Of a DNA stretch of 64,000 bases, positions 1 through 64,000 are shown one piece after another. The notes under the pieces were generated by a model. It saw nothing but the letters and a program-made list of their open reading frames with translations. It was not told the origin of the DNA and did not search any database. The translations under genes and the position numbers were made by a program. The number at the start of each line of letters is the position of its first letter. Positions within the stretch are counted from its first letter, which is position 1. The stretch lies in sequence record SRR33789315_82; one strand, written 5' to 3'.

Positions 1-129
1 TCACCTTTTCTTATATCGAACTCACGTTAAATATCACCTCGATGTGACATTTACAAATTTGGGATCATATTTATTATCTGGTTTGGTTTGACTTTCGAAA
101 ATTAAAATGTTTAATTAAAAACCAAAGTC

Positions 130-228
130 ATGTGTACTTCAAAGACCTATTCAACCCGATTCTGGGTTAACCAAAAAAAAAGCAGTGATAATTCTGCCAA
201 AGCAAAAGAAATTAGATCGACTTTTTAG
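130..228 (+). pseudogene. Remnant of a Bacteroidota arm-type tyrosine integrase N-terminus (32 codons, internally deleted)
   Basis: Manual translation MCTSKTYSTRFWVNQKKSSDNSAKAKEIRSTF* resembles the 'MRTSxTFSIxFW' start and the 'SAKAKEIN' segment of flavobacterial island integrases; no long ORF follows. Confidence 0.45.
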
Positions 229-516
229 CGAGGAGCAACCACAGAAAAAACTTAATACTCGAAAAACACAGCCGATCATTCGAGATCATAAGGGATGTTT
301 TTTTCTTTCATCCAGCTAATTTTCCTATAGGAATTGTTTCCATTGAACCATCCGCCCTTACGAAAATTACCAGTGAGAACCGACATTGTAAATTCCACTA
401 ATATCTATGGTAGCATATGAGTTCCTTATTAGGTACAGTTGTTTATATCTTTAAACTTTACTGTGCTTTGAGTTTAATTCATCACTATGTCAACAATTGA
501 GCTAGTATTAATTGTT

Positions 517-1854
517 CTATTTCGTTTCAATAACCAGTGTGCTTACATTCGCATCAGGTTGTAATTTATCTAGTAAAATAGCAATACTATTTTCATTCTG
601 TGTAAACTTTAATGATGAGCCATTCATTTGTTTGCATGAAATAATCTTCCTTTCTAAAGGTGGTAATTTTAGTGTATCAATAGCGGTAAGAAGATGGACA
701 TATATAAAATTATCTTTTTGAACTGAACCATATATATCATCTTTAGGCTCAAACGGCCCTGGTCGGGTAGCATAAATACTTTCACCATATTTTTGTAACC
801 AATCCCCAACTTCTTTAAGCCGGAAAATATGCGTTTCGGGGATTACGCCTTCTGCATCAGGACCAACATTAAGCAGCATATTGCCACCACGGTCTACTGT
901 ATTAACAAGCATTGTTAAAATATCTTTTAAAGACATCAGATTTTGTTTGGGATTATACCCCCAACTGGCTTGGTTAAGGTTTAAACATTTTTCCCAAGGT
1001 GTATTGATGATAGGCCCCAGTATTTTTCCATTTCCTTCATTACATTGAAAATCGCCTTCCCATCCGGATCGTGGACTAATTACTACATTGGGCTGGTAGC
1101 TGCGAACCATTTTGTTTAATTTAACAGGTTCCCAAAGCCAAGCCGCGTCCGCATCTTTACCATTATGAGCAAGCCATCCTCCATCATACCAAAGAATATC
1201 GATTTTCCCATAATTTTTCATTAATTCTTCAACTTGGCCATAGGCTTGCTTTTTCATCAATTCGGCGTTTTCAATTAGTCCCTTTGGTTTGAAATAACCG
1301 GGGAAACGCCAATCCATTGGGGAATAATAAATACCAACCCCGAGACCGGCTTTTCGGCAAGCATCGGTATATTCTTTCACAAAATCTCGATGAGCGGCCG
1401 TTTCAAAACTAGTAAAATGAGAATAGCTCGAAGGACTGTTCCAAAGAGCAAAACCATCATGGTGGCGTGCCGTTAATACCATATATTTCATGCCAGCATC
1501 CTTAGCGACCTTTGCCCAAATATTTGCATCAAAGTGCTGCGGATTAAATTTATTGGCAAGTTTAGCGTATTCTTCTGCCGGAATTTTATTATTAAACATA
1601 GCCCATTCACCTTTTCCTTCAATGGAGTATAATCCCCAATGAATAAACAACCCAAATTTGGCATCCTGCCACCATTTCATTTGCTCGACTGAAAGTCTTA
1701 ATTCAGGAGCTATTATACCGTTATCTCCTTTAATTCCACCATACTTCTCCATTGATTTTAATTCGTCACCTTTTAAATCTTGCGCATTGAGCTTACTTAC
1801 AGATATAAGGGTTATAAAACTTATGAAGGCGAGTAAAAATTTATTTTTATTCAT
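517..1854 (-). CDS. GH29 alpha-L-fucosidase, signal peptide
   Basis: WWQDAKFGLFIHWGLYS, HHDGFALW, ILWYDGGW nucleophile region, GGNMLLNVGP. Confidence 0.93.
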   Translation of the reverse strand: MNKNKFLLAFISFITLISVSKLNAQDLKGDELKSMEKYGGIKGDNGIIAPELRLSVEQMKWWQDAKFGLFIHWGLYSIEGKGEWAMFNNKIPAEEYAKLANKFNPQHFDANIWAKVAKDAGMKYMVLTARHHDGFALWNSPSSYSHFTSFETAAHRDFVKEYTDACRKAGLGVGIYYSPMDWRFPGYFKPKGLIENAELMKKQAYGQVEELMKNYGKIDILWYDGGWLAHNGKDADAAWLWEPVKLNKMVRSYQPNVVISPRSGWEGDFQCNEGNGKILGPIINTPWEKCLNLNQASWGYNPKQNLMSLKDILTMLVNTVDRGGNMLLNVGPDAEGVIPETHIFRLKEVGDWLQKYGESIYATRPGPFEPKDDIYGSVQKDNFIYVHLLTAIDTLKLPPLERKIISCKQMNGSSLKFTQNENSIAILLDKLQPDANVSTLVIETK

Positions 1855-2020
1855 ATTTTATTTTTTAATAATTCATTGTTAAACAGCATTTAATAATACA
1901 ATCCTTATCTCTAAAATGGTTCATTCAAAGTTCTTGCTCAACAAAGTGTTAGATTGGTTTAATTTCTTTTCAAAAAACATCTGATTTTTTGAAAGTTTTT
2001 CAGAAGGAAAAACTTATTTA

Positions 2021-2848
2021 TTATTGCAACCTATAGAATTCCATTGCATTTTTTCCAAAAATTTTATCATAAACTATTTCACCCTTTTGAGAGAAATACT
2101 CTTTAATAAAGTGGGAAGTATCTTCATACTTACCAGCACAAAGACATACTGGCCAGTCTGAACCGTACATAAGCTTATCCTCTCCAAAAGCATTTGACAC
2201 GATTTCTATAAAAGGGACAAAATTATCAGGTTTCCATTTAAAATTCTCCGTTTCTGTAAGTAAACCTGAGATTTTACAATAAACATTTCCCATGCTTGCA
2301 AGATTCTGAATATTTTCAGTCCATTTGGGGCTTAAACCTTTAGAAACTTGAGGTTTTGCCATATGATCTAAAACAAATCTCTGATTTGGAAACTCTTTAA
2401 CAAGCTTTATTACCGCAGGTAATTGATGTTCCTGTATTAGAAGATCGTAAGTCAAATCAAATTCGCTTAATTTAGAAATACTGTTCCAGAAATTCTTGCT
2501 GGTTATATATTCGTTACTTCTGGTCTGAAGTATAGAACGAATTCCTTTGAATAGAGGGTTTTTCGTGAAGTGAGATAATCGCTCTTGTGAACTATCTGCA
2601 ATGAGATTTATCCATCCAACAACTCCTTTAATAAAGGAATTGCGACCAGCTAGATTTAATAAAAATTCTGATTCATCTTCTGATTCATTTGCTTGAATTG
2701 CTACACAACCATCAAAATGGTTTCGATTGAGCACAGGTTTCAGATCCGTCGGAAGGAAATCTTTCCGGATTGCCATCATAGAATCATTTATCCAATTTTC
2801 CCGTTGCGGGTTGTAATACCAAAAATGTTGATGACTGTCTATCTTCAT
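2021..2848 (-). CDS. Amidohydrolase-2 family, L-fucono-1,5-lactonase-like
   Basis: IDSHQHFW, LDHMAKP, CKISGL, YGSDWPV motifs; fucose catabolic context. Confidence 0.85.
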   Translation of the reverse strand: MKIDSHQHFWYYNPQRENWINDSMMAIRKDFLPTDLKPVLNRNHFDGCVAIQANESEDESEFLLNLAGRNSFIKGVVGWINLIADSSQERLSHFTKNPLFKGIRSILQTRSNEYITSKNFWNSISKLSEFDLTYDLLIQEHQLPAVIKLVKEFPNQRFVLDHMAKPQVSKGLSPKWTENIQNLASMGNVYCKISGLLTETENFKWKPDNFVPFIEIVSNAFGEDKLMYGSDWPVCLCAGKYEDTSHFIKEYFSQKGEIVYDKIFGKNAMEFYRLQ

Positions 2849-3706
2849 CTATTCAAAATAAGCCTTAGCTAATTGTTTTGAGGAACCCAGTCCCTGTATT
2901 CCTAATTCTACAACATCACCGGGGCTTAAATAGCGCTGTGGTGAAAAACCCATTCCTACACCTGAAGGGGTTCCAGTAGAAATTACATCACCTGGCAAAA
3001 GACTCATGAATTGGCTCAAATAACTTACAATCTTAGGTATACCGAATACTAAATCATTGGTGTTACTATTTTGCATTATCTCCCCATTCAATTTTAGCCA
3101 TAGATCTAAATTATGAGGGTCTGGAATCTCATCTTTGGTTGCTAGGAAAGGACCTAGAGGAGCAAAACTGTCACAACTTTTCCCCTTTACCCATTGACCT
3201 GAGCGTTCAATTTGATATTCCCTCTCACTGTAATCATTATGAAGCACATAACCGGCCACATAATCCATCGCTTCTTTTTCATCAACATAAGATGCTTTTT
3301 TTCCTATAACAATCGCTAGTTCTACTTCCCAATCAGTTTTTTTACTGTTTTTGGGAATAATTAAATCATCATTTGGTCCTACTATAGCACTAGTAGATTT
3401 AAAAAAAATTACTGGTTCCTGAGGAAGATCCATTCCACTCTCGGCAGCATGCTTAGCATAATTGAGCCCTATACAAATGAGTTTTGATGGTCTAGAAAAT
3501 GGGGATCCCAACCTAGTATTATCTGGGATGACAGGACATTTATCCTGATGATCTACGAGCCAGTTCTTTAATTTTTCAATTTCGTTGTCAGCAAAGAAAT
3601 CTTCCGTATAGTTCCAACCAAATTCTGAAATATTAATTTTTGTTCCATTATCAAGCAGAATACCAGATTTCTCCATTCCTTTGTCACCAAATCTAATTAA
3701 TTTCAT
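2849..3706 (-). CDS. Fumarylacetoacetate hydrolase family, 2,4-diketo-3-deoxy-L-fuconate hydrolase-like
   Basis: CIGLNYAKH, DWEVELA, NDYSER, KGKSCD, GDVISTGTP. Confidence 0.88.
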   Translation of the reverse strand: MKLIRFGDKGMEKSGILLDNGTKINISEFGWNYTEDFFADNEIEKLKNWLVDHQDKCPVIPDNTRLGSPFSRPSKLICIGLNYAKHAAESGMDLPQEPVIFFKSTSAIVGPNDDLIIPKNSKKTDWEVELAIVIGKKASYVDEKEAMDYVAGYVLHNDYSEREYQIERSGQWVKGKSCDSFAPLGPFLATKDEIPDPHNLDLWLKLNGEIMQNSNTNDLVFGIPKIVSYLSQFMSLLPGDVISTGTPSGVGMGFSPQRYLSPGDVVELGIQGLGSSKQLAKAYFE

Positions 3707-3720
3707 TCCAATATAAAGTT

Positions 3721-4500
3721 TTATCCATTAAGTTTTATATATCCACCATCTATAGGAAAGTTGGTCCCTGTTATAAAAGAAGCTTCATCTGAGCATAAAA
3801 ATAGGGCAAGGTTGGCAACTTCTTCGGTTTTTCCCATCCTTCCAATGGGCTGTGTTTTTGAAAGTTTTTCAAACATTTCTGATTCTTGACCAGGAAAATT
3901 TTTAGCTATAAATCCATCCACAAATGGTGTATGAATCCGAGCAGGAGAAATACAGTTACAACGAATACCAAACTTTAAGTAATCCTTTGCTACTGAATAA
4001 GTCATTGTTAGGGTTGCTCCTTTAGACATAGAATAAGCAAATCTATCCGTAATTCCTACTACGGAAGCTATACTAGCCATATTTACAATACAGCCTTTAT
4101 TTTGTCGTTTCATGTAAGGCACTACGGCATACAGGCAGTTATAGACACCTTTGATATTAATTTGGTAAACCTTGTCCATGTCTTCTTCATTTGTGTCTTC
4201 AACGTTTCCCACGTGGGCAATCCCTGCATTGTTAACAAGCAGGTCTATAGTACTATTTTCGCCTAATTGTTTAACAATACTCTTTACTTGTTCTTGATTG
4301 GAGACATCACATTCATAAAGTTTAGCATTGCCATTACTTTTTAGAATTTCATCCAAGGTTTCTTCTCCCTTTTCTTTATTGAATTCCAAGATATGTACAT
4401 TTGCACCTTGGAATGCAAATTTTTGGGAAATAGCCTTTCCAATTCCGCTTGCTCCTCCTGTAACTATTGCTGTTTTACCTTTAAGGCTAAATATGGGCAT
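3721..4500 (-). CDS. SDR oxidoreductase, 2-keto-3-deoxy-L-fuconate dehydrogenase-like
   Basis: TGGASGIG, NNAG, RFAYSMSKGA (YxxxK); adjacent to FAH and lactonase. Confidence 0.8.
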   Translation of the reverse strand: MPIFSLKGKTAIVTGGASGIGKAISQKFAFQGANVHILEFNKEKGEETLDEILKSNGNAKLYECDVSNQEQVKSIVKQLGENSTIDLLVNNAGIAHVGNVEDTNEEDMDKVYQINIKGVYNCLYAVVPYMKRQNKGCIVNMASIASVVGITDRFAYSMSKGATLTMTYSVAKDYLKFGIRCNCISPARIHTPFVDGFIAKNFPGQESEMFEKLSKTQPIGRMGKTEEVANLALFLCSDEASFITGTNFPIDGGYIKLNG

Positions 4501-4547
4501 AATGTTTTTAAATTTTAATGTAAGGTCATATTTACTTAATTATTGTT

Positions 4548-6164
4548 TTAAAGGGAGACTCCGCGCTTCCAGGGAATAAAATCATCTTGACCCAAATCAC
4601 TGGCACGGGTTTGCTTTCTGCCACTTGCTGTTTCAATGATTAATTGGATTAATTCTTCAGAAAGTTGTTCTAACGAAGCCCCTTCTGAAATTATCCTGCC
4701 TGCATCAAAATCTATAATATCATTCATATTTTTAGGAAGCATAGAATTTGATGAAATTTTAATTACTGGGCATATAGGATTTCCTGTTGGCGTTCCCAAA
4801 CCTGTGGAAAATAGAATTAAATTCGCACCCGAGGCCACTAAACCTGTGGTGGATTCTACATCATTACCAGGGGTACAAAGTAAGTTTAAGCCAGATTTGG
4901 TTGCGTACTCCGCATAATCCAGAACGTCTGATATTGCACCTCTGCCACCTTTGGTAGCTGCACCAGCCGATTTAATAGCGTCAGTAATAAGCCCATCTTT
5001 TATGTTCCCCGGTGATGGATTCATGTCAAAACCCGATCCTACTGCCTTTGCTCTGGAGTTATAGTCTTCCATTAAATTTATGAATCTCCCGGCAATCTCT
5101 TTTGATTCACACCTGTCAATCAAATCCTGCTCCACACCACATAATTCCGGAAACTCTGACAATATGCTTTTCCCCCCAAGTGTTCCTATTTTATCAGCTA
5201 CCAACCCTATGAGCGGATTTGCAGTAATTCCTGAAAATCCGTCTGACCCTCCACATTCCAAACCAATGCTTAATTTACTGAGGGAAGCAGGTTGCCTTAT
5301 AAGTTGGTTGGCTCTTTCTAGCTCTTGAAAAGTAGAACTAACAATTTGGGAAAGCATTTCCTTTTCTGAGTTAAATTGCTGCTGTTCAAAATACAATATT
5401 GGCTTGTCACATCTGTATTTATCAACCAGTGCTTCTTGAAGCATGCTCATTTGCGCATGCTGGCATCCCAAACTTAATACGGTTGCTCCAGCAACATTTG
5501 GGTTTTTTATGTATCCGGCCAATAAATTCACCAGAGCACGGGCGTCATCTCGTGTTCCTCCACAGCCACCTTCGTGGCTAAGAAACTTTATTCCGTCTAT
5601 ATTTTCGAAGGTTCTATGGAAGCTAGCTAAAGTTTCTTCTGTCAACTCAGTTTGAATCTCTCCTCTTATTAACCCCCTGATTTGTAGTTTATAAGGGTTT
5701 TCTTGTCTAAAACCTAGTTCAGTTTCAAAAGCTTCCTTTAGAACTTGAAGATTTCTGTTCTGACAAAACACCATTGGAATAAATAACCAATAGTTACCAC
5801 TACCTACTTGGCCGTCTGCCCGATAATAACCATCAAACATCTTATTTTTAAGATGAGAAATATTTGGAGCCTCATAGTCATATGTTTTACCCGTGTATTT
5901 ATAACTTGCAGCTGCATGTTTTACGTTATAGGTAGATATTAGTCCCCCTGATATTATTGGATGAACGACTTCTCCAACAGGAACTCCATACATAACAAGA
6001 GTATCTCCCTCCTTAAAGTTCTGTAAAGCCAATTTATGTTTTGCCGGTATCTTTTCTGTTATAAGAAACTCCTCTCCTCTAATTTTTAAGCGTTGTCCTT
6101 GCTCCAAATCTTTCAAGGATACAGCTATATTATCCTTTGGAGTAATTATAATTGTTTCTTTCAT
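4548..6164 (-). CDS. uxaA: UxaA/GarD-family sugar-acid dehydratase with N-terminal SAF domain
   Basis: DNIAVSL..HKLAL SAF domain, HEGGCGG, LECGGSDGFSG, NPSPGNIKDGL. Confidence 0.85.
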   Translation of the reverse strand: MKETIIITPKDNIAVSLKDLEQGQRLKIRGEEFLITEKIPAKHKLALQNFKEGDTLVMYGVPVGEVVHPIISGGLISTYNVKHAAASYKYTGKTYDYEAPNISHLKNKMFDGYYRADGQVGSGNYWLFIPMVFCQNRNLQVLKEAFETELGFRQENPYKLQIRGLIRGEIQTELTEETLASFHRTFENIDGIKFLSHEGGCGGTRDDARALVNLLAGYIKNPNVAGATVLSLGCQHAQMSMLQEALVDKYRCDKPILYFEQQQFNSEKEMLSQIVSSTFQELERANQLIRQPASLSKLSIGLECGGSDGFSGITANPLIGLVADKIGTLGGKSILSEFPELCGVEQDLIDRCESKEIAGRFINLMEDYNSRAKAVGSGFDMNPSPGNIKDGLITDAIKSAGAATKGGRGAISDVLDYAEYATKSGLNLLCTPGNDVESTTGLVASGANLILFSTGLGTPTGNPICPVIKISSNSMLPKNMNDIIDFDAGRIISEGASLEQLSEELIQLIIETASGRKQTRASDLGQDDFIPWKRGVSL

Positions 6165-6316
6165 TCGAACTTTTAAAGAATTAGCTTAATGTTAACAATT
6201 TACTTTTTTCTTCGTTCATTCAATAAGACAATATTTGCCTTTGTTTGAACAATAATTGCTTAACCTTAAGTCTCCTTTTCTATTAAAATTTAATTCAAAT
6301 TTTAATAGAAAAAATC

Positions 6317-7645
6317 CTAAATTCTTTCTATTGACTCATGAATTTTAAATGCTCTATATCCAAAAACGGCTATTACAATAAAGCATATAAGAGGTAGAAT
6401 GAAGGAGAAATTAACTTCTGGTACCCCAAAAATAAGAACGTCTTTATAACCACCACCACCTATATCTAGAATTTTGCCTTGAAAAACAGGCAGTATAGCT
6501 CCTCCGACAATGGCCATCACCAAAAAAGCCGCACCAAATTTTGCATCTTCCCCTAAACCTTCAAGAGCAATTCCATAAATGGTGGGAAACATTAAAGACA
6601 TGCTAAAAGAAACCAATACAAGACTATATAACCCAACTATGGTTTGAATGAATATTGCTCCTAAAACTAAAGTTATCCCGACTAATGAAAAGTTCAACAA
6701 TAGTTTTCCTGACTCCAGATATTTAAGAAGAAATGTACAAATCCATCTTCCCAATAAAAACAATCCCAAAGCAGCATAGGCATAATAAACAGTATTTTCA
6801 TTGCTTATTCCCAAAGCTTCAGCATATTGATAAATATATGTCCAACACATTATTTGTGCACCTACATAAAACATTTGCGCTATCACTCCTTCTACAAATT
6901 TTTTACTTTTCCATAGTCGTTTTAATGAGGATCCTAAATCCGACTCATTTTTGTTTTTACTCTTAGGCATTTTCACAAAAGCAATCATTATTAAAAGAAC
7001 AATAACCAATATCCCAAGAACCACGTAAGGATTTCGAATTATCATTAGGTCTTCAGAACGCACTTTCATTTTGGCAGATTGGGATAACTTGTAAAATATT
7101 AAATTCCCTTTTTCATCAATATCATCGGATTGCAAACTCTTCAAAATAAACTCTTTTGCTATAAATAATCCACCTAAAGCTCCTAATGGATTAAAAGCCT
7201 GTGCAAGGTTTAATCGCCTCGTTGCAGTTTCCTCTGATCCCATTGACATTATATATGGATTAGCCGTGGTTTCAAGAAAAGCCAATCCGAAAGTTAAAAT
7301 GTAGAGGGCTAAAAGGAAATAACTAAACTCTGCATAAGCTGCGGCAGGATAAAAAAGTAAAGCCCCTAGTCCATAAAGAGCTAAACCTACTAGAATTCCT
7401 TGCTTATAAGAGAACCTTCTTATGAATAGCGCTGCAGGCAAAGCCATTGTGAAGTATCCTCCGTAAAAAGCCATTTGAACAAGAGAGGCTTGGAAATTAT
7501 TTAATTCAAGCACTTTTTTGAAAGCTGAAACCATGGGATTAGTAATATCATTTGCGAAACCCCAAAGTGCAAACAAGAAGGTAATAAGTATGAAGGGAAC
7601 TAACATTTTTTTAGGCACTATGGGGTATGTATTTTTTCTGACCAT
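6317..7645 (-). CDS. fucP: L-fucose:H+ symporter (MFS)
   Basis: LFALWGFAND, LETTANPY, RRLNLAQAFNPLG, multiple hydrophobic segments. Confidence 0.9.
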   Translation of the reverse strand: MVRKNTYPIVPKKMLVPFILITFLFALWGFANDITNPMVSAFKKVLELNNFQASLVQMAFYGGYFTMALPAALFIRRFSYKQGILVGLALYGLGALLFYPAAAYAEFSYFLLALYILTFGLAFLETTANPYIMSMGSEETATRRLNLAQAFNPLGALGGLFIAKEFILKSLQSDDIDEKGNLIFYKLSQSAKMKVRSEDLMIIRNPYVVLGILVIVLLIMIAFVKMPKSKNKNESDLGSSLKRLWKSKKFVEGVIAQMFYVGAQIMCWTYIYQYAEALGISNENTVYYAYAALGLFLLGRWICTFLLKYLESGKLLLNFSLVGITLVLGAIFIQTIVGLYSLVLVSFSMSLMFPTIYGIALEGLGEDAKFGAAFLVMAIVGGAILPVFQGKILDIGGGGYKDVLIFGVPEVNFSFILPLICFIVIAVFGYRAFKIHESIERI

Positions 7646-7652
7646 AATAATT

Positions 7653-8444
7653 TTAATGATTTAGCAATGATCGATCTAAATGTACATAACCGCCGTCACA
7701 AAAAACAAACTGACCTGTTGTATGGGAAGATCTTTCTGAAATTAAAAAAAGAGCTGTGTCAGTAATTTCTTTGGGAGTAGTCATTCTTTTTCCAAGCGGA
7801 ATTTTTTCAAGGATTTTATTATATTTCTCTTCACCATCCTCCAAAGTATTAAGCCATTCTTTATAGGCAGGGGTAAGAGATTCACTTATAATTAATGCAT
7901 TAACTCGTACTTGATATTTCAGTAAATCAACGGCCCACTCCCTTGTTAGCGCGAGAACACCACCCTTAGACGCAGCGTAACCTGAGGTACCTCCTTGACC
8001 AGTAAGAGCTACTTTTGATCCAATATTGAGTATAACCCCCTTTGACTCTTTTAGCATTTTTACCGCATGTTTAGTAATCATGAAATAACTTATTAGGTTC
8101 AAGTGCAAGGAGGATAAAAAATCATCATAACTACCGTCTAAACCCACACCATCATTTACCCCTACGTTATTAATAAGAATATCTATTCTGCCAAAATGAT
8201 TGATGATTGTATTCATAGAGTCTTCTACCTGTTTAGGTTTAGTTATATCTGCTTTGACAAAAAAACATTCATTTCCATTCTGGCTAAGTTCTTCTGCATA
8301 GTCGAAACCTCTATTATTTCTATCTATAACAGCAGTTTTGGCACCTTCTTTGGAAAGTTCAAAAAGAATAGTTGCTCCAATGCTGCCTTTTTTGCCGGCG
8401 GCACCGGTTATAACCACAATTTTTCCTTTTAAATTTAAATCCAT
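7653..8444 (-). CDS. SDR oxidoreductase, L-fucose dehydrogenase-like
   Basis: NNVGVNDGVGL, SKVALTGQGGTSGYAASKG, LTREWA, DGGYVHLDR. Confidence 0.82.
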   Translation of the reverse strand: MDLNLKGKIVVITGAAGKKGSIGATILFELSKEGAKTAVIDRNNRGFDYAEELSQNGNECFFVKADITKPKQVEDSMNTIINHFGRIDILINNVGVNDGVGLDGSYDDFLSSLHLNLISYFMITKHAVKMLKESKGVILNIGSKVALTGQGGTSGYAASKGGVLALTREWAVDLLKYQVRVNALIISESLTPAYKEWLNTLEDGEEKYNKILEKIPLGKRMTTPKEITDTALFLISERSSHTTGQFVFCDGGYVHLDRSLLNH

Positions 8445-8699
8445 TTTATTTTATATTTTGTTCCAAAGATTACAGTTCATTCGATCCGATATTATTAATT
8501 CGACTCGGTAGACATTATAATTATTTGTGCAATTCCTCTAAAAGCAAATCAGTATACTGCTTATCTCATTTCAAGTTTCCATTACAAAAGAGTATAGAAA
8601 ATTCCTTGATCTAAATAGAAGTACATTTGAAAATATTGGGATTTCTTAATTTCATTATTTTAGATTCTAAGGAATCAATTATTTAGTTTAGCTCTTTTC

Positions 8700-9719
8700 T
8701 CAGAACAAATTAAAATTAATAATCGCTTTGATCATTCCAGGATCATTAGCGGTCCAGCTTTTAAATTTTTGAATCATTTGATTTGCTGTCACACGGTGTG
8801 TGATGTAAGAATCGGTTGGAAAACATCCTTTTCCTAAAAGTTCAATAATATTATTAAAGTCTTCAATTAAAGCATTTCGACTACATAGAAGAGTTATTTC
8901 TTTTGCATGTATTTCAGGATGATTGAAAATTATTTCTCCCTTTGAAAGTCCTACCAAAATAAATTTCCCTCCATGTGCCATATAATTTATTCCCGATTCT
9001 AGAGCTTTTTTATTGCCTGTGGCATCAAAAACATGATTTGCCAAATCACCTTTTGTAATATTTTCAATCTCCTTCTGTGCATTACTCCCAGCCTTTACAA
9101 TTTCATTAACGTTCATTTCGTTTTTCACATACATCAATCTTTTTTCGTTAATATCTATAGCAATGACTTTGGCTTTTTGTAACTGAGCAAGTTTAATAAT
9201 TCCGATACCAATAGGCCCGCACCCGATAACTACTACAGTATCACCCTCTTTCACATTTGCTCTGTTGATTGCGTGGGCTCCTATGGCCAAAGGTTCCACA
9301 ATAGCCATTTCTTCATCGGACAAATGTGGTGTAGACAACAAAACACCTTCAGGAAGAACTACTTTTTCCTGCATTCCTCCGTCTATATGAACTCCAAAAA
9401 CCTTTATTTTTTGGCAACAATTGGGTTTACCATTCATACAGGCTATACAATTGCCACAATTGAGATACGGCATGATCACTACCTTATCTTTAGTTTTAAA
9501 TTTACTTTCATCATCTGCCTCCAATACTTCAGCAGCTAATTCATGGCCAAGGATTCTTGGATATTTGAAAAATGGCTGGTCACCCGAATAAGCATGAAAA
9601 TCTGTTCCACAAATACCAACCTTGTTGATTTTTAATAGGACTTCTCCTCTTTTTCTAAACGGAACCTCTTTTACTTTCATTAATAATGTTCCTGGATTTT
9701 CGCAAACGATGTATTTCAT
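8700..9719 (-). CDS. Zinc-binding dehydrogenase, L-galactonate 5-dehydrogenase-like
   Basis: GICGTDFHAY, GHE, CGNCIAC..NCC structural zinc site, GCGPIG, HAKEITLLCSRNA. Confidence 0.8.
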   Translation of the reverse strand: MKYIVCENPGTLLMKVKEVPFRKRGEVLLKINKVGICGTDFHAYSGDQPFFKYPRILGHELAAEVLEADDESKFKTKDKVVIMPYLNCGNCIACMNGKPNCCQKIKVFGVHIDGGMQEKVVLPEGVLLSTPHLSDEEMAIVEPLAIGAHAINRANVKEGDTVVVIGCGPIGIGIIKLAQLQKAKVIAIDINEKRLMYVKNEMNVNEIVKAGSNAQKEIENITKGDLANHVFDATGNKKALESGINYMAHGGKFILVGLSKGEIIFNHPEIHAKEITLLCSRNALIEDFNNIIELLGKGCFPTDSYITHRVTANQMIQKFKSWTANDPGMIKAIINFNLF

Positions 9720-9890
9720 TATTCTTAAATTTTGAACTTATAACATTTATGAAAACCTGGATCAGAATTGAATGTCTTTCTCTTATTTTATTTGAACTAA
9801 TGCTTCAAATGATATTGCATCTAGAGTTATTGCAAAATGATACAGCCTTAAGAGGAGAATCAAATTTTCATTATTTCTGTTCCAATTTGC

Positions 9891-12302
9891 CTATTCTATA
9901 GAGAATCTAAAATTTTCACCTTTCTTTAATAGTACTAATCTTTCGTCATCTTTATATTTAATTTTCACAGTTTGAACTTCGGAAGAATAAATTTTAGCAA
10001 AGAGCATTTTTCCATTTTCCCATTCAATATCAACCGTTGTTCCTCCCCTTGCTTTTAAACCACTTACCTTGCCAGTTGGCCAGGTTTTGGGTAAAGCGGG
10101 GAGCAACTCAATAACCCCAGTATGACTCTGCAAAAGCATTTCTGCTATACCAGCCGTAGAGCCAAAATTAGCATCTATTTGAAAAGGGGGATGTAGACCA
10201 AATAAATTGGGGGCCACACTTTTAGACAAAACTACTTCTAAACTTTTCTTTGCTTTATCACCCTCATGTAAACGAGCATATTGATTGATCAACCAAGCAG
10301 CACTCCATCCGGTATATCCACCTCCGTGTTCTACCCGATAATCCAATGATTTTTTTGCAGCTTCCGCCAATTTTGGTGTTTCTTTTATATTAATTTGAGA
10401 ACCCGGATGTAATGCGAATAGATGAGAAATATGACGATGCCCAGGTTCAACTTCCTTAAATTCTTCAGCCCACTCCATTAGCCTACCATCAGAAGCTATC
10501 TTCGTTTCAGAAAGGTTGTTTTTTGCCTTTCTGACTTGGCTAATAAACTCCCCATTCTTTCCCAGTTCTTCTGAAGCATCCAAAAAATCGGAAAAAAGTT
10601 GGTAAATTACTTGTTGGTCATGAGAAGGTCCCATACTTATTTGACTTTTGCTACCATCAGGCGCAATAAAAGTATTTTCTGGAGAAACTGCTGGTCCTGA
10701 AACTAATTTCTTTGTTCTAGGATTTTGGACAAGCCAATCCATATAAAATTCAACCGAACCTTTTATCACTGGATACATTCTTTCTAAAAACTTCTTATTT
10801 CTTGTATATGTATAGTGTTGCCAAATAAGGGTTGTTATCCACGCACCTCCAGCAGTATGCATTCCCCAAGAGGCACTTTCTCCCGGTGAGGTATATCCCC
10901 ATACATTCGTTATTGGGTGAACTACCCACCCCTCGCTTTGATATTGGATTTTGGCGGTTTTCTTACCGGGTTTTACCAATGACTCTACCAGATCGAACAA
11001 AGGAAGATGCATTTCAGGCAGATTAGTAATTTCCGCAGGCCAGTAATTCATTTGAATATTTATGTCTGTGTGATAATCTCCATTCCAAGGGGATTGGGTT
11101 TTATTAGTCCAAATGCCCTGTAAGTTAGCGGGCAATGTTCCTGGTCTGGATGATGAAATTAATAGGTAACGGCCATATTGAAATATTAGTTCTTCGAGAT
11201 GAGGATCATCTTTGGTAACTTTATAATTTTTTAGCCTCTTTGACGTAGAAACAGGTTCGATTGTTTTGGGAGTTATATCAAATTTGACCCTTCTAAAATA
11301 TTGTTGATAATCTTTTTTATGGGCACTTAACAAGTTTAGATATTCTTTATTTACCGCCTTTTCAATATTCTGATGGGTAATCTTCTTGTAGTCTCTTCCC
11401 TTATAATTTGGATAATCTAATAAATAATTAGTGGATGCAGAAAGATATAAAATCACTTCATCTGCATCCTCAACAGTCAGATGCGAGTCTTCATAACGTA
11501 TTTTACCATTTTTAACCTCAGCTTTCAATCTTGCCATATATTCCAGTCCGGTGCCTCCTTTTCCATCAGGAAGAGCCCCAAACATTACCATCTGATTATT
11601 TTTGACAATGGTTCTGTATTTTTCTGGTCTTGTCATTGTACTTGTAAAGGAAATAGCTCCTGGCTGATCTGCTGTAAATCTTGCTACCATTACCTGATCC
11701 GGATAACTAGTAAAAATTTCCCGTTCATAATTAACTCCCTCCTGTGAATAACTCACCCTGACGACAGCGTCTTCTATGTCTAGTTCGCGCCGATAATTTT
11801 CATAGGGGGACTGCTTCCCATTACTAATCCAAAGATCTCCCAATGTTTGAAAGCTCCCAAAAGGAATTTCGGCTCCCATACCATGGCCAGAACCTTTGCC
11901 AATCGATACCTGAGTCTTGTTAGTAAGTTCAGTAGCCTCTTTATATTTTCCTTCAAATAGCAATTGCCTTATCTGGCCTAGGGCTAAATGAGCTTGCGGA
12001 TTGTTGTTTTCAGCAGGACTTCCAGACCACATGCTTTCCTCGTTCAACTGTATTCTTTCGATGTTTACATCCCCGAATACCATTAAACCCAAAGAACCAT
12101 TACCCAATGGTAAAGCTTTTAACCATTCAGGATCATCATTATATCCTTCCCTTGGGACATCAATAGAGCGTGAATTAGCCGGGCTATCATACCACAATTT
12201 CAATGCAGTTTGAATTGGTTTTTCAGGATTGCTATTTTGGGCATCACAGACATACCCAACAATCAATGTGAAAATAATGGCATAGAATGAAAAATATTTC
12301 AT
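9891..12302 (-). CDS. GH95 alpha-1,2-L-fucosidase / alpha-L-galactosidase
   Basis: ALPLGNGSLG, QYGRYLLISSSR, PANLQGIW, NIQMNYW, HRHISHL, FQIDANFG. Confidence 0.93.
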   Translation of the reverse strand: MKYFSFYAIIFTLIVGYVCDAQNSNPEKPIQTALKLWYDSPANSRSIDVPREGYNDDPEWLKALPLGNGSLGLMVFGDVNIERIQLNEESMWSGSPAENNNPQAHLALGQIRQLLFEGKYKEATELTNKTQVSIGKGSGHGMGAEIPFGSFQTLGDLWISNGKQSPYENYRRELDIEDAVVRVSYSQEGVNYEREIFTSYPDQVMVARFTADQPGAISFTSTMTRPEKYRTIVKNNQMVMFGALPDGKGGTGLEYMARLKAEVKNGKIRYEDSHLTVEDADEVILYLSASTNYLLDYPNYKGRDYKKITHQNIEKAVNKEYLNLLSAHKKDYQQYFRRVKFDITPKTIEPVSTSKRLKNYKVTKDDPHLEELIFQYGRYLLISSSRPGTLPANLQGIWTNKTQSPWNGDYHTDINIQMNYWPAEITNLPEMHLPLFDLVESLVKPGKKTAKIQYQSEGWVVHPITNVWGYTSPGESASWGMHTAGGAWITTLIWQHYTYTRNKKFLERMYPVIKGSVEFYMDWLVQNPRTKKLVSGPAVSPENTFIAPDGSKSQISMGPSHDQQVIYQLFSDFLDASEELGKNGEFISQVRKAKNNLSETKIASDGRLMEWAEEFKEVEPGHRHISHLFALHPGSQINIKETPKLAEAAKKSLDYRVEHGGGYTGWSAAWLINQYARLHEGDKAKKSLEVVLSKSVAPNLFGLHPPFQIDANFGSTAGIAEMLLQSHTGVIELLPALPKTWPTGKVSGLKARGGTTVDIEWENGKMLFAKIYSSEVQTVKIKYKDDERLVLLKKGENFRFSIE

Positions 12303-12343
12303 TTTCTTTGTGTTGTTTAAAGCGGTATGACGCAGAAAATCTC

Positions 12344-14002
12344 TTATCTCAATATTTTAATTTTACTATCTAAATAACTCGTTTTCTGATGTACAGGTAC
12401 AATTGCAATCCTAACCTTATGTTCAACTCCAGTCAATAGTTCTTTGGTTAGGAAGGTCTTTGTTACTCTTTCGAATGATTTGAGGGATGAAATTTTTCCA
12501 CTAGCTATTACCACATAAGCGTTATCTCTTACTAGTTCCACAATGATATCCGTGGGATTTGATTTCACCTGACCCAGATTTTGAACCTCAACTTCGATTT
12601 TCCAACCTTCTTTTACTCTTTTAAATATTGGTTTTCGGGCCGATAATTCTGGTTCTATGTAGGTAACCCCTGGTAAACGGGCATATCCGAAGAGGAGTTT
12701 TCCCTCATTCGATTTCCCCAGTAATTTACCTACAAAATTTTCTTCAGTTAACCCATTCCCATTGCCTTCAAAAGTGAGTATAATATCGGTTCCTGATTTA
12801 AAGGTCGTGCTCAATTTACTACCCCTTCCAAAATCTACTTCTTCCGGGGAACCAAAACGAACAGAACTCAAATCGATATCCTCCTGTGGGTTAAAACCTT
12901 TTTCAGCAATTACTTTAACCTTTATATTTTGTGTATTATTATTAATTTTGTCCTTTTGGATAATTTCAATTTGTCGGCCAGCCAATAAAGGAATACTAAT
13001 ATTTTTTGAGCTGTGATTATCGTTTCCTTTATCCTCACTTTTTAATACATCAATAACAGCAAAGTTTGCCTGTATTGCTCTTCCTAGATTATCCTGAAGG
13101 ATTTTAATGCGTTCATATTTAAACCAATCCACTCGCGTACCATCTTCATATACCGCAATACCTGGCATATAAGCCATTCCTGAATCTACTTTCCAGCGAA
13201 TTCCGTCTTTCGATCTTAAATAATATGCAATCCTTCCATACCAGTCATTTACTATCATATGGTACTGAATGTTATCCCGCCAGATTACAGGATCTTCAAA
13301 TCTACCGTCTACAGGAGGATAAACACTCTCTTGGGTTACCTGATAATAAGGTGAAATACCAGTTTGGCTTAACCATACTCCACCACCCCTGCAAACCATT
13401 AAGAATGATCCATCCTCGCGTTGTGCAAAAGTTAGGTTAGAAAGGCCTTCGATTATTGGCCTATCTCTTGGATCAAAATCAAATTTTTGTTTAATCCAAG
13501 GGCCAGATATACTTCGTGAAATGTAATACGCATCTATAACATAGATAACATACCTCCCATCACGTAATTGAAAAATTTCTGGATTATGCCCTGGCCCCAC
13601 AATATCTTTAAATTTATAGGGACCAATGGAATTGTCACATACCGCATGTATAACGGTGGAGTTTGGCCATTCCCAATGGCCTTTGCTGGAATCTTCACGC
13701 CAACGAGCAACAAATAAATGGTGTTTGCCATCATCTGTTACTGTGATATTTCCTCCCCAATAGGACCATTCTGGATCTTCAATACCGTTTTCAATATCAC
13801 GAGGAATTACAGTATCGGTACCCCAGGTTTCCTTTGTCAAAGAACCTTGGATTGGAATCGGAAGAAATAAATCCATAAATCTGCCTCCCTCTATTAAACC
13901 ATCCCATTCTTTAGGAATTTCTCGCTCAACTATTTGAGAATATATATTTGCTGTCGAGTTAAAAAATATAAATAAACAGATAATAAAAACTTTTATATTC
14001 AT
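12344..14002 (-). CDS. Secreted GH43/GH117-like beta-propeller glycoside hydrolase with C-terminal Ig-like domain, substrate unknown
   Basis: Signal peptide; WSYWGG, HLFVARW, GHNPEI, FEDPVIW, KYERIKI blade motifs. Confidence 0.6.
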   Translation of the reverse strand: MNIKVFIICLFIFFNSTANIYSQIVEREIPKEWDGLIEGGRFMDLFLPIPIQGSLTKETWGTDTVIPRDIENGIEDPEWSYWGGNITVTDDGKHHLFVARWREDSSKGHWEWPNSTVIHAVCDNSIGPYKFKDIVGPGHNPEIFQLRDGRYVIYVIDAYYISRSISGPWIKQKFDFDPRDRPIIEGLSNLTFAQREDGSFLMVCRGGGVWLSQTGISPYYQVTQESVYPPVDGRFEDPVIWRDNIQYHMIVNDWYGRIAYYLRSKDGIRWKVDSGMAYMPGIAVYEDGTRVDWFKYERIKILQDNLGRAIQANFAVIDVLKSEDKGNDNHSSKNISIPLLAGRQIEIIQKDKINNNTQNIKVKVIAEKGFNPQEDIDLSSVRFGSPEEVDFGRGSKLSTTFKSGTDIILTFEGNGNGLTEENFVGKLLGKSNEGKLLFGYARLPGVTYIEPELSARKPIFKRVKEGWKIEVEVQNLGQVKSNPTDIIVELVRDNAYVVIASGKISSLKSFERVTKTFLTKELLTGVEHKVRIAIVPVHQKTSYLDSKIKILR

Positions 14003-14187
14003 AATTTCATAAATAATCTTGTCTAATTTATAGTGACCTAATTTTTTCTTTATAAAGCTTATCTATTAAACTATAACCCCAGAACCTACACTTAATCTAC
14101 TTCATCTCAAAAGTTTTGATATCCTTTTGGAGTGCCTAAAATGAATCCGATGAAAATTTCTAAGTGTGGATGGCTCTTAAAACTATT

Positions 14188-15663
14188 TTAATAATCTGGA
14201 TTTTGCTCTAACTGACCTTGGCTTCTGTCAATTTCGGTTTGTGGCAAAGGCCAGTTATAGAATCGCTCCTCAAAATTATATGTAATTATTCCGTCGGTGA
14301 CATTATTTAATACTTCTTCAGCAATTCTCCATCGTTTGAGATCATAATAACGAAGTCCTTCAAACGCAAGTTCTATTCTTCTTTCATGTCTAATTGCTTC
14401 CCTCATTTCGTCCTTGCTAAATCCTTGTGAAATATCAGGCATTTCAACCCTATTTCTTACAGTATTAATAGCATCATGCACAGATTGATCAGGACCATTT
14501 ATTTCGTTCTGCGCTTCCGAATATAACAACAGTATATCCGAATAACGTATTACTACCCAATCCTGTTCACTTGGCGTCGCATAACTATATGGTATCAGAT
14601 CTGGACTAAGAAATTTTTTAACACCATAGCCTGTAGGCATATTATTTGAAGGAACTTGAATAGTCCCGTCAAAATCTATTTTATCAACAAAGATACTTTT
14701 TTCCAACCTAGGATCACCTTCCTCAAAAGCATCTACAAGATTTGGAAGAGGGCTTACTACGAGCCAATCACCGTACATAATATCCATACGATTTACATCA
14801 TTGGGAGCTAAATATTTTATAGAAAAAATAATTTCAGGATTTCCTTCCTGAGTACCCGTTTTAAACACATCCTCAAAATTAGGATCCAAACTATAACCTG
14901 AACTCATGATATCAAGAGCCAAATCTCTGGCTTCATTAAGAATATTTAAATCAGGATTACCATTGTCATCGTATGCTGCATACATAAGAGCCCTTAGTTT
15001 TATGGCCTGTGCTGATGATTTTTTTGCATGTCCGTTATACAATTCATCTGGAAGATTTTCAATTGCAAAATTCAAATCAGACAAACTTTGGATCAAAACA
15101 TCTTCCGAACTGGCTTTAGGCTGAATTTGGTTTTCAAGTGTAAGGGGTTGGGTAACAATTGGAACTGAACCATAGAAAAAGTATAATAAATAATAATAAT
15201 ACCCCCGAATAAATTTAGCCTCTGCTTCCATTAGATTCTTAGTATCCTGGTTTATGCTCGCCCCCTCATATTGATCAATTTGTTTTAAAAAAATATTGGC
15301 ACGGGCGATTCCCTCATAACTAACATTATAAATTTCAGATATATAACCCCCAAGTGATGGGGAAATATTACCCTGAACTATAGCTTGACTTGACCAATAA
15401 TTATGTTGCCCAAAAGCATTGTCTGTAAACACATCTAAATTTGGTGTGCCGGCAGCCAAAATTCCTCCAAAATCGTCCCAAAGAAAACCACTTTTTAAGC
15501 TACCATAAATTCCTGTAAGAGCCATTTCAAATTCCGATTCTGATTGCCAAAATTCTTGTGCCGATAGTTGATCTAATGGTTGTTTATCGAGAAAATCTGT
15601 TTCACAGCCTGAAATCCCTATGCCCAGTATTCCAATCAATGTAAAATAAATATATTTTTTCAT
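14188..15663 (-). CDS. SusD/RagB family lipoprotein
   Basis: Lipobox SGC, IRYSDILLLYSEA, ERRIELAFEGLRYYDLKRW, QNPDY end. Confidence 0.95.
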   Translation of the reverse strand: MKKYIYFTLIGILGIGISGCETDFLDKQPLDQLSAQEFWQSESEFEMALTGIYGSLKSGFLWDDFGGILAAGTPNLDVFTDNAFGQHNYWSSQAIVQGNISPSLGGYISEIYNVSYEGIARANIFLKQIDQYEGASINQDTKNLMEAEAKFIRGYYYYLLYFFYGSVPIVTQPLTLENQIQPKASSEDVLIQSLSDLNFAIENLPDELYNGHAKKSSAQAIKLRALMYAAYDDNGNPDLNILNEARDLALDIMSSGYSLDPNFEDVFKTGTQEGNPEIIFSIKYLAPNDVNRMDIMYGDWLVVSPLPNLVDAFEEGDPRLEKSIFVDKIDFDGTIQVPSNNMPTGYGVKKFLSPDLIPYSYATPSEQDWVVIRYSDILLLYSEAQNEINGPDQSVHDAINTVRNRVEMPDISQGFSKDEMREAIRHERRIELAFEGLRYYDLKRWRIAEEVLNNVTDGIITYNFEERFYNWPLPQTEIDRSQGQLEQNPDY

Positions 15664-15673
15664 GTTTATTATA

Positions 15674-18600
15674 TTAAAATTGTACGTTAAGGCCGAGAGA
15701 ATAAATTTTGTTCTGAGGATAATTTACGAAGGAACCACTTCCTCCTCTTTCCGGATCCAGACCGGGATAATCTGTGAATGTCAACAAATTGTCACCAGAA
15801 AAGGAAATTCTAAGTTTTTGTATATTCATTTTTTCCACAAAATCTCCTGTCACACTATAGCCTATGGTAAGATTTTTCAGCCTTAAATATGATGCATTCT
15901 GTAAGAAATAAGTGGAACTCCTAGACACTTTTTGTGGGGCATTGACACCCCAATAAATTTTTGGCATCGTAGAAGAAGGATTATCTTCTGTCCACCTATT
16001 CCTCCAATCTGTTGTTGGTGGTGATCCCTGAATAAAAGGAATGGTTCCCCAGCCATTAACAAGAATTTTTCTACCCTCAACTCCTTGGAAAAGAAAGGAA
16101 ATATCGAAGCCCTTCCAATTTGCGTTAAAATTCAATGCATACTCAAAGTTTGGATATTGTCCATCTATATAAGTCCTATCTTCATCATTTATAATTCCAT
16201 CCCCGTTTTGATCTTTAAACCTAAGGTCTCCGGGTTCAGTATTATCATTGTATTGTTTAGGAGCAGACTCTACTTCGGCAGTAGTCTGGAAGATTCCATC
16301 CCATTCTAACAGATAAAATGTATCCCAGGGAAGTCCTTCTTCTCTTATCGTTTCTGAACCTATTTCACGCTCACCAAAATCTACAAGCTTATTTTTAAAA
16401 TGATCAATATAAAAACCCACATTATAAGATAGATTCTCAAAAAATCCCGATTGGACATAATTATGATACTGAATATTAAATTCGATTCCAGTATTTTGCA
16501 TTGTACCACTGTTTACAATAGGAGAGTCCATTCCAACAACACCGGTTATCTGAGATGTTCTTAAAATATCTGAAGTTTTTTTTCTATACCAGTCAACGGT
16601 AATATCCAAACCTTTAAAAACTGTAAGATCAACTCCGACATCAGCAATCGTTGTAGTTTCCCAAGTTATATTTTGATTTGAAAGAGTTGTTTGGGCAACA
16701 CCTGATGATAAATTGGAATTGTCGAATGAATAATTCCCTGTTAAACTCAAAACACTCTGATATGGATAATTGCCAATATTTTGGTTTCCTAACTCACCAT
16801 AAGAGGTCCTTATTTTTAAATTATCCAACCAAGTTAAGTTAGCATTCTGAACAAAAGGTTCTTCTGTTATTCTCCAACCTGCAGAAACCGATGGGAAGGC
16901 ACCCCATCGACTATCGGTATGCAAACGGGAAGTCCCGTCATAACGCAAATTTAATTCCAGAAGATAACGTTCTTCATAATTATATCCTAAACGGCTAAAG
17001 AAAGACATAAGAGACCATTCATTAGTTGATCCCTTTGCATTCTGCACTGCAGGACTACCAGCATCCAATTCTAATAGATTATTACCAGAAAAATCCCTTC
17101 TATAACCATTTAGATATTGATATTCGTTATATTCCTGACTATACCCCACCTGAGCGGTGATATTATGACCAGAAAAAATTTCATTTTCATATTTCAAATA
17201 AGAAAACACATTAGTATAAATATTTTGCTCATCTTGAACTGCCAAACCTAAACCCCCAACATCTAGGTTAGTAGCATATTCCCCAGTGCGATAATTGTAT
17301 AAGGGCACAATAGGTTGCCAATCTTTCCACTTTGCGAAATTTCCAACAATTGCTGCCTTACTATACCAATTTATAGCAGAGTTTAATTTAATATCTGCCC
17401 ATCCTTGCACATTTACATTGTAATCTATAATTTGTCTTATAGCACCATTTTCTACGATGGCTATCGGATTTTTATTGTTGTATTCAAAATCATATGCCCT
17501 ATAAGCATATCGCCCATCGGGAAGGCGAGGCAGATATGTAGGAGCTTGAGCCATTATAGCTATAAACTGATCCTCAGCTCCTTGTCTCGGCGAGCTCCTT
17601 TTTCCTTTCTTAAAAGAAATATTTGAACCAATTTTTATACTTTTATTTATTTGTGAACCCAGATTAAAACGAAGGTTATATCTCTGATAATCGAAACCTT
17701 CCATGACTCCTTCTTGATCCACAAGACCCACGGACAAATTATAATTCGTCCCTCCTTTGCTGCCATTTACACTAAGATAGTGGTTTTGTACAATTGATGG
17801 ATTGAAAGCAATATCTACCCAATCTGCATTGGGGAATTCAACCCGATCTGTAGCATTTCTATAGGCATCTATTTCTGATTGGGGATACAAACCTGAAGTT
17901 ATACCTGTATTATTTTTTGCCTCATTCCATAATTCCATATATTCAGCCGAATCTGTTACAAGATCAAAAAGTTTAGTCGGTGTATGGATGGCAGTAGTAA
18001 AATTGTATTCTATATGAAATCCTTCGCCTGAACCGCTTTTAGTGGTAACTAAAAGAACACCATTGGCTGCACGTGAGCCATATATGGAGGCTGAAGCAGC
18101 ATCTTTAAGTACGGAAACATCTTGAATATTATTCGGATCAATATCTGATAGCTTCCCTTCAACACCATCAATCAAAACTAAAGGATTTGAGCCTGCTTCG
18201 CTAAAAGTACCTTGACCCCTTATTCTTACGGAAAGACCTTCATTTCCAGGTTCACCAGAATTTTGCACAATTCTTAATCCCGGAGCCTGACCTTGTAACA
18301 TAGAACCAGCATCTGTTACTGGTCTACGGGTGAGTTCTTCGCTATCAATTGTAGATACCGCTCCTGTCAGATTAACTCTTTTCTGTGTTCCATAACCTAC
18401 TATAACCACCTCATCTAAAGCTGATGTTTCTAGTTCTAAAGAAATATCTATTTGATTCCTCCCATTGACTTCTACTTCCCTAGAAGTATAACCCATATAA
18501 CTGATTACCAATGTGGTATTTTCGGGAACTTCGATAGTAAATTCTCCATCAAAATTTGTCATAGCACCATTTGAGGTGCCTTTTTGGATAATATTTGCAG

Positions 18601-18718
18601 CTGGTATAGGTATGCCTGAACCGGATTCAGTCACACTGCCATTAACCTTAATAGACTCCTGACTATATAAAGCTCCGCAAAGCATTAGAAAGGAAGTTAA
18701 TAATAAAAATTTTTTCAT
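15674..18718 (-). CDS. SusC/RagA TonB-dependent transporter (ATG at 18718 preferred over TTG at 18748)
   Basis: LDEVVIVGYG, VLKDAASASIYGSRAANGV plug motif, C-terminal F. Confidence 0.95.
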   Translation of the reverse strand: MKKFLLLTSFLMLCGALYSQESIKVNGSVTESGSGIPIPAANIIQKGTSNGAMTNFDGEFTIEVPENTTLVISYMGYTSREVEVNGRNQIDISLELETSALDEVVIVGYGTQKRVNLTGAVSTIDSEELTRRPVTDAGSMLQGQAPGLRIVQNSGEPGNEGLSVRIRGQGTFSEAGSNPLVLIDGVEGKLSDIDPNNIQDVSVLKDAASASIYGSRAANGVLLVTTKSGSGEGFHIEYNFTTAIHTPTKLFDLVTDSAEYMELWNEAKNNTGITSGLYPQSEIDAYRNATDRVEFPNADWVDIAFNPSIVQNHYLSVNGSKGGTNYNLSVGLVDQEGVMEGFDYQRYNLRFNLGSQINKSIKIGSNISFKKGKRSSPRQGAEDQFIAIMAQAPTYLPRLPDGRYAYRAYDFEYNNKNPIAIVENGAIRQIIDYNVNVQGWADIKLNSAINWYSKAAIVGNFAKWKDWQPIVPLYNYRTGEYATNLDVGGLGLAVQDEQNIYTNVFSYLKYENEIFSGHNITAQVGYSQEYNEYQYLNGYRRDFSGNNLLELDAGSPAVQNAKGSTNEWSLMSFFSRLGYNYEERYLLELNLRYDGTSRLHTDSRWGAFPSVSAGWRITEEPFVQNANLTWLDNLKIRTSYGELGNQNIGNYPYQSVLSLTGNYSFDNSNLSSGVAQTTLSNQNITWETTTIADVGVDLTVFKGLDITVDWYRKKTSDILRTSQITGVVGMDSPIVNSGTMQNTGIEFNIQYHNYVQSGFFENLSYNVGFYIDHFKNKLVDFGEREIGSETIREEGLPWDTFYLLEWDGIFQTTAEVESAPKQYNDNTEPGDLRFKDQNGDGIINDEDRTYIDGQYPNFEYALNFNANWKGFDISFLFQGVEGRKILVNGWGTIPFIQGSPPTTDWRNRWTEDNPSSTMPKIYWGVNAPQKVSRSSTYFLQNASYLRLKNLTIGYSVTGDFVEKMNIQKLRISFSGDNLLTFTDYPGLDPERGGSGSFVNYPQNKIYSLGLNVQF

Positions 18719-18939
18719 GAGTTTTTTATTAGTTAATAAAGAATACAAATTCTAAGGTTATTGCCTAAATTTTTCCGGATTTAATGTTAGGCCAACTTTA
18801 TAGTTATTGTGTTTTTCTTAAAAAGATGAGCCACAAAAATTACCTTTCGCTCTACTATATCGATATAGATAATTCTATAAATAAAAAAACATTATACCCT
18901 AAATGATAACATTCAGTGTCTTTAGTTTTTTATTAACAT

Positions 18940-19008
18940 CAAAAGTAAATAGGATTACAACACCATATTTGCACAATTTTTGCACAATCTTGCACTAGAA
19001 TTGCCAAA
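18940..19008 (-). promoter_or_regulatory. Bacteroidota -7 element TACTTTTG (18947-18940) plus four phased TTGCAC-like repeats upstream of susC
   Basis: + strand CAAAAGTA at 18940; TTGCACAA 18969, TTGCACAA 18980, TTGCACTA 18990, TTGCCAAA 19001. Confidence 0.55.
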
Positions 19009-19185
19009 CTGATTTTTAATAAAAAATTAATATTTATAAAGAAGCTTTTAAAACTCAAGAAGAAAAAGTGATGAGATGTTATATTTGACTCTAAAGTCAA
19101 CTACATAAGGAATAAAGAAGTAGCAATAGGGAAATGGTTGGAAGAAGAATGGCTCATTTAGATTTACAAGCCAATATTATATCTT

Positions 19186-20049
19186 TCATAAAGTTAACAC
19201 GTCAATAGTAGAAACCTGATATCTACTTGGGGATATTTTCATCAGTTTTTTAAAAGTACGATTGTAATAAGATAAACTATTAAACCCTGATTTATAACAT
19301 GCTTCAGATACTGTTTTGCGTGGTGTGCTTTCAAGTAGAATTTTACAGGAATAATTTATACGAGTTTCATTTAGAAAACTAATAAATGATTTACCTACAC
19401 TTTTTTTAAAGAAGCGACAAAATGCAGATTTATTCATTCCGGAAATTTCAGAAATCTCTTCTAGACTTATTTCTTGCTGAAAATGCAGCATTACATATTC
19501 TATTACTTTATTAATTCGCCTATCTGAAACATGAGCATGTCTTAACCAATTAATGCTTCCAAGAGTAATAAATTCTTTATAGCTAGAAAGTTTTAGTAAT
19601 AATAAATAAACCTTAATAGTATTTTCAGAGAGTGATGTTTCTTCTAGACTATCTAAAAGATCCAAAACCTCCAAATTCTGTTTACTCCTAAATAAAACTC
19701 CTCGTTTGCTAATATCCATTATATTTTTTAAAAAAGAAAATTCTGGCAAGTCAACAAAGTTATTATTTAGAAGTACCTCATTTATGTGAAAAACATATGA
19801 TTCCGAAAACTCTTCCTCCTCTTCTAATTTACTGTGAAACATATGAGGTACGTTCTTTCCTATTAAAAAAAGATCATTTTTCTGATAGTTTCCTATATAA
19901 TCACCTGCATAAATTGTACCTGTACCCTGTAAAATATAAACAATTTCAAGCTCTGGATGATGATGCCAAAGCTTTAGAAATTCCTTCTCCTTATGAAAAG
20001 AAAATTTTATGTTGCTGGATAGTCCCTTATGTAAATAATGCAACTTCAA
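19186..20049 (-). CDS. AraC family transcriptional regulator (cupin + double HTH)
   Basis: WHHHPELEI cupin; MNKSAFCRFFKK and SGFNSLSYYNRTFKK HTHs; TTG start. Confidence 0.92.
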   Translation of the reverse strand: MKLHYLHKGLSSNIKFSFHKEKEFLKLWHHHPELEIVYILQGTGTIYAGDYIGNYQKNDLFLIGKNVPHMFHSKLEEEEEFSESYVFHINEVLLNNNFVDLPEFSFLKNIMDISKRGVLFRSKQNLEVLDLLDSLEETSLSENTIKVYLLLLKLSSYKEFITLGSINWLRHAHVSDRRINKVIEYVMLHFQQEISLEEISEISGMNKSAFCRFFKKSVGKSFISFLNETRINYSCKILLESTPRKTVSEACYKSGFNSLSYYNRTFKKLMKISPSRYQVSTIDVLTL

Positions 20050-20417
20050 AATTATAATTTTAAGAATATAGCATAAAACAAAGGATTAAATTACTATTAT
20101 ACAAATTTTGTTATTAATATTTTCCTCTTCATAATTAAATGTTGACAATCCTAAAAACAATAATTACAATGGCAATTTTTTCTAAAAAAATGAAACCTAA
20201 CTATTACTACTACTATATTATTGCTTCAATTAACAAATATCCTACCATTCCTTTTCTTTTAAAAACTTCACTTTGTTTAAACCCGATTTCTATTTATCTT
20301 TATCTAGATTACAAATCAAACTAAACTATTGAGCATCAATTAATGTGGTAGTTAAACAGCCACTTCAATTATTTGACATCCTGAAATCCTTATAACCACT
20401 AAAATAAGTGAGTGAGG

Positions 20418-20440
20418 TTTGAATCCTTCCGAGGTCACAA
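20418..20440 (+). repeat. Left att core, 23 bp TTTGAATCCTTCCGAGGTCACAA (tRNA 3'-end fragment)
   Basis: Identical to 26885-26907; reads as T-loop TTTGAAT, T-stem CCTTC, acceptor strand CGAGGTC + A. Confidence 0.9.
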
Positions 20441-21726
20441 CACCCCTAAAGTCTGATGATAATGAGAGAGTTACAAAAGTAATTCTTAATTATTGCCAGA
20501 CTTTTTTTAATTGTCGCCAATACAATCTAATAGCGCCAAACATTTTGAAACACTTTTTTGATTATAAAGAAGCAAAATTAGTAAAAGGAACTACTAAAGG
20601 AGACCCTAAATATTATGTTGAATTTTCTGCATTTGATGCGGTACTTGGAAGATTGAGGCGTAAAAGAATCTACACTATTAACAGTATTAAAAACCTAGAA
20701 CAGCGGGAAATTGCTGGAGAAAGACTCGTAACTGAAATAAACGAATTACTTAAAAATGGTTATCATTTTAACGATGTAAAGAAAAAAGAGATTGATAGTA
20801 AATTACTAGAAATCAAAACGGCAAAATATTACACGCTAGAAAGCGGTTTAAATTATGCCTTAAAAATAAAGAAAGCTGAAATTGCTGTAAAAAGTTATGC
20901 CAACTATAAACACTCCAAGAATTATATATTAAAATTTGCTGACTATCAAAGCTTAAGACATAGTAATATAAAAAATATCCCGAATGAGTTCCCTTATTTA
21001 TTTTTAGATTATTTGAGAGATATACAAAAGTTGCAAGGTCAAACCATCAACGCTATTATTAGCCAATGCAAAGGATTATACAGATTATTATCAGAAAGGG
21101 AAATAGTAGGGGAAAATATTTTTAAAAAAATACGGAAGCAAAAAGAAATTGTCACATCACAAAACCAAGCCTATAGCCCAGAACAAATTGAGAAAATTAA
21201 AAATAGGCTTATTGATCGGGACCCGCTTTTGTGGGATTTTTGTCAGTTTATATTTTACTCATTTATGAGACCTAATGAGATAAGACAAATTACAAAATCA
21301 AATATTGACTTAAAAAAAAATATAATATACCTCTCTGCTGAAAAATCGAAAACTAAAAGAGAGCGTTACATACATATTAATAAAGCTTTTAAAAAAGTGA
21401 TTGAAAATATGGAGATTGACAATTTAAAAACTGAGTTTTTATTATTCAATATAAATAATGAAACACGTACAAAACCAATAGGAACCAACACGTTTATGAC
21501 TAGATATAGAAAACATCTAGATATTTTAGAAATTCCAAAAAATTACACTCTTTACTCGTGGAAGCATACAGGCAATGTAACAGCTTATAAAAACGGTGTA
21601 GATATATACAGCCTTATGAAACAAAACGGTCATACATCCATTGATACGACTATGAAGTATTTAAAATCATTAGGCCTGGTAATGGATCAGGAGTTACTAC
21701 TAAAATTTGATAGTCTTAAAATCTAA
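20419..21726 (+). CDS. Tyrosine integrase (start uncertain: TTG 20419 inside att core, or TTG 20545)
   Basis: FMRPNEI (R), KSKTK (K), YSWKH in place of HxxR, NGHTS (H), TMKY (Y); adjacent to att. Confidence 0.9.
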   Translation: MNPSEVTTPLKSDDNERVTKVILNYCQTFFNCRQYNLIAPNILKHFFDYKEAKLVKGTTKGDPKYYVEFSAFDAVLGRLRRKRIYTINSIKNLEQREIAGERLVTEINELLKNGYHFNDVKKKEIDSKLLEIKTAKYYTLESGLNYALKIKKAEIAVKSYANYKHSKNYILKFADYQSLRHSNIKNIPNEFPYLFLDYLRDIQKLQGQTINAIISQCKGLYRLLSEREIVGENIFKKIRKQKEIVTSQNQAYSPEQIEKIKNRLIDRDPLLWDFCQFIFYSFMRPNEIRQITKSNIDLKKNIIYLSAEKSKTKRERYIHINKAFKKVIENMEIDNLKTEFLLFNINNETRTKPIGTNTFMTRYRKHLDILEIPKNYTLYSWKHTGNVTAYKNGVDIYSLMKQNGHTSIDTTMKYLKSLGLVMDQELLLKFDSLKI

Positions 21727-22220
21727 GGTGTGTAAACCTGTGAATATATATAGGCTTGTGTACTTGCTATTTTCGACTGACCGAAATACGTTTTAATTTG
21801 ACCATCTGTATAACCATTAGCACTTAATTCTTTCGCTTTAATATGCCTAAATAAATGCGTTAGTACTGGTTTATTTTTTACCATCAGGTTAGGCTCTGGA
21901 GAGAAACGCTTGAACCAGATTAAAGAGTTACTATAACTAATCATATTTGAGAAATCATAATTATTTTGAATACTATTTAATAAATAAGCATCGATATCAA
22001 TATTAAAAAAAGTTCTAAGATTATTACCTTTTTGCGGCATTAATGAAATCCTTTCACTGTCAACCACTGACCACCTACTGTAATCATATACATCCCCAAA
22101 TCTAGCACCAGTTAAAAACATTGTGTTAAAATAAGCATACATATAAGGGTCAAAATCCCGAAAGTTATCCAAGATTGTAACGGCAATTATCTGAAGTTCT
22201 TGCAATGTAAACACCTTCAT
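21723..22220 (-). CDS. Small (165 aa) tyrosine recombinase, catalytic domain only
   Basis: LTGARFGD (R), PQKG (K), HLFRH (HxxR), FGQS, STQAY (Y); ATG 22220 preferred because the 22262 extension overlaps a terminator. Confidence 0.75.
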   Translation of the reverse strand: MKVFTLQELQIIAVTILDNFRDFDPYMYAYFNTMFLTGARFGDVYDYSRWSVVDSERISLMPQKGNNLRTFFNIDIDAYLLNSIQNNYDFSNMISYSNSLIWFKRFSPEPNLMVKNKPVLTHLFRHIKAKELSANGYTDGQIKTYFGQSKIASTQAYIYSQVYTP

Positions 22221-22231
22221 ATTATAGGTAT

Positions 22232-22260
22232 AAAAAAAGAGAGCCATTATTATGGCTCTC
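22232..22260 (-). terminator. Intrinsic terminator after DUF6266-like gene
   Basis: 9-bp stem GAGAGCCAT/ATGGCTCTC (22239-22260) followed by T7 on the minus strand. Confidence 0.8.
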
Positions 22261-22284
22261 AATTGATTAATTAGTAGCTAAATA

Positions 22285-22926
22285 TTAAGCTAAGACAGCA
22301 GAACCAATATATAAGCTATCTGAAACTTTAGCACCTGTGTTGGAAACGTGATACGCATAGAAATGACAGGTATCCCCCGCAACTCCTGCCGGTAGTGCTA
22401 CGTTTTGATCAAAACCATCACCCGCTGGAGCGGTATAAGAAACAGTATTTGACGGGATTGCCTCATTGATGCCAATTACCTTAATCTTATCAGTATCAAA
22501 TAACGAAACACCGTCAACAACTGACGCGATATCTACCGTTGCAGTATCGTTGCCGTTATCAGTAAAATCAGTTAATACCACCTTTTTCAAAGTTCCTTTA
22601 GCTATCTGAAGAGACGGCCAGATTATACTAGTCACGTTTCCTACTAATAATACTGCATTACGTAGATTGATCGAGGTAAAAACATTGTAAGCAGAGTGTA
22701 AGGCCTGACGTTCAGGAAAAGAAGTTTTTAAGATACTAGACAGAGAACGAAAAAGCCCAATAATCAACGAGAACGAACCTCTCTGATTCAATTGTGCCTG
22801 TGTCTGTGGATCATTAACATAGGCTGGTTTTTTACGCACTATGTTTTGCCCACCGCTACGGTATGCCACGTCATCGCCTATGCTTTTACGCATAGTACCG
22901 AAAGTAGAATTTTTAAAGATTGCCAT
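22285..22926 (-). CDS. DUF6266-like protein (basic N-terminus, beta-rich C-terminus)
   Basis: N-terminus FGTMRKSIGDDVAYRSGGQNIVRKKP..NDPQTQAQLNQRGSF matches the recalled 'G..SGKVG..V.Y..G...R.KP...P.T..Q..QR..F' pattern; IAKGTL and VSDSLYIG also fit. Confidence 0.65.
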   Translation of the reverse strand: MAIFKNSTFGTMRKSIGDDVAYRSGGQNIVRKKPAYVNDPQTQAQLNQRGSFSLIIGLFRSLSSILKTSFPERQALHSAYNVFTSINLRNAVLLVGNVTSIIWPSLQIAKGTLKKVVLTDFTDNGNDTATVDIASVVDGVSLFDTDKIKVIGINEAIPSNTVSYTAPAGDGFDQNVALPAGVAGDTCHFYAYHVSNTGAKVSDSLYIGSAVLA

Positions 22927-23023
22927 AAGAAGAGAATTATTAAAATTAATATAAAATGATTACTTGATAATACAAAATTGAGTTTGTCGCAAACGAACAA
23001 AGAACGAGTAAGAAACGACTTAC

Positions 23024-23251
23024 TTAAATATCTAATTGTTGACTTTTTTTTGACTTCCCAAAAAGCTTACCTAAGAAATTTGTTAAAATAGTCGAGACTA
23101 AACCACCAAGTACCGCAACAATTGAAGCGATTAAAGTATCAGGCGTTGAAGGATCCACGCTCGGCACAATGTCACTTGCTACCCCGCCATAAACGACACC
23201 AGAACCAACAGCACCAGAAATAAAATTAGTTAAAGGAATTTTTGAAGACAT
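23024..23251 (-). CDS. Small membrane protein (75 aa), coat-protein- or holin-like architecture
   Basis: ATG 23251 downstream of a promoter; Gly-rich hydrophobic leader, acidic Pro-rich linker, TM helix LIASIVAVLGGLVSTILTNFL, basic tail GKLFGKSKK. Confidence 0.6.
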   Translation of the reverse strand: MSSKIPLTNFISGAVGSGVVYGGVASDIVPSVDPSTPDTLIASIVAVLGGLVSTILTNFLGKLFGKSKKSQQLDI

Positions 23252-23287
23252 AATAAAAAAATTTAAAGTTTGTAACAAAATTTGATA

Positions 23288-23295
23288 CAAATGTA
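23288..23295 (-). promoter_or_regulatory. Bacteroidota -7 promoter element TACATTTG for the membrane protein/DUF6266 operon
   Basis: Matches TAnnTTTG, 37 bp upstream of ATG 23251. Confidence 0.6.
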
Positions 23296-23539
23296 ATAAA
23301 ATATCTGACATAGTGTCACATTACATTAAAAAAAACTGACAAAATGAACTTTTATAAAACCAAAAATTTTTTAATTGTGCATTGTTACAGAAGGAGAGAA
23401 TTTGAGCAGCTCCGCAAGCCAAACTGTAGAAAAATCCGAAACCTACTAATCCAGTAACTTTAATACTGACAAATACCTAACGGTGCCTAAATGAATGACG
23501 TTGTAATGATGCACTTTGAAAAAGGCTTGACGAGTGGGG

Positions 23540-23833
23540 CAGCTCTGGGGTGGCGCGTGTTATTGCTCTGCAATAACCGTGACACAACGGCAAAGAGCTG
23601 GCGCAGGTGAGCGAAGCACTCACCGAGCATTAAAATTAACAGGTAAGCGCGGGTTAGGCGCGCGCACTCCTTATAAACCCCGCGATAAGGAAAGTACAGT
23701 TTATCAATATCAATTAATATTTGGTTTTATGAAAGTAAAATTTAAGCGTAACGAGGAAAGGGCAATTGCAAAGGGGGCGAGACCGAGGCAACGAGGTCTG
23801 GCACCGAGCGCGGGCGCAAAGTGTCAAGACAGG
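23540..23833. other. GC-rich hairpin cluster, candidate rolling-circle origin (sso/dso) or packaging signal
   Basis: Inverted repeats 23540-46/23594-600, 23559-77, 23577-90, 23606-24, 23780-99; at and beyond the 3' end of rep. Confidence 0.55.
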
Positions 23834-25052
23834 GCTTTAGACTTGGATTGACTATTTGCGATTGAAGGCTTTCTAAATGATTATCAAATTCTTTTTTTAA
23901 TATTGGTGTCTTATTTAGATCAAATACTAGGGTTACGACTTGCTGTTTACCTATTTGATTAACTATGACTTTTTCAGTTATTGCCTGAATGATATCAAAT
24001 TCGACCAACGCACTTTCATTACCAATATCTGTGTAGTTTTTCATTCTGGAAAGGTTTGAAGAGCAAGACCAAATACGCCCTTTTACACCCTGCTCTCGCA
24101 GCTTTACTAATTCATCATCTATACGTTGTAACTCTTTATTTATTACTATTATATTCTTTTCTTTAACCACAAAACTAGAAGAATGTGAGGTGAGATTTTG
24201 ATCAATTTTACTATTTTCTACTTTAGCTAATTGCAGTAATTGCCTATCTTTTAATAATTCTTTTATAGTATTAGTTCTTATTGTCTTAGTAACAGTTTTA
24301 GAAATATACTTCGAGATGTAAGCCCCAAGATGTTTGACTTTATACAGTGCGTGTACATCGGTTGAATTTGGGTTAGACCAGCCACAAGATTTAGCTACCT
24401 TATACGCTTTAAATTGTTGATCTTTAGTCCTTTTATCTTCTTTATTGATTGACATACGAAAACCATTTTTGAAAAATTCTTTTTGATTATCTGAATACCT
24501 ATCGACATAGCCCAGCTTATTTATTATACGATTCCAATTTGTGCGTATTATTTGCCATTTTAAATACTGATTAAAAAGTATGTGAAAATGAATGTTGCCG
24601 TTGTCTTGCTTTTCCGCTTTCCAGATATACATACAATTAGGCTTTAATTTTCGTAGCTCAACTAAAAATTGATTGAGACATTTTTTTTTTATTACATTAT
24701 CTGTATGTATCTGTTTACTCGGGAGCGTTAATGTGATGAATGTAAGCTTATACTTTATTGATTTATTATACTTTTTACCTTTCGATATTTCTATCGTACT
24801 ATCGATAGACTTGCCTAATTGCTCTCTTCCTTTTAGAGTTTTATTATTAGTAACATATAACATTAAATTTATCTTTTTCCTTAACCGAGCTTGTGCATTG
24901 TGTGATAGATCACCGTAGTAATTCGTATTATCCTTAAGATTTTGCAAAGAACTTTCAGAAATATTTTTACTATAACCAAATTCTGGACGAGAAAAAAAAG
25001 TGACACCATAGGGAGCCACAGAATAATGAGGGATTAGGTCAAAATTAGTCAT
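23742..25052 (-). CDS. HUH rolling-circle replication initiator (Rep)
   Basis: Motif I LTFITLTLP, motif II WKAEKQDNGNIHFHIL, motif III GAYISKYISK (two Tyr). Confidence 0.88.
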   Translation of the reverse strand: MTNFDLIPHYSVAPYGVTFFSRPEFGYSKNISESSLQNLKDNTNYYGDLSHNAQARLRKKINLMLYVTNNKTLKGREQLGKSIDSTIEISKGKKYNKSIKYKLTFITLTLPSKQIHTDNVIKKKCLNQFLVELRKLKPNCMYIWKAEKQDNGNIHFHILFNQYLKWQIIRTNWNRIINKLGYVDRYSDNQKEFFKNGFRMSINKEDKRTKDQQFKAYKVAKSCGWSNPNSTDVHALYKVKHLGAYISKYISKTVTKTIRTNTIKELLKDRQLLQLAKVENSKIDQNLTSHSSSFVVKEKNIIVINKELQRIDDELVKLREQGVKGRIWSCSSNLSRMKNYTDIGNESALVEFDIIQAITEKVIVNQIGKQQVVTLVFDLNKTPILKKEFDNHLESLQSQIVNPSLKPCLDTLRPRSVPDLVASVSPPLQLPFPRYA

Positions 25053-25113
25053 ACTCTAAAATTTGACTTGTGGACGTTAAGATAAACCAATAGAAAACCG
25101 AGAAACTAAAATC

Positions 25114-25491
25114 TTACTTATACCACCAGATGACATCTAACGGCTTATCGTAATCAATATCACAATGGATATAATTAGAAGCTATACCAACACGACGGAA
25201 GCCCACAACAAGAAGAGAACGGATAATCCTAAAGCGACTAGACGAATTAATAATCTTAATATCAACCGCCAACCCTTTTAAATGCGAACTATCATCTACG
25301 CCACCAATAGCCTTATTATGTGATATAGTGCGGACACCGCTATTAATAATGAACGGTACTTGTGCTATACCTCTCGCCATATCGAGCATTGAAACCAAGC
25401 TAGGAGAAATTGAAAGACCAGAATATTCTAAATCAGGGCTATCGAATTCACGAGAGTTAAAGTATGGTGTTAGCTGCCTATGATCCGACAT
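25114..25491 (-). CDS. Peptidase M15 (Zn D-Ala-D-Ala/endolysin-like)
   Basis: YFNSREF, SGVRTISHNKAIGG, SSHLKGLAVDI, YIHCDI zinc ligands; ATG 25491. Confidence 0.88.
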   Translation of the reverse strand: MSDHRQLTPYFNSREFDSPDLEYSGLSISPSLVSMLDMARGIAQVPFIINSGVRTISHNKAIGGVDDSSHLKGLAVDIKIINSSSRFRIIRSLLVVGFRRVGIASNYIHCDIDYDKPLDVIWWYK

Positions 25492-25801
25492 AATGCTTAA
25501 CATTTAATAATGATTGTTTATTGGTATAAGGCTTTAAGTCGATGTTGATAGAAATCCGCTCAATCTCTTCATCTTTAGCGGTTATTCTGTCAATTTCTTT
25601 TTGTAGTTGAGACCATAAGCCATTATTCGCCAAAAAATCAATCTCGGCATCAATAGCGCGTAACTTATTAATGATAGCCTGTTTTCTCTTAACAATAAAT
25701 TGTAAAGGATTTGACGTTTTTTGATAGGTCAGTAAATCGTTTTGAAGTTCCAGAACAATAGCCTTTACCGACGATTTTGGATTTATTACTTGATCGGACA
25801 T
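25478..25801 (-). CDS. Hypothetical helical protein (107 aa)
   Basis: ATG start, tightly coupled to both neighbours; no recognised motif. Confidence 0.65.
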   Translation of the reverse strand: MSDQVINPKSSVKAIVLELQNDLLTYQKTSNPLQFIVKRKQAIINKLRAIDAEIDFLANNGLWSQLQKEIDRITAKDEEIERISINIDLKPYTNKQSLLNVKHYVGS

Positions 25802-25811
25802 AATAAAAAAT

Positions 25812-26168
25812 TTATTGGGTTAAACCTGAGATTTGGACGGCATTAATAACCGTTGTACTAGATAATTTTGAATTGTTTTTTTTACGATAGTGAACAGAAA
25901 GCAAGTCTAATAAAGGACAAGAAAAGACTAAGGATAGACGATAAGCCACACTAAAAGGAATATCTACCGCGCTATTAATATGGGCATTACAATAATTAGA
26001 AAATGTTTGACGTGAAACACCTAGAAACACGGGTAATTCTTTTTTAAACGCTCTAGCCTCTTTAGCTGGCATTTGGTCTAATAGTTCTACTATGCGAAAT
26101 TTTCTTAGGGCATAATCCCCTGAATTAAGGGTTAAAACACCTTTTTTATTTGTTACTTTTGTTAGCAT
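25812..26168 (-). CDS. XRE-type HTH protein, Cro-like
   Basis: LGVSRQTFSNYCN..DIPFSVAYRLSLVFSCPLLDL HTH pattern; first gene of the rep operon. Confidence 0.7.
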   Translation of the reverse strand: MLTKVTNKKGVLTLNSGDYALRKFRIVELLDQMPAKEARAFKKELPVFLGVSRQTFSNYCNAHINSAVDIPFSVAYRLSLVFSCPLLDLLSVHYRKKNNSKLSSTTVINAVQISGLTQ

Positions 26169-26267
26169 ATTTGTAAGGAATTGTAACAGTTATGTAATTA
26201 ATATTAACACAAATGTAATATAAAACAATACTATTATCCTAATAAAATGTATTAAAAAATAACACTT
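26169..26267. promoter_or_regulatory. Divergent switch region with -7 element TACATTTG (minus strand, 26217-26210) and repeated TGTAA boxes
   Basis: TTGTAAG, TTGTAAC, ATGTAAT x2 and ATGTATT within 90 bp between divergent HTH genes. Confidence 0.55.
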
Positions 26268-26270
26268 TTG

Positions 26271-26678
26271 ATGAAAAAAAATTATAAGTACCTGAAAGAC
26301 AATTCAATACACGTAGGAAATAATATTAACGAAATATTACAAAACCTAGGTGTAAGCAAAGTCGATTTCGCAAAGTTGATAGGCAAAACGAGGGAACACA
26401 CCTATAAAATAATAGCTAATAGCAACGTGAATACTGAAATATTACAAATACTACACAACGAGTACGATATACCTTACTCTATATTTTTTAGTACAGAAAA
26501 ACAGATTAACATCAAAATAAAGGGAGATAGCAACGAAATAAAACAATTGGGAATCACAACCGATAACAAAAAATTGATTGATGATAATGAGCTGAAAGCC
26601 CTAAAAAAGGAAATTGAATTATTACAAGAAATAGTAAAAACCAAAGACGATTTAATAAATGTACTCAAATCGAAATAA
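26271..26678 (+). CDS. XRE-type HTH repressor, CI-like, with C-terminal coiled coil and no S24 domain
   Basis: INEILQNLGVSKVDFAKLIGKTREHTYKII HTH; LKKEIELLQEIVKTKDDLINVLK coiled coil. Confidence 0.78.
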   Translation: MKKNYKYLKDNSIHVGNNINEILQNLGVSKVDFAKLIGKTREHTYKIIANSNVNTEILQILHNEYDIPYSIFFSTEKQINIKIKGDSNEIKQLGITTDNKKLIDDNELKALKKEIELLQEIVKTKDDLINVLKSK

Positions 26679-26884
26679 TAAGAAGTATAAACCGAGATAC
26701 GGTAATGATGCCTATGTATATAAGGTATGGGAAAGCGTGAAATTGGGTGCAATTGCATTGCTCATAATAAAAGCTATTAAGCTGATTATGAATTTATTGC
26801 CATAGTCGCCAAGCTGCGACCATAGACACTATTATCTAACTAATTGATTATCAATGTATTTAATTATAAATATATGTGTAAAAT

Positions 26885-26907
26885 TTTGAATCCTTCCGAG
26901 GTCACAA
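26885..26907 (+). repeat. Right att core, 23 bp
   Basis: Identical to 20418-20440. Confidence 0.9.
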
Positions 26908-26909
26908 AT

Positions 26910-26940
26910 AAAAAGCAAGCTTAATAAGCTTGCTTTTTTT
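26910..26940. terminator. Bidirectional intrinsic terminator directly after right att
   Basis: AAAAAGCAAGCTT-AAT-AAGCTTGCTTTTTTT. Confidence 0.88.
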
Positions 26941-26960
26941 ATTTATAAATTTGATATCAC

Positions 26961-27716
26961 TTACATACTTCGTACTTCAAACACTATAGGCATTGAGTAT
27001 GAAACTCGTACTGGCTTACCTCTTTGTTTACCTGGTATCATCTTTGGCAGTTTTTCGATAACCCGCTTAGCTTCTTTTTCAAGAACAGGATGTGGTCCTC
27101 TGGACATTACTTCTACAATATTACCCTTTTCATCAATCCTAAATTGTACATAAATCTTTTGAATCCCGCTGAGTCCTAATTGCCCCCCTAAAGTATTATC
27201 AAATTCTTTAGTTACAAATCGTTTGATTTTATCTGACATACAATCTTTTCGCGCAGCAGAACCCTTTTCATTTTCACATCCAGGATATACAGGTGTATCT
27301 TCTATTAAAGCAAAAGGAACATCCTCTATTACTTCTTCTTCAGCAAATTGAACATCTTCAACTGGAACATATTGCTCATCTGTAGAAATACCCTCGTCCA
27401 AACTGGTTTCTGTAGACTCAATTAAGCTTTCTTCTATATCGATATCGTTCTCGATTACTTCTAAAGATTCAAAAGCTTGAGGAGGAGCTGGTGGAGGTGG
27501 TGGAGGTGGTGGTGTCATTTCAACCTCTGTAATAGGCATATCATCTTCTAATTCATAATTTAAATTCAATGCTTGCTGATTTCCAGCACCATCATGAGCA
27601 TAGGTTTTAGTTTCTAATAAAAAATAAGTGATTGACATAGAAACGATTAATCCTATTTGAAACAGAATCAAACTATATTGATTCAGATCGACTTTACTAT
27701 ATTTTTTAACTTCCAT
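26961..27716 (-). CDS. tonB: Energy transducer TonB
   Basis: N-terminal TM, poly-Pro linker, P.YPGC and PGKQRGKPVRVSYSMPI C-terminal domain. Confidence 0.9.
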   Translation of the reverse strand: MEVKKYSKVDLNQYSLILFQIGLIVSMSITYFLLETKTYAHDGAGNQQALNLNYELEDDMPITEVEMTPPPPPPPPAPPQAFESLEVIENDIDIEESLIESTETSLDEGISTDEQYVPVEDVQFAEEEVIEDVPFALIEDTPVYPGCENEKGSAARKDCMSDKIKRFVTKEFDNTLGGQLGLSGIQKIYVQFRIDEKGNIVEVMSRGPHPVLEKEAKRVIEKLPKMIPGKQRGKPVRVSYSMPIVFEVRSM

Positions 27717-27946
27717 GACTTATAAATTCTAATTAATTACGGCTTAAATACAGAATTTTCTATTTTAATAGTACTATTCTAATTATTACTCAAATTTAAC
27801 AGGTATAACGGCCAATTTCTATGACATTCATCATAATTGAAAATTCCTAAACAGAAGTTTTAATTTATTATTAGCATTACTGATTTCTCTATTCTAATCA
27901 TTTTTTTATACCTTAACATTAAGGTTATAAACTCAATACTAATATT

Positions 27947-28423
27947 ATGATGACCACACGCCTCGAACTTGCCCTTACCAAGCTTTATACTGCTTTTCAT
28001 AATGGAGAACTTCATCCTGAATGTGCAAAAAGTTGTGCTGTAGGTAATATTTGTGATAATAATGACAGCTGGCAAAACCTAACAGATCGTCACGGCTCTT
28101 TGGTTCTTAATTATGTAGGCAGAGTTAATCAAACCTTTAGTCGAAAAATTAACGGTTACCTTCCGCTAGAATTGTTAAAAATAGAGGCAGAATTTCTAAA
28201 AGGATGCGGGTATATACTACCGCTTAATTACAAGACTAAAAAGAATATTAACCCTACAGATAAAGAAGTTCAGTTCAATGGGCTTTGTGCTGCAATTGCT
28301 TTTTTATGCGAACTAGATGGTATTCCCAATATCATGGACTATTCTAAATTGTTTGAATATGAAAACAATAAGCCTATATACACCTTACCTGAAGTTTTAA
28401 ATAATTCCTATTCAAACCAATAA
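27947..28423 (+). CDS. Conserved flavobacterial hypothetical protein with Cys motif
   Basis: LYTAFHNGELHPECAKSCAVGNICD; no flavin or ferredoxin motif. Confidence 0.7.
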   Translation: MMTTRLELALTKLYTAFHNGELHPECAKSCAVGNICDNNDSWQNLTDRHGSLVLNYVGRVNQTFSRKINGYLPLELLKIEAEFLKGCGYILPLNYKTKKNINPTDKEVQFNGLCAAIAFLCELDGIPNIMDYSKLFEYENNKPIYTLPEVLNNSYSNQ

Positions 28424-28542
28424 ATAGCTTCGGTTTAATTTAACTTTTATCCACTAAACCCTTTTCGTTAAAGCTGTATCTTTATGGTTTTATTCTAAAA
28501 ATGAATAAGCGTATTTTTTACGCCTATTTATAATCATATACT

Positions 28543-30519
28543 ATGCAAAAAACAATACTTACTACCCTATTTATTTTGGTTACCTACCTTACCTCAATGG
28601 GGCAAGATACATTTGAAGCTGAAGATGGCACGATCACTGGCGCTTCAGTTAGTAATGAATCTGAGGGTTATTCAGGAACGGGTTATGTTATATTTGAAGA
28701 TACCGGAAACATTAAAATTAACGTTGACCGTACGGTAGCAGGAACTTATTTTTTATCAATTGGTTATCGTGCAGGCTATGGCGAAAAGACACAAGATCTC
28801 CTTGTAAATGGAAACTATGTCACCAGCGTAGTCTTTCCGGCGAGTAATGTATTTACTACCGTAGAGGTAGGTGGTATCGCTCTTAATGAAGGCTCAAATA
28901 CTGTAGAAATAAATAAAAATTGGGGATATATGTTTATCGATTACTTTATAGTAAATTCTGAAAGTAATTCTCCCCCTACTGCAGATGCTGGTGCTCCACA
29001 AGTTAAAATGGATACAGATTTAAACGGTTATGAAGTCTTCACCCTAGATGCTTCTGCTAGTACAGATATTAATGATGATATTGTTTCATATAACTGGTAT
29101 TTGGCTAATGGAACACTATTGGGCACAGGAGCACAAATCCAATATCAAGCAAATATGGGTGGGCATTACTTAACCCTAGAAGTTGAAGATGAAAACGGAA
29201 ATAAAGGTACAGATGAGACACAGCTTTTTGTTGGCCATCCCACAAATAATAACAAAAACGTCATTTCTATTCCTAATAGTAGTGAGGTCATGTTTGCCAA
29301 TGGTATTAACCTAGCATGGTACAACTTTGCCAGTGACATTGTCTCGCTTAACGCAACTTATTTTGAAGGTGTTTTCGACCAGATTGAAGCAGCTGGCGGT
29401 AATGCGATGCGTTGGTGGTTACATACTAACGGAAATAAAAGCCCCATTTTTGATGCTTCAGGAAATGTAACAGGCCTTAATGCCAATACCATTCCTAATA
29501 TGAAAAAAGTATTGGATCTAGCTCAAGAAAGAGGTATAAAAATAAGTATGTGCCTTTGGTCATTTGATATGCTTCAACCGCAAGGTCAAGATCAACAAAA
29601 GATGAAAGGTTTTTTAGAAAGTAAAGCTAAAACACAAACCTATATAGATAATGCATTGCTTCCTATTCTAGATGCAATTGGCTCCCATCCCGCAGTGATG
29701 ACTTGGGAAATATTTAATGAACCCGAAGGAATGACCGAAGAATTTGGTTGGACTCCCGTAAAAACACAAATGAAATATGTGCAGCAATTTGTAAATATGA
29801 CGGCAGGAGCTATTCATAGAAAAGTTCTTGGTGCATTAGTTTCTTCTGGCTCTTGGAGTTTTAGAGCTTCTACAGATATTGAAGGAAATACAAATTACTA
29901 CAGGGATGACCGTTTAATTGCTGCTGGTGGAGATACAGATGGTACTCTTGATTTTTATCAAGTACATTTTTACCCAGAGCATTTTGGCAATAACCTATCC
30001 CCTTTTCACAGACCAGCAGATTGGTGGGAACTAGATAAACCTATTGTTCTTGGAGAATTCCCAAGTAGAGCAATTGATGAACGTGCAGATCCCAGTTATA
30101 CCATTAAAGAAGCTTATCAATTAGCGTATGAATATGGCTATGCAGGTGCAATGGCTTGGGATTTTAGAGGTTTTGATGGCGGAAGTTTTGAAACTGCTAA
30201 AGAAGGTATTTCTTATCTGGCAGAAAACTATCCTGTTGCAAATAATTTTTTAGGTATTGAAACTGTGAAACCAAACGATGATTTACAGTTATCCTTATAT
30301 CCAAACCCAATTAAAGACAACAGGCTAACATTAAAAGTACAAGATACTAGCCCTATAAATGTTGAAATAATTAATATCCTCGGAAAAAGAGTCGGAAACT
30401 ATCATTATGAAGGTCAAACAACCTACACGATAGATGTAAGCCATATAGCTACAGGAATAAATCTTGTACGTATTTCTTCTGAAAAGTGGTCAACTACTAG
30501 AAAGATTATCAAGCAATAA
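28543..30519 (+). CDS. Secreted CBM35-PKD-GH5 (subfamily 10-like beta-mannanase) with T9SS C-terminal domain
   Basis: FEAEDG..WGYMFIDYF CBM; PTADAG PKD; GINLAW, RWWLH, WEIFNEPEG, FYQVHFY, VLGEFP; LYPNP..RKIIKQ CTD. Confidence 0.8.
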   Translation: MQKTILTTLFILVTYLTSMGQDTFEAEDGTITGASVSNESEGYSGTGYVIFEDTGNIKINVDRTVAGTYFLSIGYRAGYGEKTQDLLVNGNYVTSVVFPASNVFTTVEVGGIALNEGSNTVEINKNWGYMFIDYFIVNSESNSPPTADAGAPQVKMDTDLNGYEVFTLDASASTDINDDIVSYNWYLANGTLLGTGAQIQYQANMGGHYLTLEVEDENGNKGTDETQLFVGHPTNNNKNVISIPNSSEVMFANGINLAWYNFASDIVSLNATYFEGVFDQIEAAGGNAMRWWLHTNGNKSPIFDASGNVTGLNANTIPNMKKVLDLAQERGIKISMCLWSFDMLQPQGQDQQKMKGFLESKAKTQTYIDNALLPILDAIGSHPAVMTWEIFNEPEGMTEEFGWTPVKTQMKYVQQFVNMTAGAIHRKVLGALVSSGSWSFRASTDIEGNTNYYRDDRLIAAGGDTDGTLDFYQVHFYPEHFGNNLSPFHRPADWWELDKPIVLGEFPSRAIDERADPSYTIKEAYQLAYEYGYAGAMAWDFRGFDGGSFETAKEGISYLAENYPVANNFLGIETVKPNDDLQLSLYPNPIKDNRLTLKVQDTSPINVEIINILGKRVGNYHYEGQTTYTIDVSHIATGINLVRISSEKWSTTRKIIKQ

Positions 30520-30549
30520 TAAAACAGAATTTTATACGACCATACTTAC

Positions 30550-30585
30550 AAAACCCACTTCTTTTTTAGACGTGGGTTTTCTTTT
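30550..30585 (+). terminator. Intrinsic terminator
   Basis: AAAACCCAC/GTGGGTTTT stem followed by T-rich tail. Confidence 0.7.
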
Positions 30586-30691
30586 GTTAGAACCATAAAA
30601 CCGAAGCTGATTAATATCATAGAATAATAAAGTACCAGAGCAGAATTTTGCTTTTAATCTTTCCTGCGTAAACGCTATAAATTCATAACAA

Positions 30692-31318
30692 ATGAAAAAG
30701 CTAATTAAAAAAAGTCTAGAGCAAGCCATCTCCTATGAATCCTATAGTCAACTTTTAAAAGAGTTGGTTGATGAGGAGCAAACCTCAGGACCTGAACAAA
30801 CGGCAGATAAAATAAACTTCACAAAACTCAATTATAGTCGTTCAAAAAGATTAGACAAAACAATCGCTTTAGATGAAGAGACGCTACACGCTTTTAAAAA
30901 AATAAAATTCCCATTAACCTGGCTGGTGATTACAGAATCTTGGTGTGGAGATGCAGCCCAAACCCTACCTATTCTTAACAAACTAGCTCAAGCTTCAGAA
31001 AAAATTAAGCTTCAACTCGTGTTACGAGATGAAAATCCTGAATTAATGGATGCTTTTTTAACTAATGGAACACGGTCTATCCCAAAACTGGTTATCATTG
31101 ATGAAAATCAGGATGTCATTACTACTTGGGGGCCACGCTCTGATAATGCAACTAAAATGGTGCAAGAATATAAAGCCATTCACGGAAAAATAGATGCTAA
31201 TTTCAAAAAGGAACTTCAGGTTTGGTATAACAAAGACAAGGGACAATCTATAATAGAAGAGATAAGGACAATTATCCAAAAGTTAGCCGAGCAAGAAATC
31301 AACTTTTCTGTGGTGTAA
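30692..31318 (+). CDS. Thioredoxin family protein (WCGD type)
   Basis: TESWCGDAAQ, TRSIPKL, WGPRS. Confidence 0.85.
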   Translation: MKKLIKKSLEQAISYESYSQLLKELVDEEQTSGPEQTADKINFTKLNYSRSKRLDKTIALDEETLHAFKKIKFPLTWLVITESWCGDAAQTLPILNKLAQASEKIKLQLVLRDENPELMDAFLTNGTRSIPKLVIIDENQDVITTWGPRSDNATKMVQEYKAIHGKIDANFKKELQVWYNKDKGQSIIEEIRTIIQKLAEQEINFSVV

Positions 31319-31479
31319 CCCACATATTCTTTATTAAGTATATTCTTTCATATAGCAAAAGGTTCTGTAGTAAAACTGTCTTAAAGAAACCACAAAATGT
31401 AAAGGAATAACTCTTAAATAACGCTAATGTTTTTCGCAAGACCTAAAAGCCTTTTTAATTTTAGGGTCAAAACGAAAGA

Positions 31480-32508
31480 ATGGAAAATTTAATAGAAAAT
31501 AGAAATACATTACCACATCAAATAGGCTTAGGAGCTGTTCCCATAGGCAATGAATTTATGAAGGTAACTGAAAAAGATGCCTTCGCAACATTAGATGCAG
31601 CCTGGGAATCAGGCATACGTTATTATGATGTAGCTCCCTGGTACGGTTTAGGTTTAGCAGAAAGAAGATTCGGAAATTTTTTACACCAAAAACCCCGAGA
31701 AGAATATACAATATCTTCAAAAGTGGGCAAGCTTTTAAAAGCATCAAAAACGATCGTTCCTGCAAAAGGACCTTTCCCCTTTTCTCCATCACCTAACACT
31801 TTCGAATTTGACTATTCGGCAGATGGGGTGCGCAGATCCATAGAAGATAGTCTACAACGTATGGGAATAGACAGTCTGGATATTGTTTTTGTACATGACC
31901 TCTCACCTGACAATCCTTTTTTTAAAGAAGGAGAATGGCTAGAACATTTTAAAATTGCTGAAAAAGGAGCTTTCCCAGAACTAACCAAAATGCGGGAAGA
32001 AGGGATTATTAAAGGTTGGGGAATGGGTGTAAACAGGCCACAACCCGTTTTAAAAAGTCTGGAAGTAGCAGATCCGGATACCTTTTTATTTGCATCGCAA
32101 TATTCTTTAATAGATCACGAGAATGCATTAAAAAATGTCTTTCCTGTAATCAGAAAGAAAAAAGCTTCGCTAGTAATGGCATCCAATTTAAATGCCGGGT
32201 TTATTTCAGGGAGTCACCGTTATAATTATGGAAACGAAATTCCTGTTGAAGCTATTGAAAAATTGAAAAAACTGGAAGACGTAGCAGTTTCTCATCAAGT
32301 AGATTTACGCACCGCTGCCTTACAGTTTGCCTCTTTCCCCGATGTAGCTACTGCTATTGTAACGGGAGCCAGAACCCCAGAACAGGTAAAAGAAAATGTT
32401 GCTTCACTAACTGGAAAAATACCTGAAGATTTTTGGAAAGAACTTAAAGAATCAGGTCTTATTGCTCAAGAAGCACCCACTACAAAACAGGTTTTAGAAA
32501 AAGCTTAA
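31480..32508 (+). CDS. Aldo/keto reductase, D-threo-aldose (L-fucose/L-galactose) dehydrogenase-like
   Basis: YDVAPWYGLGLAERRFG, SSKVGKLL, FDYSADGVRRSIEDSLQR, VHD. Confidence 0.82.
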   Translation: MENLIENRNTLPHQIGLGAVPIGNEFMKVTEKDAFATLDAAWESGIRYYDVAPWYGLGLAERRFGNFLHQKPREEYTISSKVGKLLKASKTIVPAKGPFPFSPSPNTFEFDYSADGVRRSIEDSLQRMGIDSLDIVFVHDLSPDNPFFKEGEWLEHFKIAEKGAFPELTKMREEGIIKGWGMGVNRPQPVLKSLEVADPDTFLFASQYSLIDHENALKNVFPVIRKKKASLVMASNLNAGFISGSHRYNYGNEIPVEAIEKLKKLEDVAVSHQVDLRTAALQFASFPDVATAIVTGARTPEQVKENVASLTGKIPEDFWKELKESGLIAQEAPTTKQVLEKA

Positions 32509-32517
32509 ATAATGAGT

Positions 32518-32544
32518 AAAAGGCAGCAAAAATTGCTGCCTTTT
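32518..32544. terminator. Bidirectional intrinsic terminator
   Basis: AAAAGGCAGCAA/TTGCTGCCTTTT between convergent genes. Confidence 0.85.
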
Positions 32545-32936
32545 TAAATAAATTTCCTCAAAAAATAATAAAGTAGCAATAGCCAACCTGCGGCTAGTAA
32601 TAACCCGCCTAGAGGTGTTATAGGGCCCAGAAATTTCCATTTCTTACCCGAAGCAGCACTTAAACAAAGACCATATATGCTAAAGGAAAACAGCAAAACA
32701 CCTATCACAAACAGGCAGACAATCCAAGTTTCTAATCCCGTAGAAAAATGCATATTAAACCCTAAAAGAAGCAATAGGAGCGCGTGATACATTTGGTATT
32801 TTACGCCGGTCTCAAAACTAACCAGCTGTTCTGATGTGAATTTTTTCTTAAGTGCATGGGCACCAAAAGCGCCAAAAATAACAGCCAGAAAACCGTAAAG
32901 TGCTCCAAAGATTTGAGCTAAAAATAGTGCTTGCAT
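32544..32936 (-). CDS. DUF423 membrane protein
   Basis: GAFGAHAL, YQMYHAL, LFSFSIY, GPITPLGG. Confidence 0.9.
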   Translation of the reverse strand: MQALFLAQIFGALYGFLAVIFGAFGAHALKKKFTSEQLVSFETGVKYQMYHALLLLLLGFNMHFSTGLETWIVCLFVIGVLLFSFSIYGLCLSAASGKKWKFLGPITPLGGLLLAAGWLLLLYYFLRKFI

Positions 32937-32970
32937 GAAATTTTGTCTAATGACGTTTTATTGTTGAAGT

Positions 32971-33330
32971 TTAAAACATACTTTGCCCAAAAGTAAGCAA
33001 ATTACTATCTGGATCGAGTAACGCAAATTCTTGCTGTCCCCAAGGTTTATATTGCAAATGTCCCGCTTCTGGCATATCTAATTTCTTCTCAAGAGCTAGC
33101 TGGTACCATTCAGATGCATTATCTGTTCTTATATAAACCTGACCATAGTTTTCTTTGGGGTCGAGGTCTTTAAATTCAAAAAAATGAATTTGAATGTTGT
33201 CTCTTTCCACCATAAGATAACCATCATAATCTGCGTTACCAAATTCCTGAAAATTCAATTTATGTATATAAAAATCCCGGGTAATGGCTTTGTTACGCAT
33301 CGGTAATTTAGGATGAATGGCTGTTAGCAT
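32971..33330 (-). CDS. VOC/glyoxalase (bleomycin resistance-like) protein
   Basis: PKLPMRN..FY, KPWGQQEFALLDPDSNLLTFG; ATG 33330. Confidence 0.82.
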   Translation of the reverse strand: MLTAIHPKLPMRNKAITRDFYIHKLNFQEFGNADYDGYLMVERDNIQIHFFEFKDLDPKENYGQVYIRTDNASEWYQLALEKKLDMPEAGHLQYKPWGQQEFALLDPDSNLLTFGQSMF

Positions 33331-33402
33331 TTGTGTGGTTTTATTTGAACGTTTTTCTAAATACACCCTAAATTAGGCAAAAATAAGGACTTCAAATTCG
33401 GT

Positions 33403-33413
33403 CAATCGATTGC
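33403..33413. promoter_or_regulatory. LacI-type operator copy 1 (CAATCGATTGC)
   Basis: Palindrome upstream of GH43; recurs six times. Confidence 0.7.
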
Positions 33414-33470
33414 GCAATCTGTTATATTTTGGTAATATTACGAGTGTATACATTACACATACTAATCTAC

Positions 33471-35192
33471 ATGAAATATTATTCTACTGTACTGCTATTA
33501 CTCTTGGTATTATCGAGTTGTAAAAATGAAAATTCTTCTGTAGATAGTTTATCAAATTCAGATAGACCAAACCCAGAAGTTACACATTTTACCAATCCTA
33601 TTTTAGCGGGTTGGTATCCTGATCCTAGTATCACAGACGACGGAAAAGGTAATTTTTATATGGTGCAGTCCACTTTTGCCTTTTTCCCAGGTATTCCTAT
33701 TTTTCACAGTACAGATCTGGTTAATTGGAAACAAATAGGAAATGTTTTAGATCGCCCAGAGCAATTACAACTAGAAGGTTTTGGCGTATCTCGTGCGATT
33801 TTTGCACCAGATATAAGTTATAATAACGGTACTTATTATGTGGCTTGTACGCTTGTAGATGGCAAAGGTAATTTTGTAGTTACTGCACAAAATCCTGCTG
33901 GACCGTGGTCTAATCCCGTATGGTTGCCAGAAATAGATGGTATTGATCCCGGACTCTTTTTTGATGACGAAAAATCATATATCGTTTACAACAGTGATGC
34001 TCCAGATAACAAGCCGCTATATCAAGGCCATCGCACCATAAGATTGTATGAATTTGATAAAGACAGTCTCAAAGTAAAAGGTGAAAACCGAATCCTTGTA
34101 AACGGCGGTGTAGATCTCTCCAAAAAACCCATTTGGGCAGAAGGACCACGTATCTATAAATTGAATGGCTATTATTATTTAATGACTGCCGAAGGCGGTA
34201 CGGCTATAGATCATTCTGAAGTGATTTACCGTACAAAAAATCTAGAAGATGCTTTCATCCCGTGGGATCAAAACCCGATCCTTACGCAACGAGATCTCGA
34301 TCCTTCCCGAAAAAACCCGATTACCTCAGCCGGACATGCAGATCTTATACAACATCCTAACGGAGATTGGTACGGACTCTTTCTTGCCTGTCGGGATTAT
34401 GGAAATGATCATTACAATACTGGTCGCGAAACCTTTCTTGCACCCGTAAAATGGGTGGAAGATTGGCCTGTTTTTGATCTAGGCAAAAATGGGGTGCAAT
34501 ATGTATATCCTACACCCAAAGGAGTTACTATCAATAAAGATTTAAAGCCATTAACGGGTAATTTTACCCTAACGGAAGAATTTAAAAAAGACAGTTTAGA
34601 TTACTACTGGATGTTTATAAGAACCCCTAATGAGCAATGGTATAGCTTGACTGAAAAAGCAGGTTTTCTCAGCATGAAAACCAGAGCTGAAACGATTTCA
34701 GGAAAAGAGAATCCTAGTTTTATAGGAAGAAGACAACAGCATTTAAAAGGTTCGATAATTACTTCGCTAGAGTTTTCGCCAAAAAATGAAAATGAATCTG
34801 CTGGGCTGGTGGCCTTTCAAAATGAAACTCATTTTTATTACATCTGTAAAACCATGGTAGCTGATAAGCCAGTTGTGGCTATTTGTCGCGCCAATCCTGA
34901 TGGTTATGAAATATTAGATAGCGAAGTCTTATCAAATCCTGAAGAAGCGCTAGAAATAAAAATTGACTTTTCTACAGATCGCTATTATTTTTATTACAAA
35001 ATCGGAGATAACTGGGAAAAACTAGCCGAAGGCTTAGATGCCAAATACCTCAGCACACGAGTTGCTGGCGGATTTGTAGGCGTGACTTTAGGTCTCTATA
35101 CCACATCAAAGGGTACAAAAAGCACTAATACTGCTTATTTTGATTGGGTTTCGTATACAGGAAATGATTCGGTTTTTGAAGATTTGCATTAA
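33471..35192 (+). CDS. GH43 beta-xylosidase/arabinofuranosidase lipoprotein with C-terminal beta-sandwich
   Basis: Lipobox LSSC; NPILAGWYPDPS, GIDP, WAEGP, AEGGT, GHAD, GRETFL. Confidence 0.9.
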   Translation: MKYYSTVLLLLLVLSSCKNENSSVDSLSNSDRPNPEVTHFTNPILAGWYPDPSITDDGKGNFYMVQSTFAFFPGIPIFHSTDLVNWKQIGNVLDRPEQLQLEGFGVSRAIFAPDISYNNGTYYVACTLVDGKGNFVVTAQNPAGPWSNPVWLPEIDGIDPGLFFDDEKSYIVYNSDAPDNKPLYQGHRTIRLYEFDKDSLKVKGENRILVNGGVDLSKKPIWAEGPRIYKLNGYYYLMTAEGGTAIDHSEVIYRTKNLEDAFIPWDQNPILTQRDLDPSRKNPITSAGHADLIQHPNGDWYGLFLACRDYGNDHYNTGRETFLAPVKWVEDWPVFDLGKNGVQYVYPTPKGVTINKDLKPLTGNFTLTEEFKKDSLDYYWMFIRTPNEQWYSLTEKAGFLSMKTRAETISGKENPSFIGRRQQHLKGSIITSLEFSPKNENESAGLVAFQNETHFYYICKTMVADKPVVAICRANPDGYEILDSEVLSNPEEALEIKIDFSTDRYYFYYKIGDNWEKLAEGLDAKYLSTRVAGGFVGVTLGLYTTSKGTKSTNTAYFDWVSYTGNDSVFEDLH

Positions 35193-35202
35193 TTCATAGT
35201 AG

Positions 35203-35664
35203 CTATTTATTGTCCAAATCCAAATAATAAAGTTTTGCTGCTTCTTCAATTTCTTCTCCAAAACTATCGTCAAATTTAAAACTTGCCAGTTTCCATTGGT
35301 TTTGTGGTTTATAGAATTGAAAAGTCAATCTTAAAAATTGTCTATCAAATCTTATAAAATAGGAATAAAGAACATAGGACTCTCCTAATTTTTTAGAAGT
35401 TAATTTTTCATATCCATAATATTTACCTACCAAATCTTCGTCGAATCTTTCAAATTGATTTTTAACATTATTAATAGCATCCTGTATACGAGTCGTCCAA
35501 GGGTTCGTAGCATATAATAAATCTATTGCTTCAGATGCGCCCTTTTTTTCGTAGTTTTTAAAAAAATCATTGATAATTTCCTCTGGATCCTCTTGAGCTT
35601 GTAAGCTGAATGTTGAGAAAATTACAAATATAAATAGAGTCAAATATTTGTTTTTCCAAGTCAT
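35203..35664 (-). CDS. Secreted hypothetical protein
   Basis: Signal peptide ending LQA; 153 aa ORF. Confidence 0.7.
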   Translation of the reverse strand: MTWKNKYLTLFIFVIFSTFSLQAQEDPEEIINDFFKNYEKKGASEAIDLLYATNPWTTRIQDAINNVKNQFERFDEDLVGKYYGYEKLTSKKLGESYVLYSYFIRFDRQFLRLTFQFYKPQNQWKLASFKFDDSFGEEIEEAAKLYYLDLDNK

Positions 35665-35689
35665 AATTAATCTGTTTTATATTTATAGT

Positions 35690-37630
35690 TTACCAGCTAT
35701 CTGTTCTAAAAGGAGAAGCCGGAAGGTTTTTGTTGTTATACAAGTTAGCACTTTCTGGATTATCTGCCCAAGCATAGCGCACAGCAATGGGATTAGGAAC
35801 TTCTGGTGTGAAAACCACTACTTTATCCCCGTGAATTTCGGCGCGAGCCCAATGAAATTTTTTATCTGTTCCTGCAACGGCAAAACCTAATAAAGTTCTG
35901 CTGTCTTTGATTTTAAGTCCGCTACTGGTAGTCTCAAAATCGATGATAATCTTGCCATTTTCTACACGATGTGATTTGTAAATGGGTCCGCTATACCCGT
36001 TATTCTGTCCATAAGCCAGATTTTTGGCCGCTAGTGCTAGTCTATGCCCTACCTCTTTTTTATTTAGCGGATGAATATCGTTCCATTCTCCTATATCGTA
36101 GGTAACAGCCATTGCCGTATTGGGTACTTCAAGCGTCTGTAGTTGAGCTTCTCTAAGCTTAGCCCAATCGCTTTCTGCTGGATCTTGATCTGCTTTTCCC
36201 AGATTAGCAAGTTGTACATAGAGAAAAGGAAAATCCCCTTGATTCCATTTGTTTCTCCAATTATCGATAATACAAGAAAAAAGTTTCTTGTATTCTCCAG
36301 CACGAGATACATTTGATTCCCCTTGATACCATAGCGTCACTTTAATACCATAATTAATCAAGGGATTAATCATCGCATTATATAATCCCATCGGTTTCCA
36401 ACGAATAAAGGTTTGTGAAGCCAATGCTGGCATTGCACCACCCAATTTATAACTCCAGTTTCCGGTTAATTTATAAACCTGATCGTTGAGCGTCAGGTTG
36501 TATTTCTTTCCTTTAATAAAACCGCCACTGCCCTGTTCATTAATCACCCGAATAACGACTGTATTTTCTCCATCTTGCAATACACCTTCAGGAACGGTAT
36601 ACCATCTTGGCGGATATTGATAGGTGGTATTGCCTACATATTTTCCGTTGACAAAAAGAGAATCAGAATCGACGATGCGACCCATTTCCAGTTTGGCTGG
36701 TTTTCCTGCACTGCCTTTGGGTAAGGTTATTTTTGTAGTAAACCAAACCGCGCCGTGCGTGTCTCCCAAATCGGTTTGATCCCAAAAACCCGGAATTTCC
36801 ATAGTTTTCCAAGCGGAAACATCCATAGTGCCTTGTTTCCAGTTTTGCTGTACTCCTGCATCCTTTGCATTTAAGGCGGCATACCAGTTACCGCTACGGG
36901 AAGCATCGCTTTTTTCTATGGCAGATATAAGTGAATCACTGCGAAAACGTACGGCTTCGGCATAGTGATCCGGAAACTCTTTTAGTGCTTTTTCACTTAG
37001 CCATGCTTCGGCCGGAGAGCCGCCTAAACTGGCATTAATAATGCCTATAGGCACGTTTAAATCGCGGTATATTTCGTTAGCAAAAAAATGCGCCACAGCT
37101 GAAAATTGCAAGACACTTTCTGGGGTTGTTGCTTCCCACTTTCCGCTAGGTAAATCTACTTGTGCTTCTTTAAAATCATAGTATTGCGGAACGACAAAAT
37201 GACGAATTTCCGGAAAATTAGCCGTAGCGATTTCCTGCTCATAAAGTGGGCGCACACGTCGCATGGGAAGTTCCATATTAGACTGACCTGAACATAACCA
37301 TACCTCACCCATAAGAATGTCATTTATGGTGATCGTAATATCTTGTGAGACGACTTGCATGGTGTAGGATTTACCTGCTGGATGTGCGGGTAATTGCAGT
37401 TTCCAAGAACCGTCTTCTCCTACCGTAATTTGGTACGTTTCTGTATTAAAAGAAACTGTTACCTGTGCGCTAGGCTCACCCCAACCCCATACGTTTACCG
37501 GTATATCGCGCTGCAATATCATCCCATTACTAATGAGTTTTGGTAAACGCAATTGCGAAAAAACCGTTACCTGTACAAGACAGATAACGGTTAGTATAAG
37601 TTTCTTTAACAAAGAATGAGGCTTAGTCAA
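35690..37630 (-). CDS. Sialate O-acetylesterase-like (SGNH) carbohydrate esterase with inserted sugar-binding domain; probable xylan acetylesterase
   Basis: GEVWLCSGQSNM, WYQGESN, DIHP, VRYAW, PASPFRTD. Confidence 0.85.
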   Translation of the reverse strand: MTKPHSLLKKLILTVICLVQVTVFSQLRLPKLISNGMILQRDIPVNVWGWGEPSAQVTVSFNTETYQITVGEDGSWKLQLPAHPAGKSYTMQVVSQDITITINDILMGEVWLCSGQSNMELPMRRVRPLYEQEIATANFPEIRHFVVPQYYDFKEAQVDLPSGKWEATTPESVLQFSAVAHFFANEIYRDLNVPIGIINASLGGSPAEAWLSEKALKEFPDHYAEAVRFRSDSLISAIEKSDASRSGNWYAALNAKDAGVQQNWKQGTMDVSAWKTMEIPGFWDQTDLGDTHGAVWFTTKITLPKGSAGKPAKLEMGRIVDSDSLFVNGKYVGNTTYQYPPRWYTVPEGVLQDGENTVVIRVINEQGSGGFIKGKKYNLTLNDQVYKLTGNWSYKLGGAMPALASQTFIRWKPMGLYNAMINPLINYGIKVTLWYQGESNVSRAGEYKKLFSCIIDNWRNKWNQGDFPFLYVQLANLGKADQDPAESDWAKLREAQLQTLEVPNTAMAVTYDIGEWNDIHPLNKKEVGHRLALAAKNLAYGQNNGYSGPIYKSHRVENGKIIIDFETTSSGLKIKDSRTLLGFAVAGTDKKFHWARAEIHGDKVVVFTPEVPNPIAVRYAWADNPESANLYNNKNLPASPFRTDSW

Positions 37631-38735
37631 CTTTAACCATTTTATTCATGGTAGCTATGGTACCATCTTCATTATACTTCAATTCGGTTACTTTTACACT
37701 TCTCAGGAAAGTCTTTCCACCAGAAAGAGAAGAATCGTGATAAAACAAATACCATTTACCATCATACTCAACAATACTGTGGTGGTTTGTCCAACCCAAT
37801 ACTTCTTCTAGAATTACACCTTTATAGGTAAAAGGCCCATAAGGACTATCACCTATACCATAAGCAATGTTATGTGTGTCTCCTGTTGAATACGAGAAGT
37901 AATATTTACCATTATATTTATGTACCCAAGCAGCTTCAAAAAATCTACGGGTAGTATCTGCAGTAGTTAAGGGCTTTCCTGTTTCATCAAGAATAACAAC
38001 ATCTTTTGGTGCTTCTGCAAAGCTTAACATATCGTCTGATAGCTTAACAATCTTAGGTGATAAGGCTGGCTCATCATCGCCATTGTAGATATTCTCTTCG
38101 GTGTATTTACCGCTAGTCCATTTTTGTAATTGACCGCCCCAGATTCCACCAAAATACATATAATAATCATCTCCATCTTTAAAAACAGCGGGATCTATAC
38201 TATAACTATTTTCGATAGGTTTCTCTTCTGCCTTAAATGGTCCAGCAGGATCATCTGAAGTAGCAACTCCTATATGAAAAACACCCGCTTTATCTTTTGC
38301 AGGAAAATACAGGTAATAGGTACCGTCTTTTTCTGCGGCATCAGGCGCCCACATTTGGCGTTCTGCCCAAGGCACATCATCAACATCTAATGCTACACCG
38401 TGATCTGCAAATTTACCAGTCTCTGTATTTAAAGAATAAACATGGTAATCGCGCATATTAAAATGGCTTCCTAAATCATCTTCAGGAATTCCTGATTCAT
38501 AATCGTGAGAAGGGTAAATGTAAAGTTTAGATTCAAAAACATGTGCTGATGGATCTGCTGTATATAAATCTGTTGCGATAGGCGTGTCTTGCTCTAAGTT
38601 GACCACTTTTTGCTCTACTACTTCATTTTCTATGACATCTGTATCTTGAGATGGTTTCTCTTTGCAGTTAGTAAAAAATAGAGGAATTGCTGCTAAAAAA
38701 ACAACAGAAGAAATACGTCTTTGACTTTTGTACAT
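37623..38735 (-). CDS. GH43 (subfamily 1-like) beta-xylosidase/arabinosidase
   Basis: YTADPSAH, MWAPD, SIDP, RRFFEA, WTNHHS. Confidence 0.9.
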   Translation of the reverse strand: MYKSQRRISSVVFLAAIPLFFTNCKEKPSQDTDVIENEVVEQKVVNLEQDTPIATDLYTADPSAHVFESKLYIYPSHDYESGIPEDDLGSHFNMRDYHVYSLNTETGKFADHGVALDVDDVPWAERQMWAPDAAEKDGTYYLYFPAKDKAGVFHIGVATSDDPAGPFKAEEKPIENSYSIDPAVFKDGDDYYMYFGGIWGGQLQKWTSGKYTEENIYNGDDEPALSPKIVKLSDDMLSFAEAPKDVVILDETGKPLTTADTTRRFFEAAWVHKYNGKYYFSYSTGDTHNIAYGIGDSPYGPFTYKGVILEEVLGWTNHHSIVEYDGKWYLFYHDSSLSGGKTFLRSVKVTELKYNEDGTIATMNKMVKVD

Positions 38736-38936
38736 AATACTGGACCTTATAAAATTAAAATGATTAATAAAAGGGGGTTGACTTGTCCAACTTGACCCGC
38801 AGGCTAAGTTATTTAAAAAAAATCAAACGTTTTCATAAAATAACATTTTATGCTTAATATTTGATTATCAATTAATTAAAGGTAATATATTTTAGTTTAC
38901 ACTATTTAAATTTGTTGATTTTTAGTATTTTAAACA

Positions 38937-38947
38937 CAATCGATTGC
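38937..38947. promoter_or_regulatory. LacI-type operator copy 2
   Basis: CAATCGATTGC between divergent GH43 and GH35. Confidence 0.72.
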
Positions 38948-39119
38948 ATCAGCGGAATATTTCGGTATTTTTATTCTGTTTAAACGGCAAAATAAATAAT
39001 TAGTTACTAACTAATTAAAAAACTACTCAAAAAATATAACCTATTAATAATTAGGATTTCTTCCTCAGAAAAGGATGATATAGATACCATTCTTGAAGTA
39101 AGATTAAAGCCATCAAAAA

Positions 39120-40775
39120 ATGAAATACACATTCAAATCTCTATATTATTCACTTGTATTCCTCAGCTGTTTACTTATTACTAATAGCCTAGTAGCGCAA
39201 ACAAAAGCTTCTTATACCTTACCTCATTTATCAAAACAAGGCACAACTACTCAATTAATAGTAGATGATAAGCCATTTATAATCCTAGGTGGAGAACTGG
39301 GCAATTCATCCTTTACCAGTCTGGAATATATGAAGCCAATATGGCCAAAATTAAAAGCCATGAACCTCAATACGGTTTTAGCTCCTGTATACTGGGAATT
39401 AATAGAACCCCAAGAAGGGAAATTTGATTTTGAATTACTGGACCAATTAATAACCGAAGCACATAAACTAGATCTTAGACTCGTATTGCTATGGTTTGGC
39501 TCGTGGAAAAATAGTATGTCGAGTCATGCGCCAGCTTGGGTAAAAACAAATCAAAAACGCTTTCCTAGAATAAAAGATGATACGGGTGCTAGTCAAGAAA
39601 TTTTATCTCCTTTTTATGACGAAAACCTACAAGCAGATAAAACGGCTTTTTTAGCTTTAATGCAACATCTTAAAACAATAGACAGCGAGAATCAAACCGT
39701 CTTGATGATTCAGGTAGAAAATGAAATCGGGATGTTACCCTCTGCCAGAGATTACAGTGCGCTAGCTAATAAAAAGTTCAACGAAAAAGTACCTTTAGAA
39801 TTCACGAACTATCTTAAAAAGAATAAAAATAACTTAGTTCCCGAATTTAAAGAGGTTTGGAGTAAAAACGGAAACAAAACAGACGGTACTTGGGAGGAAA
39901 TATTTGGAAAAGGAATCCATACCGACGAAATTTTTATGGCTTGGTACTATTCTAAATTCACCAATACCTTGACAGCCGCGGGCAAAACGGTATATAATTT
40001 ACCCATGTACGTAAATGCCGCTCTTAATCGTCCTGAAGCATTGCCAGGTCCCAGTTATCCTAGCGCAGGGCCATTACCACATATAATAGATGTATGGCGT
40101 GCAGCTGGACCAGCTATAGACTTATTTGCCCCAGATTTTTATTTCCCAAACTTTAAGCATTGGTGCGATCTCTATACTAGACAAAACAATACCTTGTTTA
40201 TCCCCGAACATAAATTTGACAGTACCGTTGCTGCAAAAGCAGCTTATGCTATTGGTCATTACAAGGCTATAGGCTTCTCCCCTTTCTCTATAGAATCTGT
40301 CGAAGATTCTCAACAAGAACCCCTCGGAAAAATGTATGCATTAATTGCCCAGCTAACCCCATTAATTTCAAAACATCAGATTGATGGGAAGGTTGAAGGT
40401 TTTTTATTAGATAAGGAAAATCCCGAAACTCGTATTCAACTTGGTGATTATGTATTTACAGTTAAACATAGTCATACTTTAGGTTGGGAAGCGCAATCAA
40501 AAAATGAAAACTGGGGGCTTGCAGGCGGCATTATTATCCAAACCAATGACAACAAATTTTATATTGCAGGTTCTGGAATGGTTATCACTTTTAAAAATAG
40601 TAAGAAACCTAATTCAAAAGTAGGCATCCTAAAAACTGAAGAAGGAATAATAGAAGATGATAATTGGAAAGTTTTAAGACATCTAAATGGAGACCAAACC
40701 CACCAAGGAAGACATATCTGTACATTTTTGAATGACTATAGCATACAACGAGTTGAACTATATGATTATAATTAA
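39120..40775 (+). CDS. GH35-like beta-galactosidase with DUF5597 C-terminal domain
   Basis: GGELGNSS, WFGSWKNSMS, QVENE, LFIPE, RHLNGDQTHQG. Confidence 0.8.
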   Translation: MKYTFKSLYYSLVFLSCLLITNSLVAQTKASYTLPHLSKQGTTTQLIVDDKPFIILGGELGNSSFTSLEYMKPIWPKLKAMNLNTVLAPVYWELIEPQEGKFDFELLDQLITEAHKLDLRLVLLWFGSWKNSMSSHAPAWVKTNQKRFPRIKDDTGASQEILSPFYDENLQADKTAFLALMQHLKTIDSENQTVLMIQVENEIGMLPSARDYSALANKKFNEKVPLEFTNYLKKNKNNLVPEFKEVWSKNGNKTDGTWEEIFGKGIHTDEIFMAWYYSKFTNTLTAAGKTVYNLPMYVNAALNRPEALPGPSYPSAGPLPHIIDVWRAAGPAIDLFAPDFYFPNFKHWCDLYTRQNNTLFIPEHKFDSTVAAKAAYAIGHYKAIGFSPFSIESVEDSQQEPLGKMYALIAQLTPLISKHQIDGKVEGFLLDKENPETRIQLGDYVFTVKHSHTLGWEAQSKNENWGLAGGIIIQTNDNKFYIAGSGMVITFKNSKKPNSKVGILKTEEGIIEDDNWKVLRHLNGDQTHQGRHICTFLNDYSIQRVELYDYN

Positions 40776-41009
40776 AGTAAATAATGGTGATTAAATGGAA
40801 GTTGGTTCACTCTTATTATTGCCCTTTTTATTAAAATATAGTTTAATAAATTTTTCTATTTTGAGACTTATTTCCAATCAAAAAAAACTGATGATTCTTT
40901 AAAATACCAAACCTTTTTTTAATTATTCATTATTGACAAATAATTCTTTATCAATAATGAAATAATGGAAAACGAAGTGTAATGATAACATTTGTTATTA
41001 TTTTCTCAC

Positions 41010-41021
41010 GCAATCGATTGC
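41010..41021. promoter_or_regulatory. LacI-type operator copy 3
   Basis: GCAATCGATTGC upstream of susC. Confidence 0.78.
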
Positions 41022-41123
41022 ATCATTTAATTATTTCTGTATTTTTATAAAATCAAAAATCAATAAAGGCAATAACAATATCAAAGTTGTCTATTAGAAC
41101 TCTTTAAATTAAAATTCTAAAAA

Positions 41124-44100
41124 ATGATTGAACATTTATCAAGCAAACTATTTGTAAAGCACAAAAAGCTTTTATTGCTGGCGCTATTTATAGGGCTGGC
41201 ATCACCTGCTTTAGCACAGGAAATTACAGTTTTAGGGACTGTAAAAGATGCAACTGGACCTCTTCCAGGGGTATCTGTAATTGTTAAAGGAACTTCAAAT
41301 GGGGCATCAACAGATTTTGACGGTAATTACAGTCTATCTAATGTACCTACAAATGCAACATTACTCTTTAGTTATGTTGGATTTATCAAACAAGAAATCC
41401 CGCTTAACGGAAGATCATCAATCGATGTAGTTCTAGTTGAAGATTTACAAGCTCTTGACGAAGTAGTGGTTGTAGGTTATGGATCTATGCAACGTTCTAA
41501 CGTAACAGGTTCAATTGTTACCGTGGATGTAGAAGAACTTCAAAAAGTTCCTCTACCAAACCCGATAGAAGCATTAAGAGGACGCGTAGCTGGACTACAA
41601 GTCACTCGAGGTAGTGGTCAACCTGGTGCAGGTGTTACCTTTAAAATTAGAGGAACAAATTCGTTAGGGGCCGTTTCTGGAGACATCGATGGAAATAACC
41701 AACCAATACTTGTAATTGATGGTGTTCCAATTCCTGGCGGTAATCTTAACGAGATAAACCCGTCTGACATCGAATCTATCAATGTTCTAAAAGATGCCGC
41801 TGCTGCTGCAATTTATGGTTCACAAGGTGCCAATGGTGCCATTTTAATCACAACAAAAAATGGTAAGAAAGGATTAAGTAAAATAACTCTTAATTTTTAC
41901 ACTGGATTTGTTGACCTCGCCAATCGTATTGATATGATGAACGGGGATCAATATGTGAGATATTTGTTTGATAGTGCCATTCAAAACGGAACCACTAATC
42001 CCCAAGTTCAAAATGTATTAACTAATGAAGAATTAAATAATTATGTTAATGGGAGGGATTATGATTGGCAAGAATTATTAATCGGAACAGGTATCCAAAA
42101 TAATCTAAGTATTGGCACAAGTGGTGGTGGAGAAAATTATAGTTTTTATATTAATGGAGATGCCTATAAGGAAGAAGGTATTATTACTGCTTCAGATTAT
42201 GAAAGGTATTCTGTGCGTCTTAATGCAGATTTTAAACCTAAAGAATGGTTTAAAATTGGGGCAAGAGTTCAATTAACTAAAAGTTTTTCTGACGAAACCA
42301 GTAATATCATAAGTGAATTTAATGTAAATGGTGGTTTTGCCCCTTTCCTACCTATAAGTACTAATACTCCTTTAGGGAATGTATTTAATGAGGACGGAAC
42401 GTATACTAAGTTCTTAAACGGAGATCAGTTTCAAATAAACCCGCTCCATAGATATAATGAGTCAGTAGTAGATAGAAATGTAACTCGATCATATATTAAT
42501 CCTTATATTAATATTGATATTATAGAAGGTCTTACATATACACTAAATACATTTGCTGAGAATCGTCAGGAATTCTTTGGCCGCTTTCAATCTTCAGACT
42601 ATGGAGATCAAGACCCAAGTGAGGCACAAATTGCTCAAAGCACTAACAAAAATTATCTTTTAGATAATATCCTAACATACAACCGCGATTTTGGAAAACA
42701 CAGTGTTAATGCAACTGCTGTGTATGGTATGCAAAAATTCGAGTTTGAAGGATCAGATCTGTATGCAGATAATCTGCCTACAGATTTATTAGGGTATAAT
42801 GCTATAGGAGATGCACTTAATTCTCAATCAGAATTAGACTGGAATACAGATGAAAACGGAAGAGTATATATGGTTGGTCGGATAGGCTATGGATATGATA
42901 GTCGCTACAACTTTACCATGACATTACGACGTGATGGTTCTTCAAAATTTGGTGAAAATTATAAGTATGGGAATTTTCCATCGATCTCATTTGCTTGGAA
43001 TGCACATAACGAATTGTTTTTAAAAGATGTAGATTTTCTTGATATGCTAAAACTAAGAGTTAGTTATGGTGTTCTAGGTAATGATAATATCGGAACCTAT
43101 CTCTATCGTGCAGGAACTAATAATATTCAGCTAAATATAGGGGTTGATGAAAACGGAAACGACATTGTATTTAATGGTTATGGCGTAGGGAACAATGCTT
43201 CAAACCCTAATTTACGTTGGGAAGAAAGTCAACAGCAAAATATAGGTGTCGATTTTGGATTTCTAAAAAACATCTTAACAGGTAGCATCGATGTATGGAA
43301 AACAAATACAAAAGATGTATTACTTTTTGAAACAATTATACCCGTAAATGGTGGTTTCTCACAATACCCTTCAAATGTTGGAGAAGTTGAAAATAAGGGT
43401 ATAGATATAGGTTTAGGAGCAAGTATTTTTGACAAAGGAGATTTTACTTGGAAAGTAAATTTAAACTGGTCTAAAGATCAAAATCAAATAGTGCGCTTAA
43501 GCAGAGGAGATGTAAATGAAGAAGGAGAGCCAGTAGATAATCCAGCAAATGGATGGTTTATAGGTCAAGACATTCGTGAAATATATGACTATAAATTTTT
43601 AGGCGTATGGCAATTAGGAGAAGAAGATGAAGCATCTGCATTTGGTCAAGTACCTGGAGATCCAATAATTGCAGATAGCGATGGTAGTGGTGTTATTGAC
43701 GCAAACGATAGAACTTTCTTAGGTAATCCTACACCAGATTGGTATGGAGGAATTAATAGTGTTACAAGCTATAAAGGTTTTGAACTTTCTGTATTAGTTG
43801 AAACTGTTCAAGGAGTAACGAGAGTAAATAATTACATAGGCAATTATACCGGTCGCGGTAATCAATTAAATATAAATTATTGGACTCCAGAAAATCCTAG
43901 CAATGAATTCACTCGAGTAGGATCTAATGGAGGGTTAGCGGGACCATACTCAGCTGCTATTCGTGTTAGAGATGCTTCATTTGTAGCACTGAGAAATGTC
44001 TCTTTAGGATATGATCTTCCCTCCAAATTTATAGACAAAACACCTTTTTCAAAGGTTAATCTTTACGTGAGAGGTAATAACCTTAAATACTGGACAGATT

Positions 44101-44186
44101 ACGATAATGCCTTTTCTCCAGAATCAGGAGTAGGATCTTATCCCATAACCAGAACTTGGGTATTTGGGACAAACTTGACATTTTAA
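41124..44186 (+). CDS. SusC/RagA TonB-dependent transporter
   Basis: LDEVVVVGYG, VLKDAAAAAIYGSQGANG, C-terminal F. Confidence 0.95.
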   Translation: MIEHLSSKLFVKHKKLLLLALFIGLASPALAQEITVLGTVKDATGPLPGVSVIVKGTSNGASTDFDGNYSLSNVPTNATLLFSYVGFIKQEIPLNGRSSIDVVLVEDLQALDEVVVVGYGSMQRSNVTGSIVTVDVEELQKVPLPNPIEALRGRVAGLQVTRGSGQPGAGVTFKIRGTNSLGAVSGDIDGNNQPILVIDGVPIPGGNLNEINPSDIESINVLKDAAAAAIYGSQGANGAILITTKNGKKGLSKITLNFYTGFVDLANRIDMMNGDQYVRYLFDSAIQNGTTNPQVQNVLTNEELNNYVNGRDYDWQELLIGTGIQNNLSIGTSGGGENYSFYINGDAYKEEGIITASDYERYSVRLNADFKPKEWFKIGARVQLTKSFSDETSNIISEFNVNGGFAPFLPISTNTPLGNVFNEDGTYTKFLNGDQFQINPLHRYNESVVDRNVTRSYINPYINIDIIEGLTYTLNTFAENRQEFFGRFQSSDYGDQDPSEAQIAQSTNKNYLLDNILTYNRDFGKHSVNATAVYGMQKFEFEGSDLYADNLPTDLLGYNAIGDALNSQSELDWNTDENGRVYMVGRIGYGYDSRYNFTMTLRRDGSSKFGENYKYGNFPSISFAWNAHNELFLKDVDFLDMLKLRVSYGVLGNDNIGTYLYRAGTNNIQLNIGVDENGNDIVFNGYGVGNNASNPNLRWEESQQQNIGVDFGFLKNILTGSIDVWKTNTKDVLLFETIIPVNGGFSQYPSNVGEVENKGIDIGLGASIFDKGDFTWKVNLNWSKDQNQIVRLSRGDVNEEGEPVDNPANGWFIGQDIREIYDYKFLGVWQLGEEDEASAFGQVPGDPIIADSDGSGVIDANDRTFLGNPTPDWYGGINSVTSYKGFELSVLVETVQGVTRVNNYIGNYTGRGNQLNINYWTPENPSNEFTRVGSNGGLAGPYSAAIRVRDASFVALRNVSLGYDLPSKFIDKTPFSKVNLYVRGNNLKYWTDYDNAFSPESGVGSYPITRTWVFGTNLTF

Positions 44187-44206
44187 ATAATAAAAAAGCA
44201 ACGAAA

Positions 44207-45796
44207 ATGAATAATTATAAATCTTTATTTCTTATGCTCTTTTTAGCACTGTTTATAACCAGTTGCGAAGATGAGTTTATTGATCTAGAAGCCAGGGATG
44301 AACTCCCCGCTTCTCTTGCACTTAATAGTATAGAAGGACTGGAAGCAACTATGTTTCAGGTGTTACGCACAGCAAGAAACATCTATTCTAGCCCAGAAGT
44401 CTGCTTATATAGACAAGCAGGAACAGACCTAGTTAAGGCAGGAACAAATCTTACAGATGTTTCTACAGGAGGCATGTTAGGTATGCACGAATATAGTGCA
44501 GGACTTGCGCCCACCAGCGGGGAAATAGAAGGTATCTGGAATAACTATTATACGGCTTTAGATAGATGTAATCGTGTTATTGCAGCCACTGATGTGATTG
44601 TTCCTATCTCAACCGTTGAAGAAAACAACCTGCAACGCTTTAAAGGGCAAGCCTCAGCAATGAAAGCATTTCTTTATTTAGAATTGATAAGACGTTTTGA
44701 CCATATTCCTCTTTCTACTTTACAAGAAGAAGGTACTGAGCCAAGTTTGGATGCACCTTTACAGGATAAAGCAGTTATCTACGAAGAAATTATTTCAAAT
44801 TGCAAAACCGCTATAGAATTATTACCCACTCGAGCTGAAGCGGCAGCTGGTGTCGGATCTCCTTCAAAAGGATTGGCAAACTTACTTTTAGCATATGCAC
44901 AGATGGATTTGGGAAATTGGGCAGAAGCAGCTGCGGCGGCAGAGGCTTTAATTGCAGATCCTTCTTATGAACTCCAACCATTAGACTATATTTTTGGAGT
45001 AGAAGGTGGAAAAGCAGGTGAAGAAAGTAACAATGAAATTATATTTTCTCTCCTCTATGATCCAAATATATCGGGAACTGGTGAAGAACAATTTGTTTCA
45101 GTAATGTATACCCCTCTATATGACCGAATTAACGGAGTCCTAAGAACTATGGAAACAGGAGGTCGTGCTTGGTCGAGATATTCTCCTTCTGATTATTATT
45201 GGAGCTTATTTGATGAAGAAGATGGTAGATTACAAGCTTGGCATAAACTGCAATGGACATTTGATGATCCTGACAATCTTCCTCCTGGTGTAGAATTAGG
45301 TGACCCGGTCACAAAACAAGATGTTATAGATCAATTTGGAGAAGGAGCTATTCAACTTCGCTATATAGAACCTACCACAACAAAATTTTGGGAAGATGGT
45401 ACTTATAACCGAACTACGGGTGACGCAGGTGGCTATAGAAACATACTTATTCATCGTTACGCTGAAGCTTTCATATTAGGTGCAGAAGCACAAATGCGGA
45501 ATGGAAATATGAGCCGGGCTCTCGAATTAATCAATGTCATACGGGATAGAGCTTATGGAGATACTAATCATAGATTTACTTCCCTAGATGAAGAAATCTT
45601 ATTAGAAGAGCAAGCTCGTGAACTAGGTCATGAAGGACAACGTTGGGCTACATTAAAAAGACTTGGTCTTTTAGTAACTCGTGTTCAACAATATAATCCT
45701 AATGGAGGACCAAATATTCAGGCTAAACATGTAAGATGGCCTATTCCACAATCCTTTGTTGATTTGGCAGGTGTAGAACAAAACGAAGGGTATTAA
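44207..45796 (+). CDS. SusD/RagB family lipoprotein
   Basis: Lipobox ITSC; HRYAEAFILGAEA, EQARELGHEGQRW, QNEGY; ATG 44207. Confidence 0.93.
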   Translation: MNNYKSLFLMLFLALFITSCEDEFIDLEARDELPASLALNSIEGLEATMFQVLRTARNIYSSPEVCLYRQAGTDLVKAGTNLTDVSTGGMLGMHEYSAGLAPTSGEIEGIWNNYYTALDRCNRVIAATDVIVPISTVEENNLQRFKGQASAMKAFLYLELIRRFDHIPLSTLQEEGTEPSLDAPLQDKAVIYEEIISNCKTAIELLPTRAEAAAGVGSPSKGLANLLLAYAQMDLGNWAEAAAAAEALIADPSYELQPLDYIFGVEGGKAGEESNNEIIFSLLYDPNISGTGEEQFVSVMYTPLYDRINGVLRTMETGGRAWSRYSPSDYYWSLFDEEDGRLQAWHKLQWTFDDPDNLPPGVELGDPVTKQDVIDQFGEGAIQLRYIEPTTTKFWEDGTYNRTTGDAGGYRNILIHRYAEAFILGAEAQMRNGNMSRALELINVIRDRAYGDTNHRFTSLDEEILLEEQARELGHEGQRWATLKRLGLLVTRVQQYNPNGGPNIQAKHVRWPIPQSFVDLAGVEQNEGY

Positions 45797-45814
45797 TCAA
45801 TAAAATCTCGTATT

Positions 45815-47779
45815 ATGAAAAAAATTATAACCTATTTATTCGGTTTTCTTGCTTTTACTTCAGTGATATTGACCAGTTGTGAAGATGATGAATTTAATTA
45901 TCCTGTTGATATTTCGAGCCAAAGTGTCGAATCAGCTTATCCCTTAGAAAGAGTTACTATCGAAGGGACTAATTTCAACACAGTTCAATTTGTTTTTGTA
46001 GGCACACTCCAAGCAAATTTTGAAATAGAAGAAAGTGGTGCAATAACCTTTGAAATACCTGCATCTGCAGATGCAGGTATGACAACTGTAACATTAGCAA
46101 TGGCTAATAATTATAGAGAAACCTTTCAGATTGAAGTTTTACAAAGGCCATTCCCTGTTATTGAACGCATATCTCCTAGTGCTGGTGCACCTGGTGAGAG
46201 CATTACAATAGCCGGAAGCTCTTTAGGTAATTTAGAAACAATCACAGTGGGTGAGGTTGAAGCCTCTGTAGTATCTAATACCGGTACAGAATTAGTATTT
46301 ACCGTTCCTGATGGCTTACCTAACAACACACCACAAATTATTAATATTGTTACTTCTGGTGGAGAAGTTGAGTCAGAATCTATCTTTTATGTTGGTGATA
46401 ATCTAGTAGCAAACGGAGAGTTTGAAGAAGGTACCGGTGATGATTTTACCAATTGGGGTAAATGGAATGGCGGTGATGGACTAACTGCTACCACAGTTGC
46501 AAATGAAGCTTATTATGGACGTTCCCTAAAAGCAGTAGCCGTAGGTGGCGACGCATGGAGAACCCAGTTTGCAAGTGATCCTGCACAAACCCAAATAGGT
46601 GTAGAATACACCTTATTTATGTGGATAAAAGCAGAAGCAGGAAGCCCCGGAGATGGCGGTAACATAAGATTTTCTACCAGTCCAGATGCTATGTATAGCG
46701 ACAACTATGATATCAATTCAGAATGGCAACAAATAGAATGGGTATTTACAGCAAATGCTGCTGAAACGAGTATAGTATTAGATCTAGGCGTAATAACAGA
46801 TGCAATCTATTTTATAGATAATGTTACTTTAATTGCTACAGGAATTGCTGGACCACAGCCGGTAGAATTAATGCTAAACGGGGGATTTGAACTAGGAGAT
46901 GGAGATGATTTCACCAATTGGAACAAATTCAATGGAGCAGATTTATTGACTGCGACTACAAATCCTGATGAAGTAAGGAGTGGTGATCGCGCATTGAGGG
47001 CTGTCGGCGCTGGTGCAGATGCATGGAGGACTCAACTTGCAACTGATGTAATGGTTACAGAACCCGGAACCGGCTATCTGGCTAGCCTTTGGATAAAAGG
47101 AGAAGGCAGTGGAATAGGTGGTTCGGTGCGTATGTCAACCGCAGGCAATGGAGATGCCCAATATCAAGGTAGCTTTACAGTAACAGGTGAATGGCAATTA
47201 ATTGAATGGAATATAACTGCAAATAGTACAGAGACACAACTAGTTCTGGATATGGGTGCCACAGCAGATGCAGTTTATTTTGTAGATGATGTAAGTTTTG
47301 AAGCTCCACCTGAAGAACCTGCAGCTAATCTTGCGCTTAACCCAGGATTTGAAGAAGGAGACGGTGATGAGTTTACAAATTGGAATAAATTTAATGGTGC
47401 TGATTTATTAACCGCTACTATTGCAGACGATGAAGTCCATAAAGGAAGTCGCGCGTTAAAAGCTGTAGGATTTGGAGGAGATGCGTGGAGAACGCAAATG
47501 GCAACAGATGTTATGGCTACAGAAGCAGGCACCTCTTACACGGCGAGTATTTGGATTAAAGCAGAAGAAGGTTCACCTGGAGTTGGTGGTGCAATACGAA
47601 TGTCTACTGCAGGAAATGGAGATGCCCAATATCAAGGTGATGTGACCGTAACTGCAGACTGGCAACAAGTATTGTGGACCATTACAGCAAACGGTACCGA
47701 AACGCAATTAGTCCTTGATCTTGGATTTACAGAAAATGCAGTTTACTTTATTGATGATGTAGAATTTAAAGAAGATTAG
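45815..47779 (+). CDS. Surface glycan-binding lipoprotein: 2x IPT/TIG + 3x CBM4/9-like
   Basis: Lipobox LTSC; three repeats NG.FE.G.GD.FTNW.K.NG..DAWRTQ..YF.D.V. Confidence 0.82.
   Translation: MKKIITYLFGFLAFTSVILTSCEDDEFNYPVDISSQSVESAYPLERVTIEGTNFNTVQFVFVGTLQANFEIEESGAITFEIPASADAGMTTVTLAMANNYRETFQIEVLQRPFPVIERISPSAGAPGESITIAGSSLGNLETITVGEVEASVVSNTGTELVFTVPDGLPNNTPQIINIVTSGGEVESESIFYVGDNLVANGEFEEGTGDDFTNWGKWNGGDGLTATTVANEAYYGRSLKAVAVGGDAWRTQFASDPAQTQIGVEYTLFMWIKAEAGSPGDGGNIRFSTSPDAMYSDNYDINSEWQQIEWVFTANAAETSIVLDLGVITDAIYFIDNVTLIATGIAGPQPVELMLNGGFELGDGDDFTNWNKFNGADLLTATTNPDEVRSGDRALRAVGAGADAWRTQLATDVMVTEPGTGYLASLWIKGEGSGIGGSVRMSTAGNGDAQYQGSFTVTGEWQLIEWNITANSTETQLVLDMGATADAVYFVDDVSFEAPPEEPAANLALNPGFEEGDGDEFTNWNKFNGADLLTATIADDEVHKGSRALKAVGFGGDAWRTQMATDVMATEAGTSYTASIWIKAEEGSPGVGGAIRMSTAGNGDAQYQGDVTVTADWQQVLWTITANGTETQLVLDLGFTENAVYFIDDVEFKED
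46400..47770 (+). repeat. Three tandem ~450-bp domain repeats inside the lipoprotein gene
   Basis: Repeated peptide and DNA blocks, e.g. GGAGATGCCCAATATCAAGGT in repeats 2 and 3. Confidence 0.8.
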
Positions 47780-47807
47780 CCACTTGTAAACATAAATTAG
47801 TATTTTT

Positions 47808-47844
47808 AAAAAAGTCGTCAACTTTAGTTTGGCGGCTTTTTTTT
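47808..47844 (+). terminator. Intrinsic terminator after susC-susD-SGBP
   Basis: AAAAAAGTCGTCAA/TTGGCGGCTTTTTTTT with G-U pairs. Confidence 0.75.
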
Positions 47845-47933
47845 AGTGAAAAGAATTATAAATTATAAAAACCTAAATAATTTCTGCTTCCATTTTTATG
47901 GAATTGGTTTTATATTTTTGAGAAATTAAAATT

Positions 47934-50900
47934 GTGATGAGAATTTATTATAGTATTCTGCTACTAACTTTTGGCTCTTTACTTTTTAGCTGCGATGATG
48001 CTGATTTTATAAAAAAAACGACGCAAGCTGAAACTCTTTTCTCTTTAGTACCAGATGCACAAACCCATATTAGTTTTGTAAACTCTGTAAAGCAAGATTT
48101 TGATTTTAACTATACAGATTACCCCTATGCATTTACAGGAGGTGGTGTCGCCACTGGTGATATCAATAATGATGGTCTCGATGATGTTTATTTAGTTTCT
48201 AATCAAAAGTCAAACAAACTTTATCTAAACAAAGGCAATTTTGAATTTGAAGACATCACAGAAATTGCAGGAGTTTCAGATACTCAAGGTTGGTCTACAG
48301 GTGTTACCATGGTAGATATTAATAACGACGGCTGGTTAGACATTTACGTTTGTAAATCTGCTTCGATTAAAGATAATGACCTTCGCAGAAACAAGCTGTT
48401 TATTAATCAAAAAAATGGCACATTTAGAGAAGAAGCTAAAAAATGGGGTTTAGATCTCAACGGTTTTTCCATTCAATCTTATTTTTTTGATTATGATAAA
48501 GATGGAGACTTAGACATGTATTTGGTCAATCATAGACCCGACTTCAAAAACGCTAACAAGCTAGAAAACAAGCTAAAAAGAGAATACTTTCCTGAACTTT
48601 CTGATCATTTATTGCGCAATGATAGGGGGAAATTTACTAATGTAACCTTACAATCAGGTATAATTAATAAAGAATGGGGACTGAGTGCATCTATTGGTGA
48701 TTTCAACAATGATGGCTGGCCAGACATATTTGTAGCCAACGATTACATTGGGCCAGATTATCTATACATCAATAATAAAAAGGGGAAATTCATCAACGAA
48801 ATTGACACGCGATTTAAGCATATTTCCTACAACAGCATGGGCTCAGATTATGCTGATATCAATAACGACCTCCTACCAGATCTTATCGTACTGGATATGT
48901 TAGCAGAAGATCATCAACGCGGTAAAGAAAATATGCCTTCTATGAATACTAAAGGCTTTTGGATGATGGTAGACGCCGGTTATCATTATTCTTATATGTC
49001 TAATGTATTACAACTCAACAATGGCAATGGCACATTTAGTGATATTGGGCAATTAGCTGGAATTTCAAAAACAGACTGGAGTTGGGCACCACTTATTGCA
49101 GATTTTGACAATGATGGATATAAAGATATTCTGGTCACAAATGGTATAGAACGAGAATTAGGCAATCAAGACTATAAACAAAAAGTAAGAGAGCTTCAGT
49201 CAAAGCAAGGCGCAATGACTGTAAATGAAATGATGCAGGTTATGCCTTCTGAAAAATTATCTAATTATATATTTCAAAATAAAGGGGATCTCACTTTTGA
49301 GAATAAGACAGAAGCATGGGGATTACAGCAAAAACTAAATTCAAACGGCGTTGCCTATGCAGATTTAGATAATGATGGTGATCTGGATCTTGTAATGAAC
49401 AACTCTTCAGATAATGCTTCGGTTTATAGAAATAATTCTACGGGCAATTACATTACTATAAAACTTGTAGGAGACTCATTAAATAAAAATGCTATAGGAG
49501 CAAAAGTGCGATTGTTTACAGATAAAACGGCACAGTATCAAGAGTTATATCCTTCTAGAGGCTATCAATCTGCAGTGAGTAAGACCCTAAATTTTGGCAT
49601 TGGTGACGAAGAAAATATTAAACGTATTGAGATTATCTGGGGAGACGACACCGTATTGGCCCAAGAGGATGTGAAAGCCAATCAAACCATAACGTTTAAA
49701 AAAGCCGAATTTAAATATGATGGTCTTACAAATCCTAAAATAATAAAATACTTTGAACCTATTCCCGCTTCCAGTTTAGGAATAACCTATAAACACAACG
49801 AAAGCGACTTTAATGACTTTTCAAAACAAGTTTTATTGCCCCAAAAAAAATCGCAGCAAGGTCCTACAATGGCTGTTGCTGATGTAAATGGTGATGGATT
49901 AGATGATATTTTCCTAGGTGGTGGTTTAGGCCAATCTGCTGCTCTTTATTTACAGAATAATCGCGGAAAATTTGACCTTACAAAACAGCCGGTATTTGAT
50001 AAAGATAAGAACTATGAAGATCAAGGTTCTCTTTTTCTTGATGTAGATAATGATGGTGATTTAGATCTTTACCTAGCGAGCGGTAGTTATGAATTATCAG
50101 ACAATGATCCGCTTCTGCAGGACAGACTTTATCTAAATGAGGGAAAAGGTTCATTTATAGCAAGTAATGCGTTGCCTAAAATGCTCACAAGCACAAAAAG
50201 CATACAAGCATTAGATTATGATAATGATGGTGATTTAGATATAGCCGTAGGCGGAAATTTAGTTCCTGGAAAATATCCATTGGCGCCAAAATCTTACATT
50301 CTGGAGAATAATAAAGGTCACTTTACAGATGTAACTCAAAAAATTGCACCAGAACTTACTGAAATAGGTTTAATCAATGACATGATTTTTTCTGATTACG
50401 ATAATGACGGTGATAAAGATCTTATCGTAGTAGGTGAATGGTTTCCCATAACCATATTTGATAATAATAATGGCTATTTCAATAAAAAAATACATCCTGA
50501 ATTAGCAAATTCTTCCGGCTGGTGGAACACCATTAAAGAAATAGACCTCAACGAAGATGGTCATATGGATTATCTAATAGGAAATTTAGGAGAAAACAAT
50601 AAATTTCATCCAACTATAGAAAAACCACTACATATCTACGGAAACAATTTTGATGAAAATGAAAGCTATGATATGTTTCTCAGTAAAGTTTACAAGGGAA
50701 AATTAGTTCCTGTAAGAGGGAAAGAATGTTCTACAGAGCAGAATCCTTTCGTTAGCGAAAAAATACCCACCTTTAAAGAATTTGCTGCTTCAACCATAAT
50801 AGATATATATGGTGAAAGTGAAATAAACGCATCATATCATAAAGAAGTGTATACCTTTAGTTCTTCTATCGCCATGAATAACGGTGATGGTACTTTTACC

Positions 50901-51215
50901 CTAAATCGCTTACCTACAACCGCACAAATAGGTCCTACTCTAGCCTTTGAGATTGTAGATATAAATCACGATGGTCTCAAAGATGTAATAGGTATAGGTG
51001 ATTTTTATGAAGCCGAAGTAGAAACTATAAGATACGATTCTAATACTGGATATGTTCTTTTAGCTAATAAAGACGGTAATCTTATTGACGCTCAAGACAA
51101 ATCGTTCTTTAATTATCAAAACAATAGAAGTTTAAAACAAATAAAACTTAAAGAAGACAGCTACTTGATTGTAGCAAATAATGATGCGGCATTATCTGTA
51201 TTTAAAGTAAAATAG
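47934..51215 (+). CDS. VCBS/FG-GAP repeat lipoprotein with ASPIC/UnbV domain
   Basis: Many D.NNDG..D repeats; NAIGAKV..GYQSA..FGIG ASPIC motif; lipobox FSC. Confidence 0.88.
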   Translation: MMRIYYSILLLTFGSLLFSCDDADFIKKTTQAETLFSLVPDAQTHISFVNSVKQDFDFNYTDYPYAFTGGGVATGDINNDGLDDVYLVSNQKSNKLYLNKGNFEFEDITEIAGVSDTQGWSTGVTMVDINNDGWLDIYVCKSASIKDNDLRRNKLFINQKNGTFREEAKKWGLDLNGFSIQSYFFDYDKDGDLDMYLVNHRPDFKNANKLENKLKREYFPELSDHLLRNDRGKFTNVTLQSGIINKEWGLSASIGDFNNDGWPDIFVANDYIGPDYLYINNKKGKFINEIDTRFKHISYNSMGSDYADINNDLLPDLIVLDMLAEDHQRGKENMPSMNTKGFWMMVDAGYHYSYMSNVLQLNNGNGTFSDIGQLAGISKTDWSWAPLIADFDNDGYKDILVTNGIERELGNQDYKQKVRELQSKQGAMTVNEMMQVMPSEKLSNYIFQNKGDLTFENKTEAWGLQQKLNSNGVAYADLDNDGDLDLVMNNSSDNASVYRNNSTGNYITIKLVGDSLNKNAIGAKVRLFTDKTAQYQELYPSRGYQSAVSKTLNFGIGDEENIKRIEIIWGDDTVLAQEDVKANQTITFKKAEFKYDGLTNPKIIKYFEPIPASSLGITYKHNESDFNDFSKQVLLPQKKSQQGPTMAVADVNGDGLDDIFLGGGLGQSAALYLQNNRGKFDLTKQPVFDKDKNYEDQGSLFLDVDNDGDLDLYLASGSYELSDNDPLLQDRLYLNEGKGSFIASNALPKMLTSTKSIQALDYDNDGDLDIAVGGNLVPGKYPLAPKSYILENNKGHFTDVTQKIAPELTEIGLINDMIFSDYDNDGDKDLIVVGEWFPITIFDNNNGYFNKKIHPELANSSGWWNTIKEIDLNEDGHMDYLIGNLGENNKFHPTIEKPLHIYGNNFDENESYDMFLSKVYKGKLVPVRGKECSTEQNPFVSEKIPTFKEFAASTIIDIYGESEINASYHKEVYTFSSSIAMNNGDGTFTLNRLPTTAQIGPTLAFEIVDINHDGLKDVIGIGDFYEAEVETIRYDSNTGYVLLANKDGNLIDAQDKSFFNYQNNRSLKQIKLKEDSYLIVANNDAALSVFKVK

Positions 51216-51224
51216 CTTCTCTTA

Positions 51225-51262
51225 AACAAAAGACCTGCATAATATAATGCAGGTCTTTTGTT
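51225..51262. terminator. Bidirectional intrinsic terminator
   Basis: AACAAAAGACCTGCAT/ATGCAGGTCTTTTGTT 16-bp stem between convergent genes. Confidence 0.9.
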
Positions 51263-51284
51263 GTTAGTCAAAATTTATATTTAC

Positions 51285-52439
51285 TTAATTAGAAAGACCT
51301 TCAGCAAACCCTCTATGCGCGACTTTAAAATTATAATCATCATCAAATAATAGAGGCCAATCTGTACCACCATCAGAAATCCAACTATCTCCATCACGCA
51401 TACCCCAAACGGTAATACCATATTGCTGCGCCGCCGGAATCATATTGTATTGAGTAGAAACTTCTTTATATTTTGCTTCTTGTTCTGCTGCTCTATCCTC
51501 GGTTAATGCGGTAATATCATTTGTACTGTTAACCGCTATGTCTACCTCTGAAAAATGAACTAGTAACCCTGTTGCTGCAACATCACTTACAGCCTGAGCA
51601 ATTTCAGAAGTTTGAGGAAAATTATACTGTACATGCATTTGTAAACCTACTCCATCAATAAGATTATCTGCTTGTAAATTACCCACCATATTTAATATAG
51701 CATTACGCTTTGATGTCTGTCCAGCTATATTATAATCGTTATAAAACAATTTCACATCTGCATCTGCTTCCCGTGCCCAACCGTAAATCTTTTTAACATA
51801 ATCTGTTCCTATTTTAGTTAAAAATAAGCTGCTTCGCAAACCTGCCCCATCGATTGCTTCATTAATAACATCCCAACCTTGTACAACAGATACCTCTTCT
51901 CCATTGACGGTCATTTTTTCTTCAGCAAAATGAGCAACAGTCGCTTGAACATATTTTTTGATTTGTTCTTCAAACTCAGCGTCTGTACCTGTAAAACTAT
52001 TTAACCAACCAGGAATAGAAGAATGCCATACTAAGGTATGTCCATGAACACGAAGACCATTTGCTTTAGCATAAGCCACTATCTCGTCTCCATCAGACCA
52101 ATCATAAGTATCTATACCCGTAAACATGTTTGCCATTTTCATATCATTCTCGGCAGTCACACTATTAAAATCATTAATCAATCTATCTCTAAATTCTGTG
52201 TTAGCTGCTCCACCTTGAGTAAGTTTATTAGCTGATACTATCATACCAATGGGATAATCAACTTGACTTTGTAAAGTTGATGTAGGTGTATAAATAAATG
52301 GATCATCTGAAATCACCACTCCTCCTCCATCACTAAAACCGGTAGGACCACCAACTACAATTGTACCTTGTACGTCATCATCTTCACTACATCCTACGAT
52401 TAATAAGCATAAAATGAGTCTAATTAAGTTCTTTTTCAT
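51285..52439 (-). CDS. GH10 endo-1,4-beta-xylanase, lipoprotein
   Basis: TAENDMK, HGHTLVWH, WDVINE, YNDYN, HFSEVD; lipobox VGC. Confidence 0.92.
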   Translation of the reverse strand: MKKNLIRLILCLLIVGCSEDDDVQGTIVVGGPTGFSDGGGVVISDDPFIYTPTSTLQSQVDYPIGMIVSANKLTQGGAANTEFRDRLINDFNSVTAENDMKMANMFTGIDTYDWSDGDEIVAYAKANGLRVHGHTLVWHSSIPGWLNSFTGTDAEFEEQIKKYVQATVAHFAEEKMTVNGEEVSVVQGWDVINEAIDGAGLRSSLFLTKIGTDYVKKIYGWAREADADVKLFYNDYNIAGQTSKRNAILNMVGNLQADNLIDGVGLQMHVQYNFPQTSEIAQAVSDVAATGLLVHFSEVDIAVNSTNDITALTEDRAAEQEAKYKEVSTQYNMIPAAQQYGITVWGMRDGDSWISDGGTDWPLLFDDDYNFKVAHRGFAEGLSN

Positions 52440-52605
52440 TGTCTAAATTTTATTTAAGAATTGTTTGTTTACTGTTTTACTTTGCTTAAAAGAGTGATTT
52501 TAACACTTATATTATTTGAGCCTTATTTTCTAGTTAGATAGATTTCCAACTATATCGTTAAAGTAGTAAAATAACCAAAAATAAATATTAACTACAACAA
52601 TAAAT

Positions 52606-52617
52606 GCAATCGATTGC
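52606..52617. promoter_or_regulatory. LacI-type operator copy 4
   Basis: GCAATCGATTGC upstream of GH10 lipoprotein gene. Confidence 0.78.
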
Positions 52618-52658
52618 GTAAAAATTGTAAATTTTAAGAAATATCCTAATTTTTACCT

Positions 52659-55496
52659 TTAATTTTGTTTAAAACTTTCTGGTGAACCTAAATAAGATTC
52701 TTCAAAACCTGTAGTTTCAATTACTATTTTTTGTAACACAAGTCCACTGTCCTTCATATAAAATTTTAACGTATGATTTCCCGCATTAGTTAATGTATGT
52801 GTTGAGGAGATTATCTTGATATTATTCCCGACAGAAATATTCCAGTTTTGTCCAGAATTGTCTTCATTTAAATTCATTACCTGCGGAATTTCATCATCAA
52901 AACCAATCCCGTATTTAAGTCCGTCACGCATAGTATAATTAATCGTAGGCGCAAAATAAGCGTGCACTTTTATAGCCCCTTTACTTTCTAAAAACACATC
53001 ATATTCTAATCTTGGACTTTCAGAAGTAATAGCAATTGGACCTATAAATTGAGGGCTTGCCATGACACTTGAGCCGGTTTTGCCCAAATTATCTACAACA
53101 ACCCATTTATAAGGAGTTTGATTTACGCTACGCGAAAAATGATCTGCTTCCATAGAAACCCCGCCATTCATTTCAATAAAACCGTGTATCGAAGAAGCGC
53201 TCTGTTTTTCGGCAAATACCATAACCGTATAGGTATTATTATTGGCAGCTATGGTTATAGGTGCTTCACTTTTTCCTAACGGAAGTTTATCTAAGTTAAC
53301 CGCAACTTTTATCGTTTTTTCAGTACCTACTATTCCTTTTTTAGTATCTAAAATAATCCATTTTGCCTCAGCTTTTAATTTATACGGAATAGATGTACTT
53401 CCTGTATTAAAAAGCGTCAAGTTTTGGTGGTTTTCACCCAAAGAATAAATTTTAGGTAAATCAATAGTTCCATTCTCGGTTAAGGTTTTTGTTGCATTAG
53501 GAACTGCTATTCCTAATTTTCCTTTTTGCGGAAGCTCTACTCTATGCGTAGTAGGTATGGTGTTTTTATCCGGTTGTTGCCAATAGGTATAACCGATGTG
53601 TGTCTGCGAGACCATATGATTCCACTTCCCATCTGCCATGGTATGATGATAAAAATCGGCAAGTGCTGCATCTTTTTCAAACAACGTTTTTACCTCATCT
53701 GCATACGTATTGGCTATAGCGCGACCTTGTTTAGCGTACAACTGATTTTTTGCAGCTGCTACATGAAGTGCATTTAAATTTGCACTGGCTTCAATAGGAA
53801 ATTGCACCAATTGATAATAGGCATCAAAATATTTCTTAGGTAGCTCCTGCCCTATTTGTACAGCTTCTTGAGCTAATTCATTATATTCTGTGACTACGCG
53901 ATCTGCTTCATTATAATGGGTCACGCTATAGGTCGTAGAATCGATCATTTCTGGTTTTCTACGCGCGTTATATTTGGTATATTTCTTGAGCATTTCAGCA
54001 ATTGCTGGCGTGTGATTTGAACCAAAATTTTCTTTCGCGAAAGCGATATAATAATCTGGTAAATTACTAGCATCTATAGCTTCTGGATCCCACGCATAAT
54101 CCAAGAAAAAAGAAATAGGAAACTCCATAGGTTTTAAATCGCCCACGTTTACAATCCACACACGATCTGCTCCATATTCATAAGCCAAATGCATTTGCTC
54201 CCACGTGCGCTCAATTTGTGTAGTATTGATCCATTTATAATTACGTGGTCCACCTACATAATCAAAATGGTAATAAATGCCATACCCGCCAGAACGTGGC
54301 GATGCTGTTAGCTCCGGTAATTTTCTAATGTTCCCCCAGTTGTCATCGCAAAGTAACAGCGTGATATCATCTGGTACGCGCATCCCCTTGTCGTAATAAT
54401 CCTGCACTTCTTTATAAAGTGCCCACATTTGTGGTGTTTCTTCGGTAGGTTTTCCAGTCACTTCAGCGATAATTTTACGTTGCTCGGCTACGATATTTTC
54501 TAATAATTCTATTGCTGTACCTTCAGTCATAGGCTCATCACCGTCGCCGCGCATACCTACCGTTACAAGCGCTTCGGTATCGCCTTTGCGTTGCATCCCT
54601 TCTTTCCAAAAGCTTTTCAGATTTTCGGCATTTTTACTAAAATCCCAATCTCCATCACCAAAACGCCCCCATTCAGAATGGGCGCGTGTTAAAGGCTCGT
54701 GATGCGAAGTGCCCATTACAATGCCGTATTCGTCAGCTAGTTTTGCGTTGTTTTCATCTTCAACATAAAACATTTTGCCCCACATGGCAGGCCATATGTA
54801 ATTACCCTTTAACCGAAGAATTAATTCGAAAACATTGTCATAAAATTTAGCATTAAAAGATCCATAATTTTCAGAAACCCAATCTGTAAGTGCTGGTGCT
54901 TCATCGTTTATAAAAATCCCCCTGTATTTCACTTTAGGTTCGCCAGCGGTATGCAATCCTGGGAGTACATAAACGGCTTCCTTTTTTTCGATGGGAACAT
55001 CTGCCCAAAAATACCAAGGCGAAACACCCATCTGGCGTGAAAGTTCATACATCCCATAGATTGTTCCGCGTTTATCGCTTCCCGCAATAACAAGGGCGCG
55101 TGCTACTCCTGGAACTGGATTATCAATTATAGTTGTAATAAATTTTTCCCACTTTCCTTTTAAAAGTTGTTCATCTAACTTGCCTGTAATGACTAAAGAA
55201 TCTATCAATTTACTTTTACCTAGCGTACCAATAATTACTTGATCTATTCCTGCAGTAATTTCTGCGTTAAGCATAGGCTTAATACCAGAAACGGCCGTAA
55301 TATCTTGCTGTAAATGTCCTGCCACTCGTTTTACGCCAGGCCAATCTGTATCACTCACCACCAAAGTAGCTACTTGAGCATTAACTATTAACGGAAAACT
55401 ATATTCTGAAGCTACCGAAGTAACATAGCTTTCTTGCGCATGTACGCTAAGATTAAAAACTAAAAACAGGAATAAAAAAGGGGTGAAAAGTTTCAT
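52659..55496 (-). CDS. GH115 xylan alpha-1,2-glucuronidase
   Basis: GSDKRGTIYG, YRGIFINDEAP, WPAMW, GTSHHEP, GMRGDGD, YYHFDYVGGPRNYKW. Confidence 0.93.
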   Translation of the reverse strand: MKLFTPFLFLFLVFNLSVHAQESYVTSVASEYSFPLIVNAQVATLVVSDTDWPGVKRVAGHLQQDITAVSGIKPMLNAEITAGIDQVIIGTLGKSKLIDSLVITGKLDEQLLKGKWEKFITTIIDNPVPGVARALVIAGSDKRGTIYGMYELSRQMGVSPWYFWADVPIEKKEAVYVLPGLHTAGEPKVKYRGIFINDEAPALTDWVSENYGSFNAKFYDNVFELILRLKGNYIWPAMWGKMFYVEDENNAKLADEYGIVMGTSHHEPLTRAHSEWGRFGDGDWDFSKNAENLKSFWKEGMQRKGDTEALVTVGMRGDGDEPMTEGTAIELLENIVAEQRKIIAEVTGKPTEETPQMWALYKEVQDYYDKGMRVPDDITLLLCDDNWGNIRKLPELTASPRSGGYGIYYHFDYVGGPRNYKWINTTQIERTWEQMHLAYEYGADRVWIVNVGDLKPMEFPISFFLDYAWDPEAIDASNLPDYYIAFAKENFGSNHTPAIAEMLKKYTKYNARRKPEMIDSTTYSVTHYNEADRVVTEYNELAQEAVQIGQELPKKYFDAYYQLVQFPIEASANLNALHVAAAKNQLYAKQGRAIANTYADEVKTLFEKDAALADFYHHTMADGKWNHMVSQTHIGYTYWQQPDKNTIPTTHRVELPQKGKLGIAVPNATKTLTENGTIDLPKIYSLGENHQNLTLFNTGSTSIPYKLKAEAKWIILDTKKGIVGTEKTIKVAVNLDKLPLGKSEAPITIAANNNTYTVMVFAEKQSASSIHGFIEMNGGVSMEADHFSRSVNQTPYKWVVVDNLGKTGSSVMASPQFIGPIAITSESPRLEYDVFLESKGAIKVHAYFAPTINYTMRDGLKYGIGFDDEIPQVMNLNEDNSGQNWNISVGNNIKIISSTHTLTNAGNHTLKFYMKDSGLVLQKIVIETTGFEESYLGSPESFKQN

Positions 55497-56620
55497 TATT
55501 TATCAAATTCTATTACTTCATAATATGCCTTCTTCGGCTTTAATTCTTGATCAAAAAGTAGCGGATAATTTTTTCTGCCTGCCACTGGATAGTTATCTAA
55601 CCACGAATACCTATCTGAAATATTCCAGAAGGTCACGCCGGTAAGGGTCTCTTTATAATCCCTAAAAACTTTAAAAAACATATTGTATTGATCCATTTGT
55701 TTTTGTTCCAACTCAGGAGTCAATAAGTCATTTTCTCCTTCAAGTAGACTGCGTTGGTCCTTCTCCCATTTATAAAGAGAAACATCCAGTTCTGTGATCT
55801 GAACATCAAGACCTAAGGATGCGTATTTTTCTATTGCCGTACGCAATTCTGCTTCTGTAGGTTCAAAAATGGACCAATGTGCTTGAATCCCAACTCCATT
55901 GATGGGAACACCTGCATCTACCAGCTTTTTAACTAATGTGTAAATGCGCTCCATTTTTTCAGGGCGTACTGCATTATAATCGTTATAGAAAAGCTTGGCA
56001 TCAGGGTCTGCTTCATGAGCAAATTGAAAAGCTTTGGCTAGATATTCTTCACCAGCAATTTGATAATAAGGCGACTCTTCACGATACACTACTTCCGGAT
56101 TATCTGAAACCGCTTCATTAACCACATCCCAAGCATAAATATCATCTTTATAACGAGACATAACCGTAGTTATATGTTCTTTCATTCGAGCATAAAGTGT
56201 GTCTTTTCCTATTTGATTTCCCTTTTCATCCTTAAAAAACCAGTCTGGATATTGCTGGTGCCACACTAATGCATGACCACGCATCATAATATCATTTTTG
56301 CGAGCAAAATCTACAATTGCATCTGCTGGCTCCCAATTATACGTATTAGGTTGCGGATGAATGGGTCCCATTTTCATCACATTCTCTGGGGTCATACTTG
56401 CAAATTGTGTTTTGATCAATTCACTGGTTAATGAATCCTGAAATGCCTGTGGATAAACGGCTACACCTATCGGGAAATAGTCTTTGTAATAATCTTTTAG
56501 CCCTTTGGGTTGTGCATCGGCTAAACGGGCTTCTTGTTTTTCTGAAGCTTGTTTACAAGAAAACAGGACTCCTAAAGTAAGTCCTAATAGTAAACCTCTT
56601 TTTAAAATATTTTTTCTCAT
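55496..56620 (-). CDS. GH10 endo-1,4-beta-xylanase
   Basis: TPENVMK, RGHALVWH, WDVVNEA, YNDYN, QITELD. Confidence 0.93.
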   Translation of the reverse strand: MRKNILKRGLLLGLTLGVLFSCKQASEKQEARLADAQPKGLKDYYKDYFPIGVAVYPQAFQDSLTSELIKTQFASMTPENVMKMGPIHPQPNTYNWEPADAIVDFARKNDIMMRGHALVWHQQYPDWFFKDEKGNQIGKDTLYARMKEHITTVMSRYKDDIYAWDVVNEAVSDNPEVVYREESPYYQIAGEEYLAKAFQFAHEADPDAKLFYNDYNAVRPEKMERIYTLVKKLVDAGVPINGVGIQAHWSIFEPTEAELRTAIEKYASLGLDVQITELDVSLYKWEKDQRSLLEGENDLLTPELEQKQMDQYNMFFKVFRDYKETLTGVTFWNISDRYSWLDNYPVAGRKNYPLLFDQELKPKKAYYEVIEFDK

Positions 56621-57792
56621 TTATTATCTAATTTATACATAATTCCTAACTCAAGTCCTCTTAATTCTGAAAGTCCACGCAAACGTCCCATAAAAGAATA
56701 ACCAGGATATTGACCTGATTTTTTTTCGAGACTAAAAAGCACACCATGATCCGGTCGCATAGGAAGACTAATATTTCGCTTACGCATCAATAACACCAAT
56801 TTTTCCATGATTTCAACCATAGGATTGTCTCCTTTGAGATGCTCTGATTCTCTAAAAACATGTTCATTATCCCGCTTTACATTTCTAAGGTGTAAAAAAT
56901 GAATTCTGTCTCCCCAATCATCAATAATTTGCAATAAATCATTCTCTGGATAAGCACCTAAAGAACCTGTACAATAACACAATCCATTTGCAATGTTAGG
57001 CACAGCATCAAATATTTTCTTTATATCGGCCTGATTACGCACTACTCTTGGCAACCCCAAAACAGAAAATGGTGGATCATCAGGATGTATCGCTAGTTTT
57101 ATACCCAATTCTTCTGCAACAGGAGCAACTTCTTCAAGAAATAGGATTAGATTTTCACGAAGAATATTATCATCTATTCCTGCATATTGCGCTAGTATAG
57201 TAAGTATCTCTTCTGGAGTGAAATTTACTGTAGCACCTGGCAAACCCGTCATTACATTATTAAAGAGCAATTTTTCTTCGGCTTGTGAAAGTGCATGACC
57301 AAAAACCAACGCCTCATCTAACTGTTTTTGGGTATATTCTTCTTTACTTCCTGGCCTTTTCAATAAAAAGACATCAAAATAAATAAAAGCGCGATGATCA
57401 AATAATAGTGCCCAGGTACCATCCAGATTAGGATATAAAAAATTAGTTCTTACCCAATCCAGAAGCGGCATAAAATTATAAGTCACTACCTCAATTCTAG
57501 CTTTCGCTAAATTTTTCAGGCTTATCTTATAATTTTCTATGTATTCTTTATAATTACCATTTCTTCGTTTAATATCTTCATGTACTGGAAGACTTTCAAC
57601 CACTTTCCATCGTAAGCCATTTTTACGGATAAGACGCTTTCTTTCGCGAATGTCCTCGAGTGTCCAAATTGCTCCTACGGGAACTTGATGTAATGCATTT
57701 ACGGCTCCAGTGGCACCCGATTGCCGGATGTCTCTTAATTTGACCTTATCATTTGGGCCAAACCAGCGCATGTTTTGTTGCATTTTTATCAT
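56617..57792 (-). CDS. uxuA: Mannonate dehydratase
   Basis: MRWFGPND, VVESLPVHEDIK, YNFMP.LDW.RT, HPDDPP, MRPDHG. Confidence 0.92.
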   Translation of the reverse strand: MIKMQQNMRWFGPNDKVKLRDIRQSGATGAVNALHQVPVGAIWTLEDIRERKRLIRKNGLRWKVVESLPVHEDIKRRNGNYKEYIENYKISLKNLAKARIEVVTYNFMPLLDWVRTNFLYPNLDGTWALLFDHRAFIYFDVFLLKRPGSKEEYTQKQLDEALVFGHALSQAEEKLLFNNVMTGLPGATVNFTPEEILTILAQYAGIDDNILRENLILFLEEVAPVAEELGIKLAIHPDDPPFSVLGLPRVVRNQADIKKIFDAVPNIANGLCYCTGSLGAYPENDLLQIIDDWGDRIHFLHLRNVKRDNEHVFRESEHLKGDNPMVEIMEKLVLLMRKRNISLPMRPDHGVLFSLEKKSGQYPGYSFMGRLRGLSELRGLELGIMYKLDNK

Positions 57793-57801
57793 CTCTGAAA
57801 A

Positions 57802-58542
57802 TTAAAATCCAATACTGTTTCCGCCATCTACTGGCATAACTACTCCTGTAATAAACTTGGCTGCTTCAGAAGCGAAAAAATAAACCGCTTCACCTATATC
57901 TTCTGGTTCTCCCATTTTACCCATTGGGGTTCTTGAGAATACCTTGTTTTTTCGTTCTGGATCGCTATCTAATGCAGTTGCAGTCATAGGTGTTTTAATA
58001 AATCCCGGGGCAACACAATTAACCCGAATACCATATTGAGCCAAGTCTACCGCCATAGAACGTGTCATTCCTTCTATTGCTGTTTTACTGGCCGAATAGG
58101 CAGTAACTTTAGGAATACCATATTGGGCTGCCATAGAACTGATATGTACAATGCTTCCGCCTCCATTTTCTTTCATCACCTTAACTACTTCTCTACTAAT
58201 CGTAAAAACGCTCAATAAATTAGTATGAATGATTTTTGAAAAATCGGCATCGCTCACATCTGTTAATTCCTTTTTCATATTGATTCCTGCATTATTAACC
58301 AGGACATCAATATTCCCAGATTTTGAAGCAATAGAGGCAATTAAATTAGGTATTTCATCCAGTTTATCTAAGTCAAAAACGGTAGGTATTGCTTTAACAC
58401 CCATTTCATTACAGGCTCGTAAAGTTTTTTCTTCGTTTCTCCCTAAGACATAAGTGGTATATCCTTGATCACAGAATTTTTTTGCGGTTGCATAACCTAG
58501 TCCAGAGTTTCCTCCAGTCACAATTGCTGTTTTGTTAGTCAT
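57802..58542 (-). CDS. SDR oxidoreductase, probable fructuronate/mannonate oxidoreductase
   Basis: TGGNSGLG, NNAG, YSASK; between GH67 and uxuA; ATG 58542. Confidence 0.75.
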   Translation of the reverse strand: MTNKTAIVTGGNSGLGYATAKKFCDQGYTTYVLGRNEEKTLRACNEMGVKAIPTVFDLDKLDEIPNLIASIASKSGNIDVLVNNAGINMKKELTDVSDADFSKIIHTNLLSVFTISREVVKVMKENGGGSIVHISSMAAQYGIPKVTAYSASKTAIEGMTRSMAVDLAQYGIRVNCVAPGFIKTPMTATALDSDPERKNKVFSRTPMGKMGEPEDIGEAVYFFASEAAKFITGVVMPVDGGNSIGF

Positions 58543-58579
58543 TTTAAGTATTAGTTGGTTTGTTTGCTTATTTGTTGAA

Positions 58580-60757
58580 TTACCATTGCGGCTTAATACC
58601 TGGCGCATATGGAAATTTTAATGCTTTATAATATTCTAAATCATGTGCTGGTTTGGGTACGCCTTCTGGAATGGGCATGTTTGAAAACTCTTGAAAATAA
58701 GCCAAACTCGCATCACGCCACCATTTTGCTTCTTTCAACTGAATTTTCAACAACATACTTACTTCATTAAAGCGCTCGCTATCAACATAGTCTTTCATAG
58801 TTTTCCAAGTAGCATTCATATCCTTAACCTCATCTACGCCTTCTTGGTATTTAAATGCCAAATCATTCCATAAGGTTTGGCCGTTTTTCATTTTATAATT
58901 CCATGATACATGATGAAACCATAAAAGTAAGTTTTCTGGTGTGGTTTGAGGATCATTAAATGTTTTGGCTACTTCATCTGCGTATTGTGCGGTTGCATTA
59001 CTGCCGCTTGCTGAACGGTTAAACCCAATACCTAAACTATCTGCTTTATGATAATATGCAGGATTCCATTCTGGTCTGGGCAAGTCATCTACCCAAGGTC
59101 CCGGACCGTAATGATGTCCTGTAGCCATTAAATGATGAAGACCTAATGGAGTCATATAATTAACCACTGCTTCACGGGAATCAATAAGCAATTGCTTCAT
59201 TGGAGTCACAAAAGCCGCATCATTACTAAAGGTAAGTCGCAACCATTCTTCTGCGATATTTGCTGCGGTCAGATCAGGATTCCAAGCTAATCGTCCAAAG
59301 CCGTACCAATTTGCCTGTGCAAAAGGATGACCCGTCCAGTTGATATCTGTTCCTATATTTGCTACACCAGCCATGCCGGTGAGTTTTTGCCCATCTAGCG
59401 AACCATCAATAACCTTAGCAACTGTAGATCCTTTTCCCTTACTATAGGTATCAGCCTGCAATACCTCTTCAAATAATTTAGGTAGAAATACCAAATGTGT
59501 GCTAAAACCTAAATATTCCTGCGTGATCTGAAATTCCATCATCAAGGGTGTTTTTGGCATAGCACCAAACATAGGATGAAACGGCTCTCGTGGTTGAAAA
59601 TCTATAGCTCCATTTTTAACCTGAATAAGTACATTATCCTTAAATTTTCCGTCATAGGGAACAAATTCAGGATAAGCTTGTTTGGCGCGATCTGTAGGAT
59701 CGTGTTCAGAATAAACAAAAGCACGCCACATCACTATACCATTATGAGGCTCTAGAGCTTCTGCCAGCATATTGGCTCCCTCAATATGATTACGCCCATA
59801 ATTTTGTGGACCCGGTTGTCCTTCGGAATTTGCTTTCACGAGAAATCCTCCAAAATCGGGTATTTCACTATAAATAAAATCAACTTTCTCTTGCCACCAT
59901 TTTTCAACCTCCTCATCTAAAGGATCTGCCGTTTGTAATCCTCCTATTTCTATGGGTGCCGAAAAACGAGCCGTGAGATACACTTTTATTCCATAAGGTC
60001 GAAAAACAGCAGCTAATGCCTTCACTTTTGCAACATAATCTGGCGTGAGGAGCAATGCATTTGCGTTTACATTGGTAAGAACGGTGCCATTTATTCCTAT
60101 TGAAGCATTTGCGCGTGCATAATCTATATATCGTTGATCGATAAAATCGGGCAATTTATGCCAGTTCCAAATAGAAAAACCTGCAAAACCGCGCTCTACC
60201 GTTCTATCTAAATTATCCCAATGATTCAAAACACGAATATCCACTTTAGGAGCTTCAACTAGATCTAAGTTATTTAAATCATGATGCATTTGAAGTTCCC
60301 GAAAAAGATGAAAAACGCCATATAGCGCTCCAATTTCTGTATTGGCTAAAACAAATAGGCGCTGTTTTCCTTTATATTTTATAGTTTTTAAAGCATATCC
60401 TTCATTCCCCAGGCGCGACCAATCTATTTTTAGTTTTTTATTGAGTTTAGAATCAATAGCAGATTTTAAAATAATTTGAGTACGTGCTTTGTCATTATCA
60501 GTGCTAAAATTTACTTTTTTTCCTAGCATAGACGGCAAAGCCTTGTTCATTTCCGCCTTCAAAACCTCAAATGTTTCACCACCTTGTGGCACATAAATGC
60601 TTTCAAAAAAATCTCGATATGTATCGGCCAAATCCTGATTTTCAATTTTCGCGTAGCGTAACCATAAATCATAACCATTTTCAGCATTCACATTAATTAC
60701 TGATAGACAAATGATTATAAAAATAAAGGAAGTAAAAGTCTTGGAAATCCTCAACAT
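58580..60757 (-). CDS. GH67 alpha-glucuronidase
   Basis: GYDLWLRY, NHWDNLD, VKANSEGQPGP, DFQPREP, QITQEYLG. Confidence 0.95.
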   Translation of the reverse strand: MLRISKTFTSFIFIIICLSVINVNAENGYDLWLRYAKIENQDLADTYRDFFESIYVPQGGETFEVLKAEMNKALPSMLGKKVNFSTDNDKARTQIILKSAIDSKLNKKLKIDWSRLGNEGYALKTIKYKGKQRLFVLANTEIGALYGVFHLFRELQMHHDLNNLDLVEAPKVDIRVLNHWDNLDRTVERGFAGFSIWNWHKLPDFIDQRYIDYARANASIGINGTVLTNVNANALLLTPDYVAKVKALAAVFRPYGIKVYLTARFSAPIEIGGLQTADPLDEEVEKWWQEKVDFIYSEIPDFGGFLVKANSEGQPGPQNYGRNHIEGANMLAEALEPHNGIVMWRAFVYSEHDPTDRAKQAYPEFVPYDGKFKDNVLIQVKNGAIDFQPREPFHPMFGAMPKTPLMMEFQITQEYLGFSTHLVFLPKLFEEVLQADTYSKGKGSTVAKVIDGSLDGQKLTGMAGVANIGTDINWTGHPFAQANWYGFGRLAWNPDLTAANIAEEWLRLTFSNDAAFVTPMKQLLIDSREAVVNYMTPLGLHHLMATGHHYGPGPWVDDLPRPEWNPAYYHKADSLGIGFNRSASGSNATAQYADEVAKTFNDPQTTPENLLLWFHHVSWNYKMKNGQTLWNDLAFKYQEGVDEVKDMNATWKTMKDYVDSERFNEVSMLLKIQLKEAKWWRDASLAYFQEFSNMPIPEGVPKPAHDLEYYKALKFPYAPGIKPQW

Positions 60758-60778
60758 TAGGAATATTTTATTTAATTT

Positions 60779-60792
60779 CGAAATCGATTGCG
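60779..60792. promoter_or_regulatory. LacI-type operator copy 5 (one mismatch)
   Basis: CGAAATCGATTGCG just upstream of GH67. Confidence 0.65.
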
Positions 60793-60867
60793 ATTTATAT
60801 AATAGCTATTTAAGTAAATGTGTAATAATATACACGCATCAAATATAGTAAAGTAGTATAAAATATC

Positions 60868-60885
60868 TATGCAATCGATTGCATA
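60868..60885. promoter_or_regulatory. LacI-type operator copy 6, perfect 18-bp palindrome
   Basis: TATGCAATCGATTGCATA between divergent GH67 and GH3. Confidence 0.82.
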
Positions 60886-60949
60886 ATTTAAAAATAATTT
60901 GAACTTTTATAAAATTGAATTTCATCTTTTCCATCTTAAATCTATTATT

Positions 60950-63169
60950 ATGTATCCCATTAAATTAGGTGTGTATATACTTGTCCTTTTATTTTCTGAA
61001 TCTATTTTTAGTCAAGTTACCTCTACCACTACAGAAGTTCCCGATTTTCCATTTTACGACACAACAATATCCATGGAAGATCGCATTAGCGATCTTATCT
61101 CAAGACTTACCCTTGAAGAGAAAGCGCTTCAAATGACACATAACACACCTGCTGTTGAACGCCTAGGAATACCACCGTATAGCTATTGGAACGAAGCGCT
61201 TCACGGTGTAGGTCGCTCTGGAAAAGCAACTGTATTTCCACAAGCTATTGGTCTAGGAGCTACTTTTGATGCAGATCTTGCCTTTAGAGTTTCATCTGCT
61301 ATTTCTGACGAAGCAAGAGCTATGCACAATGCAGCTAAAGCAAAAGGTTACCATATGCAATATGGCGGATTGACCTTCTGGACACCTAACATCAATATCT
61401 TTAGAGATCCACGTTGGGGACGCGGACAAGAAACTTATGGTGAAGATCCTTATCTCACAGCTCAACTAGGAACTTCTTTTGTAAAAGGGCTACAAGGAAA
61501 TAATCCCAACTATTTAAAAACAGCTGCTTGTGCTAAGCATTTTGCCGTACACAGTGGTCCCGAAAAATTACGCCACGAGTTTAATGCAGAAGCCAGCCCT
61601 AAAGATCTTTGGGAAACCTATCTACCCGCTTTTGAAGCGTTGGTAAATGCAGATGTTGAAGCCGTCATGTGTGCTTATAACAGCACCAATGGAGCTCCTT
61701 GTTGCGCCAATGAATACTTAATTACTGAGGTATTGCGTAAACGGTGGAAATTTGACGGACACGTGTTAAGTGATTGTTGGGCGATAGTAGATTTTTACGA
61801 ACAAGAAAAAGGTCACGGTATTGTTCCTACAGTGGAAGAAGCTGCTGCTCTTGCTGTAAAAAGTGGAGTTAGTCTTAACTGCGGAAGTTCTTATCCGGCA
61901 CTACCTGGTGCGGTTGCTCAAGGTCTTGTAACCGAAGCCGAAATAGATGAACAATTAGCTATCTTACTACGTACCCGTTTTAAGCTTGGTCTTTTTGACC
62001 CTATGGGAAGCAACCCATATGACAGCATATCTATAGATGTTGTTAATAGCAAAGAACATCGTGCATTAGCCCGTGAAGTGGCTCAAAAAAGTATGGTATT
62101 GCTTAAGAATAATGGAGTATTACCTTTAAAAAATGACCTGTCAAAATATTTTGTAACGGGTCCAAATGCAGCAAACACAGAAGTCTTATTGGGTAATTAT
62201 TATGGGGTAAGTCCCAATATGGTTACTATTCTAGAAGGTCTTGCTGAAGCAGTAGATCCTGCTAGTCAATTGCAATATCGTATGGGAGCATTGTTAGACA
62301 GACAACCTGTAAACCCGATGGATTGGGCAACCGGAAATGCTGCAAATAGCGATGTTACCATTGCCGTTCTGGGGATTTCAAGCTTACTGGAAGGCGAAGA
62401 AGGAGAATCACTTTCTTCTCCTAGTTTTGGTGATCGTTTAGATTATAACTTACCACAAAATCAAATTGATTTCCTTAAAAAATTACGTGCTGCCGCAGAA
62501 GACAAACCTATTGTGGTAGTTGTTACCGGCGGAAGCCCAATGAATCTTGCTGAAGTACACGAACTCGCAGATGCTGTTTTATTAGCTTGGTATCCTGGTG
62601 AAGAAGGCGGAAATGCCGTTGCTGATATTATATTTGGAAAAATTAATCCATCAGGGAAATTACCCATTACCTTCCCAAAATCATTAGATCAATTACCCGC
62701 TTATGAGGATTATAGTATGGAAGGTCGTACCTATAAATATATGAATCAAGAACCACTATATCCTTTTGGTTTTGGATTAAGTTATGCGCAATTTGAATAT
62801 GGACAACCTGTACTATCCAAGAAAAAAATGTCTTCCAAAGAAGAAATAATGGTATCTGTAACAATTACTAATAAAAGTGAACGTCAAGGAGATGAGGTGG
62901 TTCAGCTCTATTTAAAAGATGTAAAAGCTTCAGTAGTAGTTCCCAATTATGAGCTTTTTGGTATAAAAAGAGTACCTTTAGAAGGTGGAAAAACAACCAC
63001 AGTAACTTTTACCATTACACCAGATATGCTTGCATTAATAGATGATAATGGAAATAAAAAATTAGAAAAAGGAGAGTTTAAACTTTATATAGGAGGTACA
63101 AGTCCGCTACAACGTAATGTTGATTTAGGCGCATCTCCGCTAGCTGAAGCGACATTCACCTTAAAATAA
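60950..63169 (+). CDS. GH3 beta-xylosidase
   Basis: WNEALHG, RDPRWGRGQETYGEDP, KHFAVH, SDCWA; FN3-like C-terminus; ATG 60950. Confidence 0.92.
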   Translation: MYPIKLGVYILVLLFSESIFSQVTSTTTEVPDFPFYDTTISMEDRISDLISRLTLEEKALQMTHNTPAVERLGIPPYSYWNEALHGVGRSGKATVFPQAIGLGATFDADLAFRVSSAISDEARAMHNAAKAKGYHMQYGGLTFWTPNINIFRDPRWGRGQETYGEDPYLTAQLGTSFVKGLQGNNPNYLKTAACAKHFAVHSGPEKLRHEFNAEASPKDLWETYLPAFEALVNADVEAVMCAYNSTNGAPCCANEYLITEVLRKRWKFDGHVLSDCWAIVDFYEQEKGHGIVPTVEEAAALAVKSGVSLNCGSSYPALPGAVAQGLVTEAEIDEQLAILLRTRFKLGLFDPMGSNPYDSISIDVVNSKEHRALAREVAQKSMVLLKNNGVLPLKNDLSKYFVTGPNAANTEVLLGNYYGVSPNMVTILEGLAEAVDPASQLQYRMGALLDRQPVNPMDWATGNAANSDVTIAVLGISSLLEGEEGESLSSPSFGDRLDYNLPQNQIDFLKKLRAAAEDKPIVVVVTGGSPMNLAEVHELADAVLLAWYPGEEGGNAVADIIFGKINPSGKLPITFPKSLDQLPAYEDYSMEGRTYKYMNQEPLYPFGFGLSYAQFEYGQPVLSKKKMSSKEEIMVSVTITNKSERQGDEVVQLYLKDVKASVVVPNYELFGIKRVPLEGGKTTTVTFTITPDMLALIDDNGNKKLEKGEFKLYIGGTSPLQRNVDLGASPLAEATFTLK

Positions 63170-63175
63170 AGCAAA

Positions 63176-64000
63176 GTGAGTAAAACAGCCCCACTAATAA
63201 CAGATAATTTCCTTTTAGAAAACGAGTTCGCACAAGAACTCTATCATAGCTACGCAAAAAATTTACCTATTATAGATTACCACTGTCATTTGCCACCTGA
63301 TGAAATCGCTGCTAATAGATCTTTTGAAAATATCACCAAAATCTGGATTGATGGCGATCATTATAAGTGGCGTTCCATTAGACATTTAGGCATTCCTGAA
63401 GATTATATTACCGGAAAAAAATCTGATTGGCAAAAGTTTGAAAAATGGGCATATACGGTTCCATACACCATGCGTAATCCGCTTTTTCATTGGACGCATT
63501 TAGAATTAAAGCGATATTTTGGTATCGATACCATTTTGTCACCAGAAACGGCACCAGCTATCTATAAAACGTGTAATACGCTCTTGTCAACACCAGAATT
63601 TACTGCCCAAAGCCTGATACAAAAAATGAATGTAGAAATGGTGGGCACAACAGATGATCCGCTAGATGATCTAAGTCATCATAAGGCTATTGCAAATTCA
63701 GATTTTGAGACGCAAGTATTCCCGACATTTCGACCCGATTCTTTAATCTTTATTGAAAAAGTAGATTTCAAGGATTATATCGACACGCTAAGCTCAATTT
63801 GTGCTATTCCGGTTACCGATCTTGAATCTTTAAAAGCGGCAATTAAAAACCGTGTGCACTATTTTCATCAACACGGTTGTCGTATTTCAGATCACGGTTT
63901 ACCGCATATGTATGCCGCAGAATTTTCAGAAAGTCAGGTCAATAAAATACTTACTAAAAGACTCCAAGAAAATGCGCTGACAGCAGATGAAATTTACATC
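63176..64000 (+). CDS. uxaC: Glucuronate isomerase, truncated by the window end
   Basis: Manual translation from GTG 63176: MSKTAPLITDNFLLE..PIIDYHCHL..GDHYKWR..NPLFHWTHLEL..TTDDP; absent from the ORF track because it has no stop in the window. Confidence 0.93.
   Translation, partial: MSKTAPLITDNFLLENEFAQELYHSYAKNLPIIDYHCHLPPDEIAANRSFENITKIWIDGDHYKWRSIRHLGIPEDYITGKKSDWQKFEKWAYTVPYTMRNPLFHWTHLELKRYFGIDTILSPETAPAIYKTCNTLLSTPEFTAQSLIQKMNVEMVGTTDDPLDDLSHHKAIANSDFETQVFPTFRPDSLIFIEKVDFKDYIDTLSSICAIPVTDLESLKAAIKNRVHYFHQHGCRISDHGLPHMYAAEFSESQVNKILTKRLQENALTADEIYI

Follow-up and report, generated by a model that had tools for sequence, protein, structure and literature searches.

A DUF6266 protein as a candidate particle protein of a small integrated rolling-circle element in a Bacteroidota bacterium

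Several described systems come close to the element reported here. The Inoviridae and Plectroviridae share with it a Rep of family PF23343 and an integrated, temperate-like state, and its 75-aa protein may recall their major coat proteins in broad outline. Rolling-circle plasmids and integrative mobilisable elements share its small size, its tyrosine recombinase and an HUH Rep that lacks a helicase domain. Some microvirus genomes contain an M15-type peptidase, and finnlakeviruses have double jelly-roll capsids. Krupovic and Forterre (2011, PMC3091885) describe temperate Microviridae-type proviruses of Bacteroidetes, which, like our element, are rolling-circle replicons of about 4-8 kb integrated in a Bacteroidota chromosome. 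The Finnlakeviridae (FLiP and PhiCjT23) and the 'Obscuriviridae' (Cellulophaga phage Omtje and phi48:2) resemble the element in their Flavobacteriia hosts, their size of 6.5-9 kb and the combination of a Rep with a cell-wall hydrolase (PMC8776804, PMC9719478), and a passage of PMC8776804 assigns 8 structural protein clusters and a glucosaminidase to the obscuriviruses.

The window, that is the whole 64-kb stretch of DNA that was analysed and in which a tRNA scan found no tRNA, contains a 6,467-bp (6.47-kb) element of a Bacteroidota bacterium. Both ends of the element are perfect 23-nt direct repeats with a spacing of 6467: the left, attL-like copy at 20418..20440 (+ strand; repeat family D12) and the right, attR-like copy at 26885..26907 (+ strand). 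A terminator with a 13-bp stem is seen at 26910-26938, just past the right repeat. Starting at the left repeat is a tyrosine integrase (435-aa ORF at 20419..21726, + strand; PF00589 E 3e-16, phrog_1 integrase E 1.8e-37), whose real start probably lies further inside this ORF. With these flanking repeats and this integrase the element is, as judged from its sequence, integrated and temperate-like, and its excision is predicted. Profile searches further recovered a mini tyrosine recombinase comprising the catalytic domain only (21723..22262, - strand; PF00589 E 0.0011, phrog_1 E 2.4e-5), with ATG 22220 as its likely start, and a rolling-circle Rep (23742..25052, - strand) matching PF23343 REP_ORF2-G2P (E 4.7e-12, 46.5 bits against a cut-off of 27.8) and phrog_3419 (E 2.2e-12). 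The Rep translation contains HFHIL and YISKYISK, which from general knowledge of HUH enzymes we take to be its HUH and catalytic Tyr motifs. Also on the minus strand are an endolysin-type, cell-wall peptidase of family M15_3 (25114..25503; PF08291 E 3.1e-15, phrog_894 endolysin E 2.3e-21), a 107-aa protein (25478..25801) and a 118-aa protein encoded by the first gene of the rep operon (25812..26168), the latter two having no family in Pfam or PHROGs. A 136-aa HTH regulator is encoded divergently (26268..26678, + strand; phrog_2439 transcriptional regulator E 7.7e-7, HTH_3 E 0.0045).

A near-syntenic copy of the element is present in the culturable type strain Flavobacterium sasangense DSM 21067. 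Apart from the large integrase, every element gene (8 of 9) reappears there with its order unchanged, on two whole contigs of 4480 and 2203 nt. The Reps of the two are 46% identical and the DUF6266 proteins 47%; F. sasangense C46 likewise has homologues of the 107-aa protein (same position, E 2e-12), the 118-aa protein and the HTH regulator (E 9e-9).

The initial annotation had proposed that a small membrane protein and a DUF6266-like protein form a separately promoted two-gene module, and this description agrees with our analysis: both ORFs are present on the minus strand, with a promoter-like box ahead of them and a terminator behind. The TAnnTTTG box at 23295-23288 (-) reads TACATTTG and lies 37 nt 5' of ATG 23251. 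As TAnnTTTG motifs occur in the window no more often than in shuffles (81 against 91 +/- 9.6), the weight of this box comes from its placement. An identical octamer (26210..26217, -) is found 42 nt before the ATG of the 118-aa gene that opens the upstream operon, within a 31-nt repeat (D9) whose copies are 77% alike. Directly past the DUF6266 gene, the hairpin at 22260-22239 (-) consists of a 4-nt loop on a 9-bp stem in which 5 of the pairs are GC; TTTTTTT follows, and the site ranks first among 8 terminator-like sites in 20300-27000 (expected 3.1 +/- 2.0). The same order of small TM protein, DUF6266 and mini-recombinase is found in 4 further loci. Homologues of the membrane protein, 67-74 aa long, lie upstream of DUF6266 in loci L001, L002, L003 and L004, while mini-recombinase homologues adjoin its 3' side in L001, L002, L003 and L054, their alignment beginning at residue 15 and the copies of L002 and L054 matching PF00589 too. 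By sequence, then, the small membrane protein and DUF6266 are a conserved gene pair with its own signals.

Between rep and the module lies a non-coding stretch (23312..23741) with a G+C content of 0.40-0.42 against about 0.30 in its flanks. It shows short hairpins and is a possible replication origin. A structured RNA was considered for this spacer and rejected, its folding being no better than that of shuffles (z -0.16 and -0.96); Rfam returned nothing at E <= 0.1 for the element and four relatives, and blastn between the G+C-rich stretches of four elements gave no meaningful similarity.

The membrane protein of 75 aa (23024..23251, - strand) has one TM segment and a Lys-rich tail and could be holin-like or coat-like. 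An alternative 95-aa reading begins at 23311, but the alignment with homologues does not start until residue 4 of the 75-aa form. It has no Pfam family and no holin or coat family in Pfam or PHROGs, with the best PHROG at just E 0.0091, and a protein homologue search with it gave none at E <= 0.01. Inovirus major coat proteins are recognised by a cleavable signal peptide, after which an acidic N-terminal portion leads into a single TM helix and a basic tail at the C-terminus. Of the coat-like layout that had been suggested, the TM helix (about residues 38-60, 19-residue Kyte-Doolittle maximum 2.13) and the tail (residues 62-75, with 4 basic residues, all Lys, and 1 acidic) hold up, and the linker 28-39 carries 2 acidic and no basic residues; the leader, however, is doubtful because the N-terminal segment is Gly-rich and weakly hydrophobic, with a maximum of just 1.28. 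Holins in turn are characterised by small size, at least one TM domain, a charged C-terminal tail and a gene adjoining the endolysin. The protein has a holin-like size, TM segment and tail, with the M15 gene 1.9 kb off in another operon, and a holin-type role suits it no less well than a coat role.

A filamentous or rod-shaped virion, in which the 75-aa protein would be a pVIII-like major coat protein and DUF6266 a minor receptor-binding end protein, draws on the acidic stretch, single TM helix and 4-Lys tail of the former, on the conserved N-terminus and variable Ig-like C-terminus of the latter, and on the Rep, which belongs to the ORF2/G2P family common to inoviruses and plectroviruses and has three 'Inoviridae sp.' records as its nearest phage-database matches. 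Nevertheless, we regard it as very improbable: Pfam and PHROGs searches recovered no Zot/pI-type assembly ATPase, which inoviruses need, among the element's 9 ORFs, leaving the filamentous-phage coat reading of the initial annotation without the ATPase that it calls for. To this are added the doubtful leader, the lack of a coat family match, an endolysin-type peptidase that is unexpected for a non-lytic extruding phage, and the lack of a small TM ORF among the plus-strand ATG ORFs listed for two relatives described below, of 4.2 and 8 kb.

The second gene of the pair (22285..22926, - strand) encodes a 213-aa protein, the candidate particle protein. Its assignment to DUF6266 is confirmed by a match to PF19781 (E 1.2e-15; 58 bits, the cut-off being 23.4) that spans profile positions 6-198 of 198, and its nearest clusters in the ESM Atlas are all DUF6266 (score 0.97). 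Both structural features ascribed to it earlier are recovered. Residues 1-35 form a basic arm with 7 K/R against 2 D/E (pI 10.55), residues 111-213 being acidic (pI 4.25), and the body is beta-rich, with a predicted beta-meander, three helices and a beta-sandwich in an AlphaFold model of pLDDT 82. The C-terminal domain is an FN3/Ig-like sandwich of generic look (VIA Z 8.0, inside the tool's stated background), whereas the N-terminal half has no known fold (best Z 4.5). An unrelated enzyme fold would have spoken against a particle role, and the fold search suggests that the modelled fold is not that of an enzyme. Equally, the expected resemblance to capsid or nucleocapsid proteins did not materialise among the matches listed by Foldseek (PDB and BFVD) and a wide VIA search. 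Those listed are sandwiches of the FN3/Ig type (Z up to 8.0), and the protein may still have the eight-stranded single jelly-roll of CRESS-DNA virus and Microviridae capsids. Only one viral match recurs, to a 288-aa protein, itself uncharacterised, of 'virus sp. ctQiC1' (E 1e-4 for the full model and 2.4e-2 for the N-terminal one), and a PDB sequence search with the DUF6266 profile gave nothing at E <= 10. The protein has 33 homologues at 36-50% identity. Its subfamily displays a nearly invariant N-terminus of 35 residues and a variable C-terminus, and a comparison of 5 loci shows only synonymous variation at 23 of the first 38 codons, pointing to constraint at the protein level. A nearly invariant N-terminus with a variable C-terminus is a signature of receptor-binding or adaptor proteins too.

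Linkage of DUF6266 homologues to Rep genes, on which the virion reading of the initial annotation partly depended, was recovered for the nearest relatives and for distant superfamily members. For 13 of the 33 close homologues the longest contig, metagenomic in origin, measures 5.1-8.5 kb, near the element's own size. Four further replicons, three small genomes and one chromosomal locus, have a DUF6266-superfamily gene adjoining a rolling-circle Rep, and the profile of these distant proteins aligns with that of the broad DUF6266 family over 184 columns (hhalign 98.8%, E 5.4e-17). HG796319.1 is a 4190-nt circle deposited as a plasmid, with a Rep of a different family (phrog_20614) in a wrap-around ORF, an M15_3 peptidase, a 125-aa CDS (G+C-rich stretch) and a 329-aa protein that aligns through its N-terminal 96 residues with the profile of DUF6266 (96% and E 2.6e-9 in hhalign; E 1.8e-15 with our own HMM). 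OP209177.1, deposited as a complete bacteriophage genome of 8038 nt, encodes a PF23343 Rep, a CHAP hydrolase and three DUF6266-like paralogues (own HMM E 1.8e-19, 5.2e-8 and 5.1e-5), and at the chromosomal locus L070 three paralogues, each about 230 aa long, stand in tandem behind a PF23343-type Rep. A weaker Rep-linked case is a DUF6266-like gene in a 4.6-kb circle deposited as 'Inoviridae sp.', and a 276-aa protein of MW202486.1 matches weakly (N-terminal HMM E 0.0042, hhalign E 0.03). The 250-aa neighbour proteins of set C, alike by eye, were tried as DUF6266 paralogues and discarded, given an hhalign probability of 3.6% and no hit with our own HMMs; against phage records the 250-aa protein had no match. 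A cell-wall hydrolase accompanies Rep and the DUF6266-like gene in the window's element and in F. sasangense (M15 in both), as it does in two of the four additional replicons (M15 in one, CHAP in the other).

The linkage does not extend to chromosomal members of the family. DUF6266 is found in 19 of the 401 genomes that made up our chromosomal sample, and the surroundings of 25 chromosomal loci contain neither a PF23343 Rep (out to about 3.5 kb) nor a homologue of Rep436 (out to 8 kb), for which reason 'capsid' cannot explain the whole family. Many of these 25 genes are solitary in variable or defence-type islands or paired with DUF6943. Conversely, 5 of the 7 Rep436-homologue loci in the 401 genomes have no DUF6266-like ORF within 8 kb, and Rep436 relatives reside on an Azobacteroides plasmid and on a 28-kb Spirosoma plasmid, the latter showing no DUF6266 match. 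Such plasmid occurrences, the deposition of HG796319.1 as a plasmid, the scarcity of Rep and lysis genes near chromosomal DUF6266 genes and the predicted lack of a capsid-like fold would suit an integrative rolling-circle plasmid or mobilisable element that forms no particle. DUF6266 would then be a non-structural accessory, for example a DNA-binding or partition-like protein, or one that acts at the cell surface or in exclusion, the 75-aa protein a membrane accessory, and the M15 peptidase would open the wall locally for DNA transfer. Pattern scans of IMG/VR with the DUF6266 protein, its alignment and Rep, which detect close relatives only, found no relative, again in keeping with such an element. 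We nonetheless consider it rather unlikely, as peptidoglycan hydrolases recur beside Rep and DUF6266-like genes, Pfam identifies no relaxase, coupling protein, Mob or partition gene among the element's ORFs, a quarter of the 4.2-kb circle is devoted to the DUF6266-like protein, and two relatives entered the databases as viruses, one labelled a phage genome and the other Inoviridae sp.

Three chromosomal loci (L038, L040 and L057) combine DUF6266 with DUF5675 and two small TM proteins and have neither Rep nor integrase. In a passage of bioRxiv 10.64898/2026.04.11.717860, DUF5675 is a C82-like lysin candidate. These loci, and the acidic, variable Ig-like domain, could mean that DUF6266 is a cargo or effector freed by a holin-endolysin lysis or secretion module and acting outside the cell in a bacteriocin-, adhesin- or signalling-like manner, the Rep-bearing elements being merely carriers of that module. 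This appears distinctly unlikely, because DUF6266 has no signal peptide or toxin-like domain, the strongly basic and nearly invariant N-terminal half would be left unexplained, and linkage to two unrelated Rep families in 4-8-kb replicons is unexpected for a cargo gene.

Weighing the conserved unit, the predicted non-enzyme fold and the Rep linkage of small replicons against the missing capsid-like fold and the Rep-less chromosomal copies, we see the virion-protein reading as partly supported, at a likelihood somewhat short of even. If an undescribed group of small phage-like elements does make particles, DUF6266 is the best candidate for their protein, and the 4.2-kb circle would seem to favour this, as its annotation has no gene beyond the DUF6266-like one, the M15 peptidase, the Rep ORF and the 125-aa CDS. 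With similar reserve, we propose that the two genes are a late operon for 'particle and exit' functions in a temperate rolling-circle element of 6.47 kb resembling the small ssDNA phages of Bacteroidota. Upon excision, Rep would produce single-stranded circles, round which DUF6266 would assemble with its conserved basic N-terminal half (pI ~10.5) towards the DNA and the neighbouring subunits and its variable acidic Ig-like domain (pI ~4.3) pointing outward. The 75-aa protein would have its place in the membrane, where its most likely task is that of a holin-type partner giving the M15 peptidase access to the wall. Elements with one DUF6266 might build a shell of a single subunit type, and those with three paralogues or fused doubles a pseudo-symmetric one. 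Since 60 subunits of 23 kDa are too few to enclose 6.5 kb, a larger or other shell architecture is assumed.

In a broader version of this proposal, which we judge unlikely, DUF6266 would serve as capsid protein, with a fold new among capsids, to a large and undescribed Bacteroidota lineage of small ssDNA phages and phage-derived elements. The subunit would combine an N-terminal basic domain without known fold and, on the outside, an Ig-like one; shells might consist of a single kind of subunit, of three paralogues (pseudo-T=3-like) or of fused doubles. Chromosomal copies that lack Rep and lie beside lysis genes, thousands in all, would be remnants of particle-making modules, either domesticated or defective. 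The family is very large and diverse and carries a domain-of-unknown-function label in Pfam: there are 12,558 representatives at 50% identity (E <= 1e-3), fused doubles of 426-454 aa account for 8 of the best 150 representatives, and a full-text literature search for DUF6266 or PF19781 found no paper. Few contexts of the family are as complete as that in the window, where genes for integration, replication and wall lysis share a repeat-bounded replicon of 6.5 kb. Should DUF6266 form particles, a new structural lineage of ssDNA phages would be present in a major environmental and gut phylum and many orphan genes would be explained; should it form none, the family would serve as a marker for a widespread class of small mobile elements.

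In comparison with the known systems, the element differs from the Microviridae-type proviruses in lacking a microvirus major capsid protein (there is no Pfam capsid family match), in that its largest ORF besides Rep and integrase is of 213 aa, and in a Rep of the ORF2/G2P family. Unlike the Inoviridae and Plectroviridae it has no Zot/pI ATPase and no recognisable coat or adsorption family, and it possesses an endolysin-type peptidase. From the ssDNA phages of Flavobacteriia it is set apart by its DUF6266 protein, which tblastn matched to none of 50,697 phage records. In contrast to rolling-circle plasmids and mobilisable elements, its ORFs give no Mob or partition match in Pfam, and their products include a peptidase of endolysin type and a 213-aa protein that is conserved and, by its predicted fold, not an enzyme. 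As for PF19781 itself, the window's protein conforms to the family in its full-length match, typical length and origin in Bacteroidota, but belongs to a divergent subfamily (58 bits against 278-374 bits for core members of the Pfam family) distinguished by its nearly invariant 35-residue N-terminus.

Perfect 23-nt direct repeats at 20418-20440 and 26885-26907 bound the 6,467-bp element in the window, whose genes are arranged in the order tyrosine integrase, mini tyrosine recombinase comprising the catalytic domain alone (21723-22262, minus strand), DUF6266 protein, 75-aa protein, then, after a G+C-richer spacer of 430 nt, HUH Rep of the ORF2/G2P family (PF23343), M15_3 peptidase (scoring as a phage endolysin in PHROGs), two small proteins without a family and a divergent HTH regulator. 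The insertion site contains no tRNA and no match to an Rfam RNA. A strong plus-strand terminator with a 13-bp stem (26910-26938) follows the right repeat, and the element may have inserted at the 3' end of a small gene or RNA that lies to the left of 20440 and is not annotated. The last ~35 residues of the Rep ORF (23742-23850, minus strand) extend into the G+C-rich stretch and lack a counterpart in the 415-aa Rep of Flavobacterium sasangense; the functional C-terminus may be shorter than the ORF.

The initial annotation had singled out the 75-aa and DUF6266 genes as a discrete module of candidate virion genes, and its description of the module is confirmed with one correction. ORF reading places the 75-aa protein from ATG 23251 to 23024 and the 213-aa protein at 22926-22285, both on the minus strand, and the latter is, as had been supposed, a full-length DUF6266 protein (PF19781, Pfam HMM E 1.2e-15, 58 bits against a cut-off of 23.4). 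The proposed separate promoter-like box and terminator-like hairpin are likewise present. The promoter-like octamer TACATTTG lies at 23295-23288 (minus strand), 37 nt upstream of the 75-aa ATG, and a second copy at 26217-26210 precedes the first gene of the upstream operon by 42 nt, both within a 31-nt repeat whose copies are 77% alike. The window has no excess of TAnnTTTG sites (81, compared with 91 +/- 9.6 in shuffles), and the octamer is read as a promoter because of its position and its recurrence before the upstream operon. No other terminator-like site of the element is as strong as the hairpin at 22260-22239, a 9-bp stem followed by T7. Of the coat-like layout claimed for the 75-aa protein, the TM helix stands (residues 38-60, hydrophobicity maximum 2.13), whereas the supposed leader is Gly-rich and weakly hydrophobic (maximum 1.28). 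A filament with this protein as its coat is very unlikely, as the assembly ATPase that it requires is lacking. The 75-aa protein would rather have its role at the membrane; the simplest such role would be that of a holin-type lysis partner to the M15 peptidase. Two related loci have an additional 73-aa ORF, rich in Lys, Ala and Glu, that separates the small TM gene from DUF6266 (L001, 713-934; L004, 504-725); the window lacks this ORF, its gap being just 97 nt.

Close DUF6266 homologues (n=33, 36-50% identity, all ~212 aa) are nearly invariant over residues 1-35 and variable in the C-terminal half. Among the first 38 codons compared across five loci, 5 are identical, 10 show residue changes and 23 differ synonymously alone, which implies that the constraint on the N-terminus acts on the protein. 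The longest contigs of these homologues measure 5.1-8.5 kb in 13 cases, less than 5 kb in 18 and more than 90 kb in 2. The four related loci read (L001-L004, the last of which stops within DUF6266) all keep the gene order of small TM protein, DUF6266 and mini-recombinase. In F. sasangense the module makes up an entire 2,203-nt contig, and a second, likewise whole contig (4,480 nt) has the genes for the HTH regulator, 118-aa and 107-aa proteins, M15 and a Rep with 46% identity to that of the window, arranged as in the window; thus eight of the nine window genes travel together, there without the large integrase. There is no overlap between the two contig ends, and a free circle is at most suggested. 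The mini-recombinase (~166-174 aa) always follows DUF6266 in the window's subfamily (L001, 1661-2161; L002, 2520-3020; L054, 7408-7923) and is retained even without the large integrase in F. sasangense; it may serve the element itself as resolvase or integrase. After the F. sasangense Rep a 227-aa ORF (L069, 3153-3836) has a cytosine-methyltransferase-like FPC motif, recognised by eye alone, and an annotated DNA methyltransferase precedes Rep in an 'Inoviridae sp.' relative (L060, 1854-2510); unlike these, the window's element has none.

DUF6266-like genes are also linked to Rep and hydrolase genes in other small replicons. The 8,038-nt OP209177.1 ('Bacteriophage N55_L8635_C17.5, complete genome') encodes three DUF6266 paralogues (own HMM E 1.8e-19, 5.2e-8 and 5.1e-5; ORF2 Pfam E 6e-5) with a coiled-coil ORF between paralogues, a PF23343 Rep, a PAPS-reductase and a CHAP hydrolase. 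In HG796319.1 ('plasmid pRGI00433', circular, 4,190 nt) the Rep, which spans the record's start, belongs to a different family (phrog_20614). The same circle encodes an M15_3 peptidase and a 329-aa protein that matches the DUF6266 profile over its N-terminal 96 residues (hhalign 96%; own HMM E 1.8e-15), and it contains 850 nt of G+C-rich sequence. MW202486.1 ('Inoviridae sp.', 4,577 nt) encodes the nearest Rep in the phage database (30% identity) and a 276-aa ORF sharing the N-terminal motif, a weak match (E 0.0042, hhalign E 0.03). A search with the window's Rep found homologues in 7 of the 401 sampled genomes, one being F. sasangense; in another (L070) Rep is followed by sequence reaching 70% G+C and then by a tandem array of three paralogues of 227-232 aa, the first of which scores E 1.3e-7 with our N-terminal HMM, and the other five have no DUF6266-like ORF within 8 kb. 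Taken together, the proteins of the small replicons align with the broad DUF6266 profile over 184 columns (98.8% probability, E 5.4e-17), two members of their profile also matching individually; our HMM searches on reversed sequences gave no match. That the window's element is an integrative plasmid with DUF6266 as an accessory protein seems somewhat unlikely. A G+C-rich non-coding block lies upstream of the DUF6266-type genes in three elements (window 23312-23850, ~0.42; L058 1200-2050, up to 0.64; L070 9050-9850, up to 0.70). These blocks share no sequence similarity and match no Rfam family, and that of the window folds no better than shuffles; they may act as an origin or specify an RNA.

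The full DUF6266 model (pLDDT 82, pTM 0.75) comprises a beta-meander (12-32), helices (43-90) and a seven-strand sandwich (112-213), bearing out the predicted beta-rich body and basic N-terminus: the N-terminal half has 13 K/R against 4 D/E and the C-terminal half 5 against 12. The modelled fold is non-enzymatic. Its sandwich resembles FN3 domains at a level within the tool's stated common background (Z 8.0, rmsd 2.4-2.5, 92-98 residues), and for a separate model of the N-terminal 110 residues (pLDDT 81.8) no fold match exceeds Z 4.5. As to the capsid or nucleoprotein role first envisaged, the matches listed by Foldseek for the models against PDB and BFVD include no capsid. Charge split and predicted fold fit an inner part facing nucleic acid or a partner and an exposed, variable outer part, and do not establish capsid identity.

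PF19781 was found in 19 of the 401 genomes of the class, and 25 DUF6266 loci with 8-kb flanks were scanned against Pfam (227 ORFs). None of these chromosomal loci has a PF23343 Rep within ~3.5 kb, and tblastn over the 8 kb detected no homologue of the window's Rep, M15 or the 75-aa protein. L054 is the exception: it combines an integrase and a mini-recombinase with DUF6266 twice in tandem, and may be related to the window's element as a decayed or minimal form. This Rep-less set (6252-9332) adjoins a caspase/EAD11/AAA defence-like cluster, and several further loci lie within defence-type or variable islands. The Rep-less chromosomal copies favour a reading of DUF6266 as cargo released by a lysis module, which we nonetheless consider improbable. 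DUF6943 is paired with DUF6266 in 6 of the 25 loci, three of them beside ArsR-MerT-type metal genes; in these three genomes (L034, L036, L037, ~5500-8600) the pairs directly adjoin ArsR-MerT-HMA metal-resistance genes, as though both belonged to one mobile island. A 250-aa protein occurs in four loci, in three together with DUF5675 and two small TM proteins; DUF5675 and two small TM proteins accompany DUF6266 in L038, L040 and L057, read here as a lysis association. In a 2026 preprint DUF5675 is presented as a lysin candidate that resembles C82 peptidases in structure (bioRxiv 10.64898/2026.04.11.717860). The DUF6266 profile matched 12,558 of 1.84 billion representatives at E <= 1e-3, and 8 of the best 150 are 426-454-aa tandem fusions with two DUF6266 stretches (P0041, P0042, P0044, P0045, P0056, P0063, P0068, P0076).

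As the best single explanation we tentatively propose that this is a small phage-type element, temperate and replicating by rolling circle, which would produce ssDNA for assembly with DUF6266 as its particle protein, the 75-aa protein serving as membrane partner. Our literature search recovered no paper naming DUF6266, PF19781, OP209177 or pRGI00433, and the available portions of PMC7000223 and PMC8530359 hold nothing resembling the DUF6266 protein. From the part of their description at hand, the flavobacterial ssDNA 'Obscuriviridae' differ from the window's element in gene content (PMC8776804).
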